This document shows positions 1 to 64,000 of a stretch of DNA of 64,000 nucleotides, piece after piece (position 1 is the first letter of the stretch; each line of letters opens with the position of its first letter). A program made the position numbers and the translations under genes. The DNA is from an uncultured Planctomycetota bacterium. Lineage in GTDB: Bacteria > Planctomycetota > Planctomycetia > Isosphaerales > Isosphaeraceae. The notes under the pieces are model-generated. The model was not told the DNA's origin. It worked only from the letters and a program-made list of their open reading frames with translations, and searched no databases. The stretch covers positions 160,001 through 224,000 of the forward strand of contig CAWJTV010000047.1 in NCBI GenBank assembly GCA_963845755.1. Direction: 5' to 3'.

Positions 1-1
1 C

Positions 2-580
2 TCCGCGAAGTCCAAGCCGAAGCTGGGACCATCCTCCCAGTTCCTGGACAACGTCAAGCTCCTCGAACGGATCGAGAAATCCGTGATCACGGATTCCGCC
101 GAGCTGCACAAGGAAGGCGGCGTATTCTGGGTGAATGTCACGTTCAACGGCAAGATGACCAAATCCATGGTCTTCGATACCGGGGCCAGCCTGACGACCA
201 TCCCCGCGGGAATGGCCACCGAGATGGGCCTGACGCCGTCGTCCTCGGACCCCGTGATCGTCTGCGAGACCGCCGATGGGACCAGGGTCGAAGCCAGGCG
301 GAAGACAATCCCGTCGATGCGAGTCGGGCGTTTCACGATCAATAACGTCGACTGCGCGGTCATGCCTGCCAGCAAGGGGAATATCGCGCCGCTCCTCGGC
401 CAGAGCTTCCATCGCCACTTCACGTACAAGTTCACCCCGGAGAGCGGGCACCTGGTGATGTCGAGAGTCGAGCTCCCTGACCAGCCTCAGCCCAAGTCAG
501 CGCGACCGTCGAAGAGCGCGGTCAAGGGAAAGCGCACCACCAAATCGAAAGCGACCGCGGGCCGGACTGAGGGGCTGTAA
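2..580 (+). CDS. Clan AA (retropepsin-like) aspartic protease domain protein, 5' end outside window
   Basis: Frame open from base 2; motif VFDTGASLTTI and later LLGQSF; basic low-complexity tail. Confidence 0.85.
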   Translation, partial: SAKSKPKLGPSSQFLDNVKLLERIEKSVITDSAELHKEGGVFWVNVTFNGKMTKSMVFDTGASLTTIPAGMATEMGLTPSSSDPVIVCETADGTRVEARRKTIPSMRVGRFTINNVDCAVMPASKGNIAPLLGQSFHRHFTYKFTPESGHLVMSRVELPDQPQPKSARPSKSAVKGKRTTKSKATAGRTEGL

Positions 581-585
581 ACAGT

Positions 586-1979
586 TCAGCCGGAGCGCGA
601 GGGGTGTCCCGGATCGTCCCGAGCGACAAGGCGCATGTGCAGCCCGTGCTTGGGGCGAAGGGTGATCGATGGCAAGAGCTCGAGCGTTTGCCCGGGCTCG
701 ATGTCCAGACGATATCGCCGTGCGATTGTGGCGAGGATCAAGACCGCCTCCATCATCGCGAAGTGATTGCCGATGCAGATCCTTGGCCCGTCTCCGAAGG
801 GGAAATACGCGCAGCGTGGCAGCCGCTTGACCAGGTCGTGATCCCAGCGCTCGGGCCGAAACATGTCTGGGTCGTCGAACCATCGTCCATCGCGATGGAC
901 GAGCCACTGGGTCATGAAGATCTGCGTTCCCTTGGGGGCGTGATAGCCGCCGATCTCGCAGTCTCCGAGCGCCTCGCGGGCGATCCCCCAGGCTGGGGGA
1001 TAGAGTCGCATCGCCTCGCGGACGACCCACTCCGTGTATTTCAAGTTCGGGACATCGGCCATCGTGGGCGACCGGTCGGGAATGATTTCGCGGAGCTCGC
1101 CGGCCAGGCGTTCCTCGACGTCTGGTGACTGGGCCATCAGGTAGAAGGCGTAGAACAAGGCCAGCGCCGTCGTCTCGTGGCCGGCGAGGACCAGGGTGAC
1201 GATCTCGTCTCGGAGCTGGCGATCGGTCATGCCGCGGTTGTCCTCATCGCGTGCCGACAGCAGGCGCGACAGGAGGTCGCCGCGATCGCGGCCGTCAGCC
1301 CGATGGGCCCGGATGATCCCGTAGATGATCGCGTCGAGCCGAGCGATCGCGCCCCAGTACCGACGGCTCGAAGGGAGGGGCAAGTAATCGAGGAACCGGA
1401 ACCACCGCAACGGGCTCATGAAGTGATTCATGACGACCTCGAGCGATTGGCCCACCGTCTCCGCATCGCCCGAAAGCTCGGCATCGAAGAGCGTCCGGGC
1501 GACGATGCCCAGCGTCAGACGCATCAGGTCCTCGTGCGGGTCGCGGACATCTCCCGCGCGCAGGACTCGAGCATCCGCTCCGTATTCTCGACCATCACGG
1601 CCGCATAGCGCTCGATCTGCGCGTGCTGGAATGTCGGCTGGGCAAGCCGGCGCTGTCGACGCCAGAACGTCCCCTCACTCGTCAGGAGACCCTCGCCCAG
1701 CAGCGGGACCAGCCATCGCGTCAACCGGTCTTTCCTGAAGTTGTCCGCGTGGCTGCGCAAGACGAATTCGATGTGCTCGGGGTGACTGACCAGATACGTC
1801 CGCAGGTTACCGAGCCGGAGCCAGACGACATCGCCGTACTCCCGCATCGCACCGTGAATGAACCCCATCGGGTCGCGGAGATAGTCGAAGGTGCTTCCCA
1901 GCAGGAGGCTGCCCTTCGGTCCCGGGGGATACTTCTTTTGCGCCGGGGCTCGGCCCTTGAGCGCGGTGCCGCTGGACAT
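586..1979 (-). CDS. Cytochrome P450 (split by a frameshift near 1540-1560)
   Basis: ORFs 1524-1979 and 586-1524 join; PPGPKG start, AGHETT I-helix, EAMR (ExxR), PERW, heme motif FGDGPRICIG. Confidence 0.95.
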
Positions 1980-2076
1980 CGCGGTCGGTCCTCCTCGGTG
2001 GGATCCGGGCCTCGATCGCGGCCCGCAAGTGCGGAATCCTCTCCTCGATGCCCTCGAAGCAACGCCGGTCTCGCGG

Positions 2077-2367
2077 TCAATCGGTCAGTGGGGTGTAAAG
2101 CTCGGGAGTGCGGCTCTCGATGATCGGGAATAATCCCCCTTTCGCGTACTTCTCGAAATGCGGGGCGGCGCGATGGGCGTCGAGCGCGGCCTGGTCATCA
2201 TATTGCTCGTAGAGGAAGAAACGCCGAGGGTCGGCGGTTGACCGGTGCGCCAGGTACATCCGGCAGCCGGGTTCGGTCCGCGTGAGCTCGGTCAGCATGG
2301 TGAAGAGGTCAACGGCCTCGTCCTCGTGGCCCGGCTTGATGATGTAGGTGACGGCGACGCAGATCAT
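2077..2367 (-). CDS. ABM-family (putative quinol) monooxygenase
   Basis: 96 aa starting MICVAVTY; EPGCRMY, FFLYEQYDDQAALDAHRAAPHF. Confidence 0.9.
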   Translation of the reverse strand: MICVAVTYIIKPGHEDEAVDLFTMLTELTRTEPGCRMYLAHRSTADPRRFFLYEQYDDQAALDAHRAAPHFEKYAKGGLFPIIESRTPELYTPLTD

Positions 2368-2518
2368 GATGCACCCCCAGAAGCTCGATTCGCCCGATCC
2401 TCGCGGATACCATGGCAGAGTACCATCCTCGCTCAGACGGCCCCATGACGCCAGACCGACCCGAGGGAGGTCCGGGAAAGCCCGGTCGTCCCCCACCGCT
2501 TTCCCCGAGGATTCACTC

Positions 2519-3795
2519 ATGAATTCGACCGACATGAAGCCGACGCGGCGCATCGATCGCGCCGACCGCGAAGATCCGCGCGGACTTTCCGTCTCTGGAG
2601 CGGCTGCACGAGGGCCACCCCGTGGCCTATTTCGACGGTCCGGGTGGGACCCAGGTTCCTCGGACGGTCGTGGATGCCGTGACCGACTACTTGTTGCACC
2701 ACAATGCGAATACCCACTGGGCGTTCCCGACCAGCGTCGAGACGGACTCCACGCTGGCATCGGCGCGCGAGACCCTGGCCGATTTCCTCAACGCGTCACC
2801 GGCCGAGATCGCGTTCGGTCCTAACATGACCACGCTCACGTTCCACCTGTCCCGAGCCCTGGGCCGATCGCTGGGCCAGGGCGACGCGATCGTGGTCACC
2901 GAGCTGGACCACCATGCCAACATCGATCCCTGGCGTGCGCTGGAGCGCGAGCGCGGTGTCACGATTCTCCAGGCCCGGATGTTCCCCGAGACCGGCCAGC
3001 TCGATTGGGACGATCTGGATCGCTGCCTCAACGATCATCGCTGCCGGCTGCTGGCCATCGGGGCCGCATCGAACGCGCTGGGCACGATCAACGACGTGCC
3101 GCGTGCCGTGGCCATGGCCCACGAGGCCGATGCGCTGACATTCGTCGACGCCGTGCACTTCGCGCCCATGAGCTGATCGACGTTCAGGCCTGGGGTTGCG
3201 ACTTCCTGGCCTGCTCCGCCTACAAGTTCCATGGGCCACACGTCGGGGTCCTCTACGGCAAAAGGGAGCGGCTGCTCGCGCTGGAGGTGCCGAAACTCGA
3301 GCCTGCGTCGGACCAGGTGCCGGACCGGCTGGAGACGGGGACCCAGAACCATGAGGGGATCGTCGGCGCCGCGGCCGCAGTGGATTATCTCGCATCGCTG
3401 GCCGTCGAGCCGCCCGGCTCCGAGCGACTGGCGCGTCGCGATCGACTCCGCACCGTGTTCGACGCACTCCACGAGCGCGGCGCGGAGCTACTGGCCCAGC
3501 TCTGGGACGGACTGGGCGGCATCGCGGGAGTCCGCGTGTTCGGGCCTCCTCCGGCCGCCCGCGCACGCCCACTCTGGCCTTCACGATCGCGGGCTGCCCG
3601 GCAGCCGAGGCCAGCCGGCGGCTGGCCCGACGGGGGATCTTCGCCTCTCATGGCGATTTCTACGCCACGACGGTCGTCCGCAAGCTGGGAGTCGGTGAGG
3701 AAGGGTTGGTCCGGATCGGCTGTGCGTGCTATTCGACCGAAGACGAGGTTGCCCGCGTCGTTGACGCGGTTCGTGAGATTGGCGGCGCGGCGTGA
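2519..3795 (+). CDS. Cysteine desulfurase-like class V PLP enzyme (frameshifts near 2560, 3170, 3560)
   Basis: IRADFPSL, YFDGPGGTQVP, LDHHANIDPW, VDAVH, CSAYKFHGPHVG (PLP lysine), ETGT; C-terminal LVRIGCACYSTEDEV in another frame, stop at 3793-3795. Confidence 0.9.
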
Positions 3796-3887
3796 GGATC
3801 GACCGGTTCATGCCACATTCGCCGGGCATCGGTCGTCCTCGAGTCCCGAAGTCGCGAGCCGGCTATCCGCTTCTTCGCGGCCCGACC

Positions 3888-4505
3888 TCACTTGCTGTTC
3901 TCGAACTTCATCAGCTCCATGGTGATGTTTCCGCCCTGCATGACTATCGATTGCTTGACGATGCCAACCCCAGGAGCGAACCACGAGGTAATACGTGCTT
4001 GAGTCCCGCCCTCCTTCTTGTCGATCGCCACGGAGATCGCCCGATAGGTTCCAGCGGGCACCTTCACCTCCTCGTGGATGCCGGTCTTGGCGGTCATGGA
4101 TACAGGCTCGTCGCCGAGCTTGATCTCGGCCTTCCAGGTCTCGCCCTCCTTGATCGGATTCCTCAGGAGGCAGGCCGGGGGAGACATCGGGATATGATTG
4201 ATGCGATGTCGGAAAACCCCTCCGGCATCGACGCCGATTTGCTCGGTGCCCCTGATCTCTCCATTGATCACCATCTCGACTCGTGCCAGTTGTTTGCCAT
4301 CGACATCCTCGATCTTGGCAATCTGGTAGAGGAACACGACCTTTCGCCCGTTGCCCAGCTCGACCAGATAATGCCACTTGTTGCCGACCTTCATCGGGTA
4401 GTAATCGGCCGCCTTGTCCTGGGCCTCTGCCTTCTTCTCCGACTGCTGCGCCAGGCAGGGTAGGGCTGCCAGGAGCACGACGGCGAAACCGGTGATCGTT
4501 CTCAT
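3888..4505 (-). CDS. Secreted beta-rich hypothetical protein
   Basis: Signal peptide MRTITGFAVVLLAALPCLA; motifs YYPMKVGNKWHY, VKVPAGTY, WFAPGVGIVK. Confidence 0.75.
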   Translation of the reverse strand: MRTITGFAVVLLAALPCLAQQSEKKAEAQDKAADYYPMKVGNKWHYLVELGNGRKVVFLYQIAKIEDVDGKQLARVEMVINGEIRGTEQIGVDAGGVFRHRINHIPMSPPACLLRNPIKEGETWKAEIKLGDEPVSMTAKTGIHEEVKVPAGTYRAISVAIDKKEGGTQARITSWFAPGVGIVKQSIVMQGGNITMELMKFENSK

Positions 4506-4718
4506 GCGAATTCTCCTCCGCGCGGCCTCCTCGGTCGGACCGCGTGATTGGCCAGGAAAACCGGCCCACGGCGGGCCTCGCGAGACCGAGGGTTGGCACT
4601 CGCAGCCACCCTCAGAACGTACCCGGAAACGGGACCTGGTGCCAGTGGCACCAGCGGTCGGGGTCCACGAAGAGCGGATCCTCTCCCTATTCCAATCGGA
4701 CGTCGTCGTTCGATCGGC

Positions 4719-7700
4719 TCAGTGCTCGGCGTCGCGGACCACCAACGAATAGAGTGAGGGGACGACGAACAGGGTGGTCACCAGGCCGGCGAGGATGCCA
4801 CCGATCACGGCACGGCCCAGCGGCGCATTGGCCTCGCTGCCTCGTGCCGTGGCCAGCGCCATGGGGATCAGCGCGAAGAAGGCGGCCAGCGCCGTCATGA
4901 CGACCGGACGCGCACGGATCGATGCGGCTTTCCGGATCGCCTGGTCGGGAGTGAGACCCAGCTCAACCCTGAGGTTCTGCGCGAAGTTGACCAGGAGCAC
5001 CGTATTCGAAACGACAATCCCCACCATGAAGATAACCCCGAGCAGCGACTGCACGTTGATCGCCGTATTCGTGACGTAGAGCATCGTCACCACGCCGACG
5101 AGCCCAAGAGGCACGGCGAACAGGATAACCAGGGGCGTCAGATAGGACTTGAAGAGTGCCGCCATCAAGAAATAGATCAACATCGTCGCCAGGATCAGAC
5201 CGAAGCCCAGGCTGCGGAACGTCTCCTGCATGCGCGAGTATTCCCCGCTGAGCTCGATCATTGCACCCTTGATCACCTTCCGATCGGCAGAATGATCATT
5301 GGGATCGAAAGGGATCCACGATCCATCGGGCTGCTCGACGCCGAACCGGGCGACCACGCGGGCGACGTCGTCGGCCACGTGGCCGAGGTCGCGCCCGGAG
5401 ACTCCCATGGTAAGGTCAATCGTCGATTGGAGGTTGTTGTGCGTGATCTCCGTCGGTACAGACGAGGGCCGGAGGGTGGCGATGTTCCGGAGGGGAATCG
5501 GCTTGTCTTGTCCTGGTGCGGTGATCGGCACGTCGAGAAGCGTCTCGACCGAGTCGATGTCCTCCTCGAAGTATTGCACGCCGACGAAATACTGGTTCTT
5601 GCTCACCGGATCGATCCAGAAGTTCTTCTTGTAGAACTGGATGCTGGAGTTGAGCGCGGCGACGACGTTCTTCATGACCTCGGCCTGATTCAGCTTGAGG
5701 TCGGCGACCTTCGCGCGGTCGACCTCGATGATGTACTCGGGATAGTCGAGCCTCTGGATGATCCGGGCGTCGACCACGCCATCGATGGCGGCCACCTCGC
5801 GCTGGATCGCCTCGGCGATCGAGCGGGCCTGGACAAGGTTCTTCGCCGAGAGGCGGATGTTGATCGGGGAGGACTTTCCTTCATTCATCGCCGACCGGAT
5901 CATGCCGCCCGCATCAAAAGCGAACTCCAGGTCTTGGAACTTGGAATCCCTCGCAAACCCGTCGCGAAGCTTCTCGACATATTCCTGGGCGGAGTGCTCG
6001 CGCTCGTGCTTGAGCTGGACCTTGACGACCGCGTCCATTGGGCCGGCGTTGGGAGTATAGGCGGCCGACAGGTCGGCGACGACCCCGAGCTCGGAAATGA
6101 TGATTTGCAGGTCCTCGCCGATCGTCTCCCGGACAAACTGCTCGACCCTGGCGATCTTCTTTTCGGTCTCCTCGATCCTCGTACCACTGTGGGCGCGGGC
6201 GTAGATTTCGAAGGCGCCTGAATCCACCTCGGGGAAGAACTCACGCCGCAACCGGCTACCCAGGCCGACCAGGGTCGCCACCAGCAGTCCGACCGCCACC
6301 AGGACCACGGCAAGGCGATGCCTCATCGAGCGGTCGAGGATTCGAACGTACCCGGCGATGCCCGATTCGATCAGGGCCTCCCAGCGCGCGAATGCGCGGC
6401 CCAGCATCCCCTGACGAGCGACTCGTCGGTCGTCGCCGGACGAACCCGGCTCGAACGAGTCTCGGTCCTCGACCTCGCGTTCGTGTGTGAGTTCGTGTTC
6501 GTCTGGCTGATGTTCATCGCCTGGAGGCCCGTGATTGGAGTGAGGCTTCAGCCAGGTCGCGGCCCGGGACGGGACGAAAGACCGAGACAGCAGATAGGCG
6601 AAGATCATGGCGAACGCCACGCCCGCGGCCATGGGCCGGTAGAGGAATTCACCCAGCCCGGGCATGAGGGCCAAGGGAGCCAGCACGAGCAGGGTGCAAA
6701 GACTCGCCACCAGTTCCGGCATCGCCACCTCGCTGGCCCCACGGAACGCCGCCTCTTCGGGCGTCGCGCCCAGCCCCAGGTGCCGGTGCGTATTCTCGAG
6801 GCAGATGATCGCGCTGTCCACCATCGGGCCGATCGCCAGCGACAGCCCGGCCAGCGTCATGACGTTGATCGTGTTGCCCGAGGCGTACAGGCCGATCAGC
6901 GACGAGAGGACGGCGATCGGGATCGTCAGCACGGCGATGACCGTCATCCTCCACTCGCCCAGGAATAGCAAGATCACCAGTGAGCAGAGGACCGCCCCCA
7001 GGACGCCTTCTTCCACCAGGCTCTCGATCGAGTGGCGTACATAGACCGATTGGTCCATCACCACTTTCAGGTTGATCCCCGGCCGGGTCAATCGCGCCTC
7101 GATCTTATCGAGTGCCCCCTTGAGCGTGTTGACCACCTGGAGCGTACTCGAGCCGAGCTGGCGGAAGACGGGGATATAGACCTGACGCCGGCCATTGACT
7201 CGCACGACGTTGGTCTGGATGAAGTTGGCGTCCTTGGGCGTCGCGACGTCGCGGAGGAACGTCGCATTGCCCGGCTCGTTGCGCAGGGGGATCTCCTCCA
7301 TCCGTCCCACGACATCGACCATCGAGTTGCTGTCGATGGCATAGTCAGTCGTGCCGAACTTAGCGCTGCCGGTGGGAAGGAAGACATTGTATTCGTTGAC
7401 GGCCTTCAACACATCCATCGGCGACAGGTGGCGGGCCTGGAGCCGGATGCGATCGAGGTACACCATGATGGCACGGACCTTGCCGCCATAGACCAACGGG
7501 GTCAGGGCGCCGGGCTGCGACATGATCTGCGGACGGACCTCGTATCGCCCAACGTCGAAGAGGGCCGCCTCCCCTTGGGTCTGACTGTCGAGTGCGACCA
7601 GGCAGACCGGCGTCGCGCTCGTCGGATCATAGGGCAGTACGACCGGCGGCAAAGTGCCCGGCGGCATCGTGGGGTATTCCCATCCGGCGTACGAGCTGAC

Positions 7701-8024
7701 CTCGGTCAGCGCACCACTGCGGTTGACGTTGCTGCGGAAATAATCGCGGACGATGCTGATCCCGACGATCGAGCGCGACTCCAAACGCCGCCCGCCGGAA
7801 GCCTGGCCCACGCCACGTTCCAATCGCGCCGTGATGTTCTTCTCGATGCTGGCTGCCGGCATGCCGCTGTAGAAGACAAGCGTTTGCACTGCCGGGCTCT
7901 TGAATACCGGTAGGATGTCGATCGGGATCGAGTAGGCCGACAGGCTGCCCAGCACCACCAGCGCCAGGACCATCACTGTGACGGCAATCGGATTCTTTAG
8001 GGAAGCATGAATCAGGCCATTCAT
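4719..8024 (-). CDS. RND efflux transporter permease (AcrB/CusA superfamily)
   Basis: 1101 aa; IPIDILP, TINVMTLAGLSLAIGPMVDSAIICLEN, IRARPVVMT, PLGRAVIGG. Confidence 0.95.
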   Translation of the reverse strand: MNGLIHASLKNPIAVTVMVLALVVLGSLSAYSIPIDILPVFKSPAVQTLVFYSGMPAASIEKNITARLERGVGQASGGRRLESRSIVGISIVRDYFRSNVNRSGALTEVSSYAGWEYPTMPPGTLPPVVLPYDPTSATPVCLVALDSQTQGEAALFDVGRYEVRPQIMSQPGALTPLVYGGKVRAIMVYLDRIRLQARHLSPMDVLKAVNEYNVFLPTGSAKFGTTDYAIDSNSMVDVVGRMEEIPLRNEPGNATFLRDVATPKDANFIQTNVVRVNGRRQVYIPVFRQLGSSTLQVVNTLKGALDKIEARLTRPGINLKVVMDQSVYVRHSIESLVEEGVLGAVLCSLVILLFLGEWRMTVIAVLTIPIAVLSSLIGLYASGNTINVMTLAGLSLAIGPMVDSAIICLENTHRHLGLGATPEEAAFRGASEVAMPELVASLCTLLVLAPLALMPGLGEFLYRPMAAGVAFAMIFAYLLSRSFVPSRAATWLKPHSNHGPPGDEHQPDEHELTHEREVEDRDSFEPGSSGDDRRVARQGMLGRAFARWEALIESGIAGYVRILDRSMRHRLAVVLVAVGLLVATLVGLGSRLRREFFPEVDSGAFEIYARAHSGTRIEETEKKIARVEQFVRETIGEDLQIIISELGVVADLSAAYTPNAGPMDAVVKVQLKHEREHSAQEYVEKLRDGFARDSKFQDLEFAFDAGGMIRSAMNEGKSSPINIRLSAKNLVQARSIAEAIQREVAAIDGVVDARIIQRLDYPEYIIEVDRAKVADLKLNQAEVMKNVVAALNSSIQFYKKNFWIDPVSKNQYFVGVQYFEEDIDSVETLLDVPITAPGQDKPIPLRNIATLRPSSVPTEITHNNLQSTIDLTMGVSGRDLGHVADDVARVVARFGVEQPDGSWIPFDPNDHSADRKVIKGAMIELSGEYSRMQETFRSLGFGLILATMLIYFLMAALFKSYLTPLVILFAVPLGLVGVVTMLYVTNTAINVQSLLGVIFMVGIVVSNTVLLVNFAQNLRVELGLTPDQAIRKAASIRARPVVMTALAAFFALIPMALATARGSEANAPLGRAVIGGILAGLVTTLFVVPSLYSLVVRDAEH

Positions 8025-8114
8025 CGATCGAGCCGTCCCTCCCGAAGTTCTACAATTGAGGCAACGTGTGGGTGCTGGATGAACTTTCCGAGGTTGCGCT
8101 CATCGCTTGCTCAG

Positions 8115-8221
8115 AAACTATCCGAGAATCTTGTAGGGTGGGTGAAACCCACCAGGAAGTGTGCCGATTCTGGTGGGTTTCACTCACCCTACAAACCCCG
8201 GATCCGCTTCTCGGACAGTTT
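8115..8221. repeat. REP doublet (REPIN-like) with nested inverted repeats
   Basis: ttgtagggtgggtgaaacccacca (8131-8154) pairs with tggtgggtttcactcaccctacaa (8171-8194), 1 mismatch; outer aaactatccgagaa (8115-8128) pairs with ttctcggacagttt (8208-8221), 1 mismatch; GTAG start. Confidence 0.8.
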
Positions 8222-8230
8222 GTTAGCGGG

Positions 8231-9612
8231 TTACGGACTCACGGTGACGCGCATGCCGTCTTCCAGCGGGGTTCCGCCGGGCGCACGACTGCGTCATCCG
8301 GCCCGATCCCGGAGAGGATCTCGACCTGGGAGCCGTTGTCGCCTCCCAGCTTCACCTCGGTGCGCCGGGCGATCCCATCGCGGACGACGAAGACGATCCC
8401 GCCGGCGCGCGCCGCTGTGCTCGACCACGGAGGCGGTCGGCAGCGCCAGGTTCCGGGCATTTCGTTCGAGGGTGATGATGGCCTTTCCGTACATCCCGTC
8501 GCAGAGAAGGTCTCCCGGGTTGGGCAGGTCGATCTCGACGCGCATCATGCGTTCGGCGTCCTCGGCCCGCGCGATTCGCGCGAGGGTCCCTTTGAACGAT
8601 TGATCGCCGAGGGCGTTCGACGCTGACGACCGCGGAGTCGCCGACCCTGGTCAGGGCGACGTCACGGTCGGGGACCAGAACGACGACCCTCATCACGTCG
8701 GTCCGCTTGACCGTCAGTAGCGGCTGCGGCTGTCCTCCTTCCGTAGCGGATCGGATGAGCGCTCCCGGGTGAAACGTCCTGTGGGTGACCACCCCATCGA
8801 AAGGCGCGACAATTTTGGCGTAGACCAGGTTGACCTTCAGTCGGTCCAGGCGTGCCTGGACCACACCCAGGTTTGCCTTGGCCTCTAGGGCGTCGGCCTT
8901 GGCTTGCTCGATAGCGGCCTGGGCGCCCAGCACCTTTGCCTTGGCACTCTGGATCTCGGCCGAACCGGTCCGCTCGGCAGCGGTCGCCGCATCGAGGTCG
9001 CTGAGCTGCTCGTCGGCGACGAGGGACGTGGTCGCCCGCTCAGCGACGAGGCCGTTGATCCGCGCGTATTGTTTCTCCGCAAACTTTCGGCGGGCGACGA
9101 GGCGCTCCAGGTCCGATTCGGCGACCTTGGCCGCGGCGGCCGCGGCGTCACGCTGGGCCTCGGCCATCCGGATCCGCGCGTCGGCCTGCACGACCTGGGC
9201 TCGAGCTTGTTCGACGAGCGAGGCCGCCTCTTCGACGGTTTTCGCATCCCGCGGCACGTTGATCTCGGCCAGCACTTCGCCCTTCTTGATTCGGGACCCG
9301 ATGTTCAACTTCCTGCGTCTTGAGGTAACCAGAAACCATCGCGTAGAGGTTGACCGACTCGAAAGAATGGATCGACGCTGGCTGCTGGATCGTGCGCGGA
9401 ATGCCCCCCGCTTGGGGACGGACCATTTCCACGCTCGGCGCCGGCCGCTCGCGTGCCTCAGCCACCTTACTCGATGAGACTTCCTTCGAGAGCGCACCCC
9501 GACGCGCCAGCCAGAAGCCGGCGCCGATCGCCGCCACGGCGATCACGACCCCCGCCAGTCTCCGCCAGGACAACCGCGTGCGCGTCTTTCTAGCCTCGAG
9601 AGTCTGAGTCAT
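8231..9612 (-). CDS. RND periplasmic adaptor (MFP) subunit, several frameshifts
   Basis: Pieces 9148-9636, 8352-9497, 8294-8548 and 8239-8460 give N-terminal TM helix, IGSRIKKGEVLAEI, coiled coil, IVAPFDGVVTHR, MRVEIDLPNP; stop TAA at 8231-8233. Confidence 0.88.
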
Positions 9613-10048
9613 CGGCTTCCCCGGGAAGAGGGACAAATGTTCCGTACGGAAACAGAGACCACGTGGACTTGCGTGGAGCGGCTCCCGTCAACCTAAATTC
9701 TCGCAGGCTTTCCCTTTCTGTCTACCTTCGCCTGCCCTTGGCGTGAGCGGCGAATTCACGAGAACTTCACAAAACATGGCCCGACAGGTATTTAGGCAAT
9801 TTTAAGAAATAGTTTATTCGAAGGGGTGTTCAGGTTCATGGTGTCGAGGACGAAATGGATTGGAAGACCTGTGTCGCGCGACCGGACGTCGGAGGAAGGC
9901 CCAATCGACTGGAGCGGGATTTCATTTGCTCACTCGAACAATCCGCACAACCTTCAGCGAAGAAACAGAAATGACCGAATATCAGGGAAGAGCGAACCGG
10001 GGATCTTTCGCTCTCTCGACGGTCGTCGGAGTCAGGAGGGCTCTTGCC

Positions 10049-11759
10049 ATGGGACGGATCTTGAAAACATGGCGGATGACCGCGCCAGCCTTACTGATGA
10101 CACTGGCGGCGGACCTGGAGTTAGCTCCATTTGCCTGGAGCCAATCTTCCATGTCGACATCCGCGACATCGTCGACAGCCAAGACGTCAAGTAACGGAGT
10201 ATCGATTCCGCCTCCCCGACGGTTCGATCAGAAGGAGCCGGTAGCGCGGCGGATCCAACTGGCTGGAAGTTCGGTGGTGCCGGCAGGCAAGACGGGAGGG
10301 CCAGCTCGTCCATGCCGACGGCGGTCCCGTTGCCGGGTGAGTCCGAAGCACCTAACTCGGCCGTGGACTTGGTGAACCCGGCTGGCACGCCGGCACCGCC
10401 GCCGCGGCTTCCGCTCGATACGGCGCTGATCCCTGGCCGGCCGGTCCAGCCGATCGACCTGGCCAATGCGCTGAGACTGGCCGGAGTCACCGAGCTGGAT
10501 ATCGCGACAGCCCGGCAGCGCATCCTCGAGGCGGCGGCCTCCCTGACCCAGGCGCTGCGCTGTGGCTGCCGTCGCTCTTCTACGGGCCGAGCTGGTATCG
10601 GTCCGACGGCCAGATCCAGACTGTCACGGGCCAGGTCCAGACGATCGACCGGAGCTCGCTGTTCGTCGGTGGTACGGCGGCGCTGGCAAATACCATACAA
10701 GGTCCTCCGCCGGGGACGGGCATTCCTTCCGTGAACGGGATGACCTCGGTGCTGCGGATTTCCGACGCCATCTTCGAACCCATGGCGGCGCGGCGCCTCC
10801 TCGACGCGAATCGGGCCGGACTCCGGACCGCGACCAACGACGCAATGTTGCAGGTCTCCGAGTACTACTTCACTCTCCAGGCCGGCATCGGGCGCCTGGC
10901 CATCGCCCGAGAGGCCGCGGCGAACGCCGGGGCCCTCTCGGCGATTACCGCGGCCTACGCCCGCCTGGGACAGGGCCTCGAAGCCGACCATCGCCGCGCA
11001 TTGACCGAGCTCAAACACCGGCGCCGCGAGACCAATCTCGCCATCGGGCAGTTACTCGTCGCTTCGGCCGATCTGGTCCGCCTTCTCGTGCTCGACCCGA
11101 AGATCGTGCTCGCCCCGGTCGAGCCATCAGAGTGCATCATCCGCCTGGTCCCGGATGAAATCCCGCTCGATGACCTGCTCAATCAGGGGCTGCGCTACCG
11201 CCCTGAACTGGCCAGCGCACAGAACGAGGTGGAAGCGGCCTTCATCCGGAGGAGACAGGCGCGGCTGCGCCCGTTCGTACCGAGCGTATTCTTCACATAC
11301 GCAGGGGGCGGATTAGGGGGCGGCGCGAATGCATTCTTCGGCAACTTCGGTGCGCGAGGCGACGGCGAGGTCGGCCTGTTCTGGGAACTCCAGAACCTTG
11401 GCTTCACCGACTTCGCCATCATGCGCCGCCGCGCGGCCGAACTCGAGATCGCCAACCTGGCGAAGTACCGCACCCAGACCCGCGTCGGCGCCGATGTCGT
11501 CGCCTCGTTCGAGACCCGCCAGGCTGCCTCCCGCCAGATCGAGGATGCCCGCGAGACCGTCGTCGAGGCCCTCGACTCACTCAAGCTCAACTTCGTGAAC
11601 ATTCGACAGGGCGCGGAATTGCCCCGTGCCACGCGGCCCATCGAGGTCTTGCAGCCGATCCAGGCGCTGGCCCAGGCCCGGCTCGATTATCTCGACTCGG
11701 TCCTTTCCTATAATCGCGCCCAGTTCCGCCTCAAACGGGCGATCGGTCAGCAGCCCTGA
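10049..11759 (+). CDS. TolC-family outer membrane efflux protein (frameshifts near 10300 and 10560)
   Basis: Signal-like start, PIDLANALRLAG, RYRPELASAQ, terminal YNRAQFRLKRAIG; divergent from MFP/RND genes; start uncertain (9971 or 10049). Confidence 0.85.
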
Positions 11760-11844
11760 GACGAGAGGAGAGGACTGGCCCGACGCGGCTCGATCGGCGA
11801 TCATGATGGGGGACCGTATCCTCAACAGAACCCGGGAGACGACC

Positions 11845-12195
11845 ATGAGCGTTGCAACTCGCTTCCTGCGCCGAGACCCCGCCGACGTCGAGCCCTGGGC
11901 CGAAACCTGCGGCCAGATTCGACCGCTCGTCGAAGAGGCCGATGGAGCCGCCGCCGAGATCCACCACGTCGAGATCCAGGACGCCCGGCTGCACTACCAC
12001 GCGCGGACCGACGAGTTCTACTACATCATCGACGGCACTGGCACGATGGTCCTGGATGACGAGGAGATCGAGCTGCATCGAGGCGTGGTCGTCTACGTGC
12101 CCCGGGGCGTGAAGCACAAGGCCATCGGCCGGTTGACGATCCTCACCGTCTGCATCCCGCCGGGCGTCCTGGGCGACATCCACGAGATGGAGTGA
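11845..12195 (+). CDS. Cupin domain protein
   Basis: LHYHARTDEFYYIIDGTG and VYVPRGVKH cupin motifs. Confidence 0.9.
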   Translation: MSVATRFLRRDPADVEPWAETCGQIRPLVEEADGAAAEIHHVEIQDARLHYHARTDEFYYIIDGTGTMVLDDEEIELHRGVVVYVPRGVKHKAIGRLTILTVCIPPGVLGDIHEME

Positions 12196-12454
12196 GCCCC
12201 AAGGCTATTCACTAAGGAGTAGCATTTATAGAAAAATTGATTTGAATATTTTCATAGTTTATTTATTATATTAACATCGATGGATCGAGCGGTCGGTTGT
12301 CGCACCTGTTCCTCCACCTGTTCTCAGGTGCACGGCTCACGCTCGAATCGTGCAGGTACCACGCGATCGCAATGGCATGCGCGGCCCATTCGCGAAGCGC
12401 CCTCGGTTCCGGTTTCCGAGATCGCGAGGCCGTTGAGGGCGTGACGTACGGGGG

Positions 12455-13315
12455 ATGTCGATGACGTTAGTCGCCCTCGGGCTGGTCCTGATCGCGGCGT
12501 TCCTCCACGCGACCTGGAACCTGCTGGCCAAGCGGGCCGGCGGGGGCGGCTCCTTGGTCTGGCTCTACGGGACGATCTCGGCAGTGCTTCTCACGCCGCC
12601 GGGCCTTGCCGCAATCGTCATCAGGCGAGGCGGGATCGGCTCCATGGGGCTGGTTTGCGCGTTCGCCAGTGCCATCCTGCACGTCGCCTACTTCCTGATC
12701 CTTCAACGTGGGTACCAGATCGGTGACCTGTCGGTCGTCTATCCGATCGCCCGGGGCACGGCCCCTGTGCTGACCACGGTCGCCGCCGTCGCCCTGCTTG
12801 GCGAGCGACCCTCGCTACCGGCGCTCTGCGGTGCGATCCTGGTTGCGCTGGGTGTTTTTATCCTGGCGAAACCCGACCAAGGGACTGCGGTTGACGGTCG
12901 TCGGGTTGTCGCCTTCGGCCTGGTGACCGGCGTCTTGATCGCCTGCTATACGATCTGCGACAAGCTGGCCGTCGCCAATTACGGAGTTCCACCACTGATC
13001 CAGCAATGGGGAACCAGTCTCGGAATCGCCATCTTTCTCGCCCCGGTCACGATCCGGAGCCGACCCGAGGTCCGAGACCTGTGGAACACGAAGTGGCGTG
13101 AGATCCTGGCCATCGGCGTGCTGGTCCCGGCGGCCTATATCCTCGTACTGACCGCGATGACGATCAGCCCGGTCAGCTATGTCGCCCCGGCGCGGGAGAT
13201 CAGCATCTTGTTTGCTACGATGATGGGGACACACCTTTTGTCCGAGAATCGCTCGGGAAGGCAAATCGCCGCCGTGATCATGGTCATCGGGGTGATCGCG
13301 TTGGCCCTGGGATAG
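12455..13315 (+). CDS. EamA/DMT family transporter
   Basis: About 10 hydrophobic helices; LHATWNLLAK, GDLSVVYPIARG, SYVAPAREISI. Confidence 0.92.
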   Translation: MSMTLVALGLVLIAAFLHATWNLLAKRAGGGGSLVWLYGTISAVLLTPPGLAAIVIRRGGIGSMGLVCAFASAILHVAYFLILQRGYQIGDLSVVYPIARGTAPVLTTVAAVALLGERPSLPALCGAILVALGVFILAKPDQGTAVDGRRVVAFGLVTGVLIACYTICDKLAVANYGVPPLIQQWGTSLGIAIFLAPVTIRSRPEVRDLWNTKWREILAIGVLVPAAYILVLTAMTISPVSYVAPAREISILFATMMGTHLLSENRSGRQIAAVIMVIGVIALALG

Positions 13316-13453
13316 CCCACGTCACGCTCGATCGCCCAAGAGCCGGACTGAAAGAGGAACCTGCATCCGATCGCACGACGCATGCGCGCCCCGGTCGTGC
13401 TCCGACGGATCCCTCGTGTCCTCGCCATTCGTCGTAGTCGGCGCCTTGGAGAG

Positions 13454-14974
13454 TCACGTCATCCGCGCCGTGCCTCCCAGGACCGGATGTTGGTCTGGGG
13501 ACTGGTCGCTGGTCCACACTGCCACTGGCAGGCGCAGGACGAACAGGCTCCCCGCTCCGGGCGCACTTCGAAGTTCAAGCGTCCCGCCGTAGTTTGCGGC
13601 GATCCGATGCGCGACGGCCAGGCCCAGGCCGATGCCTGTATGACCGTCGCGACGCGTCTGCTCGCCGCGAAAGAACGGCTCGAAGACTCGCGCTGCGTCC
13701 TTGGTGGAGAGCCCGCAGCCCCGATCTTCCACACTGATCGAGATCGATCCCCCCTCCCGATGCGTCCGAACCGTGATCGGCGTCCCCGGCGCGCTGTACT
13801 TGCAGGCGTTCTCGAGCAGGTTGTCGACGACCTGGGCCAACAACGATGGGTGAATCCGCACCACGAGCGGAGAGTCGTCGGCAACCTTCGCGTCGAAGTC
13901 GGCCGCTCGCGCGTGATCCGACCATCGGTCGAGGTGGTCGGGAACCCAATGAGTGAGGTCCACCACTTCGGGCTCGGGCTGGCACGTTTCGGGCCGGGCC
14001 AGCAGGAGCAACGACTCGATGATCTGTCGCAATCGCGTCCCTTCGTCGCGGACACGCTCAAGGACCTGCCGGTATTCCTCGGACGTACGATCTCGGCGCA
14101 GCGCCACCTGGACCTGGCCGAGGAGGGCGGCCAGGGGTGTGCGGAGCTGGTGCGAGGCGTCGCCTGCGAACCGCTGCTGCCGGTCGTGTGCCTCATGCAT
14201 GTGAAGAAAGGTCGCGTGCAGCCGCTCGAGGAGGTCATTGAAGGCCCGGCCCAGATCGTCGAGCTCGTCGCCGGTGCCCGGTGAGGGCAATCGATTGCCC
14301 AGGTCGGCGACCGTCATCGCGGTCGCCGATCGGGCCATGCGACTCAACGGCGCGAGCCCACGGAGACACAGCCGTCGGCCCACGATCGTCGCCGCGGCCC
14401 AGATTCCGATCGAGAGCATCGCCAGAGTCAGTCCGAGATGACTCAATGTCGCCTCCACTGGCGCCGGCGTCAGTCCCACGACCAGGATCAGGGCCTGATA
14501 CTGCACTTCATAGCCCGGCTCGTCGTTTGGGTGCCCGCGCCCGCGACGCAACAGCTCGCCCAGCTCCAGCCGGCGCGCCGCCATTCGCCATCCGGGGACT
14601 GTGCCGAAGACGGTCCCGTCGGGAGGGCTCGAGGGCCAGGCCGGCGGCATCCATGATGGTGAAAAATCGCCGGCAACCGCATTGGCCGAACGGTCGACCA
14701 GGCTTCCCTTGCCATCGCGAACCGCCCAACGCACGGTGCTGATCCCGCGATCAACTCCGAGCGTCATCTGGCGGTCCGCGGGCTCCCATTCGAGGCCACC
14801 CGGCTCGATGTCCACCGAGGCCTCCAGCGTGTCCAGCGACCTCTGTAACCTCTCGTCGAGCTCACGGATCAGGTGGGTCCGCGCCAGCACGTACAGGGTC
14901 CCCGAGAAGCCCGCCAGGACCAGGGCCAGCGCGATCAGGAAAAACGCCGAGAGGCGCGTGGCCAGGCTCATCAT
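13454..14974 (-). CDS. Membrane sensor histidine kinase (HAMP-HisKA-HATPase)
   Basis: Two TM helices, DELDDLGRAFN, H-box FAGDASHQLRTPL, NLLENACKY, DRGCG, GIGLGL. Confidence 0.95.
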   Translation of the reverse strand: MMSLATRLSAFFLIALALVLAGFSGTLYVLARTHLIRELDERLQRSLDTLEASVDIEPGGLEWEPADRQMTLGVDRGISTVRWAVRDGKGSLVDRSANAVAGDFSPSWMPPAWPSSPPDGTVFGTVPGWRMAARRLELGELLRRGRGHPNDEPGYEVQYQALILVVGLTPAPVEATLSHLGLTLAMLSIGIWAAATIVGRRLCLRGLAPLSRMARSATAMTVADLGNRLPSPGTGDELDDLGRAFNDLLERLHATFLHMHEAHDRQQRFAGDASHQLRTPLAALLGQVQVALRRDRTSEEYRQVLERVRDEGTRLRQIIESLLLLARPETCQPEPEVVDLTHWVPDHLDRWSDHARAADFDAKVADDSPLVVRIHPSLLAQVVDNLLENACKYSAPGTPITVRTHREGGSISISVEDRGCGLSTKDAARVFEPFFRGEQTRRDGHTGIGLGLAVAHRIAANYGGTLELRSAPGAGSLFVLRLPVAVWTSDQSPDQHPVLGGTARMT

Positions 14975-15669
14975 CTCGTCTCCTCATCCGCCAGCGGCGC
15001 CGGGCCGAAAGCGTATCCCCGGCCCCGCACCGTGTGAATGACGCGCGGTCCAAGAGCCTCGAGCTTTCGACGCAGCTCCATGACGTGGACCCCCAACGTA
15101 TTGGACTCCATGTCGAAGGGCTCATGCCACACCTGTTCGTAGATCTCGACCCGGTTGAGCACGCGCCCGGGATGCTGGAGGAAGAAGATCAACAGGGCGA
15201 GCTCCTTGGTGGCCAGATCGAGTGGCCGGCCGGTTCGCGCTGCCCGCTGGGCAACCAGGTCGACGCTCACGTCCCCGTGAACGAGCGTCGTCTCCGGAAG
15301 CTCCTCGCGACGACGGATCAATGCGCGAACACGGGCCAGCAGCTCGTCGAAGTCGAACGGCTTGCAGAGGTAGTCATCGGCCCCGCTGTCGAGGCCGAGC
15401 ACACGATCAGCCACCTGGTCGCGGGCCGTCAGGATCAGCACCGGGGTCCGGCGATCGCGTTCCCGGAGGCGACGGAGCAGCGCCAGGCCGTCTTCTCCAG
15501 GTAACCACCAATCGAGCAGGACGAGATCCCATCGGCCGGACGCCAGGCCACGCCGGCCGGCATCGCCGTCGGCGGCGTGCTCGACCGTGTACCCCTCCTC
15601 GCGCAGACCGGTCACCAGATAGTCGGCAATATTCGCCTCGTCCTCCACCAACAGGATACGGCTGCCCAT
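14971..15669 (-). CDS. OmpR-family response regulator
   Basis: ILLVEDE, LLDWWLP, GADDYLCKPF, winged helix IHTVRGRGY; 4-bp overlap with the kinase. Confidence 0.95.
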   Translation of the reverse strand: MGSRILLVEDEANIADYLVTGLREEGYTVEHAADGDAGRRGLASGRWDLVLLDWWLPGEDGLALLRRLRERDRRTPVLILTARDQVADRVLGLDSGADDYLCKPFDFDELLARVRALIRRREELPETTLVHGDVSVDLVAQRAARTGRPLDLATKELALLIFFLQHPGRVLNRVEIYEQVWHEPFDMESNTLGVHVMELRRKLEALGPRVIHTVRGRGYAFGPAPLADEETR

Positions 15670-16129
15670 GGTTCACCCTCTTGCCGATCCGCCACTGGCC
15701 ATCGAGATCGACTCACCTCAAGACATTCTACCGCCTGGGCTGTTCCCCCGGCGCGCCAACTTTTTGAGGCCAACTCACAACCTCCCGAACCAAGCCCATT
15801 CCTGGAGCGTATGCTGGATTAGCTCAGGTTGGTCAAAACGTGGCACGTGGATCGGAGGCACGTCCCGCAGGCCCGCACTCTGCCCCTTGCCAGCGGGGTG
15901 AGCTGTCATGCCGACAGGTTCCCACCAGGACTCGGAATCAGCCGCCGTCTTATGCCGTTGCTCAGCCTGTGCACTGAAGACCGGGTTTCGCAATTGACAT
16001 TGAGAGCGTCGATCCTCAGAGATGAGCCACTCACGCATGTCCCGCTCGGCGACTTGGCGTCGAGCATCACGGGTACCGGCTCACTCCGAACACGACCTCC
16101 TACAGGCTTACCCGAAAGCGAGGTAGATC

Positions 16130-18115
16130 ATGGTCGCCACGGTCGTCCTGTGTTGCGCGATGATCGGCCAGGCTCAGTCGCCCTCAGCCGCGGCGCCGGC
16201 CGATCACGAGGCCTACATGCGCGCCAAGAGCCAGGCGGGCCACGACGCCAAGGCCCATGTCCAACTGGCCCTCTGGTGTGAGGCCCATGGCCTGACAAGC
16301 GAGCGGATCGAACAACTGGCACTGGCGGTCATGCGCGACCCGCACGACGCGGTGGCGCGCGGACTCCTGGGGTTGGTCTCCTATCAAGGAAAATGGCAGT
16401 CCGCGATGGAGGTGGAAAAGCAGGTCCAGAAGGATGAAGCCTACCAGAAACTCGTCCGGGATTACCTCGACCTTCGCTCCCGCACACCCGAGAAGGCCGA
16501 CGCCCAGTTGAAGCTGGCAGCCTGGTGCGGCGAGAAGGGGCTGAAGGACCAGGCGCAGGCGCACTATAGTGCCGTGGTACGCCTTGATCCCTCTCGCGAC
16601 CTCGCCTGGAAACATCTGGGTTACAAGAAATACGGCAACCGCTGGATCAAGCCCCCGGAGGCCGCGGCCGAGCGGCACGAGGCCGATCATCAGAGGATCG
16701 CCAATGTGCATTGGAAGATGCGATTGGAGAACCTGCATGACGAATTGCTGAGCACCAGCGCTACGCGGCGCGAGCGAGCCGAGAGGGGGCTGGCCGAGAT
16801 CGACGATCCGCGAGCCGTGCCGATGGTCTGGAACGTACTCGCCACCGGCGGCGAGCGGTCGCAGGTCGCCGCCGTGAAAGTGTTGGGGCAGATCGACGGC
16901 GCACCGGCCTCCAGTTCGCTGGCCACTCTGGCGGTCTTCAGTTCATCCCCGACCGTACGTCGGCTCGCGAGCACTTCACTGGCCGCGCGCGACCCTCGCG
17001 ACGTGATCGGCCAGTTGATCAACCTGGTCCGCCGCCCGTTCAAGTACAGTGTGCGGTCGGGCTGGGGACCGGGCTCGGCGGGCGAGCTCTTCGTTGACGG
17101 AGAACGGTTCAACCTCACGCGGCTCTATCAATTACCGAGGATCGATTTGCGCCTGGTTCCTGCCGCACCTCCTTCGACGGTTTCGCCGGCTGCGGTGACG
17201 GCGAACAACGGCACGGTGGTGACTCTTCCCAACGGCCGTACGGCCGTGACCGCCGGCATGGGCACGGCGGTCGCCGACCAAGTACGGACGATGATGGAGA
17301 CGGCCAGGGTCGCGACAGTTCAGCGCGATCTCGTCATTCTCCGGACTCTGAACGAAGACATCCAGACCGTCGAGAACGCCAACAATCAGATCAATCAGGT
17401 CAATAGCCGCGTGCTGCCGATCCTGAGAAGCCTCACCGGGCAGGATCTGGGTGTGGATCCCCAGTCGTGGCAGACGTGGTGGACCGACCAGCTCGGTTAC
17501 GTTTACCAGCCGAGCCAGCCGACGTCCAAGCCCACGTACACGGAAACGGTGTACCTCCCGGACATCCAGGTCCCCGTGCCGCTCTCCACGCCAGATCTCT
17601 CGCTCGGCGTGCCGCTCTCCGTGCGACGCCATCATTCCTGCTTCGCCGCCGGCACCCTGGTCCACACCATCGACGGCCCTCGTACGATCGAGTCGATCCT
17701 GGTCGGCGACCGCGTGCTGTCACAGAACACGACGACCGGTCTGCTGGCATTCGAGCCTGTGGTGGCAACCCATCTCAACGCACCCTCACCGACGCTTCGC
17801 ATCCGCATCGACGGCGAAACGATCGTCGCAACCGGCATTCACCGCTTCTGGAAAGCCGGCAAGGGGTGGGTCATGGCCCGCGAGCTCAAGGCGGGGGACC
17901 GCCTGCGGATGATCGGCGGTGCCGTCGAGATCGCATCGATCGTACCCGACAAGACTCAGCCGGTTTACAACCTCGACGTCGCCGAGAACCGCGACTTCTT
18001 CGTGGGGACCAAGGGCCTGCTGGTTCACGACTTCAGCTTCGTCCAGCCGGTCCTCGCGCCGTTTGACCGTCTGCCCGACCTCCCAGAGTCGTCATTGGCC
18101 GGTCCGCCGCGCTGA
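16130..18115 (+). CDS. Secreted HEAT-repeat-like protein with C-terminal Hint (intein-like) domain
   Basis: Signal peptide; two LAxWC..GL repeats; HEAT-like helices; LTGQDLG..WQTWW; Hint from CFAAGTLV (17639) through TGIHRF and VYNLDV to LLVHD (18031). Confidence 0.9.
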   Translation: MVATVVLCCAMIGQAQSPSAAAPADHEAYMRAKSQAGHDAKAHVQLALWCEAHGLTSERIEQLALAVMRDPHDAVARGLLGLVSYQGKWQSAMEVEKQVQKDEAYQKLVRDYLDLRSRTPEKADAQLKLAAWCGEKGLKDQAQAHYSAVVRLDPSRDLAWKHLGYKKYGNRWIKPPEAAAERHEADHQRIANVHWKMRLENLHDELLSTSATRRERAERGLAEIDDPRAVPMVWNVLATGGERSQVAAVKVLGQIDGAPASSSLATLAVFSSSPTVRRLASTSLAARDPRDVIGQLINLVRRPFKYSVRSGWGPGSAGELFVDGERFNLTRLYQLPRIDLRLVPAAPPSTVSPAAVTANNGTVVTLPNGRTAVTAGMGTAVADQVRTMMETARVATVQRDLVILRTLNEDIQTVENANNQINQVNSRVLPILRSLTGQDLGVDPQSWQTWWTDQLGYVYQPSQPTSKPTYTETVYLPDIQVPVPLSTPDLSLGVPLSVRRHHSCFAAGTLVHTIDGPRTIESILVGDRVLSQNTTTGLLAFEPVVATHLNAPSPTLRIRIDGETIVATGIHRFWKAGKGWVMARELKAGDRLRMIGGAVEIASIVPDKTQPVYNLDVAENRDFFVGTKGLLVHDFSFVQPVLAPFDRLPDLPESSLAGPPR

Positions 18116-18394
18116 GTACGTCCCGGGCTTCGGCCAATCGCCCGGGGCTTCTCATCGGTCCGTCGCCAATGTGTGAGGCTCAGGCGGCGGCGGACCAATT
18201 CCGGCTGCTTCATGGTCTAGAGGTTCCGATATGGCCGCGCGGATGAGTCTTGCCAACGCGCCAGGGACCGCTCGGCATACATGCTGTAATCGCTTCGCTT
18301 GACCACGTCCCTCCGGATAATGGCTCTCATCTGTCAATTCAATGCCGGAGGAACGTCTCCTCATCAGGATACAGCATCGTGTCCATTCACCTCG

Positions 18395-19939
18395 TCAAGC
18401 TCCCTTCATCCCCAGGCTCTCCATCAGAAACGGCAAATCGATTTCGGGATAAACCGGATAGGAGCCCAGTAGGGCATCGACGCGGGCATGGGCCTGGTTG
18501 CGGGCGTCGTCGTCCAGTGTGTACTTCGCCTTATCGCGGGCGCCCGACTTGGTCGTCCCAGGCCGGATGTTCTTCAGCACCAGGGCGACAACCTCTGCGA
18601 TCTCCTCCATTTCGGCCTGGCCCATTCCCAGCGTGGTGACCGCGGGTGTGCCGAACCGCAGGCCGCTGGTGTACCACGGGCCGTTGGCGTCGAAGGGGAC
18701 CGGGTTGCGGTTGAGCGTGATGCCGCAGCGACGGACGGCGTCTTCGGCCTGCCTGCCGGTAATCCCGTGGGTCCTGGCGACATCCACGACCATCAGGTGA
18801 TTGTCGGTCCCACCGGTGACAACCGAGAGCCCCTGTCGCATGAACGCCTCGGCGAGCGAGCGAGCGTTATCCACGATCTTCTGGGCGTAGGTTGAGAACT
18901 CGGGACGCAGCGCTTCGGTGAACGCCACGGCCTTGGCGGCCATCACGTGGGGCAGGGGCCCTCCCAGCACGAGCGGACAGCCGCGGTCGACCGCGTCGCT
19001 GAACTCGGGGGTCGTCAGGACGAGCCCGCCGCGCGGTCCTCGCAAAGTCTTGTGGGTCGTCGTCGTCACGATCTGGGCATGCGGGATCGGGTTAAATTCG
19101 TCTTTGAGGACTTTCCCGGCCACCAGGCCCGAGAAGTGGGCCATGTCGACCATCAGCACCGCACCCACCGTGTCCGCAATCGCGCGCATTCGGGCGTAGT
19201 TGATGTTGCGCGAATAAGCGCTGAAGCCGGCCAGGAGGATCAGGGGCTTGACCTCTCGGGCCTGCCGTTCGATGGCATCGTAGTCGAGGAGGAACGTTTC
19301 GCGGTTAACGGTGTATCCGTGGGACTCGAACATCTTGCCCGAGGAATTGAGCCGGTAGCCGTGAGTCAGGTGCCCGCCCGAGGCGAGGTCCAGCCCGAGG
19401 AGGCGCTGATTTCCCAGGGCCTGGCGGACGGCTCCCCATTGTTCCGTGGTGAGTTTGTACCAGTCGCCGGCGGTGAGGTCGTCCGGGCTCTCGACGCCCA
19501 GGAGCCGGCTCATCTCGGCCAGCTCGACCCTGGCCCGCAGGATGGCCCAGAACGCGACGAGATTGGCATCCGCGCCGCTGTGCGGTTGCGCGTACGCGTG
19601 CGCAGCACCGAAGAGTTCTTTCGCACGATTGTTGGCCAGATCCTCGATCGAGTTGACGTTGTCGCACCCGGCGTAAAAGCGGTGGTGGGGGATTCCCTCG
19701 GCGTACTTGTCGGTCAGGAGATTGGCCATGCCGCATTGGGTCGCCAGCGACGAATAGTTTTCGCTGGCGATCAACTTGATATTGCTCCGCTGGTCGGCCA
19801 GCTCCTGAACGATCGACCGCGCCACCTCGGGTGCGACGCTCGCGACACACTCAAGGTTGGCCAGGTAGGCCAGGAATCCCGGAGGAGTCGTTGCGGGATC
19901 TTTGGTATGGAGGTAGCGCGAGATCAACGAGTTCGTCAT
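18395..19939 (-). CDS. glyA: Serine hydroxymethyltransferase
   Basis: LIASENY, KYAEG, QPHSGADAN, GGHLTHG, DMAHFSGL, TTTTHKTLRGPRGG, SGLRFGT. Confidence 0.97.
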   Translation of the reverse strand: MTNSLISRYLHTKDPATTPPGFLAYLANLECVASVAPEVARSIVQELADQRSNIKLIASENYSSLATQCGMANLLTDKYAEGIPHHRFYAGCDNVNSIEDLANNRAKELFGAAHAYAQPHSGADANLVAFWAILRARVELAEMSRLLGVESPDDLTAGDWYKLTTEQWGAVRQALGNQRLLGLDLASGGHLTHGYRLNSSGKMFESHGYTVNRETFLLDYDAIERQAREVKPLILLAGFSAYSRNINYARMRAIADTVGAVLMVDMAHFSGLVAGKVLKDEFNPIPHAQIVTTTTHKTLRGPRGGLVLTTPEFSDAVDRGCPLVLGGPLPHVMAAKAVAFTEALRPEFSTYAQKIVDNARSLAEAFMRQGLSVVTGGTDNHLMVVDVARTHGITGRQAEDAVRRCGITLNRNPVPFDANGPWYTSGLRFGTPAVTTLGMGQAEMEEIAEVVALVLKNIRPGTTKSGARDKAKYTLDDDARNQAHARVDALLGSYPVYPEIDLPFLMESLGMKGA

Positions 19940-20139
19940 GGATGAACGCTCGAGGGTGAGAGAGACGGCGGTTGACCGATCCGGCCTGCCATGTGATCCT
20001 GCCCGCGTAATCCCGTCGGCTGGTGGTTCGCTGTGCCGGGCGCGCCGACCGGTTATAATGTGGCCCGCCAATGATCCCGAATTGTAACGACGGGGGAAGC
20101 CCCGGCTCAAGAGACGCTTCAAATCCAGGAGGGCCTGTG

Positions 20140-21061
20140 ATGGGACTCGAGTTCGCACCCGGGAAGACCCGGATCGGTTGGATCGGCACCGGGGTTATGG
20201 GCTCGTCGATGTGCGGGCATCTAATTGCGGCCGGCTACTCTGCCACGATCTTCAACCGGACAGCCGACAAGGCCAAGCCGCTGGTCAACAAGGGTGCGAA
20301 GCTCGCCGACTCACCCCGGGCGGTCGCGCAGGCTTCCGACGTCGTCTTCACGATCGTCGGTTATCCTAGCGATGTCCGCGAAGTGACGCTCGGCGATCAT
20401 GGCACGCTCGCCGGCGCGAAGCCGGGGGCCGTCCTGGTCGACATGACCACGAGTGAGCCGGCGCTGGCCATCGAGGTCGATCGAGCCGCACGGGCCAAGG
20501 GCGTTCATGCCGTCAACGCACCGGTCTCCGGTGGCGACGTCGGCGCGCGCGAGGCGCGGCTCTCGATCATGATTGGCGGCGAGAAGGACGTCGTCATCGG
20601 CGCTCCGACCGCTCTTCGACCTCATGGGGAAGACGATCGTCCACCAGGGTCCCGCCGGCGCGGGTCAGCATACCAAGATGGTCAATCAGGTGCTGATCGC
20701 CAGCAACATGATCGGCGTATGCGAGGCGCTGCTGTATGGCTACAAGGCCGGGCTGGATCTCAACGTCGTACTTCAGAGCGTCGGCAGCGGCGCGGCGGGT
20801 TCGTGGAGCCTGAACAACCTCGGCCCGCGGATGATCGCCGGCAATTTCGAGCCGGGCTTCTACGTCGAGCACTTCCTCAAAGACATGCGCATCGCCCTGG
20901 CCGAGTCGCAGCGGATGGGGCTCAGCCTGCCCGGGTTGGCACTCGCCGAACAGCTCTACCGAGCGGTGGCCGCCCAGGGATACGCCCGGAAGGGCACGCA
21001 CGCTTTGATGCTCGCTCTGGCTCGCCTGTCCGACATCGAATGGCAGAAACGACCGAGCTGA
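20140..21061 (+). CDS. NAD(P)-dependent beta-hydroxyacid dehydrogenase (3-hydroxyisobutyrate dehydrogenase family), frameshift near 20600
   Basis: [41 protein letters not shown]. Confidence 0.93.
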
Positions 21062-21464
21062 CGGCTCGGTCGTGAGCTCACCGGCAGCCTCGACGCCGGC
21101 AAGGCCGCGGCACGCCCGCGCAGGCCTCCGCGGTTGCGGTTGCGGTTGACGGTGGTGCGGAACTTACATACGATCCCTTCGCAACTCGCTGACGGCCCTC
21201 GACCGTCGTAGATCCCGTTCCGCGTCGCGGTCTCATGGCCGCCCGTTTCGCCCGATCGGCCATCGCGCGTCCCATTGACATGTGCGCTCGACTCGGCCAC
21301 TCCGCGAGGCCGTGTGAATCGCGGAGGCTTCCTCTCGGGAAGGCCGACAGGAGGCCAGGCCCGAATCGGGGCAATCTGGGCCGCGAAGCGACGGCGACCG
21401 GCGATCGAAGGAATGAGTTCCCGCGGACATCGTCTGTCATCTCCAAGGAGGGAGGCCCACCACG

Positions 21465-24400
21465 ATGCGTGTTGGCCGTCGCGTGGCGAAGGTGCTCTTC
21501 TGGACGATCGTGTTTTGCATGTCAGTCCTCTTCGGCGCGCTGTGGTTCGCGTACACCTACTTGACCGACAGTGAGACGGCGTCGCGGCTAATCCGTCAAT
21601 ACGCCTCGAAGTACTTGCCCGGTTCAGGTCTCGACCCGGGTCGCGTACGCCTGAGCCTCTTGCGAGGCGAGTTGACCCTCAACAATCTCCAAATCCTGCA
21701 ATCGATCGATGATCGGCCGTACCCGTCGTTGCATGTCCCCTGGCTCAGGATCGGCATCGATCCGAAGAAGCTGGTCAAAGGCCAGTTGGACTTTCGCCAG
21801 GTCTCCGTGGTTTATCCGACGCTCCGGCTCTGCCACCGTCGAGACGGCACGCTGAACCTCCAGGGCTTGCTCGCCGACCCTTGGCCTGGTCCCTGGCTCG
21901 ACAAGACACCGCCGATTCTCGTCGAGCATGGGACGCTCGAGGTGGTTCCGGTACAGGAGGAACTTCAAAGCGGGGGACCTCCGGGGACAGCTGTTCCGCT
22001 GGCCGGACCCAACACGTCCGGCAAGGACGAGCCGCCGAACCCGAACCCGGCGGCGCCGGTGCCCAGGCCGAACCCGGCGACCGCGATCAAGGTTCTCCGC
22101 GACGTCAGCCTGAAAATCGTGCAAGTGGAGAGGCTGCTGTATCGATTCGAAGGCTCAGCCCAGGGCGACAGCCTGGACCAACTACACCTCAGCGGCACGG
22201 TCAACCTCGAGACCGGTCGTACCAGCCTGAGCGGCAGCCTGGCCGGACTCACCCTCTCCGACGCCGTACGGCGCCGCATCCCGCCTGAAGTACGCCCGAT
22301 GATGAACGACCTGGCACTGACAGGCGGCGTCTTAGACCTCGAGGTGAAACGGGCCATCTACGATCCCGTCGCACCGGCCGGAGACCGTCTGCACTATGCG
22401 ATGTCGGCCCGGCTCCGTGAGGGGGTCTGGGAGTGCCCGCACCTGCCGTTTTCGGTCAACAAGCTCTCGGCGATCCTCGGCGTCGAAGACGGCCTGATCA
22501 CCATCGAGCATGCCGAGGGATTCCATGGCGAAACGACGCTCCGCGCCAAGGGGACCATGCGCAGGCGACCCGCGCAGAGAACCTCTCGACTTGCACGTCG
22601 AGCTGATGGACCTGGAGCTCGACTGGCAGCCCGGCGGCCGCCTCCGCAGTCGAACCCCCTCCGAATACATGGAGCTCTGGGATGTTTTCCAGCCGCATGG
22701 ATTGATCGACGCCCGGATCGACCTGGTACGCACCGAACGCGATAGACCGGTCGATCTCGGGGCCAAGGTGACGTGTAAAGATGTCTCCGCGAAGTATCGC
22801 CACTTCGCCTATCAGCTCGACCACCTCAGGGGCCAGCTCGAGCTGAAAAAGAACTTGCTGACGGTGAATGTGCGGACGCTCAGCGTCGGCGGTCGTCCGC
22901 TCGAACTCAAGGGGACGATCAAGAACCCTGGGGTCGCGGCGATCGTCAACCTCGAACTCACGGCCGAGTCGCTGCCGATCGAAGAGCCGCTCCTCAAGGC
23001 ATTCAAGCCGGAAGTCCAGAAGGTCGTCGCCCAGTTCGATCCCAAGGGAATCGTTCGGGCCCACGCGATGGTCACTCGCAAACCCATGCCCGGACGTCCC
23101 GAGGGACGCATTACCATCGACGCCGAGATCGACCTGAGCGAGCGATGCGAGATCCGATGGGCCAAGCTGCCTTACCCGATCCGGAACCTGACCGGCCGTC
23201 TCGAAATGGCGGTCGGATCCGAGCGGCATCCGGACCTCTGGGTCTTCCGGGACATGCGCGGGGAGAACGGCCAGGCGAAGATCAAGGTCAGCGGACGGGT
23301 GGAGAAGCTCCCCGGTCCCAAGCTGTCCAACGGCGACGACCCTCTGAAAGTTCACGTCGATCTTCAGGCCAGGAACCTCCCGTTCAGCCAGGAACTCCGG
23401 ACGTCGCTCCGAGGCGCATGGGACAAGGTCTGGAAGGCGATCAATCCCTCCGGGGCCAGCGACGTCGAGGCCACGGTCGACGTCGAGCCGCACAAGCCGG
23501 AACGCACTCACATCGTGATCGTGCCGCTCCCCGAGACGAGCGTTCGGCTGGAGATCCTGCGGGCTCCCCAGCCGAAGCACTCCGACCCCGGCGGCATGGT
23601 CGAGCTGCGGATGGATGACGTCCGGGGCCGGTTCGTCTTCGACAACGGCCAGGTGACCATGAACGACGTCAGCGTCCAGTTCCGCGGGGCCCCGGTGCGC
23701 TGCGATCGCGGGACGGTCTTCGTCGAGGATTCGGGGCGATTCGGCCTGAGTGTCACCGACTTGTGGATCAAGGACATCCGCCTCGATCTCGACCTCCGCA
23801 AGAAGATGCCACCGCTGATGGCGGAGTTCGCCCAGCGGCTGGACGACGGACGGACCTTCACGGCGCGGGGGAACTTGAAGATCGGCTGGTCGGGCAACAA
23901 GGACCAGCCCGCCTGGTGTCAGTGGGAGAAGACCCTGGTCGTCTTCAACGACAACCGGCTCTCGACGGGGATCCCCCTCGAGCACATCCAGGGCGAGATC
24001 GACAACGTGAGCGGCTGGTCCGACGGTCTGACGGTCAAGGTCGAGGGGATCATCAAGCTGGAAAGCGTGGTCGTGCAGGGGCAACAAATCACCCGCGTGG
24101 AGTCGCCGTTCCGGGTGCAGGATGGGGTAGCGGAGCTGGTGGACCTGCGCGGGCATCTCCTTGGCGGTGACCTTTGGGGCAAGAGCCGGATCAGTCTGGA
24201 TGCGACGCCGAGCTACGCCGCGACGCTGTCGCTGCACGGGGCCCGGCTCGAGGAGTATGCGCGGACAATCGGCGGACGACGAACGTACCGGGGAAACATC
24301 GATGCCCATCTCGCATGCAGTGGCCTGGGGAGCGAGCTTCGCACGCTCCAGGGGCAGGGGGAAGCTCACATCACCCAGGGAGACCTGGGCAAACTCCCGG

Positions 24401-24792
24401 TCGTGTTCCGGATCGCGTCCTTGCTGAATCCGACACGCACGCTGTCCGACGCCCCGAAAGTGGGCATCAAGACGGCCTTCGACTCGGCCGACGTCGCCTT
24501 CTCAATCTCGCACGGACTCTCCAGCTTGGACCCGATCAAGTTCACGGGCAACACGTTCAGTCTCCAGGGCCGCGGGACCCTCGACCCGCAAGCCAATCTG
24601 GACCTCCGCCTTCGGGTCCTCCTCGGCCGGGATCGTTTCCCCATCCCGATCCTCAGCGACCTGATCCGAGAGGCTGGCGGCCAGTTCCTGATCGTCCACG
24701 TCACAGGCACGCCCGCATATCCCGACTTCAAACTGGAGGCGCTCCCGCAGCTCAAGCGAGACCCCAACCGCGCCGAGTCGGTCGAGCCATGA
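21465..24792 (+). CDS. AsmA-like protein (frameshift near 22560)
   Basis: N-terminal TM anchor, long beta-rich body, C-terminal AFDSADVAF...SLQGRGTLD...VHVTGTPAYP. Confidence 0.75.
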
Positions 24793-24876
24793 GTTCTCCG
24801 GTCGAGGCACCTGCACTCGGGCCCTGACAAGTATCGCCGTCGATGAGGTCCAAGGAACTCCGCCCCCGGAGGACGC

Positions 24877-25827
24877 TCATGAGAGGAACTGCGAGATCAG
24901 CCGGTAGATCTCCGGTTGATAGATGTCCGAATGATGTCCAGACGGGGCTTCCGTCAGCGTGTCCACCTTGTAAGAATCGTGGGTGTGCAGGAGGGTTAGG
25001 TCGGCGACGACCAGGCGGGCGTTGAGTCCCGGAGCCGTGGTGAAGCCCACGTCCACCGAGACCGACTGGGCCCCGCCGAACCGGGCTTTCAACGCATCCG
25101 TGGGACCCGCATATCCGAGGGCCTGTTGCGCCTGACTGAATAGCTTCAGGTGTCCTGCCGCGAAGTAAGCAACCTTCAGGGCCGTGTCCAGATCGGAGTG
25201 GCTTATCAGAATCCGAATGTTCGGGAGGCCCGCGACTTCGCCGTACGATTGGCCGGCATCAAGCTCATTGCAGTCGAATGCCGCCTCGAGCAGGACCAGG
25301 TCGATGGAGACGCCGGCGAGCAGGCTGGCCGATTGAACCGCCATCTGCTGCAATGCCGCACACACGACCTTGCAGCCGAAGCTGTGCCCGAGCAGGCGGA
25401 GGCTCGGTGCGGGAAGGCCCGCGGCCTGTCGTGCCTCGAGGATCAGGCGCAACGTGGCGTATCCGCCTTCCTCGCCGACGTCGTCGGCCATCATGGCACG
25501 GTTGAAGAACGACAGCGGCTGGAAGATATTCACGAGGGAGTTCTGTTGCTCACTGATCATTGCCGGCCAGTGGACCCCGATCCCGAGTGCGGAGAGTTGT
25601 GCCGCCGCCGCGGTCAACAGAATGACGCCCGCAAGCCCGATCGAGAACCGCGAATAATCGTTCATGGCGTCTTCCGCCGTCGTCCACCACCCGTGCGAGT
25701 ACAGGAAGACGTCCGTGAACGCGAACGGGCTGCTCATCGCGGTGGTCAGGCTCGGGCCGATATTCGGGTCGGTGTAAGCGCCCTGTGCCGTCATGGGTAC
25801 CATGACGTAGTGATCGTGAGGCATCAC
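24877..25827 (-). CDS. Alpha/beta hydrolase
   Basis: SHGW oxyanion motif, nucleophile elbow GHSFG, C-terminal GHHSDI. Confidence 0.8.
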   Translation of the reverse strand: MMPHDHYVMVPMTAQGAYTDPNIGPSLTTAMSSPFAFTDVFLYSHGWWTTAEDAMNDYSRFSIGLAGVILLTAAAAQLSALGIGVHWPAMISEQQNSLVNIFQPLSFFNRAMMADDVGEEGGYATLRLILEARQAAGLPAPSLRLLGHSFGCKVVCAALQQMAVQSASLLAGVSIDLVLLEAAFDCNELDAGQSYGEVAGLPNIRILISHSDLDTALKVAYFAAGHLKLFSQAQQALGYAGPTDALKARFGGAQSVSVDVGFTTAPGLNARLVVADLTLLHTHDSYKVDTLTEAPSGHHSDIYQPEIYRLISQFLS

Positions 25828-25924
25828 GCATCCTCCTGGTGGCCGATCCCGTCGTGGAACGGAGGGATCGTCGAACGTTCGTCGAGGATTCTAGACGATC
25901 GGGTACAGAGCGAGAAGGTGCCAG

Positions 25925-27228
25925 TCAATCCAGCGTCGTCGGGTCGGGGTCGCATCGGATCGGTCGGCGTGGATCGATGAACAGCCAGCACGCCGCACCG
26001 GCGAGATAGAGAGCGCCCGCAATGTAGAGCGGAGTCGCCCAGTCCTCGGCGCCTTTCTCGAGGAAGTAGGGGAGGACGATCGGGCTGAGGAACGCGCCGA
26101 GCTGGCCGGCGCTGTTCATGGTCCCGGTTACGAGGCCCGCATGAGGGCCGGCGATGTCGAGGCAAGAGCCCCAGGCCGCGCCGAGCAAGAAACTGTCCGC
26201 GGCCCCCGCCAATGCGATCAGCAGTGCGGCGAGGAGCGCGTTTCCCACGCCGGCCCCGGCGATCAAGCCGATCCCTGCGGTCAGCAACGCCATGCCTCCA
26301 ATCCAGCATCGGCCCGCTCTCAAGCCGTGGCGTCGCGTCAAGAAATCTGTGGCCAGGCCGCCCAGGAGATCGGCCCCCGCGCTCAGGATCAGCGGCAGGC
26401 CGGCCAGCAGATTCAACTGCAACCCTGAGAAGCCGCGGGCCTCCTTCAGGTAGGTCGGGAGCCACGTGATGTTGAAGTAGAAGCCATATGCCTGGGTGAA
26501 ATACATCAAGCAGAGCAGGATCACGTTCCGGTCGGACAGGATCTGGCCCAGAGCCTCGAAGTCGAGTCGATGAGGCCGACTCGGCTTTCGTCCCGATTCG
26601 ATGTACTTCCGCTCCGATTCGCTGACAGCGGGATGATCGGCCGGCTCGTCCCGGAACCAGCGGAACCAGGCCGCGGCCCAGACGAAGCCGACCATTCCAA
26701 ACATGACGAAAACCAGTCGCCAGGGTAGGACGGTCAACAGGGCACCGACCAGGATCGGTGTCAGCCCGCCGCCGAGATGCGCCCGGCGAAGAAGATCCCC
26801 TGGGCCGTGCCGCGCTCCGAGGCGGGGAACCATCGCGAGAACGTCCGCGAGGCATTGGGGAACGCACCGGCCTCGCCCATCCCGAACAAGAACCGGACGG
26901 CCAGCATCGACACGTAGTTGAACGCCGCGGCGGTCGCGATCGTGAAGGTCGACCACCAGATCACGATCCGCATCAGCACGCGGCGCGCACCGATCCGATC
27001 GCCCCAAGCTCCACTCGGGATCTCGAACAGCGCGTAGGCGATCGTGAACGCGCTGAAGACGTATCCCATCTGCACCTTCGAGAGCCCCATGTCCTGCCGG
27101 ATCTCCGCCTCCGCCCGGGAGATGCAAACCCGGTCCAGGTACGTCACCGCCGCCAGGGCGACGGTAAACGCCAGGACCTGGTATCGGACCCGCGTCGTCG
27201 GCTTGTCGTCGAATGGATCCTCGATCAT
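25925..27228 (-). CDS. MFS transporter, anion:cation symporter type (sugar-acid), frameshift near 26790
   Basis: [56 protein letters not shown]. Confidence 0.92.
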
Positions 27229-27361
27229 GGGAGTGACTGGTGGCTGGCGGTGATGAGGAAGTTATAGTGTCATGGGGGTTCCGAGAGTGGCTAGTAAACG
27301 CGAGGTTGGCCACGATTTCCAGCCACCCGCCACCCGCCTCTTACCCGAAAGGGGTCCCACC

Positions 27362-28618
27362 ATGAACTCAACGCACAGGAATCGAGGGATTGCGAGCCGT
27401 CGTTCGGTGCTGGCCGGTGCCTTCGGGGTGCTGGGCTGGTCGGCCTTCGATCGGGCCGAGGCCGAGGCTCAGGAGCGCGTCGGGCACGATGCGCCCGTCG
27501 GATCTCGGGAGCGGATCAAGATCACCAAGCTGGAGACCCTGCTGGTCAAGCCGCGCTGGCTCTTCCTAAAGGTGCACACCGACGCGGGGATCGTGGGCCT
27601 CGGCGAGCCGATCGTGGAGGGACGCGCGCTGACCGTGGCCGAGGCCGTCAAGGAAATCGAGCCCTACCTGCTGGGCAAGGACCCGCGCCGCGTGGTCCAC
27701 CATTGGCAGGCCGTCTACCGGCATGCATTCTACCGCGGCGGCCCGATCCTCACCAGCGCGCTGAGCGGGATTGACCAGGCCCTCTGGGACATCAAGGGGA
27801 AAGCATTGGGCATACCGGTCTACGAGCTGCTGGGCGGGCCGACTCGCAACAAGATTCGCGTGTATGCCCATGCCAGGACTCCGGAGCAGATCAAGCGCGG
27901 CCGCGAGCTCGGCTTCACGGCGTTCAAGACAAACCCGGCGAAGAGGCGGCCGTCGCGCTACGTCGAGACGCCGGCCGAGGTCCACTACGCCGCGGAGAAA
28001 TTCGCCGAGCTGCGCAAGGCCGCGGGTGACGACGTGGACATCGCCATCGACTTCCACGGCGCGATCAGCCCGGCCACCGCCAAGCTCCTGATCAAGGCGA
28101 TCGAGCCGTTTCAGCCGATGTTCGTCGAGGAGCCGTGCCAGGCCCAGAACCACGAGGTGATGGCGGAAATCGCCCGCGGGACCCACCTGCCGATCGCCAC
28201 CGGCGAACGGGTCTTCACCAAGTGGGGGTTCCGCGAGGTGCTGGAGAAACGCGCGGCCACGATCCTCCAGCCCGACCTGTGCCATGCCGGTGGGATCACC
28301 GAGGTCCGGCTGATCGCCGGCATGGCCGAGGCCTACTACGCCGCCATTGCTCCCCACAACCCCCTGGGACCGATCTCGCTGGCCGCCGGCATCCAGATCG
28401 CCGCCTCGATCCCCAATTTCCTCTGCCAGGAGCAGGTCAGTCTGGGCGAGGGCTACCTCAAGACGCCGTTCACCTTGCGCAAGGGCTATCTCGACCTCCC
28501 CACCGGTCCGGGACTGGGCGTCGAGCTCGATGAAGACGCGATGGCCAACAAGATCGGTCACGATTGGAAGAACAGGGAGTCTTACGACGCCGATGACGGC
28601 TCGGTGGTCAACTGGTAG
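27362..28618 (+). CDS. dgoD: Galactonate dehydratase-like enolase-superfamily enzyme with twin-arginine N-terminus
   Basis: PRWLFLKVHTDAGIVGLGEP, FYRGGPILTSALSGIDQALWDIKGK, IDFHG, EEP, ATGER, APHNPLGPI. Confidence 0.85.
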   Translation: MNSTHRNRGIASRRSVLAGAFGVLGWSAFDRAEAEAQERVGHDAPVGSRERIKITKLETLLVKPRWLFLKVHTDAGIVGLGEPIVEGRALTVAEAVKEIEPYLLGKDPRRVVHHWQAVYRHAFYRGGPILTSALSGIDQALWDIKGKALGIPVYELLGGPTRNKIRVYAHARTPEQIKRGRELGFTAFKTNPAKRRPSRYVETPAEVHYAAEKFAELRKAAGDDVDIAIDFHGAISPATAKLLIKAIEPFQPMFVEEPCQAQNHEVMAEIARGTHLPIATGERVFTKWGFREVLEKRAATILQPDLCHAGGITEVRLIAGMAEAYYAAIAPHNPLGPISLAAGIQIAASIPNFLCQEQVSLGEGYLKTPFTLRKGYLDLPTGPGLGVELDEDAMANKIGHDWKNRESYDADDGSVVNW

Positions 28619-28682
28619 GTCAAGTACGTCAGGCTTTCCAGCCTGACGAACCGGCTGCGTCCGTCTGGAAAGCCTGACCTAC
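28615..28682. repeat. REP doublet between convergent genes
   Basis: gtacgtcaggctttccagcctgac (28624-28647) pairs with gtccgtctggaaagcctgacctac (28659-28682), 21/24; the left arm is internally palindromic. Confidence 0.8.
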
Positions 28683-29920
28683 TTTTTCGCCGGTGAAATC
28701 GTAATCGTCTTGCACTGGACAGAGTTGAGCCCGGAGCGTTGCTGGAAGGGTCGAGGCTCGGGTTGCGCGTATCCGTTCTTGTCGATCGTCCGGACACGAA
28801 ACTCGTAAATCCCCGGCTTCAAACCGTGCAACGTCGCTGACCACGAAGCGACGCTGAACCTCATGGGCCACTCCTTCGGCCGGCCATTCGGGGCGAATCC
28901 CCAGACCTGACTGGGCTTGACGTCTGTCGGTACCTCGCCTCCCCAGTCGTCCGGAGGCGGATCGAGAGAACAGGACCGCCACTGCGCGGATCGCCATGCG
29001 GGGTCGTCGTCGCGGAGCTCGACGCGGGGACGAGTCCCGGGACGAAGCCAGTATTCGACCCGCTCCAGCCCTGGCCAGCCCACCATCGCCGTTCCCCGGA
29101 TCGCCAACGCCTTGCCGGCTGGATAATTCCCGGGCTCGGGATCATCGAGATAAGCGGCGGTCTTCAGATAGGACTCGGGATCGTTATTCGCCAGGGCGTA
29201 GGTGTCGTTGGCCTGGTAATCGTTAGTCAGCATGATGTGCTGGAGCCACTTGATCGACTTGAAGCCGTGCGCCCAAGGCACGATCATTCGCACGGGCCCG
29301 CCGCGCTCCAGGGGGATCGGCTGGCCATTCAGTCGATAAGCAACAAATGGCGGCAGCTCGCCAGGCGGGGTGTCGAGGACCTGGTTGATCGCCAGCGAGG
29401 AGCGGAACATCTGCTTCGGATCATTGTTGTGGAAACCCCAGTAGTAAACCCGCCGGACGTCCCTCATCTTTCCGGTCGCGCGGAGGACGTCGCGCAGGGG
29501 CACTCCCTCCCACAACCCCTGTCCCAGTGGCTGGGCGATGTTGTTGCACTGCATGGCCTTGAGGAACTTGACGCCGCGCGTCCTTCCCAGCGCCAGGAGA
29601 CCGGGGAAGTCCAGCGCGGTGCCGCCTTCGATGCGGAGCGGCCTGTCGACGGCCGCTTTTCCCTCGGCGGCGACCTCCAGCCGCCACGTATCGGGAGTGA
29701 GCCGAGCCTGGACTAGCGCCTCGCCCTCGAGGGTGTGCGGGATCGGGTTGCCGCGGCTGACATCGCGGAACTCGTCGCCAGGGGTCAGGAACGGCCGGGG
29801 TGGGTCGGCCGGTCGATCGGGCTGATCACTCGCCAATCCGGAGCCGCCCGGCACGGCCAGCAGGGAGAGTCCGGCGACGCCCCGGCGAATCGCGTCGCGT
29901 CGAGAGAGCGAGTCCTTCAT
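28679..29920 (-). CDS. Sulfite-oxidase-family molybdopterin-dependent oxidoreductase, Tat-exported
   Basis: LSRRDAI Tat motif; MQCNN (candidate Mo-ligating Cys), WEGVPLRDVL, AYRLNGQPIPLERGGPVRMIVPWAHGFKSIKWL. Confidence 0.9.
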   Translation of the reverse strand: MKDSLSRRDAIRRGVAGLSLLAVPGGSGLASDQPDRPADPPRPFLTPGDEFRDVSRGNPIPHTLEGEALVQARLTPDTWRLEVAAEGKAAVDRPLRIEGGTALDFPGLLALGRTRGVKFLKAMQCNNIAQPLGQGLWEGVPLRDVLRATGKMRDVRRVYYWGFHNNDPKQMFRSSLAINQVLDTPPGELPPFVAYRLNGQPIPLERGGPVRMIVPWAHGFKSIKWLQHIMLTNDYQANDTYALANNDPESYLKTAAYLDDPEPGNYPAGKALAIRGTAMVGWPGLERVEYWLRPGTRPRVELRDDDPAWRSAQWRSCSLDPPPDDWGGEVPTDVKPSQVWGFAPNGRPKEWPMRFSVASWSATLHGLKPGIYEFRVRTIDKNGYAQPEPRPFQQRSGLNSVQCKTITISPAKK

Positions 29921-30086
29921 CGATCTTCCCTGTTGAGAGCGTACCCGACGAGAGGGTGAACGCGTGACCTTCCCTCTCGGGTGCATGTCGGCACCGTCAG
30001 GCCACCGGGCTGGTACCGATCGGCCTTGTGGCGAAGCTCGATCGACCGTTCTCCGCTATCATCATACCGAAAGGCTGGGCACAGAC

Positions 30087-31308
30087 TCAACAGGTGCAAG
30101 AAACGGATGGAACGGAGCCTGGGGACGCCGCGATCGGGCGTGGCGTGGCCTCGGCGAGTGCGACCTGACTTCGTCCCCCGCGCTGGGCGCGGGCGAGGGC
30201 ATCGTCGGCCGCGTCCAGGAGCGAGAATGCACTTCGCCGCATCCCCCGGAAACTCGGCGACCCCGATCGAGACGGTCGCGCAGCCCAGTTCGGCGACGTT
30301 CCGTGTCCTTTCGTTGATCGAGCGGCTGATCTTCTGAGCGACGTGCAGGGCGTTGCGGGCGCGGGCGCGGATCAGCATCACGACGATGCGATTGTCGTCG
30401 AGCCGCGCCACGATATCGCTTCGGCGGATCGAGGACGCCACGATCTGACATACTTCCCGGGCCAGGTGATCGACGGCATCCGGACCGAGCAAGTCCCGGA
30501 TCGCACTCAACCGGTCGATCGCCAGGCACAAGAGTGAGATCGGCTCGCGATGCCTCTTGGCCTGTCCCAGGGCAAAAGGAAAGACCGCATTCAGGAATGT
30601 CGCGTCGCCGATCACGCCCGGTGGCTTCGCCTGGTTGGCGAGGGATCGACCTTCGTCACCCGTCTCATCGACGGCTTTCCAGCCCCACTCGGCTTGCTGG
30701 CGAAGATGCTCCATGGCACAGGCCGCCATCGTGCAGGCGATCGCGAGTCTCCGCAGCACCACCGGCCGAAGGGCCAAACGGGTCCTCGTGTGGATCAACT
30801 GGAGCCGGCCATGGACAACGCCACCGCACCGCAACGGAAGCTCGGTCATCGATTCGCCGCGCCATCTCCCCGGATCGTGGACAGGATGGCCTGTCCGATC
30901 CGAGAGACCTTCGCCGTCCGAACCGGGACAGGGACCGGCGACCTCGTCCGGCGTGCGGATCAGCGCGATCCGCTTGTCGGGCACCAAGCTCCGAGTCAGA
31001 CTGAGCAGACCTGCCTCGATGTCGGCTGGGCTCGCGACCCCGTCCAGTTCCCGCGCGAACTGGTGAAGGGCCTCCTCGAACCGTCGTCGGCCTCCGCCGA
31101 AGCCTTCGGCCCATGCCCCACGACTGATTCGTAGTGCCAACGACCACCAGCGGCGAAGCCCTCGTTCGTGGGCGACCGGCCCCCCGCCGGACTCGACCGA
31201 GCCCTCTCCTTCGCCCCCTGAAGGCCGAGCATAAAGCTCCCGACTCAACCCTCGCTCCGCCACGGGACCATCTGCCCCGACATCAATTCTCCATGATCTC
31301 ATGCTCAT
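30087..31308 (-). CDS. Degenerate GGDEF-domain protein (frameshift near 30230)
   Basis: PISLLCLAIDRLSAIRDLLG, IRRSDIVARLDDNR, TVSIGVAEFP; shifted frame continues LLDAADDALARAQRGGRSQV to a stop at 30087-30089. Confidence 0.8.
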
Positions 31309-31980
31309 ATTTTTTCCATGAACGTGGGTTAGTGATACGGTTGACAACTCGATCGTCCGATCGGATCACGACGGAGCTCCGGGGCCCCGCCGACAGTTCC
31401 CACATCTGATCCAGCAGACCCGGAGAGATCTCCCCACCTCATTTACTGCGCCTCGGGAGGATCCGGGCAAGATCCGCTTCGCTTCGTGGAGGCGCTATAA
31501 TAAACCGCATCAACGCCACGTCGGTGGCTTGGGTCGATGTCTTGTGCAGATCGGGTTTTGACAATCCTCTCAGAGGTGAGGGCTCTGGCATCGCCGGATT
31601 GACGAACGGGCCAGGCCCAAGCACTTTTTGTGCCAATCCTGAGAAAACTCATCGCTGGCGGATTGCGAGAAGTTGAGTCGTAACGATCATATCGCCGTCA
31701 TCGTTGCAATAGGCGTGGCGAGCGCGATGCGGATGACACTTCATAACGACCGATCGCTGATCGTCGGGCCGGTACGCGACGCGCTCACAACCGGCTGGAA
31801 GGAACGTCACCTCCCTTACCAAAAGGGTAGGTCATGCTTCTTAGCCGATGGGAAACGCACTTGCCAGAATCGGCAAAAATGATGAGGATAGGGCTTCCGG
31901 AGGCCGATCCGTGTAGATATTCGGCAACACGTCTCCTTACGCGTCGTCGCCGCCTTTCTCCGATTGGGGGACGGAGCCCC

Positions 31981-32598
31981 ATGCGAACTCAGAGGATTGT
32001 CGTACGTGCACTGGGGCTGGGGATTATCGCCAGTCTTGTAGTCGGCCAGTGCGGCTGCAGCTCACTACCGACGACTTGGAGCGTACCGAACTTCGCCCCG
32101 TTCTGGGAACCACGCGCACCGCTCCAAAACCCACTGACTGTCCCGTCCTCGGATTACGAGAAGGTCTGGAACAAGACCGCCGCGGTGGTGGGCCAGTACT
32201 TCCCGATCGCGTCGGAGAATCGGCTGGCGGGCACGATTCGGACCGATAGCCAGATGACCGGTACACTGATCGAGCCTTGGAGCCGCGACTCGGCGTCGTT
32301 GCGGGATCGGCTCGAGGCGACGCTCCAAACTTACCGAAAGTTCGCTCTCGTCCAGATCGAGCCGGCCCCAACTGGGGGCTTTTTGGTCCGGGTGGAGGTG
32401 ATGAAAGAATTGGAAGACGTCTCCAAACCCGTTAGCCAACCGGCGGGGCGTGCGGTTTTCTACAACGACTTTCCGGTGAATCGTGTCCGCGAGATCGTCG
32501 GGTCCGTTCCCGCTCCTCTGGGATGGATCCCCATGGGGCGAGACGACAAGATGGAACAGCAGATCTTGTCAGAGCTCCATGACGCGTTCTTGCTTTGA
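31981..32598 (+). CDS. Hypothetical lipoprotein
   Basis: Hydrophobic signal ending QCGC; EPWSRDS...LEATLQTYR, GWIPMGRD. Confidence 0.65.
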   Translation: MRTQRIVVRALGLGIIASLVVGQCGCSSLPTTWSVPNFAPFWEPRAPLQNPLTVPSSDYEKVWNKTAAVVGQYFPIASENRLAGTIRTDSQMTGTLIEPWSRDSASLRDRLEATLQTYRKFALVQIEPAPTGGFLVRVEVMKELEDVSKPVSQPAGRAVFYNDFPVNRVREIVGSVPAPLGWIPMGRDDKMEQQILSELHDAFLL

Positions 32599-33015
32599 GG
32601 TGGGTCGTGGCCGAGGCGGCATCGAGGAACCGGTGAGTCGGAACTCCCAAGAGAGTCGGTGTTCTGGATGCCGTAGGAGTGGTTGGGGTTCGTAGCCGTC
32701 GCACAGGGCCGGATTCCGGCTGCGCGCAATCACGGGGTGGTCTTCCATGCAGAGACCACGTCTCCGGATGTCGTCCGGGGCCTCGACCTCAACTTGTCGA
32801 AGGTCCTCGGAGGCATCCGCGATCGACGGTGGTTTCCCACGAGTCCACTGCGGGCGGGCTTCCCCCAGTGGGCGCCGATCACGGCTCCGAGCCGCACGAA
32901 CGACCCCTGAGCGCTGCGGGCCTACGCCCGATCATTCAACGCTCTGATCCGGGCGTCGCTCGTGCGAGCGGTTCCGACTTCAGTGCGATGCATTCATCGA
33001 CGATGCGTCGCAGAC

Positions 33016-33723
33016 TCAATACGCATTGAACGTCCAGTATGCTCCCAACCCGGCAATCCCAATCCATCGAATTGACGGATCCAGCAGGGCCGCGCGATGA
33101 GCAGGCGATGCCATCCACATCGATTCGACCCCCGGATAGCCACCCATTGCTGCGTTCTGCCTCCGTGCGGGCCCCATGACAAAATGACCCATCCCCTGCG
33201 ACGCCTGATGGGAATTGTTGACCGCCGCCCAGTTTGTCAGGTTGGGGTCGTACCCGACTGCTGGCAAGCCGTAGGCTGCGCGGGTCGCGTTCAACCAGTT
33301 CGTGAATCCGTACGGATCACCTGCAGGCGCCGTCACCTCTGCCGCCTGGGCCGTCTCTGAGGTTGAGATCGCATCCGTTGCCTGAATGGCGGGTGCGGCC
33401 GTCAACGGCGTGGTTGTCTCCGTCGAATAAGTGGCTTGAGCAGGTTGGGTATACGCAGTTTGATAGTATTGGGGCGTGTAGGTTGTCTGGTATGTGGGGT
33501 AAGTGGGGTAGGTATAAGTGGACTGGTAACTCTGGCCAGGATAGCCGTACCAGATGGTTTGACCCCGATAGCCTGCGATCGAGTAGTACGTTGGTGGGGC
33601 CGAAGCCGGGTAATAATAGTAAGTTTGGGCATGAACCCCCACGGCCGTGCTCGCGAACGCGGCGCATCCCATCAAGGCTCGAAACAGCGAGCTTTTCCAC
33701 CTCTTGCGCGTTGTGATCTGCAA
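33016..33723 (-). CDS. Secreted CAP/SCP-domain protein with Tyr/Thr-rich N-terminus
   Basis: TTG start after GGAG; signal ending VHA-Q; WLNATRAAYGLPAV, WMASPAHRAALL, IGIAG. Confidence 0.8.
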   Translation of the reverse strand: MQITTRKRWKSSLFRALMGCAAFASTAVGVHAQTYYYYPASAPPTYYSIAGYRGQTIWYGYPGQSYQSTYTYPTYPTYQTTYTPQYYQTAYTQPAQATYSTETTTPLTAAPAIQATDAISTSETAQAAEVTAPAGDPYGFTNWLNATRAAYGLPAVGYDPNLTNWAAVNNSHQASQGMGHFVMGPARRQNAAMGGYPGVESMWMASPAHRAALLDPSIRWIGIAGLGAYWTFNAY

Positions 33724-34410
33724 GGAACCAATCTCCAGCAATTGAGGAACATGGGCCGGATCCCCACCATGAGGCTCCAATCCACACCAAAGGACGACCC
33801 GAATCCGGGAAGGCGGTGTTCGACTCTCCCTCAGCTCCCATGCGAATCGACAAAGTTGGGATAATCTTCCCTGAAATGCAACCCTTTTTTGGGATGTTGC
33901 AAAAAAACATCATCGTGCCAACTGCTATTGCATTGTAATGTTTTTATATAATTTGTGATTCTTTTAATAATGATCACTTTTCACGAGGCGGTTTCCTGGC
34001 TTGGTGTGCAACTTCTTGTGGACGCCAAGGTAAGCCCGAATCGAGGGAGTAAGATTCGGACCTCATTCGGCGATAAAGGAATGGCATTGCGACTCAACCA
34101 ACTCGGTTGGCCAAGTACCACCAGGGAAAATCAAATCGACAAGCCTTCACGCGATGGCTCTCCCGCACGGCAGGTCGAACGTTCTCGACCCGATGCGGAG
34201 CAGCTTTGGGAAGTGCGCTGACCAGACTGAGGAGGCGCTCAGTCACGCAATCATCGACCAGACAAGTCATGAGGTTGCGGGTTGACGATGAGCGATCCTG
34301 CGGGTCGAGATGGCATCGAGAATGGGGAGACTTCGCGCCGGGACGGAGCTCCGGATGGCACGCTCACCGCGCTCGATGCTTCCGACCTCCTTGAAGTTCG
34401 TCCGACGTTG

Positions 34411-35178
34411 TCAACGAGACAGCCGCGTCAGGGCGTAGACGTTCACGTCAACGCCCGTAGCAAAATACGCGAGGGGGAGAACATTGCATCGCGAAAGTCC
34501 GGCGGCGATCAGGAGGTTCTCGTCGAGCGTCAAGACGGTTGCGAACTGTAATGGATAGGGTGAATGGTGGACTCGCCCTTGGAACAATGCATCGTTCGCC
34601 ATCGCGTAGAGCAGATAGCGTTCCACGAGAAAGTGTTCGAGCGTACCGGGCTGGGCGGGGAGAACCGAGCCGGTCGGGATGGCGCGAATCAGGTACGAGG
34701 CGGGGCAGGGGTCTGGCCGGCGCCGAACACCCGCATAGAGGATCGGCTGGGGATCGGTCGGGCCCATCCTGGGTTCACGCTCAAGGAATAGCCGCGCATG
34801 ATAATACGGGAGGTGGAACCAGGTTCTGGCCAGAGACACTGCCAGGGCATTGGCCGCGTCCAGGCTGAAGAACCAGACTCCCGGGTCGAGGCCGTCTCGA
34901 TGGACATAGGTTCTCACATTGGTCTCGTGGAAGCTGGAGATTCCCCAGATGGGAGGCACGCCAACCGGCCGGACTCCGGTCATGGTGAACGGAACCAGGC
35001 CAATGTAGGCCGTCCCCTCAAACAAATCGACGTCAAGCCCGGACGGCACCAGGGGGCGCAGCGTCTCGGGACGGATCGGCCAGTGGAGAAAGAGGAGATC
35101 TCTCCAGCTTTGCCGCATGACCGGTCGGCGGAGTGGTTCGCGGGTCGGGCTGATGCGGTCGATCGTAGTCGATGTCAT
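34411..35178 (-). CDS. YqjF (DUF2071) family protein
   Basis: MRQSWRDLLFLHWP, FHETNVRTYV, GVWFFSLDA, LEHFLVERYLLY; TGATG overlap with the upstream gene. Confidence 0.92.
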   Translation of the reverse strand: MTSTTIDRISPTREPLRRPVMRQSWRDLLFLHWPIRPETLRPLVPSGLDVDLFEGTAYIGLVPFTMTGVRPVGVPPIWGISSFHETNVRTYVHRDGLDPGVWFFSLDAANALAVSLARTWFHLPYYHARLFLEREPRMGPTDPQPILYAGVRRRPDPCPASYLIRAIPTGSVLPAQPGTLEHFLVERYLLYAMANDALFQGRVHHSPYPLQFATVLTLDENLLIAAGLSRCNVLPLAYFATGVDVNVYALTRLSR

Positions 35179-36155
35179 CAGTAGGCGATTTCCCCGCAGA
35201 TGACTTCGGCTCCTGCGGCCGTGCTCATCCCCCGCCACACCTGGAGACTGATCGAGTTCTTGGTGAAGTGGACCGAGCCATCGGCCGTGGCAATGTTGAC
35301 GCCCCCGTTATGCCGGCTTCGCGCCGCGTACATCTCCGGGAGGGCCGTCGTCGCGGCGGTGCACGGCGGGTTCGGCGGCTGGTTGATGCAGTAGATGGGG
35401 CTGAAGAGCACGTCGGGAAAGGAACCGTTGGGGGTCGAGAACGATTCGAATGTGGCTGCGTCACCCCACCACGAGAAACCGCGGAGGTCCTGGCCCTGGC
35501 CCACGACGACCTCCGAGAGGATCATCGTGTTGCTGAGCCCGTCGGTGATCGCGTTGAAACCGACGGTCGCGCACGCCGGCTGATTGTAATCGCCCAGGGG
35601 AGAACCGATGTCCACAAAGGGCGCGCCGGCGAAGGTGATGCCCTGGAAATCGGCCTGAAGCACGGTGGTGTTGCCGAAGTTCGCGGCGTAGTTCTGGGAC
35701 GTGCAGGCGTAGGTCTTGCCGTTGAAGGCGGCGGTGATCGGGGCGTTGGTCATGTCACTGGGGCAGAGATAAAGCGCCACGCGAGTCGAGGTCACCGTCA
35801 CGTTGGCCGCGCCGAAGTACCTCAGGTCCAGGTCGTAGTTGGTCGGCACGCCGGGCGAGTTGATGCCGCAGGAATTCCACGCGTTGAACAGGGATCCCTG
35901 TTCAACGAAGGGCAAGGTGTAGACAAGCCAGGTGCCCCAGCAGCAGCCCTTCTTGCCGGGAGGCAACACGGCGTGGACATCGTGATACTGATGCATCGCT
36001 TGGGAGATCTGCTTGAGGTTGTTCAAGCATTGGGTGCGCCGCGCGGCCTCTCGGGCCGATTGGACCGCCGGCAGCAAGATGGCCAGCAGCACGCCGATGA
36101 TCGCGATGACGACGAGGAGCTCGATCAGCGTAAAGCCCCGATGATGGCTCTGCAT
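35178..36155 (-). CDS. DUF1559 prepilin-type protein
   Basis: GFTLIELLVVIAIIGVL, AREAARRTQCLNNLKQI, ITDGLSNT, SRHNGGVNIATADGSV (H-X9-DG). Confidence 0.95.
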   Translation of the reverse strand: MQSHHRGFTLIELLVVIAIIGVLLAILLPAVQSAREAARRTQCLNNLKQISQAMHQYHDVHAVLPPGKKGCCWGTWLVYTLPFVEQGSLFNAWNSCGINSPGVPTNYDLDLRYFGAANVTVTSTRVALYLCPSDMTNAPITAAFNGKTYACTSQNYAANFGNTTVLQADFQGITFAGAPFVDIGSPLGDYNQPACATVGFNAITDGLSNTMILSEVVVGQGQDLRGFSWWGDAATFESFSTPNGSFPDVLFSPIYCINQPPNPPCTAATTALPEMYAARSRHNGGVNIATADGSVHFTKNSISLQVWRGMSTAAGAEVICGEIAY

Positions 36156-36221
36156 CGAGAGGGTCCTCCACTAGGGCCAAGAATGACAACGGGCGAGAGC
36201 GACCGATCCCAAAATGTCGCG

Positions 36222-36698
36222 CTACTCCGCCACGTCGGAATGAAGGTCAAATCGGAAGCGATTTGTGCCGCGCTCGGTGACATTCGCGCGTAATTCGGTT
36301 CGAGTATTGTAGACAGCGGGGATCCGCTCGACCATAGGACGCCGGGTTCGATCCGTCTGGCCATTGATTGGCGGCGCCTGATCACCCGAACTCGCATAGA
36401 CACGCACCTGGTACGAGCCCGGCGCGGGCCCCTGGTCCCGAGGGATCGCGAACATCCCGCGCCGGATGGTCGTACCGACGGCCGTGCCCGACTGAGTTGT
36501 GGCGGGCTCCAGGAGTATGGCGCCATCGCTCAGCGGCTGACCGTCCAGAGTAATCATCCCCGAGATCGCCCGGCGGCCTAGCCCGTCGTCCGAATCGCAA
36601 CCACCGGCGAGACACGTAAGCAGCACCATGACCAGTCCGGAAGACCTGGAAGGACGCAGACTGCGGTAGACTCGTCGTGTTCGGGGACTCTGGTGCAT
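36222..36698 (-). CDS. Lipoprotein with carboxypeptidase-regulatory-like domain (usual DUF1559 partner)
   Basis: Lipobox LAGGC; ISGMITLDGQPL, PGSYQVRV, IPAVYNTRTEL, NRFRFDL. Confidence 0.85.
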   Translation of the reverse strand: MHQSPRTRRVYRSLRPSRSSGLVMVLLTCLAGGCDSDDGLGRRAISGMITLDGQPLSDGAILLEPATTQSGTAVGTTIRRGMFAIPRDQGPAPGSYQVRVYASSGDQAPPINGQTDRTRRPMVERIPAVYNTRTELRANVTERGTNRFRFDLHSDVAE

Positions 36699-36943
36699 TT
36701 GCGTGTACCCTGGATTGCCGATCCCCTACAATAGAGGATTGGGCAGCCCTCTGACCATTGCACATTCCGGTTCGATGCCTCCAGAGTTTATGAGCCCTGC
36801 AGAACCGCGGGCGGCTCGATGGTGGTCAAGAAAGATTCGAGTCGGCTCGGAAGAAAAGTTGAACCCAATTCCCCATCCCGGTGCAGTTAGTCTGTAGATC
36901 AAGGGCGCAACAACCAAGGGACTCGTCCGCCAGGAGCGCGAGA

Positions 36944-37844
36944 ATGATCGTCCGGACCACCGGATCGACGGATCGGCAGTTACTGGATGATTTCGTGCAT
37001 GATCAGGACCCGGTCGCATTCCAGAGCCTGGTCTCGCGATACGGTTCAGCCGTGCACAAGGTGTGTCGTGGGGTTCTTGGCGACCTGCACGAGGCCGAGG
37101 ACGCGTTCCAGGCGACCTTCCTGGTGCTCGCCCGCAGGGCGCCGGTTATACGAGAGCCGGACTTGCTCGGAGGTTGGTTGCGGGGGGTAGCCTACCGCGT
37201 AGCGGTGCGGGCTCGTCGCCGGGCCGTTCGGCGACGGAAGACGGAGAAGCTTCGGGCTGAGATGTCCCGGGATCGATCGGGGATCGGTTCTGGAGAGAGC
37301 CTGGAACTGCGCGAGATCGTCGGAAACGAGCTGGATCGTCTGCCCGATGACTATCGCCAACCTTTGGTCCTGTGCTATCTCGACGGGATGACGCATCAGG
37401 AAGCCGCAGGAAAGCTGGGTTGGCCGGTCGGGACGGTCAAGGTCCGCCTGGTGCGCGGACGACGGATGATTCGCGAACGGCTTCATCGTCGGGGGATCGC
37501 CCTGAGCGCCTTGCTGGTCCTGGTGCCGCGAGGCCGGAGGGCTTCACGCGGTCACAGAGCCGCTGGTGGAATCGACGATGCGGGCCATCTCCCTGGACGC
37601 GGCGGGCCGACACGTCGGACTCGAGTCCGAGTTTCCCGATGTTCGGGAGCTGGCGAATTCGCTCACGGGACACGGCCTGATCCCAACGTCTCCCTGGCTC
37701 TGGGCCGCCCTGGTGATCATAAGCTTCTCTCTGCTCCTGTCCGTACCATTGGCCCGAGCATACAGCGGACCCTGGTCGTCCGAGGTCGATGCGAGGGACC
37801 TACCGGCCAATTTGACCGACGTCCTGAACGTCGAGTGCCGCTAA
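36944..37844 (+). CDS. ECF sigma factor with short C-terminal membrane tail (frameshift near 37530)
   Basis: TDRQLL, AEDAFQATFLVL, LVLCYLDGMTHQEAAGKLGWPVGTVKVRL; continues in ORF 37566-37844 with hydrophobic helix WLWAALVIISFSLLLSVPLARA; start could be 36881. Confidence 0.88.
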
Positions 37845-38145
37845 GGGTTGCGTCTCGCCTCACGGTGTCACCGTGACGGAGAGGCTCGCGCAACTGCCTG
37901 AAGCCGTGTCGAGAAGTCGTCACGGGAAGCCTTCTCGCGTTCCGGGCTCGGGATGAGTCGGGCATTCGGCGCGGCGCTATCGGGACGCCGCTGAGGATCG
38001 GTCTGCGCGCACGGATTCTGGGTTCTCACGGTCTGTCTCGAAAGGCAGCCGAGGTTTCGAGTCCGAGGGTCGTCTAGCCCTCACCGAAGACGTTGCATCC
38101 TTTACCTGGGCGTCGAGCGTCGAACGCCCATTCGTCCGGTTCATC

Positions 38146-38715
38146 ATGGAGAGCTATCATATGTTGCGTATTCCAACAAGGTGCATCCTGGGCGCCGTCG
38201 TTCTGCTCTGGTCGTGCGCCGGAACGATGCCGGCCCGGGGGGACCTGGTCACCAGCTTGACGGTCGACGTGACCCAGGCAATGAACGGCCCATATACGTA
38301 CGACTATACTTTGACGGTTGACGCCAGCAGCACTCTCGCTGCCGGGGAGCTTGACCTGGTGGTCTCGCCCTTCGCGAACCTGTCGGCGATCACGGGGCCG
38401 TCCGGCTGGGACATCTTTTATACGCCGGGTTCGCCGGGCGACACCACGATCACCTTCTCCTCGCCGGATTCTTCCACCGACATCGCGCCGGGTTCGATCG
38501 GGATGTTCTCGATGACGAGCTTCGTCGGCCCTGCGCTCGCGAGCGACCTGGTGCGTGGTTTCGACGACAGCAACGGCACATTCGCCCAGAATGGCGGGAC
38601 CATCCTCACCGCTTCGGTGCCGGAGCCGTCCGGCCTCGTGCTCGGCGTGCTCGCCCTGCTCGGTGCCGCTTACCCTGTCACGCGTGGGTCGGGCCGTCGG
38701 CGTCGCTCAAACTGA
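38146..38715 (+). CDS. PEP-CTERM sorting-domain protein
   Basis: Signal peptide; C-terminal VPEPSGLVLGVLALLG...RRRR. Confidence 0.92.
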   Translation: MESYHMLRIPTRCILGAVVLLWSCAGTMPARGDLVTSLTVDVTQAMNGPYTYDYTLTVDASSTLAAGELDLVVSPFANLSAITGPSGWDIFYTPGSPGDTTITFSSPDSSTDIAPGSIGMFSMTSFVGPALASDLVRGFDDSNGTFAQNGGTILTASVPEPSGLVLGVLALLGAAYPVTRGSGRRRRSN

Positions 38716-38774
38716 GGCAACTTTGCACTCTGCAGTCATTTGTTGTTCACTTATTATTGAAAGGAGATTTCTAT

Positions 38775-40041
38775 ATGAGAACCTCGCGAGTCGCGCGGCG
38801 ATTCCTGGTCGCCGTCGTAGTCGGGGCGATCACGGTCGGATCGTACTGGGTCCGGTCGATGGCCTCCGACCACGCCGACACGGCGGAGATCGTCAACCGA
38901 ATTGGTGCCGACCTCACGGACGTGTTCATCTTCCCCAGTGCCAACAATCCGGACAACGTGGTCCTCGTGCTCGATGCCCACAGCTTGAACCCGCCGGGCG
39001 TGACCGACGTCTATTTCGATCCTCTGGTCCTCTATCAATTCAAAATCGACAACACCGGTGACAACGTGGAGGACCTGGTGATCCAGGTCAAGTTCGGCAA
39101 TCCCGGTCCCGGTCAGGCGGTCTACGTCGCGGGGCCTTTCAAGCCGTTCACGACCGGCACGACGGCGATCTTCGCCAGGCGCCTTCCTGGCGTGGGCACG
39201 ATCAACCAGTCATTCCAGCCGACGACAGGAATGCAGGTCTTCGCCGGTTTGCGGGCCGATCCGTTCTTCTTCGATGTCGGGAGGCTCTACCAGATCTTCC
39301 CGGACCGCAAGACACCACTGACGGGTAATCAGGTGGATTTTCCTTCAATCAAGGCTGCCAACACACCGCAGGAGCCGGGTTTCCTGCCCCCCGGGCAGGC
39401 ATCCGACTTCCTCGCGGATATCAATTGCCTGTCCATCGTCCTCGAGTTGCCGCGAGCCAGCCTTGCGCCCGCAGGCAAGCCTCCCGGAGTGATCCGGCTG
39501 TGGGAGACGACGAATGTCTATTCCGGAGCCCCCAACTTTGACTATACCCAGCTCGACCGTCTGGCGCGTCCGGCCGTTAACGAAGTGCTGGCCGTGGTGA
39601 CGGATCGTCGACACGAGCATAACGACAAGGACAACCCGACCGACGACAGCAATCCGACTACGGGGCTGATCACGGACATTGACAGCTTCCTCCAGTTCCC
39701 CGCCGGTCGTTCGGCGGCGATTCGTAACGTGATCGAGTCGGTCCTGGTCCCCGATGTGATGATCGCCGACCTATCGCAGACCGACGGTGCTTCCTATCTC
39801 GGTACGGAAGTGACTCAGGCGCTCTCGGGCGGGACCAAGAGCTCGTTCGGCGGGCGAGCCACTCACCGACGACGTCGTGGACATCTCATTGGGGATCATC
39901 TTCGGCAATACCGTGCCGGCGTTGGGCTTGGCTCCGGACGACGGGAACGAGATCCCGTCGTTCACGACGGACAATGTTGGTTACGACCAGAGTGTCAAGC
40001 ACACCCTCAATGCCTTCCCTTATGTCGGGACACCGAATTGA
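38775..40041 (+). CDS. DUF4331 family secreted protein (frameshift near 39860)
   Basis: ASDHAD, ADLTDVFIF, YQFKIDNTGD, VFAGLRADPFFFD, QLDRLARPAVN; shifted frame gives LTDDVVDI...FPYVGTPN and a stop at 40039-40041. Confidence 0.88.
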
Positions 40042-40124
40042 TCGGCGGGATGTGAGAACATAATCGGCATGATCCGGGGCGGTCGAATTCGTCGCCCCGG
40101 GTCGATTCCCGGGAGAAACCTGCG

Positions 40125-41420
40125 ATGAACTGGAGAACGGTTGCCATTCGGCTCGGCCTTGGGGTTGGCTTGAGCCTGGTTTGTGTGGTCCCGACACTGC
40201 TCGGTCGCGTCGTCGAGGACGTCGCCGACGAAGCTCCCCGGCGGGCCCCCTACAATCCCCTCACGATCCGAAAAACCGTCGAGTTCTGGGAGGGGAGGGT
40301 CCGGAAGAGCCCAGATCGGTTCCTTGAGCACCGCGAACTCGCCGGGGCATACCTGGCCCGACAACGAGTCACTGGCGACATTCAAGACGCAGTGCGGGCC
40401 GAGCGGGAGGCCCGCAGATCGATTGAGTTGGTGTCCCGAGGCAACGTGACAGCACTAAGTCGGCTCGCCCGCAGCCTCCTGGCCCAGCATCGGTTCCCCG
40501 AGGCCCTCCAGGCCGCACGGAGCGCAGCCCAGCTCGACTTGTCGGCCTGGCTTCTGGTCGCCGATGTCGAGCTGGAACTCGGTCATGATGCCGAGGCCCG
40601 GAAGGCCCTAACGAAGGCTGCGATCGACCCGAATCACATCAATGCGCTCGTCCTCCGCGCCCGTTTCGCTCAGGCTGACGGTGACCACGATGGCGCGCTC
40701 CGCATGCTTCGCCGGGCGGCTCGACGGGCTGACGATCTGAGCGACCTACCCGCCGAGGTCGCGGCATGGTTCCATGTCATGGTCGGCCACACCCTCATCG
40801 ACCTCGGCCGACTCGACGAGGGAACAACCGCTTGTCGCACCGCGCTGGCCATCTTCCCTGTGGATTATCGAGCCATGACCGGCCTGGCGGAAGCGGCGGC
40901 CTACCGTGGCGAGTGGGACGAAGTCGTTGCCTGGGGCCGCAAGGCAATCCAGGCCTCCCCGCAGAATCCCCAAGTGCTCGCCCTCCTGGCCGAGGCTGCC
41001 CTTAAGCTCGGCGATCAGGCGGAAGCGGACCTTCGTTTCCGACAATTCCAGGAGCTGGCCCAGTCGTTCCCTCGTATCTATGATCGACACTGGGCCCTTT
41101 TCTGCGCCGATAATGATCGCAATCTCGACGCCGCCTATGCACTGGCCAAGAAAGACCTCGAGTTGCGTCAGGATGCCGGTGCCTACGAAACGCTCGCCTG
41201 GACTGCGTTCAAGATGGGACACCAGGCCGAGGCCGAGGCCGCCCTGAGCTCGGCGATCGATCGCAAGCCGCAGACCGCCGCCTTTTTCCGCCGCGCCGAG
41301 GCGATCACGCGAGCCGACGGTCAAATCACGCGAGCCGACACATTTCGCGTTCGGGCTCGCGAGCTCAACCGATATGCCGTCAAGGCAAAGGATCCGGCCA
41401 GGCCGGGCGCCGGCGGTTGA
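40125..41420 (+). CDS. Tetratricopeptide-repeat protein
   Basis: N-terminal hydrophobic helix, Ala/Leu-rich helical repeats, LAQHRFPEAL, DLELRQD..AYETLAW. Confidence 0.85.
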   Translation: MNWRTVAIRLGLGVGLSLVCVVPTLLGRVVEDVADEAPRRAPYNPLTIRKTVEFWEGRVRKSPDRFLEHRELAGAYLARQRVTGDIQDAVRAEREARRSIELVSRGNVTALSRLARSLLAQHRFPEALQAARSAAQLDLSAWLLVADVELELGHDAEARKALTKAAIDPNHINALVLRARFAQADGDHDGALRMLRRAARRADDLSDLPAEVAAWFHVMVGHTLIDLGRLDEGTTACRTALAIFPVDYRAMTGLAEAAAYRGEWDEVVAWGRKAIQASPQNPQVLALLAEAALKLGDQAEADLRFRQFQELAQSFPRIYDRHWALFCADNDRNLDAAYALAKKDLELRQDAGAYETLAWTAFKMGHQAEAEAALSSAIDRKPQTAAFFRRAEAITRADGQITRADTFRVRARELNRYAVKAKDPARPGAGG

Positions 41421-41541
41421 GTGAGGAGATCGTCCCCTCACCTTGCCTCGGCGTGCTGGCCTTCGCCGAAGGGCCGGTCCGAGTCATGCCAGGCCTGTTC
41501 CCGTTGTTCCTTCCATCCCTGTCATTCGGGAGTCAACGATC

Positions 41542-42324
41542 ATGTCGGGTAGGTCTCGGGCCGGTTTCACGATGATCGAAATGTTGGTCGTTATTGCCAT
41601 CGTTTCGACTCTGGCGGGAGTGCTCTTACCGGCCGTTCAGAAGGCCCGCGAAGCCGCCAGGAGGCTGGGTTGTCAGAGCCATCTCCATCAGATTGGGCTG
41701 GGGATCTCGCAGTATTACGACGACTGGAACGGCCAGTTCTTCCTGCATCATCCGTTCGACGCCGATGTCCTCTCGGAGGTGGACGACGCCGAGTCGTTCG
41801 CCGAGATCTACTGGGAGGACAAGATCATGCCTTATGTCAATTCGACCTTTGCCAACGAGGCGATTGCCAAGAAGGGAACGGCGATCGCCGACGAGGCGAT
41901 CTATCGATGCATGTCGGACGTCTCAAGTCGAATGCCTTATACGTCATCCGATGGGACTGTGGACGGGATCGCCAACCGGACCAGTTTCCTGATGAACTCC
42001 CAGTTGAGCCACAAGACCCGGCGATACGGCCGATGGACCTTGCCCCGTTTCCAGTACGAGATCGGTCTCTCGAACTTCGTGGCCATCAACGAACGGGATG
42101 CGGCCGGCATCCTGGCCAGTCCCTATGCCGGCGACTCGCGGCAGGATGATTACGACATCTGGCTGGGAACCAACGTCCTCGACACCTGGATCCCCTGGTC
42201 CCGTCACGGGGCATCGAATATCCTCTACCTCGACGGTCACGCCCGATCGATTGATCGGACTCAAGCTCTTATCGGCATGTATCCCGGTGGTCAAGTCTAT
42301 CCCGATCCCCATTTCTACCCATAG
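41542..42324 (+). CDS. Short DUF1559-like prepilin-type protein
   Basis: [44 protein letters not shown]. Confidence 0.9.
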
Positions 42325-42453
42325 CGGCGGACTACCGACTTCGTCGGCCAGATTGAAGAGTGGCATGGATCTTGCGGATCTTCGCCTGCCTCGATAAGTT
42401 CAGCCCGAGGAGTTCTCAAACTCCTTCGAACAAACCGAGGCGATGCATACGCG

Positions 42454-43377
42454 ATGATCCAGTATGACCCCCACCGCTGGTTCGACCATCTGTTCGACTT
42501 CAGGGGCTCGCTGATCCCCGAGATCACGCTCAGGGTCATGTCGTGCGTGGTCTGGGCGATCGGGGTGGTTGCGTTTCATCACTGGGTCAGGCCGGTGGAC
42601 ATCCCGGCGACGGTGCATACCCTGGTGGGAACCGCCCTGGGACTTCTCCTGGTCTTCCGGACCAACTCCTCGTATGACCGGTTCTGGGAAGGGCGACAGT
42701 TGTGGGGCAACCTGGTCAACGAGTCGCGAAACCTGGCCCGCGGCGCCGCGGTGCACCTGCGTGGTGATCCGGTGCTGATGGACCATGTGATCCGGTGGAC
42801 GGGTGCGTTCCCTTACGCCGTCAAGAACGTGTTACGGGGCACCGAGGGACTGGGCCCGATCGCCGACGAGCTACCCAGGGCCGAGCTCGAATGGGTCCTT
42901 CGCTCCGAACATCCGGCGCTGTCCATCGCGACCCGAATCTCCGCGCGCCTCGTCAAGGCGCGCGACAAGGGGCTGATCTCCGACATCATCCTGGCCGCGC
43001 TGGACCAGAACGTGCAACAACTGGTCGACTATCTGGGCGGCTGCGAGCGAATCAACACGACGCCCTTGCCGTTCGCCTATATGGTACACCTCCGTCGTTT
43101 GCTCATCCTTTACTGCTTTACGCTCCCGTTTGCCCTGGTCGATACCTTCGGCTGGCTTTCGGTGCTGGACACGCTCGGTGTGGCGTATACCTTTTTCGGG
43201 ATCGAGGAGATCGGCGTCGAGATCGAGAATCCCTTCGGCCACGACCTCAACGATCTGGCCCTGGAAGATCTCTGCGCCAAGATCGCCAAGAATGTGCTGG
43301 CCTTGAGCGGACGCCACGATGAAGCCGACGCTCATGACATCACGACCGGTGAGGTGATCAAGATCGGGGTCGAGTAG
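42454..43377 (+). CDS. Bestrophin-family ion channel (YneE-like)
   Basis: LLVFRTNSSYDRFWEGR, GCERINTTPLPFAY, EEIGVEIENPFG.D.NDL. Confidence 0.95.
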   Translation: MIQYDPHRWFDHLFDFRGSLIPEITLRVMSCVVWAIGVVAFHHWVRPVDIPATVHTLVGTALGLLLVFRTNSSYDRFWEGRQLWGNLVNESRNLARGAAVHLRGDPVLMDHVIRWTGAFPYAVKNVLRGTEGLGPIADELPRAELEWVLRSEHPALSIATRISARLVKARDKGLISDIILAALDQNVQQLVDYLGGCERINTTPLPFAYMVHLRRLLILYCFTLPFALVDTFGWLSVLDTLGVAYTFFGIEEIGVEIENPFGHDLNDLALEDLCAKIAKNVLALSGRHDEADAHDITTGEVIKIGVE

Positions 43378-43555
43378 GCTCGTTAGCACAAGGCCCAGAA
43401 CCGATGGCTCAGGTCGCGGCTAACCGGCTGACCCGGCGGATTTTTTTCTTGTGTCGCCCCCCTCTTTGCGCACAGTACTTCCGGGAATCGCAGCAAGGCC
43501 AACGGCCTGCGGTGGGAGCCGTCGCCAGCTGCCTTGAGGAAGAGGTAGGATCCCG

Positions 43556-43765
43556 ATGCAAGACGTGCCCAACCCGGCCCTCGATGCCGGGACAATCCGA
43601 AGCATGGCCGCCGAAGTGGTGAGGATTGCGCTGACGACCGCCGAAGTCGATGCGGTACGGACCACGCTAGCCTCGCTCCTCGATGAGATCCGAGGTATCG
43701 CGCCGAGCGACCGGGCCGGCCTCGAGCCCGAGACGACCATCATGGTGGAGGAGTGGCCGCGATGA
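43556..43765 (+). CDS. Small GatC/AtzG-like amidase partner subunit
   Basis: 69 aa, helical, ends GLEPETT; ATGA overlap with the amidase. Confidence 0.6.
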   Translation: MQDVPNPALDAGTIRSMAAEVVRIALTTAEVDAVRTTLASLLDEIRGIAPSDRAGLEPETTIMVEEWPR

Positions 43766-45188
43766 TCGACCTGACGACCATGACGGCGCGGAAGATCGCC
43801 GAATCGGTGCGTCGCCGCGAAGTCACGGCAGTCGCGGTGGCCGAAGTGGCCCTCGAGCGGATCGGCAAGCTCAATGACACGCTCCACGCCTTCATCACGG
43901 TGACGCGCACCGAGGCGCTCGCGGCGGCCGAGCGGGTCGATGGCGAGGTCGCCGCCGGTCGGGGACACGACCTGTCGCTCGCGGGCGTTCCAATGGCGAT
44001 TAAGGACAGCTTCTGGACCAAGGGAGTGCGGACCACCGGCGGCACGAAAGTGCTGGCGGATTTCGTCCCCACCGAGGACGCCACGGCCGTGGCTCGTCTG
44101 AAGGCAGCCGGCTGCGTGCTCGTCGGAAAGTCGTCGATGCACGAGATGGCCTACGGATTCACCAGCCGCAACCCGCACTATGGCGACTGCCTCAATCCTT
44201 GGGACCCCGGCCGCATTCCTGGAGGGAGCAGCGGTGGCAACGCCGTCGCGCTGGCGACCGCCATGGCCTTCGCGGCCGTCGGCGGGGACACCGGCGGCTC
44301 GAACCGACAGCCCGCCGCTCTTTGCGGCGTGGTCGGCCTGAAGGTCACTTACGGACGAGTGAGCCGCCACGGGGGCATCCCGCTGAGCTGGTCGATGGAC
44401 ACCGTCGGCCCGATGGCCCGCACCGTCGGCGATGCGGCGGCGCTGTTGCAGGTCATGGCCGGCTTCGACCCCAAGGACCCGACCACGCGCCGCGATTCCC
44501 TGCCCGATTACGTCGGCGCGGCGAACAACGGTCTGAAGGGGATCCGGATCGGTGTACCGCACGACCACTTCATGGCGATGATGGAACCCGACGTCGGCGC
44601 GGCGATCCAGGACGCACTCGGCGTCTTGAAGCAGGCCGGCGCAGACGCTCGTTGAACGTCCGGTTCCCCCCCCTCGAATCGGTGGTCGGCGCGCATCGCG
44701 CGATCATCTTCTCCGAAGCCGCGGCGGCCCACGAGGAGATGATCCGGACCCGAGCCGCCGACATCACCGACGAAGTCCGGCCGCTCTTACAATCGGGACT
44801 GTTCCTCACCGCCACTCAGTATCTCGCCGCCCAGCAGGCGCGCAGGAAGACAATCGCCACGTATCGAAATCTCTGGAAGTCGTTCGACGTGCTCGTGACC
44901 CCCACCAGCCCGATCGCCGCGCCTCTCATCGGTGTGACAACCGCCCGGTTCGGCGAAAAGGAGATCCCGCTCGTCCGGGCCTTCCTCGACCTGACCCTCC
45001 CGTTCAACCTGACCGGTCAGCCCGCGATCTCGGTGCCTTGCGGTTTTACGAAGGCCAGCTTACCGATCGGTCTCCAGCTAGTCGGCCGGCCGTTTGATGA
45101 AGTCACACTCTTCCGCGCCGCGGCGGGTTACGAGTCGGCCACCGATTGGCACAGTCGGATTCCGCCGATCGCGAAGGGTGCGAAATAG
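43762..45188 (+). CDS. Amidase signature family enzyme (frameshift near 44650)
   Basis: GVPMAIKD, NPWDPGRIPGGSSGG, GGDTGGSNRQPAALCGVVGLK; shifted frame gives LTLPFNLTGQPAISVPCG, LPIGLQLVG. Confidence 0.93.
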
Positions 45189-45285
45189 CCGAGCGCCGCC
45201 ATCCCGGGTGATGCGTCGAATCGCCTCCCCGCTCGAGCAACGCCATGTTACAATCGCGTTGTTCCCCGCAGTCTACACGACATCG

Positions 45286-45915
45286 ATGGAGGGTTCGCAC
45301 AGGAGCACAGCCAGTGCGACCGAGACCCGATATACTCCCGAAGACCTCCTCGCCATGGCCGATGGCAAGAGCTACGAACTGGTCGGCGGACAACTGAGGG
45401 AGCGCAAGATGGGAGTAAAATTGAGTTGGGTTGGAGGCCGCTTACACTCCCGCCTCGATCAGTTCTGTGAGGAGCATGCGGTCGGCTGGGCTTTGCCGGT
45501 CGACACCGGTTATCAGTGCTTTCCCTACGAGCCCCGACGGGTCCGCAAGCCGGATGTCTCGTTCATCCGGTTTGGTCGCCTCCCTGGCGGCCTGTTGCCG
45601 GAGGGTTGGGCCAAGATCCCACCAGATCTGACGGTCGAAATCGTCTCGCCTAACGACCTGGTCGAGGAGCAGGATGAGAACCTGGAGGACTACTGGAAAG
45701 TCGGTGTCCCATTGGTGTGGGTGATCAACCCGAACTCCCGCACAGTGCGTGTCCATCGCAAGGACTGCTCGGCTAGCGATCTCCATGACGCCGGCGAACT
45801 CTCGGGTGAGGACGTGATCCCCGGCTTTCGTTGCCCGGTGCGGGAGATCCTGCCGCGTCGCGAGCCACCCATCGAAACACCATCAAGCCCGATCGGGACG
45901 AACGGACCGGAGTAG
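45286..45915 (+). CDS. Uma2 (DUF820) family putative endonuclease
   Basis: YELVGGQL, RKPDVSFI, PDLTVEIVSPND, GVPLVWVINP, VIPGFRCPV. Confidence 0.92.
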   Translation: MEGSHRSTASATETRYTPEDLLAMADGKSYELVGGQLRERKMGVKLSWVGGRLHSRLDQFCEEHAVGWALPVDTGYQCFPYEPRRVRKPDVSFIRFGRLPGGLLPEGWAKIPPDLTVEIVSPNDLVEEQDENLEDYWKVGVPLVWVINPNSRTVRVHRKDCSASDLHDAGELSGEDVIPGFRCPVREILPRREPPIETPSSPIGTNGPE

Positions 45916-45938
45916 CCGTCTGGGCCGCGAACCGAAGG

Positions 45939-47099
45939 TCAAATTCGCGTGGAATCGACGACGATCCGTGGTCGGGCGTCCTGTCGCTTCCGCTTGGACT
46001 CTTTAGCCTTCTCCAGCTCCCATGCCGCCTCCTTGGCCAGTTCGTCGGATCGGGCCTTCTGGACCTCGCTCACGAGCTCCTTGAGTGTCTTGAACTTGGT
46101 GTACTGGACCAGGACTTTCCGCCGGCTCTCGGCCTGCTCGACTTGAAACTCGGCCTTCTTGATCGCGAGGAGTTTTGCGGAAATCGGGTGGTCCGTAGCG
46201 AGCGGATTCCTCCAGCCTTTCTCGATGGCGACCCTCGCTTGCTCCCGACATGCCTCGAGACTCGACTGTGCCCGCCTCAGATCCACTTCGATCGTAGCCA
46301 GTTCTTGTGGAAAGCCGACTTCGACGTACTCCGCCACGTCGATCTCTGCGAGTTCACGTTTCAGGCGTGCATCGCGAAATGCGGTCTCCGCCCGCAGGGT
46401 GGACTTACGTTGCTGGAACCGCCCACCTTTCTGAGGGATTTCGTTAGCCGCGGGGCGTTCATCACCGGCTCCAGGCTGAGGCTGAGGAAGCTGCCGCTCC
46501 AGGTCTGCCTGCTTGGCCCTTTCTCGCTCCCAGGTGGCCAGCTTGGCCAGCTCATCGGCGCGGGCCTTCTCGGCCGCGCTCTGAAGTCCCTTGACTCTCT
46601 TGGCCTTGGTGTATTCGACCATCACCTTTCGCCTGGTTCGAGCCTGCTCGAGGGCAAACTGGGCTTTCTTCAAGGACAGTTCTTCAGAGAGCTTCGTGGC
46701 CTTGGATACATAGCCCTTATCGAACATCCTCCTGGCCCAGCCGACGCGATCCTCGGACCGCGACAGGTCCGACTCGGCGAGCTTGATCTCACCCTCGACC
46801 GCCGCCAGATCTCGGGGATAGCTACTCCACGCATATTCTTCGACGGCGATCTCGGCGAGCTCGTGCGTAGCTTTGGCGATCTCATAAGCGGCCCCGGCTT
46901 TCCGCGTAGCCAGTTGCTGCGCGCGGAGCCTGAACTGTGGCGTGGGACCTGGAGTGTCGATACCGGCCGGTGCCGTTCCCTTCGCGCGCGGCGACGCCTC
47001 CTGGGCGTGGAGGAACGAGCCGCAACCACCGAAGACGAAGGCTCCTGCCATCAGCAAGAGGTGAACTCCGGCACGATGTGTGCGCGATTGGTACCGCAT
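45939..47099 (-). CDS. Secreted protein made of two tandem HlyD-type alpha-helical hairpin repeats
   Basis: Signal-like start; two units of about 140 aa (ELAEIAVEEY...VEYTK...ARADELAKLATWERE and ELAEIDVAEY...VQYTK...ARSDELAKEAAWELE). Confidence 0.75.
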   Translation of the reverse strand: MRYQSRTHRAGVHLLLMAGAFVFGGCGSFLHAQEASPRAKGTAPAGIDTPGPTPQFRLRAQQLATRKAGAAYEIAKATHELAEIAVEEYAWSSYPRDLAAVEGEIKLAESDLSRSEDRVGWARRMFDKGYVSKATKLSEELSLKKAQFALEQARTRRKVMVEYTKAKRVKGLQSAAEKARADELAKLATWERERAKQADLERQLPQPQPGAGDERPAANEIPQKGGRFQQRKSTLRAETAFRDARLKRELAEIDVAEYVEVGFPQELATIEVDLRRAQSSLEACREQARVAIEKGWRNPLATDHPISAKLLAIKKAEFQVEQAESRRKVLVQYTKFKTLKELVSEVQKARSDELAKEAAWELEKAKESKRKRQDARPRIVVDSTRI

Positions 47100-47317
47100 G
47101 AGACCGGCCCCCGTTCCTTCGACAGGTGATGGAGCATGGCGCATCCCTACGCGGAATCCCCCTTCATCTGGGAGTCATGCTCCTTGTCTCGCGAATCGTG
47201 TGAGGGTGGGGCGCCTTGCCTATCGTCGGGCATCGCGCCCGATTACACTCATAATGCGTCAAACGCTGACGGCTGGGAACCAAATTTCTAGAATCGCATC
47301 GGCGTGTGGTGTCCCCC

Positions 47318-50458
<3,141 letters not shown>

Positions 50459-50604
50459 GGTGGCCAGGTGGCTGATGGCTAGGGGTGAGAATCCCGTGAC
50501 AGATTGCTCGATAAGTGGCGGATAGCTGGCGACTCGGCAAACACCTCGAACGGGAGTTTGTCCTGGTCTTCGCTAGCCGATAGCCGCCAGCCACTACGAA
50601 TGCG

Positions 50605-52245
50605 CTATTCCTCGTCGGGCTCGTTCTGAAGAATAAGCTCACTCTTGAGAAAGAAGGCGCCGGAGGAAACCACGGGATCGCCTGGACTGAGCCCCGCCTT
50701 GATGACCAGGCGGTCGCCGATCAAGCGGCCAACCTTCACGGGTCTCACCGTGAACGTCCGCGGTGGGCCATTCTTTCCTGCGGGCGAGAAGACAAACTTG
50801 AGGGTATCCACTTCCTCAACCGAATTGGCGGGGACCGTCAGGGCCTCCTCGCTGGCCGAGCTATCCAGGAGGATTCTCACGAACATGTCCACCTTGAGCA
50901 AACCATCACGGTTCTCGGTTTCGGCTCGAATGGGGACCGTACGAGTCTGGGGGTCGACCACGGAGCCGATCGAGAGCAACCGGGCCTGAAACTCTCGGCC
51001 GGGGTAGGCGGTTGCTTTGAAGTGAACCGTCCCGCCCTGGATCCTGGGCAGCTTGGCAAGGTCCGACTCAGGCACGTTCGCCGTGACCCAGGCCGTGCTG
51101 AGATCGGCCAGGTTGAAGAGGACATCGTTCACATCCGCCTTCTGGCTGGGGACGGCCGATCGCTTGATGATTGTGCCGTCGAACGGGGCGACGATCCCGT
51201 AGAACGTCACATCCTCGTCCAGGGCCAGGGCGGTCCCTTGTTCGGGATGTTTCAGCAATTCGCGGATGTCTTCCGAAACCCCGAGGATCCGCAGTCGCTG
51301 GGCCGCGTCCACAACGGCCGCCTCCGCCTGGCGCAACGCCTGGTTGGCCAGGCGATTCTCCTGGGCCGCGTCAAAGGCGACTTGCTCCATGGCCCCTTCG
51401 AGTTTGCCCTGCACACCCTGGCGGGTGTGTCGCGCCATCAGGACCGGGTGTTCGCCGAGATACTGCTGTTGTTTGAGCTTGGAGGTCTTTTCTTCCTCAT
51501 GCGCGGCGATATCGTAATCGGCCAGCGCTTGCAGGAGGGTGCCGCGGTAGGCGCCGAGCTGTTTATCGGCGAATTGCTTCTCGATCGTCTTGGCGTCGTC
51601 CCTGGGGCGTTCCTCATGAGCGTGTTTCGCATCGTCGTGTCGATCCACGACATCCGCGCTGCGTCGCGCAATCTCCTGGCGCAAAACGGGGATCAGGCCG
51701 GCCACGTTGGTGGCGATCTCGGCTTTCCATGCGGCCTCGAAACGCGCGGTGACCAGCTCGCGCTGCCGGGCGCGAAGGTCGAGCCGGCCCTTGCCGATGT
51801 CGGGGCTGTCCAGGATGACCAGCGTATCTCCGCGCTTGACCTGCTGACCCTGCAGAACGTGGACCTCGCGGACGATGCCGGTGGCGCGGGGTCGAATGTC
51901 GACCCGGCGATCGGCGTTGGCCTGGATCAAACCCGGGACTCCAACCTCGGTGGCGATCCGATCCAACCGCGCCGGTTCCGTCGCGATCTTGGCCTCGCGG
52001 TATTTCGACTCCGACAGCGAAATGGTTGACGGAGTGGCCCGGGCCGGCTCTTTCGCTTCCGCACCCGTCCGCGACGCGGACGCGGATTGCGGGGTCTGGA
52101 GTGCCGCATGAAGTCTCGTGGGTCCGAGCAGGTCATAAGTGAGATGAGCGGTCAAGAGGACGAGGCACAATCCCATACCTGCCCACGGTAAAACCTGGCG
52201 TATCGACCATCTGGCCGACCGAGTGTGATTGATTGCAACTGACAT
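50605..52245 (-). CDS. CzcB-like RND periplasmic adaptor with long coiled coil
   Basis: TM anchor, GQQVKRGDTLVILDS, IVAPFDGTI, VDPQTRTVPIRA, GAFFLKSEL. Confidence 0.9.
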   Translation of the reverse strand: MSVAINHTRSARWSIRQVLPWAGMGLCLVLLTAHLTYDLLGPTRLHAALQTPQSASASRTGAEAKEPARATPSTISLSESKYREAKIATEPARLDRIATEVGVPGLIQANADRRVDIRPRATGIVREVHVLQGQQVKRGDTLVILDSPDIGKGRLDLRARQRELVTARFEAAWKAEIATNVAGLIPVLRQEIARRSADVVDRHDDAKHAHEERPRDDAKTIEKQFADKQLGAYRGTLLQALADYDIAAHEEEKTSKLKQQQYLGEHPVLMARHTRQGVQGKLEGAMEQVAFDAAQENRLANQALRQAEAAVVDAAQRLRILGVSEDIRELLKHPEQGTALALDEDVTFYGIVAPFDGTIIKRSAVPSQKADVNDVLFNLADLSTAWVTANVPESDLAKLPRIQGGTVHFKATAYPGREFQARLLSIGSVVDPQTRTVPIRAETENRDGLLKVDMFVRILLDSSASEEALTVPANSVEEVDTLKFVFSPAGKNGPPRTFTVRPVKVGRLIGDRLVIKAGLSPGDPVVSSGAFFLKSELILQNEPDEE

Positions 52246-52494
52246 GAAATGACTCTCCCGTCTGGGTGGGCGAACCGTTTTCGAAGTCGAGGAATCTGCG
52301 GGATATGCCGGATTGTGACCCGGCTTGAGCCGTGTCGTGACGACACAGCAGCCGCTGTCGAAGCCGATCCAGATTGGTCGGTTGATCCGGCACGAGATCT
52401 TGACAGGATTGCGGGCGACGACACGGGCCATCCTGTCGTTCCGCGCGTCCGACGCGCCGAAGGCGACGGACAGATGATCGACGGTTTCGCCGAT

Positions 52495-53037
52495 TCAGCA
52501 ATTCCAGCGCTGGAAGAGTGAGATGCGCGCGGCGCGCAGGTTCGCTACGCCGCCGGGTGGGCAGGAGGAGAAGATCCCTGATCGGGGGTCATCGGTCGTG
52601 GCTGAGCTGCAAGCGGGGCTCGAACCCGCACCCGAAAGGCGAAGGGACAGAAGGTCAAGGAGCCGACCGCGGCTATCCGGGCGGATCGCAGGCGTACCGG
52701 TCCAGTCCGGTTCGGGCCAATCGCCGATATGGGCATGAAGCGCGGGGCCGGGGCGAGGTGAATGATGCTCGTCATCGGCACCAGACTCCTGGGAACCCGG
52801 GGCGACCAGGGGGAGGAACCAGTGCCAGTGCAGCAGCGCGACATCGTCGTTGGAATTGGCGTGAGGATGCCAGCGCAAGAGATGGTCGTGGTAGAGGCAG
52901 ATCTCGCCGGGGGCGTCGTGGTGGCGAATATTGTGATAGTCAGCCTGGGGCAGCGGAATTCGAATTGCGCCGAGGATCAGGATGCCGATCCCCAGCGATC
53001 TCCAGCCGCGCCATTCTGACCGCCACCAGGAAGACAC
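52495..53037 (-). CDS. His-rich hypothetical protein upstream of the czcBA-like genes
   Basis: N-terminal hydrophobic stretch; YHNIRHHD, YHDHLLRWHPH, LHWHW, LHAH; ends SLFQRWNC. Confidence 0.65.
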   Translation of the reverse strand: MSSWWRSEWRGWRSLGIGILILGAIRIPLPQADYHNIRHHDAPGEICLYHDHLLRWHPHANSNDDVALLHWHWFLPLVAPGSQESGADDEHHSPRPGPALHAHIGDWPEPDWTGTPAIRPDSRGRLLDLLSLRLSGAGSSPACSSATTDDPRSGIFSSCPPGGVANLRAARISLFQRWNC

Positions 53038-53301
53038 GATTCTGCCTCATTCACGGATCCCACGTAGGATCGAACGGTACGATTGGATGCAATCACTGCC
53101 GGTGCAGTTTCGATCCGGTAGGGAGATTGTCCGTGGTTCCCTATTATGAATGGGAGTAAGGAGCAGGTCAAGTTGACGCACGGCTGCACGTTCGCCGATC
53201 CGAGGCGGGTGCAGCCATCCGGGGTAGGAATTTCCCGCGGCTTGTCCCCCCTTGACGCCGGGAAGCGAGTTTCCAGCCAGGCTTTTCGAATCCCGAAACC
53301 T

Positions 53302-54405
53302 TCAGGTGGGAAGGTGGCCGAGGGTGAGTGGACTCCTTTCGGCTGAAGCCGGGCGGCGCGAGGACGATCGCTCATCTTGAGGCGTGTCGGCATCGGGTCG
53401 GTATGGGATACGATCCTTCAGTCGGAGAATTGGTCGCTCGATCAGATACCAGGAAGCCGTCGCAATCGCGAGCGTCAGGACGCAGGCGTTGGCGCAGATG
53501 GCCACTCTCGGAACGACTTGAAGGTAGGTACCCAGCATTTCAGATATCTTGATGATGGGGAAATGATAGAGGTAGATGCCATAACTGATCGTCCCCAGGT
53601 AAACCAGGGGTGCCTTACGCAGCAGAGCGAGCGCGGGATGGCCGGAATGACAGACCACCAGGCTGACCAGAATGAACGAGCCGAGCGAGGCGAGGGTCGC
53701 CCGCGCCGCCATGGTCATCGGGCCAAACCCCTCGAACAAATGACCGGTCGCGATCAAGAGGCGCAGCCTGGAGCGCCGCGACGATCCCGATAATCGTCGC
53801 CCATCTCCCCGCCCGAGCGCGCCTGCGCGCTCGGCGTCCGTATCGGCCATGATCACCGCCAGGAATCCGCCCAGGGCGAAGCCGTCGCAGCGGGCAAGGA
53901 GCAGTAACCAATGGAAGCCGGCGTACCGCGCCTCGATTCCGATCACCGCGATGGCCAACGCCAGATAACCCGTTCGCCGCTTCCCTGCCAGCAGGACCAG
54001 CAGCGGCCAGATCAGATAGAACTGCTCCTCCAGCGCAAGCGACCAGGTGTGCTCGATCGGCAACCAGAGGGGCATCTCACCGCCCCAGTACAGCGGTGTT
54101 TGTTGGGTGTAGGTCAGGTAATAGGCTAAGGCCTCGGAATTACCGAGCCCTGCCAAGATGAGGACCAGAATCAGCAGGTAATAGATCGGCCAGATGCGCA
54201 GGCCACGGCGTAAATAGAAAGACCTCAAGAACTGCCATGACAGCTTGTGCTGAATGACGATCACCGTGATCAGATAGCCGGAGAGGACGAAGAAGACGTC
54301 CAGCGCCGCCCAGCACCCCGGCAAGTAGTCCTTATAGAGATGAACGGCGACAATGAGCATCGCCGATACGCCGCGCAGCCCATCGAGTTCCGCGATCCGT
54401 CGCAT
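53302..54405 (-). CDS. Acyltransferase-3 (OafA-like) membrane O-acyltransferase
   Basis: ELDGLRG, VFFVLSGYLIT, FYLRRGLRIWP, HTWSLALEEQFY, LGTISYGIYLYH, SWYLIERP. Confidence 0.95.
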   Translation of the reverse strand: MRRIAELDGLRGVSAMLIVAVHLYKDYLPGCWAALDVFFVLSGYLITVIVIQHKLSWQFLRSFYLRRGLRIWPIYYLLILVLILAGLGNSEALAYYLTYTQQTPLYWGGEMPLWLPIEHTWSLALEEQFYLIWPLLVLLAGKRRTGYLALAIAVIGIEARYAGFHWLLLLARCDGFALGGFLAVIMADTDAERAGALGRGDGRRLSGSSRRSRLRLLIATGHLFEGFGPMTMAARATLASLGSFILVSLVVCHSGHPALALLRKAPLVYLGTISYGIYLYHFPIIKISEMLGTYLQVVPRVAICANACVLTLAIATASWYLIERPILRLKDRIPYRPDADTPQDERSSSRRPASAERSPLTLGHLPT

Positions 54406-54622
54406 GGTCGATCCTCCTGGTCGATGACACCGAGCGACATTACCCTACATGATCAGTGCCTCGTCAGCAAGAGCATTGAATACATCGAAAATCGCGTCGA
54501 ACGATCCGCTTTGACGCTTCGTCAATACGATCTTGACAATCCCTGACGGGACGGCAAACTGACGCACCTCGATTCCGGAGAAGGAACGGGCACAATTCGA
54601 TCGTAGGGGAGCGCGTGCGGCC

Positions 54623-55782
54623 ATGGTGGGCAGACGAAGCGTAGGAGTGCGCCGCGGCGTGTTGGGCCTGACGATCGTCGCGGGTCTTGTCTGGGTACTC
54701 GCAGTGATGTCGGCAGGCCGCCTTGTCGCTGACGACGCGAACCGAAAACCCGCTTCTGGAGCAGATCAGACTCGAGGCGAGGAGCCGGCGTCGCCGCATC
54801 TCAAAGTCCGCCGGTTCGAGATCGGCCAGGGGCCGCGCTCCTACTGGTTGTTCGAGCCCGACCAGCCCCGGCCCGAAAGACGCCCGTGGTCGTCTTCCTC
54901 CACGGCTGGTTCGCGGTCAATCCGGGGTTCTACGGGGCGTGGATCGACCACCTGGTTCGGAATGGCCGGATCGTCATCTTCCCGCGCTACCAGAACGATG
55001 TCGGGACCATGCCGCAGGAGTTCCTGCCCAACGTGGTGGCGGCACTGAATGACGCCTTGGGGGCCCTGCACGTTGGTGTTGACCACGTCCGGCCGGATCT
55101 GACCCGGTTTGCCCTGATCGGCCATTCTGCCGGCGGAAACCTGGCGGCACAGATCGCCGCGCTGGCCGCCGATCCTCACGCGGGACTTCCGATCCCCAAG
55201 GCGCTGGTCGTCGTGATGCCCGGTGAGGTGATCCCGATGCGACGCCCTAGCCTGGACCGCATCCCGGAGTTGACCTTGATGATCGTCATGGTCGGCGAGG
55301 AAGATATCGTTGTCGGCGATCTTCGCGGCAGGCAGATCTTTTCCGAGGCGACCGCAATTCCACCGGCACGCAAGCGGTTCATCTTCTTCCGATCCGATCG
55401 TCATGGACATCCAGCCCTGATCGCCGATCATGCCGCGCCGACCGGTGTCCATCCCAGGCTCGACAACGGCGAAGGCCTCTTCCGTTCGCTTCAATTGAGC
55501 TTCAGCGATGTCAACGCGCTGGATCGCGCGGGTTTCTGGCGAATCGCCGACGTGACACTGGACGCAGCCTTTGCCGGAAAGAGCATCGACGAGATCGCAC
55601 GCGACCCCGAGCGATTCCGGCACCTCGGATACTGGAGTGACGGACGTCGCGTCACGCCTCCCGTCGTAGGCACGGATCTCAAGGACATGCCCCGCGTCAT
55701 CCCGGTCAACGGGCTGAAGATCTTCCCCTGGTCGTTAGCCCCGAAACCCAAAGTCGTGCTGGGTGCCGACCCGTCCCAATGA
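54623..55782 (+). CDS. Secreted alpha/beta hydrolase (frameshift near 54880)
   Basis: Signal-like N-terminus in ORF 54623; VVFLHGW, GHSAGGNLA, GEEDIVV, DHAAP. Confidence 0.85.
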
Positions 55783-56117
55783 CCGCGCCCGGATTGCCGC
55801 GGGAATTAGCGGATGGCGTGGTCCTTGCACGTTGCACGGCTTGAAGAGGAGGTTCCGATTCCGGGATGGCTTCGGGGGCGGCAAGGTTGCGCGATCGGGG
55901 ATCGCGGGTGAATGGGGTGAGATGACCCTGCGAGATTCGATCCCTTTCTCCGAGTGCGACGTCTCCCGACCGATCGGCCCGGCAGCTCGCGCGTGCGGCT
56001 CGAACCGGCGCGGGCCAGGCTCATTCTCCATGACGCGCCGGTCGATACGATGAGATGAGGGAGCAGACCGAGGACAGACGGGAGGCAGTCGGGCGGCCAG
56101 GGAGGGCTGAGGGATCG

Positions 56118-56987
56118 ATGGCAACCACACACAAAAATCGGGCCACGACATCTACGGCGAATGCGGGCGGGACCTCGAGGCGCGCGGAGGGACTGCCGAG
56201 CCTGATCCCGCAAAGCCCGGAGGCCGAGGCGATCGAATCTCTCCGGCGGCAGGTCATCGCCCTCCAGCGCATCAGCAGCCTGGGGGTCCTGGCCGGCGGG
56301 GTGTTCCATGAGCTGAACAACGCGTTGACGCCCATCCTGAACTACGCCAAGCTGGGCCTGAGGAATCCCGATCCAGCCTACCGCGAGCGGGCCCTGACGC
56401 AGATCGTCGAAGCCGCGCAACGGGCGGCGACGATTACCCGTGGCATGCTGGGCCTGACCCGGCCGGGTGGCAGCCTTGACCACCGCGAGCCGACCGACCT
56501 GGTCCGGCTGGTCCAGGAAGTAATCGTCCTTGTGGATAAGGACATGATGCGTCACCGCGTCCGATTGGACGTGAAGCTGACCGGCCAGCCCCTCGCGCGG
56601 GTGAACCCGGCCCAGATCCAGCAGGTCCTCCTCAACCTCTTGATCAACGCCCGACAGGCGATGCCCGAAGGCGGCATCGTGCGAGTCCGCCTCGGCCTGG
56701 ACGCGGCCGGCCGTCGAGCCGAGCTGAGCGTCGCCGACGCCGGTATCGGGATCGGGCCGACCGATCTCCGCCGCATCTTCGAGCCGTTCTACTCGACCAA
56801 GACCGGTCCCGACGCCGCGGGGCAGGGGGGCACAGGCCTGGGATTGGCCGTCTGCCGCGATATCGTCGAGGCCCACCACGGACGTCTCCGCGCCGAGAGC
56901 CGCCTCGGGCAGGGTTCGACCTTCACCCTGATCCTCCCGGCATGCCCGCCCGCCGAGGCCGCTGCTGGGCAGCAAGGAGCGGCGTGA
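56118..56987 (+). CDS. Soluble NtrB-type histidine kinase without a sensor domain
   Basis: SLGVLAGGVFHELNNAL, QVLLNLLINARQA, DAGIG, FEPFYSTK, GTGLGL; no TM helix. Confidence 0.92.
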   Translation: MATTHKNRATTSTANAGGTSRRAEGLPSLIPQSPEAEAIESLRRQVIALQRISSLGVLAGGVFHELNNALTPILNYAKLGLRNPDPAYRERALTQIVEAAQRAATITRGMLGLTRPGGSLDHREPTDLVRLVQEVIVLVDKDMMRHRVRLDVKLTGQPLARVNPAQIQQVLLNLLINARQAMPEGGIVRVRLGLDAAGRRAELSVADAGIGIGPTDLRRIFEPFYSTKTGPDAAGQGGTGLGLAVCRDIVEAHHGRLRAESRLGQGSTFTLILPACPPAEAAAGQQGAA

Positions 56988-57461
56988 TCCGCAATCGCGA
57001 CAGCTCCTGGGGTGACCATGAACGACGAATTCACGCAGGGAATGATCAGGCTGAGGAGACTCGGGGACCACGCGGAGTTGCTGGCTGGCGGTGCTCCCGA
57101 AGTTGAATAAATTCATCCATCCTCGTTGCTTCCAGGTCCGCTTACTGACGTCTCAGCAAGCCGGCTGAGTCGTCGAATATTAGGTCTGCGGATCGTTCCG
57201 GCTCCTCGCCATCGCGACATGGAGACCCCCAGATCGCTGCCTCCGAGCCGACAGCTCCTGGAGCTCGGCACGTTCATCGAGGAAACCTTGCAGCCCAGGC
57301 TCGAGCCCGAATCAGGCACCGCCGCCGCCTGGATGTAAACACCAGCCCGTCCTGGACTTCGATCTTCCCCACCTGCGAGTCAAATACCAGGAGCCTTCAT
57401 CGCTCCTCTCCAATTTCATGGCTCGGCAGGTTTTTTCTTCACGTCTCCCCGACGCTCCCGC

Positions 57462-57505
57462 AAAATCAGGGATAGGTTGGCTCAGCTCCAGGCATTCCTT
57501 GTAGA
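57462..57505 (+). promoter_or_regulatory. Candidate ECF promoter, copy 1
   Basis: aaaatcagggatag-N25-gtaga; starts 73 bp before ATG 57535; same layout at 59306. Confidence 0.5.
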
Positions 57506-57534
57506 GACCTCGATCGAGAAGAGGGGAGCCCAGG

Positions 57535-59292
57535 ATGGCCGGGGGTACATCCGTTGCGCTGTTGCGCGACATCCAGACACTGTTTGACACCGGGACGGCC
57601 GCCGGGCTGTCCGACCGGCAACTGCTCGAGCGGTTCGTCGGCTGTCGCGACGCGACGGCCGAATCGGCGTTCGAGGTCCTGGTCCTGCGCCATGGGCCGA
57701 TGGTCCTGCGCGTCTGCCGCAACGTGCTGCATGATCCGAATGACGTCCAGGACGCCTTTCAGGCCACGTTCCTGGTCCTGGTTCGGCGCAGAGGGGCCGT
57801 GAGCAAACTCGAGTCGCTCGGCGGTTGGCTTTATGGCGTCGCCAACCGGGTGGCGCTGCGGGCACGAGTCGATGCGGCGCGGCGTCGGGCCATTGAGGGA
57901 CGCGCGGCCTTGAGGGTCGTGGAGGCGTTCGAGCCGGACGTTTCCGCCGCGATTGATCCCCAGGAATTCGGTCCGATCATCCAGGAAGAAGTCCGGCGGC
58001 TGCCGCAGAGGTATCGCATTGTGGTGGTGCTGTGCTACTGGGAAGGACTCACGCAGGAACAGGCCGCCAGTCAACTCGGCGTCCCGCTGGGCACCGTGCG
58101 GAGCCGGCTGGCTCGGGCGCGGGAGTTACTGCGGCGACGGCTGGCCCGCCGGGGTCTGGCGCCACTGGCCGGAATGGCGGCGGCGGGCCTTGAGGGCCTT
58201 TCGGCTTCGCTGCCGCGGCTCACCGCGGTCCCGGTTGATCTGATGAAGACGACGATCCAGGCGGCGGGACACGTCGCTGCCCGACAGGCAACGAATCCCG
58301 TGGTCTCGGCGGTGGTCGCATCCCTGGTCAAACAAGTGCTCTGGAGCATGACGATGATCAAGATCAGCGGAATCGTGGCAGGCGTGGTCCTGATGGGATT
58401 GGCCGGTTATGGAGTCAAGGTCGCCGGACAGCAGGCCAGGCCGGTCCAATCAGGGGTCGTTCAAGGGGCGGAGGATCCGACCTCGCCACAGAACCGCCCG
58501 GGACAGGTGCAACCGGGCGCGGGAAGAAGTCCGCTCCTCGGAACACCGGGCCCTTCGAGGGAATCTATTCCAACATCGAGGGCCAGACGACCATCATGAA
58601 GATGCTCCCGAACGGTTCGGTGGTCAAGAAGGGTGATGTCCTCTGCGAGCTGGATGCCGCGGCCCTGCAAGATCGGTTGATCAACCAGAGGATCACCAGA
58701 GAAAGCGCCAAGGCCAACTTTCAGAACGCCAGGCTGGCCCGTGAGGAGGCCGAGATTGAAGCGTCCTGGTTTCAGGACGAGATCTACCCTCGCGAGAAAC
58801 GGGAGGTCGAAGGGGAAGTCACAGTCGCGGAGTCCGAAGTGGTGGTGGGAGAGGCCGAGCTAAAGGAGGTCAAATCGATCGGCGGCAACAATGAACTGGC
58901 CCTCAAGCGGGCTGATCTGGCGATCGCTCGCTCCAGGCTCGCCTTGGTGAAGGCGAGGAATCGACTCCACATCTTGACCCATTACACCAAGGACCATCGG
59001 ACCAAGGAGCTGGTCATCGAGGTGGAGAAGACCTGGTCGAACGAGCTGGCCAAAGGAGCCACCTGGGAGCTGGAGAAGAACAAGGAGGCGAAGTTGGAAC
59101 GGCAGATCGCCGCCTGCACGATCAAGGCCCCGATCGACGGTACCGTGGTCTATGCCGACTTCGTGAGTCAGGATGCGACGACGAAAAGCCAGCCCCGGCT
59201 CCTTCACATCGAGGTCGGGGCGAGCGTCGCGCGAGCGACAGCTCATCTTGCGGATTGTTCCCCCTCCCACGGCCGCCCCCGATCCGCGGTAA
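57535..59292 (+). CDS. ECF sigma factor fused to a TM helix and a truncated HlyD/MFP domain (frameshifts near 58550 and 59230; end approximate)
   Basis: LSDRQLLERF, DAFQATFLVL, LCYWEGLTQEQAA..LGVPLGTVRSRL; then IYSNIEGQTTI-MKMLPNGSVVKKGDVLCELD, helical hairpin, CTIKAPIDGTVVY. Confidence 0.8.
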
Positions 59293-59305
59293 GATACGTG
59301 GAACG

Positions 59306-59349
59306 AAAATCAGGGATAGCCGGGCCCCGCTCCGGGGACTACTGGTAGA
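59306..59349 (+). promoter_or_regulatory. Candidate ECF promoter, copy 2
   Basis: aaaatcagggatag-N25-gtaga; starts 73 bp before ATG 59379. Confidence 0.5.
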
Positions 59350-59378
59350 AACCCTGATCGAGACCACGGGAGTTCCGC

Positions 59379-61262
59379 ATGGCCGGGGGTACATCCGTCG
59401 AGCTGTTGCGCGACATCCAGATCCTCTTCGACGCGGGGACTGCGAGCGGCTTGTCCGACCGGCAATTGCTGGATCGATTCACGAACCATCGCGACCCATC
59501 GGCGTTCGAGGTCCTGGTCTCGCGACACGGGCCGATGGTCCTGCGCGTCTGCCGGAATCTCCTCGCCGACCCAAACGACGCCCAGGATGCCTTCCAGGCG
59601 ACGTTCTTGATCCTGGTTCGGCGGTCCGGTTCGATCCGGAGGCTGGATTCGGTCGGAAGCTGGCTCTACGGTGTCGCCAGCCGGGTGGCGGCGCGGGTGC
59701 GCGTCGGGGCATCGCGCCGCAGGGTCGCCGAGGAGCGAGCGGCGGCCCGGGTCCTTGAGGCGATCGATCCTTGCCAGGGCGAGCCCGACCTGGTGGAGTT
59801 CGGCCCGATCGTCCAGGAGGAAGTCCGGCGACTGCCTGAGAAATACCGCTCCGCGGTGATTCTCTGCTACTGGGAAGGCCTGACGCAGGAACAGGCCGCC
59901 GTTCAACTCGGAATCCCGCTGGGCACGGTGCGGAGCCGGATTGCCCGAGCGCGTGACTTGTTACGCCGACGGCTGACGAGGCGTGGTTCGGCGCCGGTTG
60001 CCGGTATCGTATCGGCGGGCATGGATACAGCCCCCTATTTGCTGGGACGACTCCCTCAGATCTCATCCGGGCTGGTCCATTCCACGGTCCAGGCCGCATC
60101 TCGCTTCGCCGCCGGCCAGGCGCCGGTCCAGGTCGTTTCCGGATCGGCCGCTTCGTTGGTTCAACGCATTCTGTGGAGCATGGCGATGATCAAGTTTTGC
60201 AAACTCGCGACGGCTCTGTCAGTCCTTGTCCTGACCATCTGGGGCGTGAGCCTCTGGGCCCAGCAACCGGAGGCGCGGCGTCCAAGAACCCGCCCTCAGG
60301 CCCGACCGGAGCACACTCCACCGATCCAGGCCAAGACGGCACCGCCCCTCCAGGATGGGCCGGCCCACACCATCGAGCCCCCCGACCTCGTCCTGGTCGA
60401 GGTCCTTGAGGGTCTCCCCGGCCGGCCAATCTCCGGCGAGCGCCTCGTCCGACCTGACGGTACCATCAGCCTGGGATTCTACGGAGAAGTCCATGTTGCC
60501 GGCCTGACCCTCCTCGAGGCCAAGGAGAAGATCGTCCGACACTTGCGGAAATCCATTTCCGACGAGTTGCTGGGACTGACGGAAATCGATCCCGAGACGG
60601 GAGAGCCTGCGATCGATCCCAAGACCAAGAAACTCAAGAGAATCGATCCCAAGGATACCGACCGGGTCTTCGTCGACGTCACCGCTTACAACAGCAAGAA
60701 CTACTACGTCGAAGGTGAGGTCTGGTATCCGGGGAGATTGCCCTTCACCGGCCGGGAGTCGGTGCTCGATGTCCTCCATTTCGTTGGCGGTCCTGCTCCT
60801 GCGGCCGACCGATCCGGCATCCGTCTGATTCGCAGCTTTCCGGCGGGATCGCCCGTGCAGGTCCTGCCGATCGATTACGAAGAAATCACGATGGGGACCG
60901 ACTCGTTGACCAATTATCAGATCCTGCCCGGTGATCGACTCGTCATTCCCCGCGATCCCAATTACGTCCCACCCGAATCAGCGCCGGTCCGATCTCAACA
61001 AAGAGCTCCGCAAGCGCCGAAATTGCCGCACGACCCGAGCAGGTATTATTTCCCGTCGAGTAGCGGCGACGCAGCCGACAAACATCTCGAAACCCTCCAT
61101 TCCGTGGAGCGTCACGTGACCGAGCTCGAGCGGAAGCTCGATCAGATCATCGAGAGGATGGATCGCGCAGCAGAGAAGGCGCAAACCAAGTCCTCCGAGA
61201 AGCCGAGATCGCGCGGCGGATCTGCACCCGTTCGGCGCGAAGAGAATTCATCCGAGGAATAG
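59379..61262 (+). CDS. ECF sigma factor fused to a polysaccharide export (Wza-like Poly_export + SLBB) module
   Basis: One unbroken 627-aa ORF: sigma2/sigma4, helix ending SLWAQ, HTIEPPDLVLVEV, LVRPDGTISLGFYGEVHVAGLTL, YYVEGEVWYPGRLP, NYQILPGDRLVIP. Confidence 0.9.
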   Translation: MAGGTSVELLRDIQILFDAGTASGLSDRQLLDRFTNHRDPSAFEVLVSRHGPMVLRVCRNLLADPNDAQDAFQATFLILVRRSGSIRRLDSVGSWLYGVASRVAARVRVGASRRRVAEERAAARVLEAIDPCQGEPDLVEFGPIVQEEVRRLPEKYRSAVILCYWEGLTQEQAAVQLGIPLGTVRSRIARARDLLRRRLTRRGSAPVAGIVSAGMDTAPYLLGRLPQISSGLVHSTVQAASRFAAGQAPVQVVSGSAASLVQRILWSMAMIKFCKLATALSVLVLTIWGVSLWAQQPEARRPRTRPQARPEHTPPIQAKTAPPLQDGPAHTIEPPDLVLVEVLEGLPGRPISGERLVRPDGTISLGFYGEVHVAGLTLLEAKEKIVRHLRKSISDELLGLTEIDPETGEPAIDPKTKKLKRIDPKDTDRVFVDVTAYNSKNYYVEGEVWYPGRLPFTGRESVLDVLHFVGGPAPAADRSGIRLIRSFPAGSPVQVLPIDYEEITMGTDSLTNYQILPGDRLVIPRDPNYVPPESAPVRSQQRAPQAPKLPHDPSRYYFPSSSGDAADKHLETLHSVERHVTELERKLDQIIERMDRAAEKAQTKSSEKPRSRGGSAPVRREENSSEE

Positions 61263-61267
61263 AGTGC

Positions 61268-61450
61268 TTGCTCCCAGTTCCGGGAGATAGGATCTGGTTC
61301 CTCGCACCGGCCTGTGCCGGGGAAAGGTGCGGGAGTGAGGTGGAGCTGAAGCTCGACGGGATCCTGGAGGCCCTCAACAAATCAAGCCAAGGGCGGCCAG
61401 ATGGACGCGTCCGCCGCTGGGTGATCGCTCTGGAGATGCGCGTGGGATAA
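61268..61450 (+). pseudogene. Remnant of the C-terminal end of another Poly_export/SLBB paralog
   Basis: LPVPGDRIWFL resembles ILPGDRLVIP; EVELKLDGILEAL resembles ELERKLDQIIERM and EIEAKLDRLLEAT. Confidence 0.45.
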
Positions 61451-61532
61451 ACTGGAGGACTCCGGGCACAATTCGAGTTTGGTACCGGTCGCCTCGGATA
61501 CCCCTCTTCATCGCGTTCTCTGGAGCACGGCC

Positions 61533-63255
61533 ATGTTCAAGCACAACAAGACGACTGCCGTGTTGGTTATGTTCACCCTCACCGTGATGGGAACGAGTCT
61601 GTGGGCACAGCCATCGGGCCGATCTCGCCCCAGGCGGCGAGCGCGGCCTCAGCCGGAGGCGGCCGCGCCAAAGACGCCTAGAACTCCTTCAGAAGATGCG
61701 GCCGTGACGGAATCCACTCCAGACCGTCCGGCCCAGCCCGCCCCGCCGGTCAAGTATTTGGAAGCCGGCGCGAAGCTTTTCAACACCGGTCAGTACGAGC
61801 TGGCCGCCAAATACCTGGACGCCGCCAATCGGTATCGGGACCAGCTTCAGCAGGACGAACGCGTAATGCTCGACGCGTATCTCAAGGAGCTAGCTAAGGT
61901 CCAAGAGACTGCGCAGGAGGCGCTCCCGAGGTTGCCTGCCGAAGCCTCCTCCTCCAGGGCATCCAACCGCTCAGCGAAGGAAACCAAGCGGCCGGAGTAT
62001 GTTGTCGAGCCCCCAGACCTGATCCTTGTTGAGGTTCTCGAAGCCGCGCCTGGCCGTCCGATCTCCGGCGAGCGGCTGGTCCGGCCCGACGGCAGGGTAT
62101 CTCTGGGTTTCTATGGCGAGGTTGAGGTTGCTGGTCTGTCGATCCCCGAGATCAAGGAAAAGATCGTCCTCCACCTGCGGACGTACCTCAGCGATCGGAC
62201 ACTCGGGCTGGTCGAGATCGATCCTTACACCGGCGAGCCGACGGTCGATCCCACTACCAATAAAATCAAGCAGATCGATCCCCGAGACACGGACCGTGTC
62301 TTCGTTGACGTCACGGCTTACAATAGCTCACATGTTTACGTTGAGGGAGATGTGCTCCTTCCCAGGCAGATTCCCTATACCGGCGGAGATACCGTCCTGG
62401 ATTTGATTCATGACGCCGGTGGATTGTTACCCACCTGCGATCAGACCAGGATCCGCCTGATCCGGAGTTTTCCCAAGGGCTCACCCGCCCGAGTCCTCCC
62501 GGTCGATTACCAACAGATCACCATGGGGACAGACTCCTCGACCAATTACGCAGTCTTGCCCAACGATCGTCTCGTCGTTCCTCGCGACCCGTCCGTTACC
62601 ATAGACCCGGCCTCCGCTCGCAGATTGACCTCGTCTGGCGAGAAACTCCGTGCCAAGCTGATTCCCAACCGACTCGAAGGGAGTCTCTTTTACGATCGTG
62701 GGAGGGAGAGGAGTGGATATTTCGATCGCCAGTCAGCACTGATGACCGACGACGACCAGAACACCCTGGAACCCATTATCTCCGAGATCGAGGCGAAGCT
62801 GGACAGGTTGCTCGAAGCGACGGCTGCCATCGAAAAGGAGACCGCCGAGCGAGCGAGCCAAAGGCCCGCCATGACGCCCGAGGAACTCTCTCAGCTCGAG
62901 ATGGACGACGAGGAACTCGAGAGAATCCTGCCCGAACTGAGACAGAGGAGGCAAACGACACCCGAGAATCCCCGGTCGTTGCCAAGGCGCCTTCGCCCCA
63001 GGTTGGTGCGACCGTTCCCTGGTAATCGGCCATCGGCGCCGTGCGCCGCGAAGAGATCCGGAACCCGCCCGACGAGTCTTCGCGGCCCGAGTCGATGCCG
63101 CGACCGCCCGAATCGTCCAGCCCGCAGATTCCGCGGGAGCAACGGTCACCGTTCGATATGCCGCCTCCGGGTGATACACCTGTCGCGCCCAAGGTCCGTT
63201 CGCCATTCGCTGATGATGAGCCAACTTCTCCCCCGGTCAAGCCGGAGCGCGCTAG
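61533..63255 (+). CDS. Secreted Poly_export/SLBB protein, sigma-less paralog of the preceding gene (3' end frameshifted, approximate)
   Basis: MFKHNKTTAVLVMFTLTVMGTSLWAQ; YVVEPPDLILVEV, GRPISGERLVRPDG, DTDRVFVDVTAYNS, ITMGTDSSTNY; Pro-rich tail in ORF 63041. Confidence 0.85.
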
Positions 63256-63440
63256 GACCGGATTGTGGCCCATCCGTTCACACTCTGGGAGAACCCTTCG
63301 GTTCGGCTCGCCACTCTCGTCATCGCCCGGCGCACCCGTTACAGTGGAGCGGTCCGAGGCGATGGCGGCGGATCGTGTCGGGTCATCGTCGGACGACCGA
63401 AACGAACCGATCCATTCCAGCCGTGGGAGGATAGCTTACG

Positions 63441-64000
63441 ATGCGCTGGGTGACCGTGGCGACGGAGGAAGGGCCGAGGGCCTGCGGGGTGTATCAGGGT
63501 GAATATGTGGATGTCAACGCGGCCGATGCCGAGCTGCCGTTGACGGTCCGCGAGCTGCTCGAGCTGGGGCCGGAATGGGAACGCCGGGCACGGGCGGCCC
63601 TGCCGCGGGGCGTCGTCCGCCACGACCCGGCCAACGTCCGAATCCTGGCACCGGTCCCCAACGCTCGCAAGATCATCTGCATCGGGCTGAACTATCGCGA
63701 TCACGCCGCCGAGAGTGGGGTCCCGGCACCCGGCGAGCCGGTGCTCTTCAGCAAGTATCCCAGCGCCTTGACCGGCCACCTCGAACCCATCGTCTTGCCC
63801 AGGGTGAGCGCCGAGGTCAACTACGAGGCGGAGCTGGTGGTGGTCATCGGCCGGGGTGGCCGGCACATCCCTCGCCAGCGCGCCCTGGAGCATGTCGGGG
63901 GTTACAGCGTTGGCCACGACGTCTCCGCCCGCGACTGGCAGCTCAACAAGCCGGGCAAGCAGTGGATGGCCGGCAAGACGTTCGACACATTCGCTCCCGT
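63441..64000 (+). CDS. Fumarylacetoacetate hydrolase family protein, runs off the window end
   Basis: Hand translation from ATG 63441: KIICIGLNYRDHAAE, EPVLFSK, VNYEAELVVVIG, HDVSARDWQ, WMAGKTFDTFAP. Confidence 0.93.
   Translation, partial: MRWVTVATEEGPRACGVYQGEYVDVNAADAELPLTVRELLELGPEWERRARAALPRGVVRHDPANVRILAPVPNARKIICIGLNYRDHAAESGVPAPGEPVLFSKYPSALTGHLEPIVLPRVSAEVNYEAELVVVIGRGGRHIPRQRALEHVGGYSVGHDVSARDWQLNKPGKQWMAGKTFDTFAP

Follow-up and report, generated by a model that had tools for sequence, protein, structure and literature searches.

A conserved Isosphaeraceae array of ECF sigma factors fused to trimmed cores of export proteins

Which condition could be sensed by a sigma factor that continues, within one reading frame, through a membrane helix into a piece of an export machine? 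This question is raised by three genes, A, B, and C, of an uncultured member of the Isosphaeraceae (Planctomycetota). They lie near the end of the window, meaning the whole stretch of 64,000 nucleotides that was analyzed (contig CAWJTV010000047.1, positions 160,001 to 224,000), and all features given below are on its plus strand.

The array and its sigma chassis

A preliminary description of this DNA had proposed an array of ECF genes carrying exporter parts, which is partly confirmed. The array of genes A, B, and C is real and conserved in Isosphaeraceae, and a gene B-type fusion, recognized by a single match spanning sigma and OPX, is carried by 42 of 121 genomes of the order. Among the best 120 homologues of the gene B cargo, 64 bear a full ECF core, and an ECF or linker is found on 61 of 120 homologues of the gene A adaptor piece; the record titles of the relatives name Isosphaeraceae, Aquisphaera, and Paludisphaera. 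The array copy number varies among genomes, copies having been gained and lost. When 301 genomes drawn from across the phylum were searched, a match to the gene B OPX module at E 1e-15 was obtained in this genome only; no other family member was in that set, which is uninformative on the sigma-OPX fusion.

Genes A (from 57535) and B (from 59379) open with the ECF cores quoted in the preliminary description, passing Pfam Sigma70_r2 and r4_2 as well as TIGR02937, and run through WSM(T/A)MIK into a single hydrophobic helix, as stated there. The sigma2-sigma4 core and conserved linker occupy 57535..58353 in gene A (Pfam, TIGR02937, linker alignment) and 59379..60185 in gene B, the latter with Cys58, Cys163, and a linker at residues 204-269. 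The third gene, C (61522..63255), codes for a secreted OPX D1-D2 and indeed lacks a sigma part; its Poly_export and SLBB matches are both above the cut-off (Pfam). Its ATG at 61533 follows a GGAG-N7 signal, and its tail is frame-broken at 63040, where one short-read contig has one extra base, leaving the end uncertain. C-type proteins form a separate clade (13 rows, support 98 in a quick tree). Between B and C, 61337..61377 is what is left of a third ECF-OPX gene, namely its 3' terminus, with an 81-88% DNA match to the gene ends in loci L019, L023, L025, and L031; in a same-genus genome this position is occupied by a third ECF gene preceded by the shared promoter.

Among the neighbors scanned around the array no anti-sigma gene was seen, in agreement with the earlier claim, and no outer-membrane receptor was present among the neighbor families scanned. 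The array contains no transporter gene, its conserved neighborhood revealed no exporter, co-polymerase, or barrel gene, and no Wzz-type match lies within 127 kb of an OPX sharing its contig. One neighbor family (c12) comprises 1,300 residues without a Pfam match.

By its described features, the chassis of A and B matches the ECF57 type. The same sigma-linker-helix unit is common to ~90 loci in this genome with unrelated, diverse, and frequently swapped cargos, which supports the earlier view that the sigma is tethered within a modular, one-component cassette. The proposed export-part cargos are present on A, B, and C, but account for a minority of the family's cargos (8 of 63 scanned in this genome). 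A 2020 supplement already lists the same Pfam families on planctomycete sigma extensions. Within 134 sequences C58 is invariant and C163 is kept in at least 90%. A hydrophobic helix follows KLK in 89% of 66 paralogues and, by a simple hydrophobicity scale, is the only membrane span scored across them; a two-helix topology was rejected on this scale, though the Ala-rich linker helices may have been counted by other predictors.

The linker is predicted to act as a built-in anti-sigma keeping the sigma shut. The model of gene B residues 1-296 (pTM 0.82) deviates by 9-15 A rmsd from anti-sigma-bound ECFs and by 23-30 A from polymerase-bound ECFs, with no good match to solved complexes (TM ~0.5 at best). 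Sigma2-sigma4 and sigma2-linker pairs are among the highest covariation scores, model and covariation being not independent since overlapping alignments were used. A search of this genome for the linker as a stand-alone anti-sigma gene found none, with 85 matches near ECFs and 3 elsewhere (1 spurious, 2 remnants). A wide fold search gave no match row past ~residue 222, i.e., short of most of the linker.

Trimmed cargos

Gene B carries the OPX domains D1 (Poly_export) and D2 (SLBB) at 60360..60956, each exceeding the Pfam cut-off or missing it by no more than 0.1 bit, and its model resembles Wza D1-D2 (7xfd; TM 0.76 by target, E 1e-11), consistent with the Wza-like cargo described earlier on B and C. 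Two elements typical of free OPX proteins are missing. A lipobox is found in 0 of 28 fused versus 22 of 27 free OPX, and the pore-helix motif in 0 of 28 versus 24 of 27, the C-terminal helix of the free forms being presumably Wza_C-like. At the pore-helix place, gene B has a C-terminal helix (61071..61193; model helix 565-605), a probable coiled coil whose motif recurs in 22 of 28 fused proteins, within ~100 residues following the last SLBB. The OPX cargo evolves at dN/dS ~0.13-0.48. Gene B as the working Wza of the cell was rejected, a separate lipoprotein OPX being encoded on contig C34.

The cargo of gene A (58557..59292) corresponds to the lipoyl and alpha-hairpin parts of an efflux adaptor; barrel and membrane-proximal domain are both missing. 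Its earlier assignment to HlyD/MFP holds by homology, with 49% identity (BLASTP, E 1e-63) to a full adaptor that this genome encodes in a MacAB-TolC-like operon and 69% to P0278, but not by curated profile: no HlyD match exceeded its cut-off, Biotin_lipoyl_2 reached E 0.011 (Pfam), and TIGR01730 scored 35 bits against a cut-off of 94.9 (E 6e-9). In all 53 gene A-type fused adaptors with an AP.DG motif (53 of 61 fusions, 8 having no such motif), the chain stops 37-56 residues beyond it, whereas at least 250 residues follow it in 52 of 56 other adaptors. The dN/dS of the fused adaptor is 0.20-0.46. In one lineage (L031, P0305) a MacB periplasmic domain has been added to the adaptor piece. Four signal-peptide proteins (P0273, P0274, P0276, P0302) are stand-alone secreted adaptor-type forms, two of which, P0274 and P0276, have the same kind of end as the trimmed adaptor.

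In the assembly, the sigma ORF of gene A runs to a stop at 58599, the adaptor is read in a different frame, and the frame is broken near 58515 and again near 59231. The TAA at 59290-59292 is the end that agrees with the orthologues. Ten orthologues in the fetched loci are in frame, a same-genus genome reads across the join, and frame changes also occur in 15 of 61 ordinary genes of this assembly, so that the breaks are likely assembly errors; short-read DNA contigs cover neither of them. A true pseudogene was set aside as less likely on account of the intact orthologues and this high frame-error background. The proposed sigma-adaptor fusion thus stands in frame in the relatives, while here it is interrupted twice.

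The consistent trimming of both cargos is new here, and both are under purifying selection. Lacking the transport parts, they cannot be working exporters. The term "decoy", used in the preliminary description, is thereby supported in anatomy: the cargos are conserved, devoid of transport parts, and derived from host export proteins. A literature search found no account of such trimmed OPX or adaptor cargos, nor of the internal start described below; Jogler 2012, Wiegand 2020, or their supplements may cover the architectures.

Internal start, cleavage site, and promoter-like motif

Three further features, on which the preliminary description was silent, are found around the helix and upstream of the genes. 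The first is a Shine-Dalgarno GGAG followed by a 7-nt spacer and an in-frame ATG, at 58343..58356 in gene A and 60175..60188 in gene B. Among the paralogues, the Shine-Dalgarno word precedes this Met in 49 of 67 cases versus 12.9 +/- 2.8 under synonymous resampling (maximum 20 in 300), and three sets from other genomes gave 21/24, 19/25, and 19/29 with null maxima of 11, 9, and 9; paralogues and kin are not independent in these counts. No column is more codon-constrained than the Gly at -5 (GGA 77 versus 14 expected), while control Gly columns vary freely among synonymous codons. Only around the internal ATG is the mRNA predicted to fold less stably than the null (+1.97 kcal, z 9.4). Across the family, 85 of the 99 rows that contain GGAG have a spacing of 11-12 nt to the ATG. 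In the A/B subfamily both elements are shifted: 42 of 53 locus rows have the signal with a 7-nt spacer, 6 of 53 lack it, and GGAG persists whether the codon pair is W-S, R-S, G-S, W-R, or R-R; W-S counts overstate this, because the Ser codon class is inherited. The internal Met is absent from 8 to 10 members per 66-77. The apparent start of gene C is a GGAG-N7 signal of this internal type. Since the helix starts at an ATG behind a Shine-Dalgarno conserved at the codon level, A and B probably produce a free secreted cargo as a second protein.

The second feature is a predicted cleavage site at the end of the helix, which is signal-peptide-like at 58354..58428 in gene A and shaped like a Sec signal peptide at 60186..60260 in gene B, where it ends with S-L-W-A before Q-Q, a predicted signal peptidase I site. 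Among 59 gene B orthologues, Ala294 is conserved in 54 and Gly289 in all; the motif of gene A is weaker, and many of its orthologues have no clear site. A strict cleavage motif occurred in 78 of 136 sequences versus 58.7 after shuffling (maximum 77 in 1000), a modest excess, and a looser motif was not enriched (83 of 136 versus 83.7). M50 proteases are encoded in the genome.

Third, a promoter-like motif precedes gene A (57462..57498), consisting of an A-tract, GGATAG, a 15-nt spacer, and GGCA[C/T]T, predicted to be a self-promoter. A copy with the variant -10 GGGACT, retained in relatives, precedes gene B (59306..59342). The motif is located upstream of 44 of 55 genes from subfamily loci, and in this genome A, B, and the C5 paralogue are the only genes preceded by a matrix score >17. 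It was not found before exporter genes, and a wider-regulon search gave 81 loose core matches, 29 of them outside called genes and 0 before an OPX gene, as raw counts without a null. Judged by position, the sigma may recognize its own upstream motif. The -35 elements apparently differ among paralogues, a comparison to which no null was applied.

Proposed mechanism and comparison with known systems

Our tentative reading, the likeliest of those considered although we give it slightly less than even odds, is that A and B are ECF57-type sigmas fused to trimmed exporter cores, each giving two products and a sigma that would be freed by proteolysis under the control of cargo assembly and would likely transcribe its own gene. 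Each gene would yield a membrane-tethered sigma, closed by the linker, and a secreted cargo from the internal start. The trimmed cargo would most likely be a module for assembly: in the periplasm, its tethered copies would associate with free ones, the product of gene C among them, and cover the cleavage site. If free cargo were lost, misfolded, or taken by the related OPX or adaptor of the host, the site would become exposed, signal peptidase and then RseP would free the sigma, and its transcription of its own gene would supply more cargo. Self-assembly of the gene B cargo is not a given, as the class 3 OPX WzaB is described as monomeric unless lipidated (PMC12819527).

It is possible, though we think it unlikely, that the tethered cargo instead docks as a probe on the host's OPX/co-polymerase or MacAB-TolC, the state of that machine gating sigma release. 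D1 of gene B resembles the free lipoprotein OPX (68%) as closely as it resembles other fused copies (67%), with 50% versus 55% for D2, and the closeness of the gene A cargo to the host adaptor as well as the acquired MacB periplasmic domain point in the same direction. This is opposed by the conserved neighborhood without exporter genes, the distant Wzz-type matches, the lack of the promoter motif before exporter genes, and the small share of export parts among the cargos. Furthermore, five cytoplasmic TIR-OPX fusions share a clade with the gene B-type module in a quick tree of 87 of 198 domains with many open forks; no TIR-OPX fusion was found in the 121 order genomes, where matches spanned the OPX part only. 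Doubtful, and less likely still, is a one-gene envelope audit, in which secreted and sigma-tethered transport-dead cores would enter or compete for the host OPX or MacAB-TolC, signal peptidase would read the result, and the sigma would amplify only this array.

We regard as improbable that the cargo is solely an output, i.e., a secreted protein that modulates export machines or acts on them as a dominant-negative, with the sigma answering a general cue, for instance stress on the envelope or a change in the conserved Cys58/Cys163 pair. The internal start, the self-promoter, and the stand-alone secreted forms (the gene C clade and the four adaptor-type proteins) would fit a free cargo kept for its own sake, but the in-frame link of cargo and sigma in most genomes and the apparent -35 differences would be left unexplained. 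Even less credible is a single protein per gene, with the internal signal being a relic or a ribosome pause for membrane targeting: the long family-wide spacing would suit it, whereas the fixed-spacing ATG, the joint shift in the subfamily, the folding minimum centered on the ATG, the free control Gly columns, and the start of gene C at this signal argue against it. Fortuitous insertion of sigma2-sigma4 into export genes with a cargo devoid of a role (the model of PMC7671368) deserves hardly any credence despite the diverse, often swapped cargos and the copies gained and lost, as the shared unit includes linker, ribosome-binding site, ATG, and signal peptide-like helix, cargo dN/dS is 0.13-0.48 for OPX and 0.20-0.46 for adaptors, and the cargos stop at fixed points in dozens of proteins.

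If the trimmed cores do probe host exporters, they would represent an undescribed route from export-machine assembly to transcription. Should the audit reading be true, sensor, regulator, and output would share a single reading frame, and ~90 swappable ectodomains per genome would form a sense-and-secrete repertoire.

Compared with known export proteins, the gene B cargo shares the Poly_export and SLBB fold with Wza (class 1 OPX) and with the class 3 OPX WzaB/EpsY as presented in bioRxiv 10.1101/2022.02.11.480155 and PMC12819527. It differs by the missing lipobox and pore helix, the coiled-coil tail, the sigma fusion, and the lack of a co-polymerase or porin gene seen beside it, although such partners may be encoded elsewhere; class 3 OPX are described as having no appreciable sequence past the last SLBB, unlike the ~100 residues here. 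Gene A resembles MacA/HlyD-type adaptors in lipoyl domain and hairpin, with barrel and membrane-proximal domains missing in all fused orthologues measured.

With regard to signaling, IutY of Pseudomonas putida likewise combines sigma and periplasmic domain in one chain, and PMC5411451 and PMC8999054 report stepwise proteolysis ending with RseP, which for A and B we infer. IutY belongs to cell-surface signaling with an outer-membrane receptor and Prc, and hybrids of its type (ECF243) carry a FecR-type periplasmic domain, whereas A and B have an OPX or adaptor cargo that is swappable, a helix like a cleavable signal peptide, and no receptor seen nearby. RsiV/sigmaV offers a precedent for signal peptidase at site-1 and RasP/RseP at site-2, gated by binding to the outer domain, although RsiV is a separate Firmicutes anti-sigma that binds lysozyme (PMC9044953).

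The closest likeness is to ECF57, one of the most expanded planctomycete sigma groups with an average of 5.3 per genome (PMC7826278). As characterized in the relevant passages of PMC7826278 and PMC8999054, ECF57 proteins share planctomycete origin, sigma2 and sigma4 with a Cys in each, a long extension with a membrane helix, and the lack of a separate anti-sigma; membrane release of the sigma has already been proposed there, with activation standing as a hypothesis only. They average ~2 transmembrane helices compared with one here by a simple hydrophobicity scale, carry WD40 cargo rather than trimmed OPX or adaptor, and have promoters called not conserved, in contrast to the conserved A/B subfamily motif. 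The same passages mention neither an internal start nor a cleavage site nor a built-in inhibitor. With these three elements and a candidate promoter, all predicted, the locus supplies concrete tests of ECF57 activation, and orthologues are available in cultured Aquisphaera and Paludisphaera.

The gene array and its conservation

Gene B of the array (window positions 59379-61262, 627 aa) encodes sigma2, sigma4, Poly_export, and SLBB, and gene C (61522-63255) carries Poly_export and SLBB and no other domain of this set, so that Pfam recovers both the ECF-OPX fusion and the sigma-less copy of the preliminary description. A short helical insert in gene C (61722-61910, YLEAG...LAKV) precedes the OPX domain; it is kept in the homologous proteins P0053 and P0064 and has no Pfam match. 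The sigma-adaptor fusion described for gene A (57535) holds in frame for ten orthologs, approximately 540-590 aa long with one of 802 aa, whereas two frame breaks interrupt it in this assembly: the sigma ORF stops at 58599 and the adaptor-like cargo follows in a different frame. Based on these orthologs, the breaks were placed near 58515 and 59231 and the gene end at 59292. The homologous protein P0278 covers both frames (62% and 69% identity), and in a same-genus genome the sigma/adaptor join reads continuously. Within the 14.3 Mb assembly (49 contigs), 15 of 61 ordinary genes show frame changes; at the gene C break at 63040 one contig has one additional base, and no covering read was found for the gene A breaks. 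The latter are probable assembly errors.

The architecture is not unique to this assembly, as initially conceivable: in 42 of 121 genomes of the order, this one among them, sigma and OPX are covered by a single match, which in one of the 42 contains an internal stop. Titles of gene B relatives include Isosphaeraceae, Aquisphaera insulae JC669, and Paludisphaera soli JC670. Among the best 120 homologs of the gene B cargo, 64 possess a full ECF core, nine a partial one, and 47 none. The recurring gene order is hydrolase, histidine kinase, ECF-adaptor, ECF-OPX, sigma-less OPX, and FAA hydrolase, with copies gained and lost; of 67 loci, counting that of the window, 20 have the kinase and 23 the FAA gene, and locus L012 holds a tandem of three ECF-OPX genes. 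No polysaccharide co-polymerase or transporter was detected among the 24 neighbor families scanned. A neighbor of ~1,300 residues without Pfam match (L001:5321-9451) lies near the array in 15 loci. Upstream of the array, 48635-52431 and 54623-55782 hold efflux genes of the CusA/CusB type and a gene for an alpha/beta hydrolase; the CusA-like gene and the hydrolase gene look frame-broken, as do many genes of the assembly.

A shared chassis matching ECF57

The chassis of sigma2-sigma4, linker, and membrane helix is common to about 90 loci of this genome (G000), 50 of them called as at least two pieces, and linker and helix are homologous throughout. The cargo census (61 cargos plus A and B) comprised 20 CarboxypepD_reg repeats, eight propellers, five adaptors, two OPX, one TolC-like, 12 others with Pfam match, and 15 without; adaptors, OPX, and TolC-like together thus make export parts 8 of 63 cargos. 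ECF fusions to CarboxypepD_reg repeats also stand in tandem, seven of them at G000:C11:758573-781000 and three at G000:C1:109931-118800, and single fusions in this genome carry OmpH, TolC-like, trypsin, M16, S41, CBM9, and di-haem domains. The module is present in 41 of 48 genomes of the host's family and in 23 of 42 and 3 of 6 genomes of two other families, with no match in the remaining 104 genomes.

Including its Cys pair, the chassis fits ECF57 as described in the PMC7826278 supplement. The Pfam families that the PMC7671368 supplement gives for planctomycete extensions include Poly_export, SLBB, HlyD, OEP, and Secretin; the paper accounts for extensions as fortuitous captures. Sigma/export-domain combinations are therefore already recorded; a characterization was not found in the literature covered. 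The A/B array is a real, conserved, uncharacterized ECF57 variant.

Probable internal start and putative self-directed promoters

A conserved Met opens the membrane helix, encoded by ATG in 67 of 77 paralog rows. In 49 of these 67 rows the ATG follows a Shine-Dalgarno (SD) word, compared with 9.2% at other internal Met codons and 12.9 ± 2.8 expected under synonymous resampling. The Gly at -5 is encoded by GGA in 37 of 42 codons listed versus 11.9% genome-wide; across 152 genes its column shows the strongest codon constraint of all, and mRNA folding is locally weakest at the internal ATG. The SD signal recurs in three sets drawn from 15 other genomes (21/24, 19/25, and 19/29; null maxima 11, 9, and 9) after exclusion of rows without Met near the column (5, 1, and 2), and codons at control Gly columns vary without such constraint. 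Within the A/B subfamily, GGAG-N7-ATG is found in 42 of 53 rows (five with other spacing, six without signal), shifted and encoded through differing amino-acid pairs. Gene C starts at the same SD-ATG signal and C-type proteins form one clade, meaning that the short form is also encoded by a gene of its own. Judged from these sequence patterns, a second, short product from the internal start is likely. In the ECF-OPX proteins P0099, P0111, P0113, and P0117 the A-Q cleavage-like motif has been lost; the second Met is missing from three of the four as well, perhaps through a joint loss.

Of 55 genes at subfamily loci, 44 have the promoter-like motif AAAAT-N3-GGATAG-N15-GGCA[C/T]T upstream. High scores in this genome occur only upstream of A, B, and the paralog on contig C5, which suggests a regulon confined to the array; self-activation of the sigma genes is likely on this basis. 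This third ECF-OPX paralog (G000:C5:497041-498982, L123) carries the same motif and adjoins transposase-like genes, and its counterpart in a same-genus genome (L223) lies within the array. Across the genome, a GCA[C/G/T]T[A/C]-like -10 word appears in 29 of 72 regions upstream of ECF-family genes (raw count), many 35-57 nt before the start and with differing -35 words, possibly marking paralog-specific self-promoters.

Predicted sigma release and trimmed cargos

The structure model of residues 1-296 (134-sequence alignment) forms one compact unit (pTM 0.82); modeled at full length from 59 close sequences, the protein reached pTM 0.35. Its sigma2-sigma4 arrangement deviates by 9-15 Å rmsd from anti-sigma-bound ECFs versus 23-30 Å from polymerase-bound ones, none being a good fit, and high-ranked covariation pairs include N60-Q146, H50-E166, F72-L232, E44-V233, and V47-V237. 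From compactness, sigma arrangement, and covariation, the linker is predicted to act as a built-in anti-sigma. The gene B helix ends in a conserved S-L-W-A ahead of Q, by shape a putative signal peptidase I site; the excess of the cleavage motif across the family is modest and disappears with a looser motif. Precedents are RsiV, cleaved by signal peptidase and then RasP (PMC9044953), and IutY, a fused sigma that is released (PMC5411451); M50 proteases are encoded in the genome. Built-in inhibition and proteolytic release would jointly be reasonably probable.

Free OPX in these genomes are lipoproteins with a C-terminal helix, which we read as Wza-like. Among the retrieved loci, the lipoprotein motif was present in 22 of 27 free versus 0 of 28 fused OPX and the C-terminal helix motif in 24 of 27 versus 0 of 28, a coiled-coil-like tail taking the place of the helix in 22 of 28 fused OPX. 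Fused adaptors end 37-56 residues past the AP.DG motif (53 of 53 measured), compared with at least 250 residues in 52 of 56 other adaptors; the gene A piece shares 49% identity with the adaptor that a MacAB-TolC-like operon encodes on contig C22. Rough dN/dS values, with dS near saturation, were about 0.13-0.48 (OPX domains), 0.20-0.46 (adaptor), and 0.12-0.38 (sigma). By their sequences, the cargos are maintained by selection yet lack parts required for transport. The sigma-less proteins P0273, P0274, P0276, and P0302 have signal-peptide-like starts and are kin of the adaptor piece, P0274 and P0276 sharing the end point of the gene A cargo. Another conserved protein is a lipoprotein OPX (G000:C34:507574-508505, L120; L036-L066) that has a single SLBB and ends in a C-terminal helix; its gene is flanked by genes without Pfam match on one side and a dual-specificity-type phosphatase gene on the other, with no co-polymerase seen nearby.

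The cargo may report on a host exporter. Gene B D1 is equally close to free OPX and to other fused copies, and two relatives (L031:5525-7930 and P0305) have gained a MacB periplasmic core domain, placed between helix and adaptor piece, both in favor of such a probe; however, no genetic or promoter link between exporters and the array was seen, and five proteins (P0072, P0076, P0082, P0105, and P0114) with TIR fused directly to OPX D1-D2, without signal peptide or membrane helix, fall in the same clade and point to D1-D2 as a portable assembly module. These TIR-OPX fusions, apparently of two origins inside the ECF-OPX clade and not found among the 121 order genomes, could possibly provide a ring scaffold for TIR activation. 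A full circuit, in which cargo assembly controls sigma release that feeds back on its own gene, can be proposed tentatively. WzaB is a monomer unless lipidated, according to PMC12819527, so assembly of the gene B cargo may depend on its tether or tail. The modeled gene B cargo matches D1-D2 of Wza and likewise matches class-3 WzaB.
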